DNA of 64,000 bases, taken from assembly GCF_011386835.1 (NCBI RefSeq), contig NC_088801.1, positions 63,116,001-63,180,000 on the forward strand, read 5' to 3'. This DNA is from Chrysemys picta bellii. Lineage: Eukaryota. The notes beneath the pieces were generated by a model. The model was not told where the DNA came from. It saw nothing but the letters and a program-made list of their open reading frames with translations, and ran no database searches. Made by a program: the position numbers and the translations under genes. Of the stretch, positions 1-64,000 are shown one piece after another (position 1 is the stretch's first letter; each line of letters begins with the position of its first letter).

Positions 1-14000: not shown

Positions 14001-17000
14001 TTCTAATCCTTGCTGCAATAATGGGAACAGTGGTGGTGAGAGGAGTTGGCAGAACATCTAGGTGGATCTGAGTAAACTCAAGCCAGACGGTAACTGGGAC
14101 TAACATGGCCCAAAGCACTGCTTCTGGCAGGCGGAAGTTGCAACAAATAGCACAAACTGTCCTGCAGTGGAGGATTCTTCCAAAAATTGCATATTTCACA
14201 GTCAAAAGATCATTTAACTTCAATACTGAAGTTAAATCTTATGAAACATGCAACTTGCCACAAAGTTGTTCACATACTGTGTGTGGGGCAGTAACAATCT
14301 ATCCATCTTGCTGAACCCCAAAGTCTGAAATTGTTGAAGATGCCAAAAAAATGCTGATGGGTGCTGGGAAGTGGTGGTTTTGAAACTTCACTCTGCTAAT
14401 TAAAGATAAATCCATACATCTGGTGTGGCTTTAATCTTGATCTCGTATGCTTAGAATTATCTCAACCTTTTCTATTAATATCCAAATCCACACTGAAACT
14501 CAGCAAGATATGTATTTGAGGCAGTGTTGCTTGAGATTCTTTATACTTGTAAATATCCATCCAGTAACTTCCTGGCCAGCTGAACAGAGCATCCAGAACT
14601 ATTTCTTAGTACTGGAATTTTGCATAACCTATAGTAACTCAAAGGCCTAATTGGAATGGGCTCCATACCCTAATGTTACTTTGAAATGCGAGACGCTGGA
14701 GATAGTCTTGTACTGCCTTTTGATCACAGATGGTAACTTTAAATGAAGTGCGTAAGCTGATAATTTGCAGATAAATCTTTATCACCTATCAAATCCTCTT
14801 ATTTGTCTGTCAGCAGACGTCTTCCAAAAAATCTCAATGAAAGTATTGCGATATGAAATCTTTCTACACATGCATAATCCTGCTTATTTCTCAAGGTATA
14901 TGGAAGCTGGAGGTTTAAATTTTCTTTAAACAAAATCCTCTTAAGTTGCTCTAACCAGTTAAAATTATCCTTAACTAAATCCACCTTCCATTTGACTCTG
15001 ATTAGAGATTATATGCATTTGAAATTTCTGAATACTAACAGGCCACCTTTTTAATGTCATGTAGGCTCATCATAAATCGAGCAAATAAGTGCCATTTTGA
15101 AGGATGGGCCTATTTAGTAAATCCAGTTTAGAACCAAGTGCACTTGGTTACTGACCTACTATTATACTGTCAAAACCCTTGGTGTTTTGGGAGGATGCTA
15201 ATTGCCCAGGTGGGCCTCGATATCTCAGCCATGTACCCACACTCTGAGTGCAAGGTTAGGCCCTCATCATTCAGAAATTCCTATGCTCATCAGGTTAAAT
15301 AAACTTTACAACAAATAGACTGAGGAAGTGCAAGTTGTGGTGACCTTTCCTTGGGGGTAGTAGAGTTCCCCCCCAGGCTTTGGAGCAGGGGCTTGAAATT
15401 TTACAGGGTGTTGCCCCGGTGTCAGGGACTTGACTTTGCCAACTCTGTGAAAATCTGGCCAAGTTGTAAGTAGATCTGTGCAGGAGCTGGATTTTTCATC
15501 TTGGGGTAGAGTTTTGCAAAATCAAAATTTCTTTGGTTGAAGAATGGACCAGAAACTGCTTCAAAATTTCACATGACCCAAAACTCCAAATAAGTTGAAA
15601 CTTTTTGTTCCAGTTTCAACTTTAAATATAAAATTTAAAAATTGAAATGGAAAATCAAAATGTTATGTTCCAAAAAGCTCAAAATTGAATGTTTCAGCCT
15701 TATCTAAATGCTTTCTTTCAACTTTTGTCTAAGGTTGTGTTTTCATCGAATGTTTTTGCTGTGGACAAATTGGCATTTTCCAACAGGTGTTTTGTTGGAA
15801 AATTCATAGCTAGAGCTGATTGGAAGCCTTTGGAAAAATTGCAGTTAGCACATGCTCTGAGACTTGTTAGACTTTAGCTGGTAAAATCCTTGAAGATTCT
15901 GTTTGAGCTAGGCAAACTTCAGCCAAAGTCTGAGCAGGACTTTCTCTTCAGCTGCAAGCTGCCTTGGACCATGCCAGGTCAGGGCACCACACACATCCCC
16001 TGCAGGGCAGCTGCGTAGGGCACCAAAATGGCTAAGGTCGGCCCGGGCTGTGAGTGCTTAGCACTTCTGCAAATAAGACCCCAGGGTCTCAACTTAAGTG
16101 CCCAGAAAATGAGGTGAACACAGCTAATGACCAGTTGTGAAAAATGTGGGCTAAATGACTTGATTAGCATCTGGCAGGAATTCTGTTTCATAAAGCCACA
16201 AGGATCGAATCTAGTTCTCCAGAGCAGTATTCAATTGTCTTACCCATGACTGTCCTTTTTCTTACTGCAATTCCCCTGCTTCATTTACTACCTACCTTCC
16301 AATTTCTGCAACAAATTGGGCCGGTATCCTACAGACAAAAGTATTCTTCATACTGTATACTAAATGAGGAAGGGGTTCTGAAGAAACAGTAGTGTGTGAT
16401 CATGCGATTGAATCCTAATGCATATGCATAAGGGAGCCGAATAACATTGCCTATGCAGCCTTACTTTTTGCTCCCTTAATGTTGGTGTGTGTGTGTGTGA
16501 GTGTTAGGATTTGTCTACCTGGGAACACTCAGGAAAGTTAATCTGAGTTAATGAAAGGATAAATCTACTTGAAATTTGCACCTTTCATTAACTCTGATTG
16601 ATTTTCCAGAGTGTCCTGGGCAAACGAATCCATAGAATAAAGCTACATAGAAGTATCCATTATGTTTTAGCATAGCAATGCAAAAAACTAAATTGAGTAA
16701 CTTACTAAAATGTCAAAGTTCCATTGTTTTTAATCTACTGAATGCACCTCAACACAACATATAAAAGCATCTTAATAGGCAGTTCTTATTGATAAGGGGC
16801 TGTCTTCCTGCGTTAATGATATCAAACTAATTAAATTAAGCCTCTATTTTAAGGGACACAGTCAAATTCATACTTAACATTGAGAGGGAGAATGGGAAAT
16901 GTGTATGTACTCTATGCATTTGACTACACTTTCTGGTTATTCAGTTTCTCCTGTGTGCTTTGGCCTTTCACAGTAACAGGAGAGAGAAACTAATTATATA

Positions 17001-20000
17001 TAAAGAGAATTGTAAAATCACTTGCGTAGGCATGATGACTCAAGGGCAGGTTTAGTGCCTGAAATGACACATTTTGAAAGTGACTAGATGTGTGACTGCT
17101 TCACTTTTTAAAAGAAATTAGATCTGCAGTAGCTGTCATACTTTCTCTTGGTATCTAGGAAAGGGAGTTCTTGAAGAACTATGTGCAGCGGATAGTGGAT
17201 GTCAGGCCTACCCTGGTTCTGGTTGAGAAGACTGTGTCCCGAATTGCCCAGGACATGCTGCTGGAACATGGCATCACTCTGGTCATCAATGTCAAGCCGG
17301 TGAGTGCTTAGTCCCAAACACAGTAACAGCATAGGATACTTGCAGAGTATCCTGTTGCTGTAATAAGTCATGTCTGGCCTGGTCATTTTAAACAGGCTAA
17401 AATGCAATGATAGCTGGAGCTTAGTTAAATTATTATTTTATATTTCTTTGGAATAATTTCTCAAATATGAATTCTTAAACAATGAAATTAGTGTTACCCC
17501 AGTGATACAAACCAAGAGACTTCAAAGTTAAGGCTGTTTTTTTTCCTTAATTCGCTCTAGGAAAACACTATAATAAGCTAATGCCTTAGGCTTATCTAAG
17601 GCTGGAGTAGCAGATACAGCTTGGAATATATATTTTTAACTTATGACAGTATTGTGCCCTATTCTATTGTTTTATGCATGTTTACAGCAAGTATTAGACC
17701 GAATAAGTCGGATGACTCAGGGAGACTTGGTGATGTCAATGGATCAATTGTTGACCAAACCACACTTGGGAACCTGTCATAAATTTTACATGCAAGTGTT
17801 CCAGTTACCTAATGGTGAGTAGAACCTGGATGTCCTAGTTCATTTGTCCAAAACAGAGTTGGCGAGTGGATTATTAATTTACTAATACTGCTATGTTAAG
17901 CAGCATGTCTTGGCTGCCAAGTAACTGAAATGAATGAAGAAAGGTTGACAGGGCTGTTAAGCATAGCTTTGCTATAATAGTCTTGATGTTTTATACCCCC
18001 AACAAAGAGTGCAAATAATTCTATATCTATCTAATGCAGAGGTGGGCAAACTATGGCCTGCGGGCCACATCCAACCCGCCGGACCGTCCTGCCCGGCCCC
18101 TGAGCTCCTGGCCCGGGAGGCTCACCCCCGGCCCCTCCCCCGCAGCCTCAGCTCGCTGTGCTGCCGGCTCAGTGCTCTGGGTGGCGGGGCTGCGAGGTCT
18201 TGCTGGGGAGCGTAGCTGAAGAGCCACGGCCTGACCCCATGCTCTGTGCTGTGCAGTGGCTGGCTCCAGCCGGGTGGCACGGCTTTCTGTCCTGGTGCTC
18301 TGGGCAGTGCGGCTGTAGCGCCGCCAGCCACCGGTGTTCCAGGCAGCGTGGTAAAAGGGCAGGAAGCAGAGGGGGTTGGATAGAGGGCAGGGGAGTTCAG
18401 GCGTGTGGATAGAGGTCGGGGCAGTCAGAGTGGGGAACGGGGGTTGAATGGGGTCCAGGGTCTGGGGGGGGGGGACGGACAGTCAGGAAGGAGAAGGGGG
18501 GTTGGATGGGGTGGCATGGGCACAGCCTCCCTTAACCGGCCCTCCATACAATTTTGGAAACCCGATGTGGCCCTCAGGCCAAAAAGTTTGCCCGCCCCTG
18601 ATCTAATGTTTTGCCAAAAACATGAAGAAATGATCCATATTATGCTGATCTCCATATACAACACATGAAACGAGCATCTAACAAGGGGACCAAAAAACCT
18701 CATTTGGTCGGGAGCCTAGGGGAAGAAACTGCAGGTACAATATTGTTGACATTTTAATTACAGAAACAAAAGGCCAGTGCAGCAAGGAAGACAGCATAAA
18801 TGAATCCCTTACGCTAGATCAATGTAAAGCTTAGCCCAATGGGTTACTTAACAATGGGCTGCCTCCTGGCTGTAATAACCTGCATTTCCCCCTAACTTCC
18901 CCCCCCCCCCCCCCCCACCCACACTCCTCAAATTCTTTTAGCTAGAAAGAAACCAAGTCAAGGCATTTGCTTTCAAAGTCTGTAGGCTTTAGAACATCCT
19001 GAGTTAAACAGTGGAATAGGTAGTGGAATCGCCATCATTGCAGATTTTTAAGAACAGGCTAGACCAATACATAGACCATCCCTGACAAGTGTATTCAATC
19101 TTGCCTCAGCATGGGTGGGATGGACTAGATGACTTTTGAGGTCTATTCTAGCCCTACACTTTTATGGCTTAGCTTAATCTTGGTATATTGGGACATATGT
19201 TGCTTATTTGTTTTGTTCTGTCCTGACTGGATTCAAAATGTATAGCAACTTGACTGGCAAAGTGAGGGACAGCGGAGGCTAACTTTCCATAAAGAAACCT
19301 AAAAATATACAACTTGAGCCACACCCTTGGTTTGGACTGGGCATGAGTTCCTGGCAGCGGTGTTGCAATAACTGGTTGTGTCTCTAGTTCCAACTCTTAT
19401 GTCATAATTAGCGTTCATTTTTTTCATAGGAAAACAGTTCAGTTCTGCTGCTTGCTTGTGAAATGTGAGAGCTGCTTGACCCTCACAGTTTTCCTCTTAA
19501 CTTTTCTAGATCAAACCAAAACCTTAATGTTTTTTGAAGGGTGCCCCCCACACTTGGGCTGCACCATCAAGTTGCGTGGAGCTGCAGACTATGAACTGAC
19601 CCGAGTGAAGGAGATCCTTATCTTTATGGTCTGTGTGGCTTATCATTCCCAGCTGGAAATTTCTTTCCTTATGGACGAGTTTGCCATGCCCCCATCTCTG
19701 ACTAAAAACAACTCCTTCCACACACTGATTGAAAGCCAAGGAGATGAAAATGGGTACCAAGACCTCTTTAATGGTGAGGAGTTTAGCACAATGGTCAGAG
19801 ATGTTGAGCTCTCTACTGAAAAAGTGCCCATGGTCTCTGAGTCTGTCTCTTCCGATGAAGCCAGCACACTAGAACAAAGAACTTTGTTTGAAGAAGAGGA
19901 TCAAGACGATGATGATGTCCTGCGAGAGGGTTCCTCTTTAAGGCACCAAGAGCATCTCAGAATGGAATATTCACTGCCAGTGTCGAGCAATATTACAACA

Positions 20001-23000
20001 CCAGTACCAGAATCACGGCTACCCTTCCATAATATGGACCAACACCCAGGCACTCTATATAGTCAGCCTCTGGAGACTCTGCAGCAGCCAGGTGACCTGC
20101 AGGATTCCAAAAGCCAGATGAGAGTCTTTAGAGACCCTCTGCAGGATGACACTGGTTTGTATGTCATGGAGGAGGTGACGTCCTCCGAGGATCGCCTCAA
20201 GGCCTACTCCTCAGCATTTAAGCAGGAGCTGAAAGATGTTATTCTCTGTATCTCACCTGTGATCACGTTCCATGAACCTTTTCTTCTAACAGAGATGGGC
20301 ATGAGGTGCCCTGCCCGGGACTACTTCCCAGAGCAGGTATATTTGTCTCCTTTCCTCAACAAAGAGTATAAGGAGCTGGAGAGCAGAAGGAAGAAACAGC
20401 TGTTAAGGGATCTCTCTGGACTGCAAGGGATAAATGGAAGTATCCAGGCAAAGGCCATCCAGGTTTTGCCCACCCATGAGTTAGTTAACACTAGAATTGC
20501 AGAGCATCTGGGTGATAGCCAAAGCTTGGCCAGAATGCTGGCAGATTACCGGGCCAGAGGAGGAAGGATACAACAGAAAAATGCAGATCCCTTTGCTCAG
20601 TGTAAAGATGCACCTGGTGTTCCTGGAGGAAAAGTTGGAGGCAGAAATGAAGAGGATGAGAGAGGATTGATTCGGGGTGAATCTGTGTGGTCTCATAAGG
20701 TAAGAATCTAGGTTTTTACCTCCTGTTTTTGTTTAGTGGTGAGAGAAAGAACATACTTCTGAATATCCTATTTAGGAACAGGCCAGGCATAACAAAAGTT
20801 CATATTGGACTGCAATGCTCTGTCAGCTTGGATGTCAGCTTGTTTAATCACCACATTGTGGTCCCTGATTGTGAGATGCTGACCTGAGGGATTGTGGATG
20901 GAGGGGGCTTGTAAGGCACTTGCTCCCTGAACCCCCAGGAAGAGCAAGAAACTTGGTACATCTCATTACCAGCTCAGTTTTACATGCTGGGAGTGAATGT
21001 GCTTGCATCCACAATCGGGGGGTGAAGTGTGGGATGGGGAAGAGAACCATCTGTTTAAAAGCTGTTTGTTTTTTCTCTCTTCATACTGAGTAACGCTAAT
21101 GTTGATATTGTCTCCTAGTGAGTTTGGTAGCTAAAGGTCATGAATGGTATCCAGTTAGAATAAAGGACAGTGTTGGGAGGATGTAACTGCAAAGTATTTT
21201 TTAAAAAATCTCTTAATATTCTAAATATCTGATCCAGATTAGTTGGAAAAGTATCAAGAGAATCTTTTTAATGAAAATGTAATTCTAGCCTTTCCCTTAA
21301 TTATACTGTCTTTGAAATATCACAATTTGTGTACAAAAACACTTGTGAAGAAGCAATTTTTTTCATAAACAGGTATCTGTTTTCACAGATGGATAAATCT
21401 TTCTTGTTTGCTATGAAAATTGCCAACTTCTGCCTGGGGGGGAATCTCTCAGCTCTTCTTGGGATGTGATGCTTTTTTGCACTAGAAGCTGTGGTTACTG
21501 GCAGAAGTGGCTGAACTTCATTTAGAGCAAACAAGTGAATACTTGCCAGTCCAGCTCCCCAGCACAAAAATATCTTCACTGGTTGACTTTTTGGTGGGGG
21601 TTTATATTTATATTGAAGTTTTAGCAGCAGAATAGTAATCCTGTTTGGGGCGTGGGAGAGGGGAAATCTACCTTCTCTATTTTGAATAATTGAGATGCTG
21701 TGTATTAGAAAAACTGTTCTTGCAAGGAGGTAAGCAGCAAATGTCAAGATTCAGGCTCAAGATTTCTTGTTCCAAAGGATTAAAATGCACACTTGTGGAT
21801 TAAAGACCTCTCAAACTGTCACAAACTGTTTAAAAGTCCACTTGGGCTTCCTATTCCTGAAACTTTTGTACCTAATTGGTTGTGCTGTAATCCAAAAAAG
21901 TCCTCTAGGTAGAAACTTAATCTCCTGAGAAAAGTAAATCCGACAAATGGGACAAACTCAGAATCTCTCACTGAATAAAATTCCATTCTATGCAGCTTTT
22001 AAAGTGTAAACTATTTTGTATTGGTGGAAATATGTGGTTGTAACTGGCTAATGGGTTGTCTTGTCAGGTGGACTGTCTGAGTCCAGTAAACCATCAGAGG
22101 CTCTGTGTTCTTTTCAGCAGCTCCTCTGCCCAGTCCAGCAATGCTCCAAGTGCCTGCGTTAGCCCATGGTATGAAATGAATTTCTTCTTCTTCTCTATGG
22201 CTCTCTTAAAATACAAAGTTTAAGTATTAATATCTCCCTCTTTCTATGAAGGCAAGGGGTCAGTGCTAATTCCTCTGTACAGCTTCACTAAGGACTCCTA
22301 GGAAGGCAGCTTAGCCCTTTTTAGAGTTGCCTGTCACAACATTAAGCTGTGTATGACCAGATGGATTTGAGTAATGTCACTTACCTTTGTAATGCTTAAT
22401 AAGGCAGGAATGAAGAGGGGAAAAAAAAGCCCAACCTGTAATTCAGTGCTCTAACTAATCACTGCTTTTGTATGTGGGCCTGATGAAATTCATCCTAGAG
22501 TACTTGAGGAACTAGCTGAAGCAGTCTTGAAAGTGTTAGCAGTTATCTTCGAGAGCTCATGGAGGATGGGTGGAGGTCCCAGAAGACTAGAAAAGAGCAA
22601 ACATAGTACCTATCTTTAAAGGGAGAACAGACCCAGGGAATTATAGACAAGTCCGCCTAACTTTAATACCGGGAAAGATAGTGGAACAAATTAATAAACA
22701 ATCAGTTTGTAAGCACTGAGGGAATAGCATTATAAGGAATAGCTAGCATGGATTTGTCAAAACCAAATCCTTACAAACCAACCTAAAGCCCTTCTTTGAT
22801 AGGGTTACTGACTAATGGATGAGGGGGGAAGCAGAAGGCATGATTTATCTTTAGTAAGGCTTTTGTCACAGCCCTTCATGACATTCTCATAAGCAAACTG
22901 GGGAAATATGGTCCAGATGAAATTACTATAAAGTGGGTGCACAACTGGTTGAAAGACCGAACTCAAAGTAGTTGTCAGTTTACGGTTGGTTTACCGTCAA

Positions 23001-26000
23001 ACTGGGAGTATGTTTTTAGTGGGGTCCCATGGGCGTCAGCCCTGTATCTGATAGTAGTTAATATTTTAATTAATGACTTGGACAATGGTGTGGGGAGTAT
23101 GTTTATAAAACTTGCAGATGACACCAAGCTGGGAGGAGTTGCAGGCACTTTGGAGGACAGGATTAGAATTTAAAATGAATTTGACAAATAGGAGAATTAG
23201 TCTGAAATCCGCAAGTTAAAATTTAATAAACCCAAGTACAAAGTACTACACTTAGGAAGGAAATATCCAAAGCCCAACTACAAAATGGGAAGTAACTGGC
23301 TAGGTGGTAGTATTGCTGAAAAGTATCGGAGAGGTTATAGTGGATCACAAATTGAATATTAGTGAACATTGTGGTGCTGTTGCAAACAAGGGTAATATTC
23401 TGGTGTATATTAATAGGAGTGTCATACACTGGTGAGGCCTCCGTTGGAGTACTGTGTCCAGTTCAGGGTGCCGCACTTTGGGAAGGATGTAGACTAATTG
23501 GAAAGAGAACAAAGGAGAGCAACAAAAATGTGGAAAGGTTTAGAAAACCTGACCTATGAGGAAAGTTTAAAAAACCTGGGCATGTGTAGTCTTGAGAAAA
23601 GAATACCAAGGGAGGACCCGATAAGTCTTCAAATATGTTTAAAGGCTGTTTTTAGAAAGGGGACAGTGATCAGTTGTTCTCCATGTCCTCCTGAAGGTAG
23701 GACAAGAAGTAATGGGTTTAATCTGCAGCAAGGGAGATTTAGGTTAGAGATTAGGAAAAACTAACTATCAGGGTAGTTAAGCTCTGGAATAGACTTCCAA
23801 GGGAGGTCGTGGAATCCCCATCATTGGAGGTGATTAAGAACAGGTTTGACAAATACCTATCAGGGATGGTCTGGGTTTACTTTGTCCTGCCTCAGCAGAG
23901 GGAGCTGGACTTAATGACCTCTCGAGGTCCCTTCCAGCCCTACATTTCTGTGGTTCTGTACAGTAGATTTTAATGTAGTGACTGTGTGGGGAGTGAAATC
24001 TGTGGAGTCTCTGTTGGGCAGGTTGGGACTTGTAAATTCAGAAGATTTTTTTTTTTTCATTTCTAGTAGTAGGGCTCCAGAATGGGGTGTAGAAAATCCA
24101 CTACAATCTAAATATTAATACAGTTTTACTCACCTAGCGAGGGCAGGAATTTCTTTGTAGCAAGTAGCATTTCATGTTTAAATGTCTGCAGCGCTAGCTG
24201 TGAGGCTGCAGGTTTCTGGCAGACTTTTAATACAAATCCTTAGCTGTTCACTCTGGGTAGGGCTTGTCCCCAAACAGCCAGTGCAGTTGGAGGGAGATAA
24301 TGGAAGTAAGGGTGGCACGGTATGGTATTGCCATCCTTACTTCTGCACTGCTGCTGGCAGGGTGCCACCTTCAGAGCTGGGCACCCAGCCAACAGCCGCC
24401 GCTCTCCAGCCACTCAGTTCTGAAGGCAGTGCAGAAATAAGTGTGGCAATACTGTGACTTCCCTGTAACTCCCTTTTTGGTCAGGACCCCCAATTTGAGA
24501 AACGCTGGTCTCCCCTGTGAAATCCCTATAGTATAGGACAGGGCAACTTTTGGCATCCGGCCCAGGGCCGGCTCCAGGCACCAGCCCACCAAGCTTGTGC
24601 TTAGGGCAGCACCTGGAGGGGGGCGGTGCAGTGCGGTGCTCCGGCTCTGGCCGCCCCCCCCGGCGCGAGCAGGGACACGGCCGGGCTCGCCGCCCTCCCC
24701 CGGCGCTCTGGCCGCCGGGGAGAGCGGAGCCCCGGCCGGGCACTCCGTCCTCCTCCCAGGGCTCCAGCCGCCCTCCCCCCCCCGGCGCCCTCCCCTCGGC
24801 CACCGGGGAGAGCGGAGCCCCGGCCGGGGCTCGCCGTCCTCCTCCCCCCCCCCCCGGGGCTCCGGCCTTCCTCCTCCCCCGCGTCCTCCCCTGCCGCGCT
24901 GGGGCGGGGGGGGGGGGGGCGGCCGGAGGCTTTTTTGCCTGGGGCGGCAAAAAAGCCAGAGCCAGCCCTGATCCGGCCCGTCAGGGTAAAGCCGCTGGCA
25001 GGCCGGGCTGGTTTGTTTATCTGGAGCGTCCGCAGGCATGGAGCCCCGCAGCTCCCACTGTCCACGGTTTGCCATTCCTGGCCAACGGGAGCTGTGGGAA
25101 GCGGCATGGGCCGAGGGACATGCTAGCCAGTGGGAGCTGTGGGTCTCCGTGCCTGCGGACGCTCCAGATAAACAAACTGGCCTGCCAGCGGCTTTACCCT
25201 GATGGGCCGGATGCCAAAGGTTGCCGACCCCTGGTATAGGGTAAAAGCACATACAAGACCAGATTTCACCGGGAGGGGGAGACAAGATTTCATGGTCTGT
25301 GATATGTTTTTCATGGCCATGAATTTGGTAGGGCCCTACTCATGTTAAAGCAACAAATAAAGCAGCAAAATTGATTCTAGACAAAACTTCCAAATTTTGG
25401 TGCCTAAAATGAGTTATCCAAATCAGTATTTAGGCACCTAAAGTGGCTCTTCTTTTTTCCAAAGTTGCAGAGCACCTGAAGTGCCCATTAAAATCATTTA
25501 GAGGGGATGAGCTGGGATGCTGTGTTCGGCACCTTTGAAAATCATGCCCCATTAGGTGTTCAAATATTGATGAAAATTACTAACTTCAGATACCCAAGTT
25601 GGGAAGTTCTTCACCATAATCTTTAAAGGCACACCTGTGTGGCGTTTGCTGAGATAAACGTACTTACTCATGAGCGTTCCCATGTTGTAGTCATTCCTGT
25701 AATGTACACCTCTCAAACCAATACAAGATCCTGCTTCTTAAATTCTTTCTGTTCTTCCTCTGCATCAGGATTGTGACAATGGAGTTCTATGGGAAGAACG
25801 ACCTCACTCTAGGAGTGTTTTTAGAGCGGTATTGTTTCAGGTAAGAACTTTTACACTAGAATACCACCTGTGCTTTTAAGAAAGTCTTCAGTAGCCTCAT
25901 TAGACTGATATGCTTTTCTTACAGACATGCATGAAATACTGTATAGTTTATAGAGAATTGTTTTCATGATGCGCTTAAAAAGATATTCATATCCTGTGAA

Positions 26001-29000
26001 AATCTTTGGCAAAACGTTCTTTAGCGACAGCTCTGCTGAATAGATCTTCTATAATTCTTTTCCATTTGTTTTATTAGGATGCATGCAGAAAAACAGGAAT
26101 TATATTTCTTAAAGTATGTTTCATTTACTCCTGCTGCCTTCTTACAAGTGAAAATGTGCTCATATTGTTACCTCCCTCCTATCCATTTGTTTAATCACCT
26201 GTTGCATATTACAGATGTCTGAGGCAGGGACTATCTCTTTACCGCATGTTTGTACAGAGCTTGCCACAATGGGGTCCAGATTGGGAGCTCTAGGTAGTAC
26301 TTTACTGCAAATAACTCCGTCCGCTACAAAGCAGTTAATTGTGTTGGTCATAATCCTCTAATTTTACAACAGTTGCTATGGAACTTCAGGTGAGATCGGC
26401 AGCAGGAGCAAATTCCTAAGGAATAGTGATCCAGTTTCATATAATGCTTGGAAAAATCTACTGCCTAAATATTATCAGAATGTCTAAAAATATTTTTTTA
26501 AGATATCCGCATAAGAGAGTCTGATGCAAACTTTTAGAACATACTGACTTTTGGTAAACAGGCTGTGCTGGTGGTCAAACCAATACCTCAGCTATATTAA
26601 GTAGCTTAACACTTTAAGAACATAAGAATGGCCATACTGGGTCAGACCAAAGGTCCATCAAGCCCAGTATCCTGTCTTCTGACAGTGGCCAATGCCAGGT
26701 GCCCCAGAGGGAATGAACAGAACAGGTAATCATCAAGTGATCCATCCCGTCGCCCATTCCCAGCTTCTGGCAAACAGAGGCTGGGGACACCATCCCTGCC
26801 CATTCTGCCTAATAGCCATTGATGGACCTATCCTCCATGAATTTTTCTAGTTCTTTTTTGAACCCTGTTATAGTCTTGGCCTTCACAACACCCTCTGGCA
26901 AGGAGTTCCACAGGTTGACTGTGCGTTGTGTGGAAAAAATACTTGCTTTTGTTTGTTTTTAAACCTGCTGCCTATTTCATTTGGTGGCCCCTAGTTCTTG
27001 TGTTGTTGGGAGTAAATAACACTGACTTTCTCCACACCAGTCATGTTTTTATAGACCTCTATCATATCCCCCCTTTGTCATCTCTTTTCCAAGATGAAAA
27101 TTCCCAGTCTTATTAATCTCTCCTCATACAGAAGCCATTCCATACCCCTAATTTTTGTTGCCCTTTTCTGAACCTTTTCCAAATCCAGTATATCTTTTTT
27201 GAGATGGGTCGACCATATCTGCACGCAGTATTCAAGATGTGGGTGTACCATGGATTTATATAGAGGCAATATTTTCTGTCTTATTAGCTATCCCTTTCTT
27301 AATGATTCCCAACATTGTTTGGTTTTTTGACTGCCGCTGCACATTGAATGGATGTTTTCAGAGAACTATCCACAATGACTCCAAGATCTTTCTTGAGTGG
27401 TAACAGCTAATTTAGACCCCATAGTTTTATATGTATAGTTGGGATTATGTTTTCCAATGTGCATTAGTTTGCATTTATCAACATTGAATTTCATCTGCCA
27501 TTTTGTTGCTCAGTCACCCAGTTTTGAGAGATCCTTTTGTAACTCTTTACAGTCTGCCTGGGACTTAACTATCTTGAGTAGTTTTGTATCATCGGCAAAT
27601 TTTGCCACCTCACTGTTTACCCCCTTTTCCAGATCATTTATGAATATGTTGAATAGGACTGGTCCCAGTACAGACTCTTGGGGGACACCCCTATTTACTT
27701 CTCTCCATTCTGAAAACTGATCATTTATTCCTACCCTTTGTAGCCAACTGAATGTCCCCACTTCTTTTCTTTAAGGCCTTCCTATCAATGCCCCAGCATG
27801 TTTTGTGAAACACCGATGGTGCACCACGTTCGTCGCTTTGTCCACGGGCAAGGCTGTGTGCAGATCATACTGAAGGAGCTAGACTCCCCAGTCCCTGGAT
27901 ACCAGCACACAATCCTTACCTACTCCTGGTGTAGATTGTGCAAACAGGTAAAGATTAAGAGAAATATTCTGATGCTATGGTAGCAGAATCCCAAGTGTGA
28001 TAGGTCTTCACGCAGAGGGCAATGCCTTTCAGAAGGAGCTGTATTTTCTCAAGAGCTGCAGCTGAAGTAGTACTAGCAGCTTCTGATCTGTATAAGTGCT
28101 TCCAGATGTAACTAAGACTAACCCTACATAACCCACTGATGCTGTTGGGTGTAGTGCTCCCAGTATATGGTACTACAGGGGAAATATCTGCCCCTGCTTA
28201 AAAAAGGCTATCAGATCTTTTTTGAAAGGATAAATAGCTTTGGATAATGGTGCTGACACACTGAACCAAATTAATTTCAGGCACCAGCAGGTGAGTGCTC
28301 CATTGATTTAAATGGAATCGTTCCCACATGTGCCAGTAGAGGTTGTGGCCCCCTGGCCATAACAAAACTTGTTGAATGTTGAAGTGGGGAGAGACAAAAC
28401 TCCACTCTCCTGATGTACTGGTCCATTAATTGACCTAAAACCATCTCCTCCACAATGTACTCTTGCTATTATCCACTGTACATAGTGTGTGTCTGTATCA
28501 AGTCCAACAGCACCTGCTGTACTCTATTTCAAAACTATCTACAAATTTTCTTTGTTCAGCACTAAAATACTAGATGAGAGAACTGCAATATTAGATGAAT
28601 TTTATATCCTTTTTAAAAGCCAGAAATAATTAGTAAAATAACACATACAGGGCATGTGCTTTTTCTTGTAATTTCAGTAATCTTCATATACTTATTTAAG
28701 AAAACTAGCTAGATGTCCCCTGGAGTTAAAACAAACTAACTTCTACTTAATTTTAGAAATCTACTTGTAATCACCAGTCTCTTGAGTGAATTTTATTAAA
28801 GACCCCTTAAATTAACTTCATTTCCTGTACATTTAAACAAAGTACATAGCCATTTTGCCATCTAGAAACTATATAGAAAAATATTCAACTTACAGTAGCA
28901 ATTCTAATGACTTCATGCTATCTGTATTGGTTTATACCATGATGATGATGATGGAGGATTTAAAGGAATTGGAGGAAATTAGTGTGATAGCTGAAGGCAG

Positions 29001-44000: not shown

Positions 44001-47000
44001 TCTTTTTTAATTACTGCTTAGCCAGCTTTCTACGCTCTTAAAGCATAGGGGTGGATAAGAGAGTAACTGTAACTTAAAAATAACTTTTGTAGTGAGGGCA
44101 AGGGATCTTAAAAGCTCTTGAAAAATATTACTGACAGGCCATCTCTCTTGGGAAAACAAGCCTTGCATTTTCTAATTAATGAAGGACCTTCTCCCTCCAC
44201 GTCTCTCTGCAGAGTTTTCAGATGCTAATGCCAAATTCTATTGCCGGATTTATTATGCCGGGGAATTCCATAAGATGCGTGATGTGATACTCGGGAGCCG
44301 TGAGGAGGACTTCATCCGCTCCCTGTCTCACTCTCTGCCCTGGCAGGCCCGTGGAGGCAAGTCGGGAGCTGCGTTCTATGTGACGGAAGGTAAAACTGGC
44401 TTGCTTATTTCTTCTCCTTTCATAGTGAAAATCTTCTTAACCATTTCTTGTGGGAGGGGTGTTTTCTGTACCTTTAGTGCGGCACTTGCGGGGGGGGGAG
44501 GGTTGGAGAACTAAACTGAAAACCCCAAAGCACAACTGGAGGACTGGCTTTCATAAAGCACACGCTGAAAATGCCAACAGTACCCACTCTTCAGCAGTGC
44601 TGAAAATAGCTGGCCAAGGAGGTTAAGTATAAAACTCCTATTTTCTCACGGCTTCAAGGGATGCCAATTTTTAATATAATTGAATGAGTACAGTTTTCTT
44701 TCAATCTTTCTGGCTTTCACGGTTAAGGCAAACCAGACTTTTTTTTTTAATTCCTTCAAATGAGCCAACACCTAGAACTGTAAAGTCTATGGACACAACT
44801 TTCTGCTGCTAAGGTTTAAAGAGAAAATTACAGTTTATAAGGTACACAGTTGAAGTTAGATTCTTGAAGGGTTGGAGTGGGGGGTGTCTCTATGTATATT
44901 TACAGTAAATGTTGTTTTCCTACATCTAGAATTACATAGCCTTTCTCTAATGTTGAAACAGATGACAGATTCATTTTGAAGCAGATGCCCCGTCTGGAGG
45001 TCCAGTCCTTCCTTGACTTTGCCCCACACTACTTCACTTACATCACTAATGCTGTTCAGCAGAAGGTAGGAGCTTGTATAGCCTGGTGTTTGGAACTTGG
45101 CTTTTATTTAAATAGTTAATTGTTTTCAGGCCAGTCATATTAAAATGAGGGGACTAACAGCAGGGCCAGCTCCAGCGTTTTTGCCGCTCCAAGCGGCGGG
45201 AAAACAAACAAACAAAAAAAGCCGCGATCGGTCGCCATTCCACATCAGCTCTACCACCGCCGCTTCATTCTTCGGTGGCAATTTGGCGGCAGGTCCTTCC
45301 CTCTGAGAGGGACTGAGGGACCTGCTGCTGAGTTGCCGCCGAAGAGCCATACGTGCCGCCCCTTTTCTTTGGCCGCCCCAGGCACCTGCTTGCTGCGCTG
45401 GTGCCTGGAGCCGGCCCTGACTAACAGATATGAAGGGTATAATGGGGAGTTGGGTATATATTGGCAGCCTGATAGAAAGAAAGTATGTGTTTTTAAATTT
45501 AAAATGCAGACATTTCGCCAAGACTTAAAAATCAAATGTATTGGGATGAAAAATGAAAGTTCTTCTTCGAGTGCTTGCTCATATCCATTCCATTAGGTGT
45601 GTGCGCGCCGCGTGTACGATCGTCGGAAGATTTTATACCCTAGCAACACCGGCGGGTCGGCTGTGGAGCCCCCTAGAGTGGCGCCTTCATGGCGCTGAAT
45701 ATATACCCCAGCCGACCCGGCGCCCCCTCAGTTCCTTCTTACCGCCCCTGACGGTCGTTGGAACTGTGGAGCGCTGCTTAGCTGTTCTCCACTCTCCCTA
45801 GCTTAGTTAGTCATTCGCAGTTATAGTTATAGTTGTAGTTCTAGTGTTTATAGTTAAATAGTTAAATAGTTTAAAGTTGTTTTAGTTGTTATTGTAGTTT
45901 AGGGGATTAGGGGGGTCGTCTCCCCCCTTTCTCCCCCGACCGCGGGGCCGGGCTCATGCCCAACGCTCCCGGCTTCAAGCAGTGCGCCTCCTGCGCTAAG
46001 CCTATGCCCACGAGCGACCCGCACGACTCCTGTCTGAAGTGCCTGGGAGAGTCCCATCAAACAGATAAGTGCAAGATCTGTAAGGCCTTCAGACCAAGGA
46101 CCAAGAAGGAGCGGGACTTTCGGCTCCGGCAACTCCTGATGGAGGCGGCACTTAGTCCGGACGCTCCATCTACAAGTCAGGCCCCGGCACCTAGCGCCTC
46201 GGTGCGCAGTGCCCCGGCGGCACCGGCTATGACGACCACGCGAGTGGCGTCGGACAAGCCTCCCCGGCACCGAACCTCGTCGGCACCGCAAGTACAGCAA
46301 GTGCCTCGGCGCCGGTCATTATCCCCGGGGCATAAAAAAGCCCATAAGACGGGGACCTCTGTGCCGAAGACGCCGGCTCCCCCAGTGCCGGGGGTAGAGC
46401 CGCGTCCACCGGTGGAGCACCGGAAACAGGTGCCTCCAGCACCGTCGACTCCGGCACCGAGGCCGTTGAGTCCGGTGCAGATAGCGTCTCCACCGAGACC
46501 GGCGGTGATACAGTGCCTCCCGTCGACTCCAGAGACCTTCGCGGCGGCGAGAGACTTAATAGCTCTCACGGAGCCGGCACCGCCCCAACCACCGGCACCG
46601 ACAGCACCGTTGACTCGCCCGGTCCAGTCGAGGGGGAAACCTGCCTTGATGCGCCCTCCATCGCAAGGGCTGGAACCTCGGCACCGATCCAGGTCCCGAA
46701 GCAGGTCCCCACACCGCTCGCAGTCCCGGCACCGGATATCGTCTCGGCACCGGTCGTACTCGCGGCCAAGATCTTCTTCGCGGCACCGCTCTACGTCTCG
46801 GCACCGCTATGATCGTCGGCACCGATCAACGTCGAGACGTAGTTCTCGGCACCGCTACGGTCGACGCTCGACGTCGAGAGGCCGCTCCCGGCACCGGGCA
46901 TACTCCAGGTCCTCGTCGAGGTCCAGATCCGACTCCCGGCACCGACGAGGTCATCGGCACCGACGAGGTCATCGGCACCGGTCGCGGTCCCGGCACCGAT

Positions 47001-50000
47001 CGCCGGCACCGCGTAGAGATAGATCATCTCCGGACCGGCACCGTGCGGCACCGCAGCCCACAGGAATCGTCTCGACGCTCTCGGCACCGCCGTGGCCATC
47101 GAGATCGGTGTCCCGCTCCTCGGAGGACCTCTCGAGATCGGCATACCCCCCTCAGGGGCAAGCCGAGGAACAGGACTTAGGACATTGGCAGGACACAGAG
47201 GACCATTCTCATGGCCCATCTCACTGGTCGTTTTGGACCCCGTGGGCGTACCATCAGGCGCAAGGGGCTCCAATTGCTTCGACCTCTCGCTCCGGTCACT
47301 CCGTCAGAAGGGCCCCGGAGTCCACCATTTCTCGGCCTCCGCCAGGGGGCATGGAGGCTTCTGTGTCCGCACCACCTGACGCCCTGGACCCAGGCGCAGG
47401 TGATGTTCCAGCCCAGGAACAGGGAGAACAGGACCAGCCCTTGGATCCTGTTCCACCGGAGGCATCTTCCTCTTCTTCTCCGGATGAGGCAGTGGCGGGC
47501 ACATCATGCACAGGCCCACCTCCAATAGATCTTCGGGCTCACCAGGATCTTCTGCGCAGGATGGCCCGTAACATGGACCTGCAGGCGGAGGAGATAGTGG
47601 AGGTGCACGACCCGATCGTGAATATCCTCGGAGCGGATGCCCCATCGAGGGTGGCGTTACCCCTGATCCGCACGATTCAGGCCAATGCTTCTACGATATG
47701 GCAGACTCCTGCCTCTATCCCGCCCACAGCGAGAGGGGTGGAAAGGAAATACTTTGTCCCGTCTAAAGACTACGGGTACTTGTATACCCACCCCCAGCCG
47801 TGTTCACTGGTGGTGGCATCAGTGAACGCAAGGGAGCGCCACGGTCAGCAGGCCGCAGCGCCCAAATCAAAGGAGGCTAAGCGCCTCGATTTATTCGGCC
47901 GTAAAGTTTACTCAGCCGGAGGGCTGCAACTTAGAGTGGCTAATCAACAGGCGCTCTTGAGCCGCTATAGCTTTAACTCCTGGAACTCTATGGGGAAGTT
48001 CAAGGAGTTGGTTCCCCAAGAGTCCAGGGAGGAGTTTGGAGCCCTGGTAGAGGAGGGTAAGAAGGTGGCTCGGACCTCCTTACAGGCCTCCTTAGACATA
48101 GCGGACTCTGCTGCGAGAACCCTGGCCTCAGGTATCGCTATGCGGAGGATCTCCTGGCTCCAGGTTTCGGGTCTGCCTCAGGAACTGCAGCAAACCCTGC
48201 AGGATCTACCCTTCGAAGGTCAAGGGTTGTTTTCTGAAAAGACGGACTCTCGCCTGCAGAGCCTCAAGGACTCCAGGACGATCATGCGTTCCTTGGGGAT
48301 GCATGTTGTGGGCCCTCAGCGCAGGCCATTTAGACCGCAGCCTCAGCGCTTCTACCCCCCCCCCCCCCGCCTCGTCAGAGACAGGACTCGGCCCGGAGGC
48401 GAGGGCGAGGTGGTAGAAGAAGGTGGACCGGCCCTCAACCTGGTCAGAACCAGGGACCACCTAGACCACCTTCAGGCCCTAGGCAGAACTTTTGAAGGTG
48501 CGGTCGAGGACGGCGCCCCAGTCATCCCCCAGGATCCAGCCCCCTCCTTTCGGGATCGCCTCTCCCACTTCCACCGTGTTTGGTGCCTTATAACTTCGGA
48601 CCGTTGGGTCCTTCGCACGGTGGAGAGGGGATACGCTATCCAGTTTTCTTCAATCCCCCCCTCCCACCCCCCTTCCCCGTCCCTCTTCAGGGACCCTTCT
48701 CACGAGCAACTTCTTATACAGGAAGTTTCTACGCTCCTCGCTATGGGGGCCATAGAGGAGGTTCCAGTGGAATTAAGGGGCAGGGGATTCTATTCCCGTT
48801 ACTTCCTCATTCCCAAGTCCAAAGGAGGTCTGCGACCCATCTTGGACTTGCGCGGACTCAACAAATTCGTAGTAAAGTTGAAGTTCCGCATGGTCTCTCT
48901 GGGGGCCATTATCCCTTCCCTCGATCCTGGAGACTGGTTCGCCGCCCTCGACATGAAAGACGCATACCTTCACATTGCTATTTACCCGCCTCACAGACGC
49001 TTCCTGCGATTCGTGGTAAACAGGGTGCACTACCAATTTGCAGTCCTTCCCTTCGGCCTATCCTCGGCCCCACGGGTGTTCACGAAATGTATGGCTGTCG
49101 TGGCAGCGTACCTTCGTCGGCAAGGGATACAGGTGTTCCCGTACCTAGACGACTGGCTGGTACGCGGTCGCACCAAAGAACAAGTTCGAGATCACGTCCA
49201 CATAATAGTGCACACATTCAACAAGTTGGGTATCCTACTCAACAAGGACAAATCCACTCTAGAACCTACCCAGAGAATAGAATTCATCGGCGCGGTTCTA
49301 GACTCCAGACGCGCACAAGCCATCCTGCCAGACAATCGCTTTTGCACCATCACGAGCCTCATTCAAGGACTCAAGGCCTTCCCAACTACCACGGTGAGGT
49401 CGTGCCTTACCCTGCTGGGTCACATGGCTTCCTGCACGTACGTAACCAGGCATGCCAGACTTCGGCTTCGCCCACTCCAGACGTGGGTGTCATCAATATA
49501 CCGCCCACATCGGGACAGCCTGAACATGGTGGTCACAGTCCCGAACTCGGTCCTGACCTCCCTCACATGGTGGCTAGATCACAATGTGGTTTGCGAAGGG
49601 ATGCCGTTTCACGCCCCACAACCCTCTCTGCACCTGGTCACAGACGCTTCATCTCTGGGTTGGGGCGCCCATCTCAACGAGCACCATACCCAGGGCCTGT
49701 GGACTGCACCCCAGCTAGCCCTGCACATCAATGTTCGGGAACTGATGGCGGTGCGCCTGGCGTGCCAGGCATTTCTCAATCTCCTACGTGGTCGCTGTGT
49801 GTTAGTTCTCATCGACAACACCACGGCCATGTTTTACATCAACAAGCAAGGAGGAGCACGTTCGTCAATTCTATGCCAAGAGGCCATTCGCCTGTGGGAC
49901 TTCTGCATCGCCCACTCAATCCTTCTCACGGCATCGTTCCTCCCTGGAGTCCAGAACACTTTAGCGGACCGACTCAGCAGGTCCTTTCAAACACACGAGT

Positions 50001-53000
50001 GGTCTATCCGTCCGGACATCATACATTCCGTTTTCCAGAAGTGGGGGTTTCCCCAGATAGACCTGTTTGCATCTCGAGACAACAGGAAGTGCCACGTGTT
50101 CTGCTCCCTGCAAGGTCGAGCTCCGGGCTCCCTCTCGGATGCGTTTCTCCTTCCCTGGAAAGACCACCTGTTTTATGCCTTCCCTCCGTTTCCTCTGGTC
50201 CACAAGGTACTGCTCAAATTGCGCAGAGACCAGGCACAGGTGATTCTGATCGCCCCAGCGTGGCAGAGACAACATTGGTACACCACGCTGTTGGAACTCT
50301 CGGTTCAGACACCGATCCCGCTTCCATTATGCCCGGATCTCATCTCTCAGGACCACGGTCGCCTGCGTCACCCCGACCTGCAATCACTCCACCTCACGGC
50401 GTGGCTGCTCCATGGTTCACCCAGGCAGAGCAGCAGTGCTCGCACTCTGTCCAACAGATTCTGCTGAGCAGTAGGAAGCCCTCAACACGGACCACATACT
50501 TGGCCAAGTGGAAGCGGTTCTCCTGTTGGTGCGAACAACGAGCCACGTCCCCGTTACAGGCACCTATCCCTCTCATTTTGGAATATCTCCTCTCCCTAAA
50601 ACAGCAAGGGTTGGCGATATCTTCAATTAGAGTTCACCTGGCCGCTATATCGGCCTTTCACCCAGGGGAACTCGCGTCTTCGGTATTCTCTAACCCGATG
50701 GTTGTTAGATTCCTCAAGGGCTTAGACCGGATGTACCCACAGCAACGTCAGCCCGTTCCGACGTGGGACCTCAACCTGGTTCTTTCCAAGCTCACAGGTC
50801 ATCCATTCGAGCCACTGGCCACCTGTTCACTTCTGTACCTATCCTGGAAGACAGCCTTCCTCGTAGCCATCACCTCAGCAAGGCGCGTTTCTGAACTCAG
50901 GGCGCTTACATCCGAGCCCCCTTACACAGTTTTCCATAAGGATAAAGTGCAGCTTCGTCCACATCCTGCCTTTCTCCCTAAGGTGGTTTCTCCTTTTCAT
51001 ATCAACCAGGATATATTTCTCCCGGTCTTTCATCCTAAACCACATGCCACTCGCCAGGATCAACGTTTGCATTCTCTGGACGTACGCAGGGCCCTGGCCT
51101 TCTATATTGACCGCACAAGGCACTTTAGAAAGACGACGCAACTCTTCGTTGCAGTGGCCGACCGAATGAAAGGCTCACCGGTCTCATCACAACGCCTATC
51201 CTCCTGGATTACGTCTTGCATCCGGACTTGCTACGACCTGGCAGGTGTCTCAGCACCGCACCTCACCGCTCACTCCACGAGGGCCCAAGCTTCCTCGACG
51301 GCTTTCCTGGCGCAAGTTCCGATCCAGGACATTTGTAGAGCTGCGGTTTGGTCGTCAGTCCACACGTTTACAGAGCACTATGCACTAGTGCAGCAGTCCA
51401 GGGACGATGCTGCCTTCGGATCAGCGGTTTTGCACACAGCAATGTCTCACTCCGACCCCACCACCTAAGTTGGGCTTGGGAGTCACCTAATGGAATGGAT
51501 ATGAGCAAGCACTCGAAGAAGAAAAGACGGTTACTCACCGTTGTAACTGTTGTTCTTCGAGATGTGTTGCTCATATCCATTCCAAACCCGCCCCCCGTCC
51601 CCACTGTCGGAGTAGCCGGCAAGAAGGAACTGAGGGGGCGCCGGGTCGGCTGGGGTATATATTCAGCGCCATGAAGGCGCCACTCTAGGGGGCTCCACAG
51701 CCGACCCGCCGGTGTTGCTAGGGTAGAAAATCTTCCGACGATCGTGCACGCGGCGCGCGCACACCTAATGGAATGGATATGAGCAACACATCTCGAAGAA
51801 CAACAGTTACAACGGTGAGTAACCGTCTTTTCTGGTGCACAGAAATGTAATGCTTACTACCATAACTATTGGAATGTTATCACTCTGTTCTCTTGATCAG
51901 AAACCAACAGCACTGGCCAAAATACTTGGAGTGTATCGGATTGGATACAAGAACTCTCAGAACAACACTGAGAAAAAGCTGGATCTGCTTGTCATGGAAA
52001 ACCTTTTCTATGGCAGAAAAATGGCTCAGGTGAGGAATAACTATGTGATGCATCGTTCTCTTCCAAAGTGCTTCTTCTGACACAGAGAGCTGCAGCAGGG
52101 CTGCCACTGATACTAATGGGGCATCTTCACCCTAAAGATGTTGACTCAGGCCTTGTCTACACTTATCTGGGGTTTGACGCATGGCGATCGATGCATCGGT
52201 GGTCAGTTTAGTAGGTCTAGTGAAGACTCGCTAAATTGACCGCAGATCTCTCGCCCATCGACTCCCGTACTTCACCTAAACAAGAACCGCAAGGGGAGTC
52301 AACAGGAATGTGTCTCCAGTCAACCACGCGTAGTGTGGACCCCACGGTAAGTAGATCTCAGTACGTCCACTTCAGCTACGTTATTCACATAGCTGAAGTT
52401 GTGTAACTTGGATCGATCTCCCGCAGTAATATAGACAAGGCATAAAAGTGTCATCTTCAAATGGCTTCTATTGCTATAGTTAAGATTGCAACCTTTTTTC
52501 CATTAGATGTCCTAATGTGCTACTCTGAAACCTATATTTGTCCTTCCATCTCTGGGTATCCAGGGTGGCTTGCCCTGAACTGCAAGGTTTACACTGAAGA
52601 CTCAGAATTTTTTTTTTAATGTTAGAAGAAAATTAGCCAAAATCACACACAACTTAAAATTTGACTTTGTCTTTTTAGATCAAAAAAGGCTTATTGCTGA
52701 CCGTCTATCCTTACCAGGTGGTTAAATCTTGACCCTATGCCTAAACTACTATTTGAAGAAATGTGGTGGTGGTGGTTTAAGCATATTATAGTGTCTGCTG
52801 TATCTAATTCTAATGGTTTTAATGTATATGTGATCTGCTTGTCCTATGGTGGTTTGCTGCCTCAGAGACATTATATATTTGAGCTTAACTTCTTGCTAGA
52901 CTGGTGGAGCACAGCTGTTTGGTAGCTGAAGGGACCAGGTTTCTAGGCCAGATCAACAGGTTTGTATGGCCTATCTTGTACTGTGTTTGCAGCAACCACA

Positions 53001-56000
53001 ACTGGCTACAATTCTACAATTAATCCTCTGACCTTCCCAGCCACACCATGGCCTGTTGCATGTAAGATTCACCCTCTCCCGAATGTCTTCTCCTTACGTC
53101 TGACCTGTGGGGTTCCCAGTAAGCAGAATGCAAACATCAAAAAGTGGCAGCATCCGCTTTCTTTTATATTCAGCAGTTTTAGAAGAAAATATCATGTCAG
53201 GTCACCTTTAAAGTCCAAATCATAATACAATAAAATCTGTAAGCAGTGTACTGACATCTTCTTCAAGGTCCATTGATTAGTTACCACTCAATCCTATATA
53301 TACAACTTGGGAGTAATTGATTTAAGGGTGAGATTTGACACTTCATGCTTTCCTAGTAAAACAATTTGTAGTCTTTGATACACTTGTCTCTAACAGAGTG
53401 GAAAGTGGGTAAAACAGACTTTCTTCCAATGAAACAAAGTGCTCTTGTCCTCCCCTGCCAGGTGTTTGACCTGAAGGGCTCCCTGCGGAACAGAAATGTG
53501 AAAACAGACACTGGGAAGGAAAGCTGCGATGTTGTCCTGCTAGATGAAAATCTCTTGAAGATGGTACGGGACAACCCTCTGTATATCCGCTCCCACTGCA
53601 AGGCTGTGCTGAGGGCTTCCATCCACAGCGATTCCCACTTTCTTTCCAGCCACCTCATCATTGACTATTCCCTGCTGGTTGGCCGTGATGATACTAGCAA
53701 TGAGCTGGTGGTTGGGATCATTGGTATGTAATCTTTGCTCTTGCTCTTTCAAGTACTTAACTTTAACTTCATGGACTTTAGTATCAGAGGGGTAGCCGTG
53801 TTAGTCTGAATCTGTAAAAAGCAACAGGTTCCTGTGGCACCTTTTCCGCAGGGAGCCCTTGCGTCTGATGAAGTGGGCATTCACTCACGAAAGCTTATGC
53901 TCCAATACTTCTTTTAGTCTTAAAGGTGCCACAGGACCCTCTGTTGCTTTTTTCATGGACTTTGTGTTTCTTATCACCACCATACCATATCTGTGGTTAT
54001 TTGTGACTTCTGCATCTTCCTTTGAATTAAGCTGTGTGTTGGGGGCAGTTCACGGTGAACCTTTCTGAAGCCTCCCTTGGAGTCAGAGCCATATCTGTGG
54101 CTAATATATTTGAAGAATTATGTGGGCGAATGACCCCATTCAAACATTCACTGGATCCACCCAACTCAACAAAGGCACATGTCATGAGCACTTGCCTTTC
54201 ACCTTGCTGAAGTAAGATCACACTGACTGTGAAAGCTTAAGGATTTCTCTCACTCCTTTCTTTCCAGCCTGTCTGTTTGCTTGTAACCCTAGCTGTCCAA
54301 ATGCTAACATGCATGCTGAGTACCTTTTGCAGTCATTTAAAGGAAAGTCAAGTTGGTGTCTAATTTGCATGCCTTGGAGTCAAAGTCCATGTTAAAATAG
54401 AGAGTGGATTATTTATGCCACCTTACATACTTCTCCTCACTGCCTTTCCTGTCCAAGCTGAATGGCAATTTAAGTCAACTTACTTACAGAGACGGGCCTA
54501 GAAAAAATGCATAGGTTTGATTTAATTTTTTTTTAAGACTAGAAGGGACCTTATGGTCAATGCAGGAAGTCAACCTAGATGTACAGGCTGTAGAATTTCA
54601 CCTGTTCGTTCCTGTATCACACCTAATAACTTACGGTTGAACTAGAACACTCCTTAGACAGCCAATCTTGAATAAAAGGCTTGGCTGGTGAATCCACCAC
54701 ATTCCATATTTGAAACCCCTTAGGGGAAAATTGGTTTTCAAAATAAAGATGCCAACTCATCCCAAAGGATGTTTCCAAACTGAGGTCTCTTAAGATGGGA
54801 GCTAGGGAATCCTCTGTGCTTCCTATTCCTATTCCCCCCCAAGCTGCAGGGAACCCCAGGCCCTTTAAATCACCGTCGGAGCCCTGCCGCTGCTATCCCG
54901 GGGCTCGGGCGGTGCTTTAAAGGGGTCGGAGCTCTGGCCGCTGTGGGGAGCCCCGGGCCCTTTAAATCACCATCGGAGCCCTGCTGCCGCTACCCCAATA
55001 TAACGCGGTTTCACCTATAACGCGGTAAGATTTTTTTTGGCTCCCGAGGCCCGCGTTATATCTGGGTAGAGGTGTATTTTGCATGTTCATTCCCACAGTC
55101 ACTTAAGCAGTGTCAGCCAACTTTCTAAGTAGTGAATCTCTTCATATGATGAGGTAGCGCTGTACCAAGAGCATTGTAAGCAAACTTAGTGGAAAAATGG
55201 CCACTTCATCTGTTTCTCTTGTCTGCTAATGGCAGGATCTGTTGTTTTCCTATAATAACCACTACCTGCATTTGTTGGTTATTCGGGTAGCATTTTACAT
55301 CAGATGATTAGGTGTTCCTGCATATATCCTGAAACAGATGGTGATAGTACAAAATTGTAGGCATTATGGAAGGCTTATTTGCCTCTGCTGGACGATGAAT
55401 AAACCTATCAGAGAAGTAAACCTATGGACCAGGGAAGGGGTAGGGATGGTTTTATGGCCTGCAGCATGCAGGGGGTCAGACCAGATGATCATAATGGTCC
55501 CTTCTGACCTCAAAGTCTAGGAGTCTATGATCTCTGGCTACATGTCACGCTGTTTCTCCATCACTTCCGCTGGTACCTGTCATACTAAGGTGACTTTGAA
55601 TACATTCAAATTCAAGAGCTACAGAACTAACTCTGGTCCTAATACAATCTAAAGCTTTGCATCATTTATTCTTTTGCTTATAAATGGACATTTGTACAGA
55701 CTGCTCTTAACTTTTCAAGTGAAAATTGGTTTTAGTTCATCTATAATTTTTCTCTCCCTCTCCCTCTCCCTTTCCCCCTCTCTCTCTCTCTCTCTCTCTC
55801 AAATGTATTTATTTATTTTCTGGAAATCACTTCTGTTTTTAACCTGAATCCCTCAGGGAAACATGCCTTGAGTATTGCTGGATTGAGTTGAGAAGAGAAA
55901 AATAATTCAGTATTCCCTGAAGAACCGATGGGAATAGTTTTTTATTCCTCTTGCATTCTACTCTTTGTGCTTACAAAGATGCCACTTTTATCCAAAAACA

Positions 56001-58235
56001 GGCTGCGTCAGTGTTCCCACTTTTGTTTTGTTTTAAAAAGAGGCGAGGTCATTGCCATTTGAATAGCTACAGAAAGGGCTGATGCTAGGACCATCATTGT
56101 TTGCGTTTTTGTTCAGTAAATTCTCTTCTGCCCCACTGTTTGTGCATAGCTCACCACAAAGCGTGGGCTATTGAAGGGGTTTCAATAAATATTGGAAAAT
56201 ATTTGTGCAGTGAATGGAAAATCTGTAATCAGCAGGTCTCCGTGAAAGTAACAACATTCACTTAAAAATAACACTTTCTGTAAATAATAATAAGCCTTGA
56301 ATATAAGGCTGGGCAACTGCAATGAGTAAGTGCTAGGATGAAGACTAATTGATATTGCTTACAGGGACTCTGTACAACATGTGGGAGAGCAATAAGAGAA
56401 GCAGGATCACCTAATGAAGATTTTTTTTTTTTAAACTATGTTTTTCTCATAAGCCTGAGAAGCTGTATTGACTTTAGTTCATGTTCCAAGGAGAGAGGTT
56501 TGGAAGCAACCCTGGGACTTTCCTGCCCAAGCCATGCTGTCCTCCTTTCCTTTTGTTCAGGGTAACCTCTGGCATTCCCAGCCCTTCTTTCTATAAAGGA
56601 AAGTTGGGAGGTGCTCTGAAAGCCGCACCAGATGCTTTTTGTGGGCAAAAGAGACTTTAATAAAGGGTAATAATACTAACTTAAAATGAATGAGTTGCTA
56701 GATCTTAAGCCATCTCTGGGCACCCTTGATCATAAACCACCTTATGAACTGTAGGACCAGTGTGGGGCGGCTCCTTGCACATGTAGGATTGGGGTCAGCT
56801 GGATGAAGGAAAGTTCATAACAAGATGCTTGGAGCTCTCACTAATTTGAGTGAAGGCAAAGCATATCTGAGCAATATCTTTATGTACATAGTGACTAGCT
56901 GGTGTGTTCTCATCGCTACTGAGCTATTTCCCCTGCCAGCGTGAGAGACCGCTGGCTAAGAATGTGAAATTGTTCTGTTGGCAGCAAATGCTTGCAACTT
57001 GAATTTCTTTGCCATATGCCAGGAATGTATTTCTAATTACCCAGAAATATCTCTTTGGAATATGAACTTCATGACGCGTCTTTCTGTATTTGTAATAGAT
57101 TACATTCGCACCTTTACCTGGGACAAAAAGCTTGAAATGGTGGTGAAGTCAACAGGCATCCTGGGAGGACAAGGTGAGTCCAAGACACACCCAATATTAT
57201 TTCTGATAACCCACTCTATTGGCACTGCTATTGACAGATTTCAGGCAATACTATTTTCTCTCCCCTTCACCCCCACCACTCTCTCTCTCGTACAAATTTA
57301 TTGTTGCAACTCTTTCCTCTTGTCCCTCATTCCTAAGGCTGTGCACAGTGTAAGAGTGTTCTCACAATGTATCTACATGGATGGTACTGTTAATTGGCCT
57401 ATTACTTTTTGTAGGGCAGGGTCACCTACGTATCTCACTGCTCTCCTGTCTTAGAGTAACGCTATCTCCGTATTGTTGGGTTATTTGCAGGAGTCACTAA
57501 TCTTTTAAAAGCAGATTCAGAAATGCCCGTTTCTTGGTTTTGGGGAATGAAATCTTTTCTGTGAAAACTCCCCTGCACCCTGTGTGCTCAGAAGATCTGA
57601 TTCCTCTCTTCCGCCTGCGACCCTTCCTCCCGGATATCACAGCCACACTGCCTTCCCAAACCATGCTGAAGTGGCTCACGCTACTCGCTGTGATGTCAAA
57701 GTTCCCCTCAGCACAAGTGCTTGACCATGTAACTTTCTAGTATCATTACACCTGTGCCGGTTGTGGGGAGCTCAAAGGGGAAATGCTTACAAATGAGCTG
57801 TCAGCAGCTCAAGAGGAAGAGTTGTCTTGTGGCTGAGGCACTTGACTGGGACACGGGAGTCTGTTCAGTTCTCAGCTCTGCCCTGCCTGGTGTTGGACAA
57901 GTCACTTCACTTCTGTCTCTGAGCCCATCTGTAAAATGGGGCTACTACTTCCTTTGTCTTGTTTGCTGAGAGATTCTTACACTGTGTGTGTGGGTGCAGC
58001 AGTCCGTGCTATAGAGCCCCAAGGCTCTAGGTACTACTGTAATACAAACCTGATTTTTTTTCCTGTGTGAACTCTGGTCCATCTCAAACTGTGGCATTAT
58101 TGTCTCTTTTAAACACTAGGTAAAATGCCAACTGTGGTCTCTCCAGAACTGTACCGGACCAGGTTTTGTGAAGCAATGGACAAGTATTTCCTGATGGTGC
58201 CAGATCATTGGACAGGGCTGGGTCTGAATTGCTGA
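5000..58235 (+). CDS. PIKFYVE: PIKFYVE (1-phosphatidylinositol 3-phosphate 5-kinase), 5'-partial multi-exon gene with 30 coding exons in the window: CCT/TCP1-like domain, conserved CHK/CCR region and C-terminal PIP kinase domain
   Basis: Spliced exons translate to peptides I recognise as vertebrate PIKfyve ([61 protein letters not shown]-terminal [10 protein letters not shown]). All introns are GT-AG. Exons sum to 4706 nt = 2 + 1568 codons including the stop. The FYVE and DEP exons lie upstream of the window. Confidence 0.98.
6828..7113. mobile_element. PIF/Harbinger-type MITE
   Basis: TIRs GGCCTTGGCTACACT / AGTGTAGACCTGGCC; 3-bp TSD TTG; internal palindromes. Confidence 0.85.
8066..8195 (+). 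CDS. PIKFYVE: PIKFYVE window exon 2/30 (130 nt)
   Basis: tttag|AG...CT|gtaagt; (E)[42 protein letters not shown](L). Confidence 0.96.
8588..9109. mobile_element. Harbinger-type MITE (outer), interrupted by a nested MITE
   Basis: GGGCTGGTCTACAC ... GTGTAGACATGTTT with TGA on both flanks. Confidence 0.75.
8623..8855. mobile_element. Harbinger-type MITE (inner, young)
   Basis: Perfect 15-bp TIRs GGCCTTGGCTACACT / AGTGTAGCCAAGGCC; TAA TSD at 8620-8622 and 8856-8858. Confidence 0.9.
10049..10229 (+). CDS. PIKFYVE: PIKFYVE window exon 3/30 (181 nt)
   Basis: ctgcag|C...AAA|gtgagt; [60 protein letters not shown]. Confidence 0.97.
11045..11215 (+). mobile_element. tRNA-derived SINE with CR1-like 3' tail (turtle PolIII/SINE type), 5'-truncated
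   Basis: tRNA-like head with B box GAGTTCAATCC (11081-11091); tail GGACTCGATGACCTTTCAAGGTCCCTTCCAGTTCTAG resembles the CR1 3' end. Confidence 0.85.
11461..11784. mobile_element. Tigger/pogo (Tc1-mariner) MITE
   Basis: TA|CAGTAGAACCTCAGAG ... CCGAGCTTCTACTG|TA; TA TSD. Confidence 0.85.
11963..12037 (+). CDS. PIKFYVE: PIKFYVE window exon 4/30 (75 nt)
   Basis: gttag|ATC...AAG|gtaatg; [25 protein letters not shown]. Confidence 0.97.
12902..13009 (+). CDS. PIKFYVE: PIKFYVE window exon 5/30 (108 nt)
   Basis: ctctag|ATG...CAG|gttag; [36 protein letters not shown]. Confidence 0.97.
17159..17299 (+). CDS. PIKFYVE: PIKFYVE window exon 6/30 (141 nt)
   Basis: atctag|GAA...CCG|gtgagt; [47 protein letters not shown]. 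Confidence 0.97.
17688..17814 (+). CDS. PIKFYVE: PIKFYVE window exon 7/30 (127 nt)
   Basis: ttacag|CAA...AATG|gtgagt; [42 protein letters not shown]. Confidence 0.97.
18037..18600. mobile_element. hAT MITE
   Basis: CAGAGGTGGGCAAACT ... AGTTTGCCCGCCCCTG; perfect 8-bp TSD ATCTAATG. Confidence 0.92.
19105..19170 (+). mobile_element. Short CR1/SINE 3' tail remnant
   Basis: GGACTAGATGACTTTTGAGGTCTATTCTAGCCCTACA resembles the CR1 tail. Confidence 0.6.
19510..20699 (+). CDS. PIKFYVE: PIKFYVE window exon 8/30 (large, 1190 nt)
   Basis: ttctag|AT...AAG|gtaaga; (D)[23 protein letters not shown]...RGESVWSHK; makes up most of track ORF 19452..20711. Confidence 0.98.
22068..22168 (+). CDS. PIKFYVE: PIKFYVE window exon 9/30 (101 nt)
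   Basis: gtcag|GTG...TG|gtatga; [33 protein letters not shown](W). Confidence 0.97.
22476..23957 (+). mobile_element. CR1 LINE, 5'-truncated and decayed ORF2/3' end
   Basis: RT remnants (SGVP...[26 protein letters not shown]; LEKRI...[13 protein letters not shown]) with stops and frameshifts; 3' tail GACCTCTCGAGGTCCCTTCCAGCCC. Confidence 0.92.
24539..25233. mobile_element. hAT MITE (middle layer)
   Basis: CAGGGCAACTTTTGGCATCCGGCC ... GGCCGGATGCCAAAGGTTGCCGACCCCTG; TSD GTATAGGA/GTATAGGG (7/8). Confidence 0.85.
24563..24970. mobile_element. hAT MITE (innermost, GC/CpG-rich)
   Basis: CAGGGCCGGCTCC ... AGAGCCAGCCCTG; perfect 8-bp TSD ATCCGGCC. Confidence 0.92.
25769..25840 (+). CDS. PIKFYVE: PIKFYVE window exon 10/30 (72 nt)
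   Basis: catcag|G...AG|gtaaga; [23 protein letters not shown](R). Confidence 0.97.
26615..27741 (-). mobile_element. CR1 LINE, 5'-truncated ORF2/3' end
   Basis: Minus-strand [38 protein letters not shown] and [19 protein letters not shown]; terminal TAAGAACATAAGAA repeat. Confidence 0.93.
27776..27947 (+). CDS. PIKFYVE: PIKFYVE window exon 11/30 (172 nt)
   Basis: tttaag|G...CAG|gtaaag; [57 protein letters not shown]. Confidence 0.97.
29503..29529. repeat. Alternating purine-pyrimidine (TG)n(CG)n(CA)n tract
   Basis: Direct reading; contains a perfect 22-bp palindrome at 29508-29529. Confidence 0.9.
29666..29844 (+). CDS. PIKFYVE: PIKFYVE window exon 12/30 (179 nt)
   Basis: ttcag|GTC...AG|gtaagg; [59 protein letters not shown](S). 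Confidence 0.97.
30433..30546 (+). CDS. PIKFYVE: PIKFYVE window exon 13/30 (114 nt)
   Basis: cttag|C...AA|gtatgt; [37 protein letters not shown](K). Confidence 0.97.
30795..31097. mobile_element. Harbinger-type MITE
   Basis: GGGTATGTCTACACAGCAGCTG ... CAGCTGCTGCATAGGTCTACCC. Confidence 0.7.
31500..31762. mobile_element. Harbinger-type MITE of the 6828 family, inverted orientation, one end truncated
   Basis: Shares the TTCAGCTACG..CGTAGCTGAA and GCGTCTAG..TAGACGC palindromes in reverse order; ends GTGTAGACATACCC. Confidence 0.8.
32079..32187 (+). CDS. PIKFYVE: PIKFYVE window exon 14/30 (109 nt)
   Basis: cacag|G...GAG|gtaaca; [36 protein letters not shown]. Confidence 0.97.
32300..32454 (+). 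CDS. PIKFYVE: PIKFYVE window exon 15/30 (155 nt)
   Basis: ggcag|ATG...AG|gtaaga; [51 protein letters not shown](R). Confidence 0.97.
33133..33425. mobile_element. Harbinger-type MITE
   Basis: GGGCTGTTCTACACTAC ... GTAGTATAGACTAGCCC. Confidence 0.75.
33526..33616 (+). CDS. PIKFYVE: PIKFYVE window exon 16/30 (91 nt)
   Basis: tttag|A...AAG|gtaatc; [30 protein letters not shown]. Confidence 0.97.
34120..34280 (-). mobile_element. Ancient L2-type LINE ORF2 C-terminal relic
   Basis: Minus-strand remnants resembling LDYCNS-L-LP and LHWVP, typical of L2 ORF2 ends; frameshifted. Confidence 0.45.
35000..35060 (+). CDS. PIKFYVE: PIKFYVE window exon 17/30 (61 nt)
   Basis: cacag|ATC...AAAG|gtctgt; [20 protein letters not shown]. 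Confidence 0.94.
37002..37261. mobile_element. Harbinger-type MITE
   Basis: GGCCTGGTCTAAACTAG ... AGTGTAGACAAGCCC. Confidence 0.75.
37529..37684 (+). CDS. PIKFYVE: PIKFYVE window exon 18/30 (156 nt)
   Basis: aacag|AC...GAAG|gtacaa; (D)[51 protein letters not shown]. Confidence 0.95.
38565..38810 (+). mobile_element. Ancient CORE-SINE (MIR-like) relic with a small internal insertion
   Basis: CTGGGTTCTATTCATGGCTC...GGCAAGTCACT ... AACCTC...CCTCAATTTTTAAAATGG core-like sequence. Confidence 0.5.
38931..39051 (+). CDS. PIKFYVE: PIKFYVE window exon 19/30 (121 nt)
   Basis: tctag|AT...TT|gtaagt; (D)[39 protein letters not shown](F). Confidence 0.97.
39555..39650 (+). CDS. PIKFYVE: PIKFYVE window exon 20/30 (96 nt)
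   Basis: tacag|T...AG|gtattt; [31 protein letters not shown](S). Confidence 0.97.
40063..40146 (+). CDS. PIKFYVE: PIKFYVE window exon 21/30 (84 nt)
   Basis: ttcag|T...AG|gtgaca; [27 protein letters not shown](S). Confidence 0.94.
40188..40806. mobile_element. hAT MITE
   Basis: CAGGGGTGGGCAAACT ... AGTTTGCCCACCCCTG; TSD TTCTAGAG/CTCTAGAG (7/8). Confidence 0.9.
41462..41553 (+). CDS. PIKFYVE: PIKFYVE window exon 22/30 (92 nt)
   Basis: ttcag|T...C|gtaagg; [30 protein letters not shown]. Confidence 0.92.
42468..42632 (+). CDS. PIKFYVE: PIKFYVE window exon 23/30 (165 nt)
   Basis: tttag|CA...CAAG|gtatgc; (P)[54 protein letters not shown]. Confidence 0.94.
43638..43697 (+). CDS. PIKFYVE: PIKFYVE window exon 24/30 (60 nt)
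   Basis: ttcag|AT...C|gtgagt; (D)[19 protein letters not shown]. Confidence 0.95.
44213..44389 (+). CDS. PIKFYVE: PIKFYVE window exon 25/30 (177 nt), start of the PIP kinase domain
   Basis: tgcag|AG...GAAG|gtaaaa; (Q)[58 protein letters not shown]. Confidence 0.97.
44962..45065 (+). CDS. PIKFYVE: PIKFYVE window exon 26/30 (104 nt), contains the ATP-binding Lys motif FILKQM
   Basis: aacag|AT...AAG|gtagga; (D)[34 protein letters not shown]. Confidence 0.97.
45161..45419. mobile_element. hAT MITE
   Basis: CAGGGCCAGCTCCAG ... CTGGAGCCGGCCCTG; perfect 8-bp TSD ACTAACAG. Confidence 0.92.
45560..45744 (+). repeat. DIRS left inverted terminal repeat
   Basis: Reverse complement of about 51617-51786, with about 3 internal mismatches by eye. 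Confidence 0.93.
45700..45733 (+). promoter_or_regulatory. Putative TATA + Initiator core promoter in the DIRS left ITR
   Basis: TATATA at 45700-45705 and TCAGTT at 45728-45733 (A at 45730, about 30 nt downstream); mirrored on the - strand in the right ITR. Confidence 0.55.
45956..48495 (+). CDS. DIRS ORF1 Gag-like protein (N-terminal Cys/His finger, Pro-rich and RS/HR-rich middle, basic tail), with a 1-nt frame break at the C14 run 48355-48368
   Basis: ATG at 45956; CASC...CLKC...H...CKIC motif. After the C run, the other frame gives a coherent basic tail [20 protein letters not shown]...PRQNF* ending at TGA 48493-48495. Confidence 0.85.
48494..50467 (+). CDS. DIRS ORF2 Pol: reverse transcriptase, RNase H and Dam-like N6-adenine methyltransferase domain
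   Basis: RT motifs [32 protein letters not shown] and YLDD (49142-49153); RNase [34 protein letters not shown]; MTase-like IDLFAS...YAFPPF; no internal stops. Confidence 0.93.
   Translation, partial: EGAVEDGAPVIPQDPAPSFRDRLSHFHRVWCLITSDRWVLRTVERGYAIQFSSIPPSHPPSPSLFRDPSHEQLLIQEVSTLLAMGAIEEVPVELRGRGFYSRYFLIPKSKGGLRPILDLRGLNKFVVKLKFRMVSLGAIIPSLDPGDWFAALDMKDAYLHIAIYPPHRRFLRFVVNRVHYQFAVLPFGLSSAPRVFTKCMAVVAAYLRRQGIQVFPYLDDWLVRGRTKEQVRDHVHIIVHTFNKLGILLNKDKSTLEPTQRIEFIGAVLDSRRAQAILPDNRFCTITSLIQGLKAFPTTTVRSCLTLLGHMASCTYVTRHARLRLRPLQTWVSSIYRPHRDSLNMVVTVPNSVLTSLTWWLDHNVVCEGMPFHAPQPSLHLVTDASSLGWGAHLNEHHTQGLWTAPQLALHINVRELMAVRLACQAFLNLLRGRCVLVLIDNTTAMFYINKQGGARSSILCQEAIRLWDFCIAHSILLTASFLPGVQNTLADRLSRSFQTHEWSIRPDIIHSVFQKWGFPQIDLFASRDNRKCHVFCSLQGRAPGSLSDAFLLPWKDHLFYAFPPFPLVHKVLLKLRRDQAQVILIAPAWQRQHWYTTLLELSVQTPIPLPLCPDLISQDHGRLRHPDLQSLHLTAWLLHGSPRQSSSARTLSNRFC
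48496..51468 (+). CDS. DIRS ORF3 tyrosine recombinase; the 5' two-thirds overlaps Pol in another frame
   Basis: Open from 48496 to TAA 51466-51468. The C-terminal part has the [17 protein letters not shown] core-binding region and catalytic R (ARRVSEL), HxxR (HSTR), W (AVWSS) and Y (FTEHY). Confidence 0.92.
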   Translation, partial: RCGRGRRPSHPPGSSPLLSGSPLPLPPCLVPYNFGPLGPSHGGEGIRYPVFFNPPLPPPFPVPLQGPFSRATSYTGSFYAPRYGGHRGGSSGIKGQGILFPLLPHSQVQRRSATHLGLARTQQIRSKVEVPHGLSGGHYPFPRSWRLVRRPRHERRIPSHCYLPASQTLPAIRGKQGALPICSPSLRPILGPTGVHEMYGCRGSVPSSARDTGVPVPRRLAGTRSHQRTSSRSRPHNSAHIQQVGYPTQQGQIHSRTYPENRIHRRGSRLQTRTSHPARQSLLHHHEPHSRTQGLPNYHGEVVPYPAGSHGFLHVRNQACQTSASPTPDVGVINIPPTSGQPEHGGHSPELGPDLPHMVARSQCGLRRDAVSRPTTLSAPGHRRFISGLGRPSQRAPYPGPVDCTPASPAHQCSGTDGGAPGVPGISQSPTWSLCVSSHRQHHGHVLHQQARRSTFVNSMPRGHSPVGLLHRPLNPSHGIVPPWSPEHFSGPTQQVLSNTRVVYPSGHHTFRFPEVGVSPDRPVCISRQQEVPRVLLPARSSSGLPLGCVSPSLERPPVLCLPSVSSGPQGTAQIAQRPGTGDSDRPSVAETTLVHHAVGTLGSDTDPASIMPGSHLSGPRSPASPRPAITPPHGVAAPWFTQAEQQCSHSVQQILLSSRKPSTRTTYLAKWKRFSCWCEQRATSPLQAPIPLILEYLLSLKQQGLAISSIRVHLAAISAFHPGELASSVFSNPMVVRFLKGLDRMYPQQRQPVPTWDLNLVLSKLTGHPFEPLATCSLLYLSWKTAFLVAITSARRVSELRALTSEPPYTVFHKDKVQLRPHPAFLPKVVSPFHINQDIFLPVFHPKPHATRQDQRLHSLDVRRALAFYIDRTRHFRKTTQLFVAVADRMKGSPVSSQRLSSWITSCIRTCYDLAGVSAPHLTAHSTRAQASSTAFLAQVPIQDICRAAVWSSVHTFTEHYALVQQSRDDAAFGSAVLHTAMSHSDPTT
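51484..51584 (+). repeat. DIRS internal complementary region (ICR)
   Basis: 51484-51523 is the exact reverse complement of 45560-45599, and 51520-51584 is the exact reverse complement of 51769-51833. The two halves overlap at AGAA. Confidence 0.96.
51617..51833 (-). repeat. DIRS right inverted terminal repeat plus right-end extension
   Basis: Inverted copy of the left ITR followed by a terminal segment complementary to the ICR. Confidence 0.93.
51901..52029 (+). CDS. PIKFYVE: PIKFYVE window exon 27/30 (129 nt)
   Basis: atcag|AAA...CAG|gtgagg; [43 protein letters not shown]. Confidence 0.97.
52149..52442. mobile_element. Harbinger-type MITE of the 6828 family, diverged
   Basis: GGCCTTGTCTACACT ... 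AATATAGACAAGGC; TTCAGCTACGTTATTCACATAGCTGAA palindrome. Confidence 0.75.
53462..53723 (+). CDS. PIKFYVE: PIKFYVE window exon 28/30 (262 nt)
   Basis: gccag|GTG...ATTG|gtatgt; [39 protein letters not shown]...[22 protein letters not shown]. Confidence 0.98.
53780..53951 (+). mobile_element. 172-bp hammerhead-bearing non-autonomous retroelement (Penelope-like or retrozyme-like)
   Basis: Flanked by a 12-bp direct repeat TTCATGGACTTT (53768-53779 and 53952-53963); internal inverted arms; hammerhead core. Confidence 0.8.
53861..53907 (+). ncRNA. Minimal type I hammerhead ribozyme motif (activity unverified)
   Basis: CUGAUGA (53865-71), extra A, stem II GUGGG/CUCAC with CAUUCA loop, GAAA (53889-92), short stem III GC-UUAU-GC, UC cleavage site at 53901-53902; helix I poorly paired. 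Confidence 0.7.
54835..55074. mobile_element. Tigger/pogo-type MITE, one end preserved
   Basis: Ends CGCGTTATATCTGGGTAGAGGTG|TA; internal duplicated GGCCCTTTAAATCACC motif; left boundary approximate. Confidence 0.65.
55443..55530 (+). mobile_element. CR1 3' tail fragment
   Basis: GGTCAGACCAGATGATCATAATGGTCCCTTCTGACCT...GAGTCTATGA. Confidence 0.65.
55745..55800. repeat. Polypyrimidine / (CT)n microsatellite
   Basis: Direct reading. Confidence 0.9.
57099..57173 (+). CDS. PIKFYVE: PIKFYVE window exon 29/30 (75 nt), activation loop
   Basis: aatag|AT...CAAG|gtgagt; (D)[24 protein letters not shown]. Confidence 0.97.
57825..57990 (+). mobile_element. Ancient CORE-SINE (MIR-like) relic
   Basis: GGACAAGTCACTTCACTTCTGTCTCTGAGCCCATCTGTAAAATGGGG core-like sequence. 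Confidence 0.6.
58120..58235 (+). CDS. PIKFYVE: PIKFYVE terminal coding exon 30/30 (116 nt coding, TGA at 58233-58235)
   Basis: actag|GT AAA ATG; (G)[37 protein letters not shown]. Confidence 0.98.
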
Positions 58236-61106
58236 GCTAAAGCACACGTTGTGGTGGGCGGGGAAGCACAGTGAAAGAGAACATTTCCTGATAGAAGAGG
58301 ACACAAACACCCTGGACTTTACGTTGCCGTTCAAGCTCCCTGCAGTAGGCAAAAGGATTGCAAACCTGCGTCTGCACAGGCCACATGCATCTGAAATGTA
58401 AAATCTGCATCTTGCCTGCACTTCAGTTCCTGACCTGAGAGATTACAGATATAGCTGGCAGATGCAAGCTATTGTAGGGATCAGAGTTGGAACATATTAC
58501 TCAGAAGATTGAGAATGGGGTGATTTATTAGCTCAGCCACAGAAAAGAGGACAGCATCCAATACAGATTTTTGTACACTGTCCCACATATCAGAGCACTG
58601 AAACCTGGTGCTGGCCAGTTTATGATGGAACACTTTGGAGAGAAATAAGTGAGCTCTGCAAGTATTACACAACTTGTACAGTGGCTAATGTAAGTTTGAA
58701 TCTGTAGAGCAGATGTGTGTGATTTGCATCAGTGTCTAGTGTGATAGTGCAAGAGACGTAGAAAGCTTTGAAATAAGCACCCTGGTCCTGGAAAATCTAA
58801 GTCAATTCATATCCACAATGTTCAGTACTGCTGCAGTGGTCTGAAGCAGACCTTGTAAGAATCAGAGTGAAGAACTTGTCCTGTTATGCACTTTACAAGT
58901 TCCGTTCTTACAGGCTTCTGTAAACAATATTTGTGTGTGTTGTAGCCAGGTATGACCATTACATTGTCCTTTTATTTGTACTGAACTTTTATGCAGCTAA
59001 GTTCATTGCAGTAAGTGCAATTTGCCCTGCCTGTCATAAATTAGTTTTCAGCAGCCTCACACAGAAATGGAGCAGTCGAACACTGAAAACAATAGGAACG
59101 TGAACCAGACATTCCCAAAGCCCCAGAAGCAAACTAATTAAACTACAGATCTCTCTTATCCCTTTCAAGAGAGACTTCTGTGCAAGAAGCACTGCCTTGT
59201 CTTGCATGATTCATCATGCTGCCTTAATGGTAGCTTCTTTTTTAATGATACTAACGTCCTTTGAAGATAAATTCCAGTCATTTCATTTCATTCCCACAAA
59301 ACTTTAACTATCACATTCCTTCAAAGTAAAAAGTCTTGCCAGCACAATATTTTTCTTACGTTCTTAAGATAAGATTCCACATCCAGACCTCAGTGACATT
59401 TCATACATATAAACCAGATTTGAAAACTCTTCTAAACAACATTTGCTTCTGCAGCATTGAAATGAATGTTCAGTTGTCTTGGTGCTCTGTGTGGAAACGG
59501 AATTAGTAGGTGTTTTTGGTATGATGTGCAGGGATCTGTGGATCGCCACAACTTGAAAATAAGCACTTCTTTCATTTTTATTCATTTTACTTATTTTTTT
59601 TGGTAGACGTGCCAAGAGTTTACTTATTTTAGCTTCAATACAATAAAGGCCAGTAAAATGAGGGTATTGTATGTATGTTAGAGGCAAGTTCCATTGTCCT
59701 TGGGACTTACCTTGTAGGACATAGGCAACAGGCAAAATTAAACGTGACGTCTGAGACGGCACAAGTCTTCAGGGCCATTATCTGCTATGATGGGTTGTCA
59801 CTAATACTAGCTTCAATGCAGTAACTGAGTCTTAACTATGCATTTCCCTCTACCCAACATTTCTCTTTCTAGGGTTATGGTAATTCATATACCCAAGCAT
59901 GGGGGTTAGAGAGGGTGGATAGGGCAATTAAAAAATTTCAGCAGTGGTGACCTGATCCAGGTTGTTCATATAAAAATGCAGCTTGGTGTTGAGCTGCTGT
60001 TAAGTGACGCTGCTGTAGCATTCATGTCCTGTCAAGCAAAAAACTCCATTCGATTCTTACATTTGGTTGATCCTACTATAGAAAGAGGAAGGAGAGGAGT
60101 CTAACTTGGGTTTAAGCTGGAGAAGTCCCATTCGCTTTGTACAGCGTGATTGTTAGTGTTTCTGAATCCGTTAATCATCAACTAGTTTGCGGTTGCAGTG
60201 CACGCCAAGGATGGCTGAAGGTGACAATACTGCATGTCTCCCTACAGCAGAATCCCATAAATCCAGTGAGTCAAGCACTGATGCCTGAGGTGCAGCTGTT
60301 GCATGTTTATGCATTTTTTTTACCTCTAATGTTCTAACTTACATCAGAGTCATGCTGACCCGGATATATCTGGCTTTCAGTGGGGTTGTGCTTTTTGCCC
60401 AGTTTGACAATTAAGTTGGCTTTGTACAAGGTCAAGTGACTTACCCAGTATCATGGAATTACTGCTTTTAACTAAGAATGCAACTCAACCATGTATTCAT
60501 TCCTATTGTATGTAGATTTTTCTAGCTCTAGGAGGAAGCATCACTACACATCTTCCCCAAAAGAAAGAGCCCATGTTACGGACTTATATGGCTGCCCGAG
60601 GTCTATATTACAAGTTTTCACCTTTTATTTCACTCTTCTCCAGCTTCCCCAGAAAAGCTAATTTATACACTCTTCTCTAACCCACGCTGACAGCTCAATT
60701 GACACACTGTCAAGTGGATTTTATCAGCTGTGTGTTAGGAGTAACAGACCAAATCTGAACATGGGTAACATTCAGGTTTCTGCTCTCTGCTATAGTCCTT
60801 CCACTCCATAACATCCTCATTTTGATACAAAGAATAGTTACTCTGTAGAGTGATGTATGGTTTTTTCCCTTTGCTGCTACTTAAGCTGATGGTTATTAGT
60901 AACTCTGCTAACCATGGTTCTGATGTAACATAGTCAGTACTCCCCATCATTGGGATCAACAGACAGACTTTCAGCACTGCATGAAAAGAGACCGATGTAG
61001 ACCTGCCTTTTTTTTTTTTTTTTTTTTTTTTTATTATTAAGTGTGTCCTTTGGCCAGCTGATTTGCAGTACTACTACTTGAAACCTGAAAATGTCCCTTG
61101 AATTCA

Positions 61107-61193
61107 GGGCCAGATCCTCTGCGGCTACAAACTGGCATAGTTCTTCCGAGGTCAATGGAGTTATGCCAATTGACATCAGCTCAGGATCTCTCC
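61107..61193. mobile_element. Short palindromic MITE-like relic in the probable 3' UTR
   Basis: GGGCCAGATCCT...GGCATAG / TTATGCC...AGGATCT inverted arms. Confidence 0.55.
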
Positions 61194-62231
61194 TGTGATG
61201 GTGGTGGTTGCACTCAGGCAGTAAATTACTTGTCCTGGTCTGACTGAGGCTGATAACAAACAGTGTTGGCCTGGAAAATAAAGGGGCACCGATATTCACT
61301 GTGATCTGGAAGGTTTTGCAGATTTGAAGTACTTGATGATCTTATTCAACTGGGGCAAAGCTCAAGAGACAACACTTACTGAAAGGCGCCGCAGCACATA
61401 TATATTGTGCAAAAGGAAGGACGTGTCAGCGACAGTAATGGAATTGGCAGCTCCTTACGGGTGTTCTCCATTAGGATAAGAACTATCCTAGCATTTCACC
61501 TGCTACAAAACTGAGTTCCTCCAAAAGAAAGCAACAAGCAGTATTTTTGCGCACAAAAGACAGCGTTTCACATCTGGAAACTCCTGTCAGGGCTAAAACG
61601 AGGCCGGTGAGATGCTGGTGTCTGACTGTAGCTGAGCTAGATCAGGATCCCTGAAGTATTAATGCAGGGGACTATAACTCGCAGTATTATGGCTCTGGTT
61701 AGTGCAATGTTTTCTCTTAATTTTGTAACACGGGTGTATGTACATAGAGTAAATAATCAACTACAATTGCAATCATGAAGCAGCACTTTATCAGATGCTG
61801 CATTAGCTGTTGTATAAATCTAGGAGTTTAGGCAAATGTGTTAATCTTGTCTAATTCAAGAAGTGACAACTCATTTTTGTGTTACAGTATCTGTATAGCA
61901 CAACTTCTTTTAATTGCTTGGGACTTGAATTCTGCCACCCTTATTCACACGCAGTATCACCTTGCTATATAAGTAGCCCCATATGAGACCAGTGGAGCTA
62001 CGTGCATAGTAAGATGCTCCTCAGTGTGTCTAAAAGCATGGCAGAATGAGACCCTTAGTTACCAGAGATGAGATGAGCCACATTCAGAAGCACTCAATGT
62101 ACCATAATATGTATATATTTCTATTGTACCTTGGTTCCAGCTGTGTTTTATATGACTCTGACATGTTAAACTATTTAAAAGTAACTGCCTTGACTACTTG
62201 GAAAACTGAATTGTATGTAGATAGCAGTCCC

Positions 62232-62237
62232 AATAAA
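62232..62237 (+). terminator. Candidate distal polyadenylation signal AATAAA (alternatives at 59642-59647 and 62310-62315)
   Basis: Canonical hexamer followed about 20-45 nt later by ctctttacattctttacgtgtgttt. Confidence 0.45.
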
Positions 62238-62419
62238 GTAATTAAAATATACTTGCTACTCTTTACATTCTTTACGTGTGTTTGACAAGAATCTCATCAA
62301 ATTATAGCCAATAAACGTTGCGTGTCTACAGAGGCATTGGCATGATTTAGGCAGGATGGCTGAAAAACTTTTTTCCCCCCACCCCTCCCAGCCAATAATT
62401 GGGTTAGTCCCTAAACCCA

Positions 62420-62625
62420 GGGTATGTCTGCACTGCAGTTGGGAGGTGTAAATGCAACATAGGGGCCCGCCCAGGACCCCAGGTACCTACTTGAGTGGCT
62501 GCCATACGTGCTATCCAGGCTTCCCTGCTCTTGAACTAGATTTGATCCAAAGCTAGATCAAAGCTAGCTGGGGTCTGTCTACACCTGCTGTAATCACACC
62601 TCCCAGCTGCAGTGTTGACATACCT
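62420..62625. mobile_element. Harbinger-type MITE related to the 30795 copy
   Basis: GGGTATGTCTGCACTGCAGTTGGGAGGTG ... CACCTCCCAGCTGCAGTGTTGACATACC. Confidence 0.75.
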
Positions 62626-64000
62626 TAAGAGGTAAAAAGTTTTCATGGTCCCTCTTGGCGAAAGGAGAGGAAAATAATGAGAGCAGGCTGCTTGCTCAAT
62701 GAGTTTATTTTGAGTGAGCACAGTAGTTTAACATCTAAATTAGAGCAAGGTTGTGTATGGCCCTTTCACATGTGAGCACTCACTTAAGCACTCCCATTGG
62801 AGTGAATGGGTTTGATAATCTGGCCCTTAATGTGCTACCATATTGGACACTAGATTTAAGAACGAACTAGACTCCCCCGATTTTGGACAGGTGATGCTGT
62901 CAGTAGGCAGAATCCACCTCAGGAGAGTGAGCGTTGTATGCTGTCATGACACGCTTGAGTTGGCAAAAGTCATCTCTTGGTATCATGGCTAGTATTATGC
63001 AAGACTGTATCAGTCTAAGTAGTTTGAATCCTCTCTGGAGACTGTCTTGCTCTTGCCAGGAGATGGACTTGGTGGATTTAGGGAGTCTCACCACCACAAG
63101 GAATCCCATGGTAGCTGTAGTATTGCAGGTGGGATGGGAAAAGGGTAAATGATGTAGGAAGGAACCTGTGAATAATAGTCCTTGCATACCAACTCAGTCT
63201 CTGTATCGAAAATAAAATAGTTCACCTTGGTAAAACGTGTGGGTGGGAATGAGTGAAACATGCTTAGATTTGGGTCACCAGAGCACTCTCACTAGAGCTA
63301 TTGTCTTTATGTGCATTTTTACATAGCGTAGAAGAGGGTCCTTTAAACACCTTAGCCTGATGGTGTCAACAGATCTCTCCTACTTTGAAGTGAATGTACA
63401 TATCTTGCCTGCCCGTATGGAAGTTTTGCTTTTAGTGCATGTGCTGTGCTGGGTGATGCATCCGTTTCCCATCCTGCTTTAAGATAGTTACTCCTATGGA
63501 GGGAGCTGCCATCTTTAAAGACTTGATGAGCAAAAGCATGGAATAATCCCTTACCTGGGTTTGAGGCCTTGGGGCTGCTCTGACTGATGTAGTTGGTATT
63601 TTCCAGAGCTCCTTGACATAGGACCTCAGGCCTGTTGCCCCAGGTGATTTCTGAGAGGAAACAACACATTTCCAACCTCCTGTTTAAGGACCGATTTCCC
63701 CCCATCGCATCTCCTAATTGATGACTCATCATGTCATGCAGCACTTTGTGACCGCCTCTCTTCCACCAGGAGGTCTGACATCTGGTCCATGTGCAGGATA
63801 CAGACCATCCAGGTCCCAGCTCCTTAACACCCTCTTCATTTCAGATTGGGCTCTTGAGGGGAAACCCTCAATACAGCTACCTATTAGGAATGCCGTGTGT
63901 CTGAACAACCTTCATCTATTTAACCAGGTCAAGAGATTTACTTTTCAATAATCTAACCTTAGAGGACTGGCTATAGGGATCCCTTTAATCTCTTCCAAAG

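What the first reader, a model, noticed from the sequence alone, without database searches (positions are those of the whole stretch)
48481..48500. One TTT-TGA may act as a three-way translational switch for Gag, Gag-Pol and Gag-recombinase
Seen: the native Gag frame ends AAC TTT TGA (TGA 48493-48495). The Pol frame is +1 to it (TTT at 48491, then GAA GGT GCG) and has no ATG until LLAMG, inside RT, so a ribosome decoding UUU could re-pair on the overlapping UUU at the stop. The recombinase ORF is in the same frame as the Gag tail and is open from the very next codon (48496) to 51468. Established: +1 shifts at slow-decoding stops are known (bacterial RF2 CUU-UGA, antizyme UCC-UGA). Inference: termination, +1 shift or read-through at this one codon could set the stoichiometry of all three DIRS products. 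I know of no description of this mechanism for vertebrate DIRS elements, but I cannot search.
Basis: partly seen in the sequence, partly recalled or inferred. Interest (0 to 1): 0.85.

Follow-up and report, generated by a model that had tools for sequence, protein, structure and literature searches.

The report
Conserved frameshift-prone stop ending DIRS Gag
The TTT-TGA is the conserved end of the Gag gene of a turtle DIRS retrotransposon and sits in a motif known to make ribosomes slip +1 into the polymerase gene, while the same frame stays stop-free for about 990 codons to the recombinase; this particular copy, however, carries an upstream frameshift that bypasses the site.

Summary
The sequence facts are correct. 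TTT TGA lies at 48490-48495, Pol is +1 to it, and the TGA frame is open from 48496 to 51468.

In this copy the Gag body (45956-48354) is not in the TGA frame. A 14-C run, 5 nt longer than in relatives whose Gag is in one frame, fuses Gag to Pol as one 1503-aa ORF.

More than 15 turtle Gag proteins end in the same basic tail. Between two copies the tail shows 9 synonymous and 2 non-synonymous codon changes in that frame, against 0 and 10 in the Pol frame.

Across 11 loci the Gag stop is always UGA inside a recognised +1 slippery motif:
- UUU UGA in eight turtle loci
- GUU UGA C in Pelodiscus
- CUU UGA C in Pogona (identical to RF2)
- UCC UGA U in a catfish (identical to antizyme)

Pol is always +1 and has no conserved AUG. 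The Gag/recombinase frame across Pol has 0-5 stops, where 17-18 are expected.

A +1 frameshift to Gag-Pol is well supported by comparison. Read-through to the recombinase is plausible but unproven. No experiment exists for either.

The parts
45575..45744 (.). Left inverted terminal repeat of the DIRS-type element
   Evidence: 170-nt arm, 98% complementary to 51617-51786 (I1).
45956..48354 (+). Gag body (frame mod3=2): N-terminal Cys/His motif, Ser/Arg-rich repeats, LAP2alpha-like domain
   Evidence: ORF listing and translation. Substitutions against copy L001 fall on third positions of this frame. Weak PF11560 LAP2alpha hit. Turtle Gag homologues found.
48355..48368 (+). Run of 14 C: the point where this copy's Gag body leaves the frame of its own tail and joins the Pol frame
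   Evidence: The alignment with L002, L003 and L005 (Gag and tail in one frame) shows the window 5 nt longer here. L001 is 1 nt shorter and is also fused. A 5-nt-shorter form is seen in public contigs (table 4).
48370..48495 (+). Basic Arg/Gly/Gln-rich Gag tail in frame mod3=1, ending ..QNF-TGA
   Evidence: Against L001: 9 synonymous and 2 non-synonymous codon differences in this frame, 0 and 10 in the Pol frame. The same tail ends divergent turtle Gag proteins.
48490..48495 (+). TTT TGA: Gag stop codon and candidate +1 frameshift site (UUU re-pairs on the overlapping UUU at 48491-48493)
   Evidence: Identical hexamer in 8 turtle loci. GTT TGA C in Pelodiscus, CTT TGA C in Pogona, TCC TGA T in catfish. 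These motifs are listed as +1 slippery sequences in PMC3500957.
48494..50467 (+). Pol (reverse transcriptase / RNase H / methyltransferase-like region), +1 to the Gag tail
   Evidence: PF00078 RVT_1, E 3.5e-20. Aligns with DIRS Pol proteins of fish and lizard. Third-position substitution pattern.
48496..50394 (+). About 635 stop-free codons in the Gag/recombinase frame, overlapping all of Pol
   Evidence: 0 stops against 17.4 +/- 3.4 in synonymous-codon shuffles. 0 of 104 at-risk dicodons have T at the preceding third position. 0-5 stops in the same frame in 9 other loci, against 19-43 in the third frame. No amino-acid-level constraint.
50395..51468 (+). Tyrosine recombinase: SAM-like N-terminal domain plus catalytic domain
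   Evidence: Sub-threshold PF00589, PF02899 and PF13495 hits. 41-98% identity to the same region in 10 loci. Third-position substitution pattern of this frame. No conserved Met before it.
51484..51584 (.). Internal complementary region
   Evidence: 40-nt and 65-nt perfect inverted matches to the element's outer ends (I2 and I3).
51617..51786 (.). Right inverted terminal repeat
   Evidence: I1.

Best explanation
The window holds a young DIRS1-like tyrosine-recombinase retrotransposon of a turtle.

**Family architecture.** Gag ends at a UGA that directly follows a shift-prone codon (UUU in most turtles). Pol has no start codon of its own and lies in the +1 frame. Most ribosomes terminate and give Gag. 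A fraction slip +1 while the stop codon waits in the A site: the P-site tRNA moves from UUU to the overlapping UUU and GAA is read next. This gives Gag-Pol. It is the logic of bacterial RF2, antizyme and yeast Ty1/Ty3.

**Route to the recombinase.** The Gag frame beyond the UGA is kept free of stops by selection all the way to the recombinase domain, which also lacks its own start. Ribosomes therefore very probably reach the recombinase in that frame. Read-through of the same UGA is the simplest route, but it is unproven.

**This copy.** A C-run 5 nt longer than in in-frame relatives has put the Gag body into the Pol frame. This copy encodes a direct Gag-Pol fusion that lacks the Gag tail, and its TTT-TGA is not met in frame.

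**Shown:** the anatomy, its conservation and the selection signatures. **Inferred:** the frameshift and the read-through themselves.
For: 1. Gag tail frame.
   - More than 15 divergent turtle Gag proteins end in the same basic tail..(K/R)Q(N/A/E)F or ..KPGF.
   - Window against L001 in the tail: 9 synonymous and 2 non-synonymous changes in the TGA frame, 0 and 10 in the Pol frame.
   - The family-majority letters at 48456 and 48480 are synonymous only in the TGA frame (table 3).
2. Site conservation, with Pol identity to the window falling to 39%.
   - TTT TGA in the window, L001-L005, L007 and L008.
   - GTT TGA C in L009, CTT TGA C in L006, TCC TGA T in L011.
   - The stop is always TGA and Pol is always +1.
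3. Pol cannot start on its own.
   - In the eight loci whose Gag is not fused to Pol (L002-L005, L007-L009, L011), the Pol frame is closed 2-109 codons upstream of the motif. In L008 it is closed only 2 codons upstream.
   - That short stretch holds no ATG, except one in L009.
   - The first downstream ATG is not conserved.
4. UUU UGA, CUU UGA C and UCC UGA are listed as +1 slippery motifs in PMC3500957.
5. Stop-free Gag/recombinase frame over Pol.
   - 0 stops in the window, L002, L003, L004 and L011; 1-5 in decayed copies. The third frame has 19-43.
   - Shuffles expect 17.4 +/- 3.4 and 17.8 +/- 3.4.
6. The intact-looking catfish element L011 has exactly one stop (the Gag TGA) in that frame between 60837 and 65397.
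7. There is no conserved Met before the recombinase domain and no conserved X_XXY_YYZ heptamer in the Pol frame.
8. The window's frame break is located by alignment with in-frame relatives.
Against: - No experiment, ribosome profiling or peptide evidence exists. All runs laid were contigs, so RNA ends, splicing and expression level could not be judged.
- No conserved RNA structure lies 3' of the stop. The consensus fold is -3.7 kcal/mol and single-sequence z-scores run from -1.3 to +2.0.
- The base after UGA varies (A, U, C). Only L008 has the read-through-favouring CUA.
- Part of the TTTTGA conservation could come from dual coding (Gag F-stop over Pol-frame F-D/E) rather than from the slip itself.
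- The loci descend from a common ancestor, so they are not independent inventions. Most are decayed copies.
- The overlapped frame shows no amino-acid constraint. A read-through product would therefore carry about 635 residues of unconstrained sequence.
- One blenny copy (L010) has no stop at the Gag junction at all.
- Piednoel et al. report that about half of DIRS1-like elements lack the long overlap. The recombinase can therefore be made in other ways.
Confidence: 0.65

Rival explanations
1. One reading: one stop codon with three fates. At NUU-UGA the ribosome terminates (Gag), slips +1 (Gag-Pol) or reads through (Gag-linker-recombinase). This single site then sets the ratio of all three products.
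For: - All the evidence for the +1 site applies.
- Gag and the recombinase share one frame in every locus once each copy's frameshifts are tracked. The one exception is the Pogona copy L006, whose frames cannot be reconciled.
- That frame is stop-free under selection from the codon after the UGA.
- Only one stop separates Gag from the recombinase in the intact-looking catfish element.
- There is no conserved AUG and no -1 slippery heptamer that would offer another entry.
Against: - No read-through context or 3' pseudoknot-like structure is conserved.
- The overlapped 635 codons evolve without amino-acid constraint.
- About half of DIRS1-like elements lack the long overlap (PMC3266345).
- There is no direct evidence of a read-through product.
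Confidence: 0.3
2. No recoding. Pol and the recombinase are translated from spliced or subgenomic RNAs, by reinitiation or from internal non-AUG starts. TTTTGA is then conserved only because two overlapping reading frames constrain it.
For: - Dual coding does constrain the hexamer: Gag F-stop over Pol-frame F-D/E.
- No stimulatory RNA structure was found.
- The contigs laid cannot exclude splicing.
Against: - The 0-frame codon before UGA changes (UUU, GUU, CUU, UCC) while it remains a recognised shift-prone codon.
- The Pol frame is closed 2 codons upstream of the motif in L008, so entry must occur at the motif.
- No conserved AUG exists in either downstream frame.
- No joint stood out as RNA-specific among the joints listed (table 5).
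- This model leaves the selected 635-688-codon stop-free frame unexplained.
Confidence: 0.12
3. In this family Gag-Pol arises from length changes of the upstream C-run (slippage by RNA polymerase or reverse transcriptase). Fused copies like the window's would then be the working form, and the TTT-TGA only ends an alternative tailed Gag.
For: - Two copies, the window (+5 nt) and L001 (-1 nt), each carry a C-run indel that fuses Gag to Pol.
- A 5-nt-shorter form makes up about a fifth of the depth at this place in two runs guessed to be RNA, but far less in the two large runs X1 and X9, taken to be genomic DNA (table 4).
Against: - The C-run is absent from other families that keep the same stop motif and frame plan: L003, L005, L008, L009, L006 and L011.
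- L001 and the Pogona model were found by a search that selected long fused proteins, so their fused state is a sampling bias.
- The tail is under purifying selection in its own frame.
Confidence: 0.05

Closest known systems
Bacterial release factor 2 (prfB) programmed +1 frameshift, CUU UGA C
   Same: A shift-prone P-site codon ending in UU sits directly before an in-frame UGA. The tRNA re-pairs on the overlapping UUU. The Pogona DIRS site is the identical heptamer. The motif is listed in PMC3500957.
   Different: RF2 uses an upstream Shine-Dalgarno-like stimulator and is autoregulated by RF2 level (established knowledge). Neither applies in a vertebrate cell. Here the product is a retroelement Gag-Pol.
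Antizyme (OAZ) +1 frameshift, UCC UGA U
   Same: A eukaryotic +1 shift at a UGA stop. The catfish DIRS Gag ends in the identical UCC UGA U.
   Different: Antizyme shifting is polyamine-sensed and helped by a 3' pseudoknot (established knowledge). No conserved 3' structure was found here.
Yeast Ty1 / Ty3 Gag-Pol +1 frameshifting
   Same: Retroelements that set the Gag:Gag-Pol ratio by a +1 slip at a slowly decoded A-site codon, without a large RNA structure.
   Different: Their slow codon is a rare sense codon (AGG, AGU), not a stop. They are LTR elements with a DDE integrase (established knowledge).
Murine leukaemia virus-type gag-stop-pol read-through
   Same: A single in-frame stop separates Gag from a downstream enzyme in the same frame.
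   Different: MuLV needs a 3' pseudoknot, and the downstream protein is conserved from the stop onward. Here no such structure was found, and the first ~635 codons are unconstrained and overlap Pol.
'Long ORF overlap' of DIRS1-like elements (Piednoel et al. 2011, PMC3266345; Goodwin and Poulter 2001, not readable here)
   Same: The anatomy is the same: the recombinase ORF overlaps pol extensively and its catalytic part lies in the non-overlapping 3' end. It is reported in about half of 28 elements, including Anolis and Xenopus ones.
   Different: In the text I could read, that description gives no expression mechanism. It does not mention the shift-prone Gag stop or that the recombinase ORF continues the Gag frame.

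Membership tests
DIRS1-like tyrosine-recombinase retrotransposon | Inverted terminal repeats plus an internal complementary region matching the outer ends | tested here: met
   ITR arms 45575-45744 and 51617-51786 are 98% complementary. The ICR at 51484-51584 has 40-nt and 65-nt perfect inverted matches.
DIRS1-like tyrosine-recombinase retrotransposon | Gag-like ORF1 related to the LAP2alpha domain | tested here: met
   Homologues carry PF11560. The window's own hit is weak, E 0.017. The DIRS origin of LAP2alpha is described in PMC4495291.
DIRS1-like tyrosine-recombinase retrotransposon | Pol with reverse transcriptase / RNase H (and a methyltransferase-like region), no protease or DDE integrase | tested here: met
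   RVT_1, E 3.5e-20, is the only Pfam family on the 1503-aa ORF. Relatives carry PF17917 RT_RNaseH. The methyltransferase region was not tested on its own.
DIRS1-like tyrosine-recombinase retrotransposon | Tyrosine recombinase encoded at the 3' end | tested here: inconclusive
   The Phage_integrase and SAM-like domain hits fall below Pfam's cut-off, E 8e-4 to 2e-3. The region is 41-98% identical to the same region in 10 related loci.
Programmed +1 ribosomal frameshift at a stop codon (RF2 / antizyme type) | Shift-prone P-site codon directly followed by an in-frame stop, with the downstream ORF in +1 | tested here: met
   UUU, GUU, CUU or UCC followed by UGA in 11 loci, with Pol always +1.
Programmed +1 ribosomal frameshift at a stop codon (RF2 / antizyme type) | Downstream ORF lacks its own initiation codon and its frame is closed shortly upstream | tested here: met
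   The Pol frame is open only 2-109 codons upstream in unfused copies. No ATG lies there (one exception), and there is no conserved downstream ATG.
Programmed +1 ribosomal frameshift at a stop codon (RF2 / antizyme type) | Stimulatory element (upstream rRNA-pairing site or 3' pseudoknot) | tested here: not met
   No conserved or unusually stable 3' structure. Upstream elements were not examined. Ty1-type sites need none.
Programmed +1 ribosomal frameshift at a stop codon (RF2 / antizyme type) | Trans-frame protein product detected | not testable with these tools
   No reads, ribosome profiling or proteomics were available. The runs laid were contigs only.
Programmed stop-codon read-through (MuLV / tobamovirus type) | In-frame ORF continues after a single stop and is maintained by selection | tested here: met
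   990 open codons follow the TGA in the window. The catfish Gag-to-recombinase frame has one stop. Stop avoidance is far beyond shuffles.
Programmed stop-codon read-through (MuLV / tobamovirus type) | Read-through-promoting 3' context or structure | tested here: not met
   The bases after UGA vary (AGG, AGC, UGG, CUA, CUC, CUU, UGC). Only L008 has CUA. No conserved structure.
Programmed stop-codon read-through (MuLV / tobamovirus type) | Protein-level conservation beginning right after the stop | tested here: not met
   Substitutions across 48496-50467 follow the Pol frame only.

The most novel reading that the evidence does not exclude
In vertebrate DIRS1-like retrotransposons a single UGA has three programmed fates. 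Termination gives Gag. A +1 slip on the preceding UUU/CUU/GUU/UCC gives Gag-Pol. Read-through gives Gag joined to the recombinase through about 635-690 residues of sequence-unconstrained linker that is overprinted on the whole of Pol. The stop-free overlap is then kept only so that ribosomes can pass. The arrangement dates back at least to the common ancestor of teleosts and reptiles.
Probability: 0.3. Interest if true: 0.85.

Novelty: new variant of a known kind. Interest (0 to 1): 0.72.

Why it matters
- **An open question in DIRS biology.** How these elements express Pol and the recombinase from overlapping ORFs, without a protease or obvious start codons, is not explained in the literature I could search.
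- **A specific, testable site.** The comparison gives a hexamer or heptamer identical to the RF2 and antizyme shift sites, conserved from catfish to turtles and a lizard. That would add a vertebrate retroelement class to the short list of eukaryotic +1 frameshift users.
- **The 'long ORF overlap' recast.** It becomes one Gag-recombinase frame interrupted by a single UGA. Selection acts on the absence of stops, not on the encoded protein, which is unusual.
- **Annotation.** Many automatic gene models bridge these frames with false introns or pick frameshifted fused copies.

Tried and rejected
- **-1 frameshift from Pol into the recombinase frame.** No conserved X_XXY_YYZ heptamer in the Pol frame in any of 8 loci.
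- **Own start codons.** No conserved ATG in the Pol or recombinase frame after the stop, and none before the recombinase domain.
- **3' stimulatory RNA structure.** The consensus fold is weak. Single-sequence z-scores run from -1.3 to +2.0.
- **Amino-acid selection on the overlapped frame.** Not seen between the window and L001.
- **C-run slippage as the general mechanism.** The run is absent from other families.
- **Splicing.**
  - No joint stood out as RNA-specific among the joints listed. The only joints listed in the two runs guessed to be RNA also occur in the DNA runs (table 5).
  - All runs were contigs, their RNA status is a guess, and 94 further joints were not shown. This is therefore not evidence of absence.
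- **Copy census at the C-run.** Contigs often end at the run (table 8), so the share of fused and unfused copies could not be estimated.
- **Earlier notes of this scan.** Nothing on this place or on DIRS frameshifting.
- **Literature.** No paper in the library links DIRS to frameshifting or read-through. Goodwin and Poulter 2001 is not held, so prior mention there cannot be excluded.
- **P0136 look-up.** It returned no locus.
Full report
**1. What is in the window.**
The finding lies inside one complete DIRS-type element.
- Its inverted terminal repeats are 45575-45744 and 51617-51786, 98% complementary.
- An internal complementary region at 51484-51584 matches the outer ends.
- No second copy lies in the window.
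- The best protein match is a Chrysemys picta model at 93% identity. All close relatives are turtle sequences.
- Pfam finds RVT_1 on the long ORF. It gives sub-threshold integrase and SAM-like hits on the 3' ORF.

**2. The observation.**
- AAC TTT TGA is at 48487-48495.
- The +1 frame reads TTT GAA GGT GCG from 48491.
- The TGA frame is open for 990 codons, from 48496 to 51468.

Upstream, the TGA frame is open for only 53 codons, with a TAG at 48331. The Gag body, which starts at ATG 45956, is in the Pol frame. Gag and Pol therefore form one 1503-aa ORF, 45956-50467.

**3. Which frame is the real Gag end.**
A second full copy (L001, 94% identical) allowed a codon-position test.
- In Gag and Pol, differences pile up on third positions of the Pol frame. 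In the recombinase-only part they pile up on third positions of the other frame.
- In 48370-48495, 9 of 11 differences are third positions of the TGA frame. This gives 9 synonymous and 2 non-synonymous codon changes in that frame, against 0 and 10 in the Pol frame.

Independently, more than 15 Gag proteins of divergent turtle families end in the same basic tail..GP(K/R)QNF..KPGF or ..KQAF. These come from Chrysemys, Macrochelys, Pangshura, Gopherus, Chelonia and unnamed public assemblies.

Alignment with relatives whose Gag runs into the tail in one frame (L002, L003, L005) locates the break. It lies in the window's C-run 48355-48368, which is 5 nt longer than the matching stretch. L001 is 1 nt shorter there, and both copies are thereby fused to Pol. 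L001 and the Pogona model were found by a search that favoured long fused proteins, so their fused state is a sampling bias.

A form 5 nt shorter appears in public contigs. It is rare in the two large runs X1 and X9, taken here to be genomic DNA. It makes up about a fifth of the depth at that place in two runs guessed to be RNA. Contigs often end at the C-run, so I draw no census from this.

**4. The stop site in relatives.**
I fetched ten related loci. Their Pol identity to the window ranges from 97% down to 39%.

| Loci | Codon before stop, stop, next base |
|---|---|
| Window, L001-L005, L007, L008 (turtles) | TTT TGA |
| L009 (Pelodiscus) | GTT TGA C |
| L006 (Pogona) | CTT TGA C |
| L011 (catfish Tachysurus) | TCC TGA T |

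- The codons flanking the motif vary, but the stop is always TGA and Pol is always +1.
- In the reptiles the +1 codon is always UUU, although the Gag-frame residue changes (F, V, L). That is the pattern expected if re-pairing of the P-site tRNA is what is conserved.
- CUU UGA C is the RF2 site and UCC UGA U is the antizyme site (established knowledge). Both, with UUU UGA, are listed as +1 slippery motifs in PMC3500957.
- In unfused copies the Pol frame is closed 2-109 codons upstream of the motif. It is only 2 codons in L008, which pins the point of entry.
- That stretch has no ATG, with one exception. The first ATG downstream is not conserved.

**5. The recombinase frame.**
- In every locus the recombinase frame equals the Gag frame once each copy's own frameshifts are tracked. 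The one exception is the degraded Pogona copy L006, whose frames cannot be reconciled.
- Over the ~530-690 Pol codons that frame has few stops:

| Locus | window | L002 | L003 | L004 | L005 | L006 | L007 | L008 | L009 | L010 | L011 |
|---|---|---|---|---|---|---|---|---|---|---|---|
| Stops in Gag/recombinase frame | 0 | 0 | 0 | 0 | 3 | 1 | 5 | 3 | 3 | 1 | 0 |

- That is about as few as in the decayed Pol frames themselves. The third frame has 19-43 stops.
- Synonymous-codon shuffles of Pol expect 17.4 +/- 3.4 stops in the window (minimum 7 of 2000). For the catfish they expect 17.8 +/- 3.4.
- In the window none of 104 at-risk dicodons has T at the preceding third position.
- The alternative frames of Gag are full of stops.
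- The intact-looking catfish element has a single stop, the Gag TGA, in this frame between 60837 and 65397.
- The overlapped frame shows no amino-acid constraint. No Met is conserved ahead of the recombinase domain. No -1 slippery heptamer is conserved in Pol.
- The long pol/recombinase overlap is itself known (PMC3266345).

**6. What was not found.**
- No conserved RNA structure follows the stop.
- There is no consistent read-through context.
- No joint stood out as RNA-specific among those listed. The data are contigs whose RNA status is a guess.
- One decayed blenny copy has no stop at the junction.

**7. Interpretation.**
- A programmed +1 frameshift at the Gag UGA, giving Gag-Pol, is the best-supported mechanism. 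I put this arm at about 0.75 on its own, and at 0.65 for the whole statement, including the account of this copy.
- That ribosomes traverse the overlapped frame to make the recombinase is strongly suggested by the selected absence of stops. Read-through of the same UGA is the simplest way in, but it lacks its usual signals. I give the full three-way model about 0.3.
- In the window's own copy the site is out of the translated frame because of the upstream C-run.

**8. Novelty.**
Shift-prone stops and DIRS ORF overlaps are both known. I found no description that links them. Goodwin and Poulter 2001 could not be read.

Noticed in passing
window 46673-47016: The Ser/Arg-rich middle of Gag is built from imperfect direct repeats with spacings that are multiples of 18 nt (..TCGGCACCG.. 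units). L001 differs here by an 18-nt indel.
   Followed up: partly
window 45956-46060: The Gag N-terminus carries a Cys/His motif (C-x2-C ... H-x2-C-x2-C-x-G-x2-H) that is conserved with fish DIRS Gag proteins (consensus D-x-H-x2-C-V-x-C-L-G). It may bind zinc or nucleic acid.
   Followed up: no
L010 (Salarias fasciatus) 4541-6944: In this decayed blenny DIRS copy the Gag frame runs into the Pol-overlapping frame with no stop at the junction. The public gene model bridges the Gag and Pol frames with a false intron (about 5500-5850).
   Followed up: partly
L011 (Tachysurus vachellii) 60861-65399: An apparently intact catfish DIRS element. Gag ORF is 60861-62327, the Pol frame is open 62206-64392, and the recombinase frame is open 62328-65399. 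The annotated gene model joins it to exons 56 kb upstream.
   Followed up: partly
L001 about 5064-5066 (matching window 48424-48426): Copy L001 has a TGG-to-TGA change inside the Gag tail frame. It also has frameshifts in the Gag N-terminal half and a 7-nt deletion in the recombinase region.
   Followed up: yes
proteins P0002, P0004, P0008, P0035, P0036, P0088, P0116, P0166, P0177: Many turtle host-gene models contain DIRS Gag or Pol segments. Examples are a calcium channel, complement receptor, NEDD4 and nitric oxide synthase. These may be annotation artefacts or exonised element fragments.
   Followed up: no
window 48579 and 48585: The window copy has private non-synonymous letters at the start of Pol (Val and Cys). 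Nearly all contig depth in the public runs, and L001/L002, have Ala and Ser or close to it there (table 3).
   Followed up: partly
window 48355 (table 4): The 5-nt-shorter C-run form is about 20% of the depth in two runs guessed to be RNA. It is under 0.2% in X1 and X9, the two large runs taken to be DNA. This could mean that a few in-frame copies dominate expression, or it could be a contig artefact.
   Followed up: no
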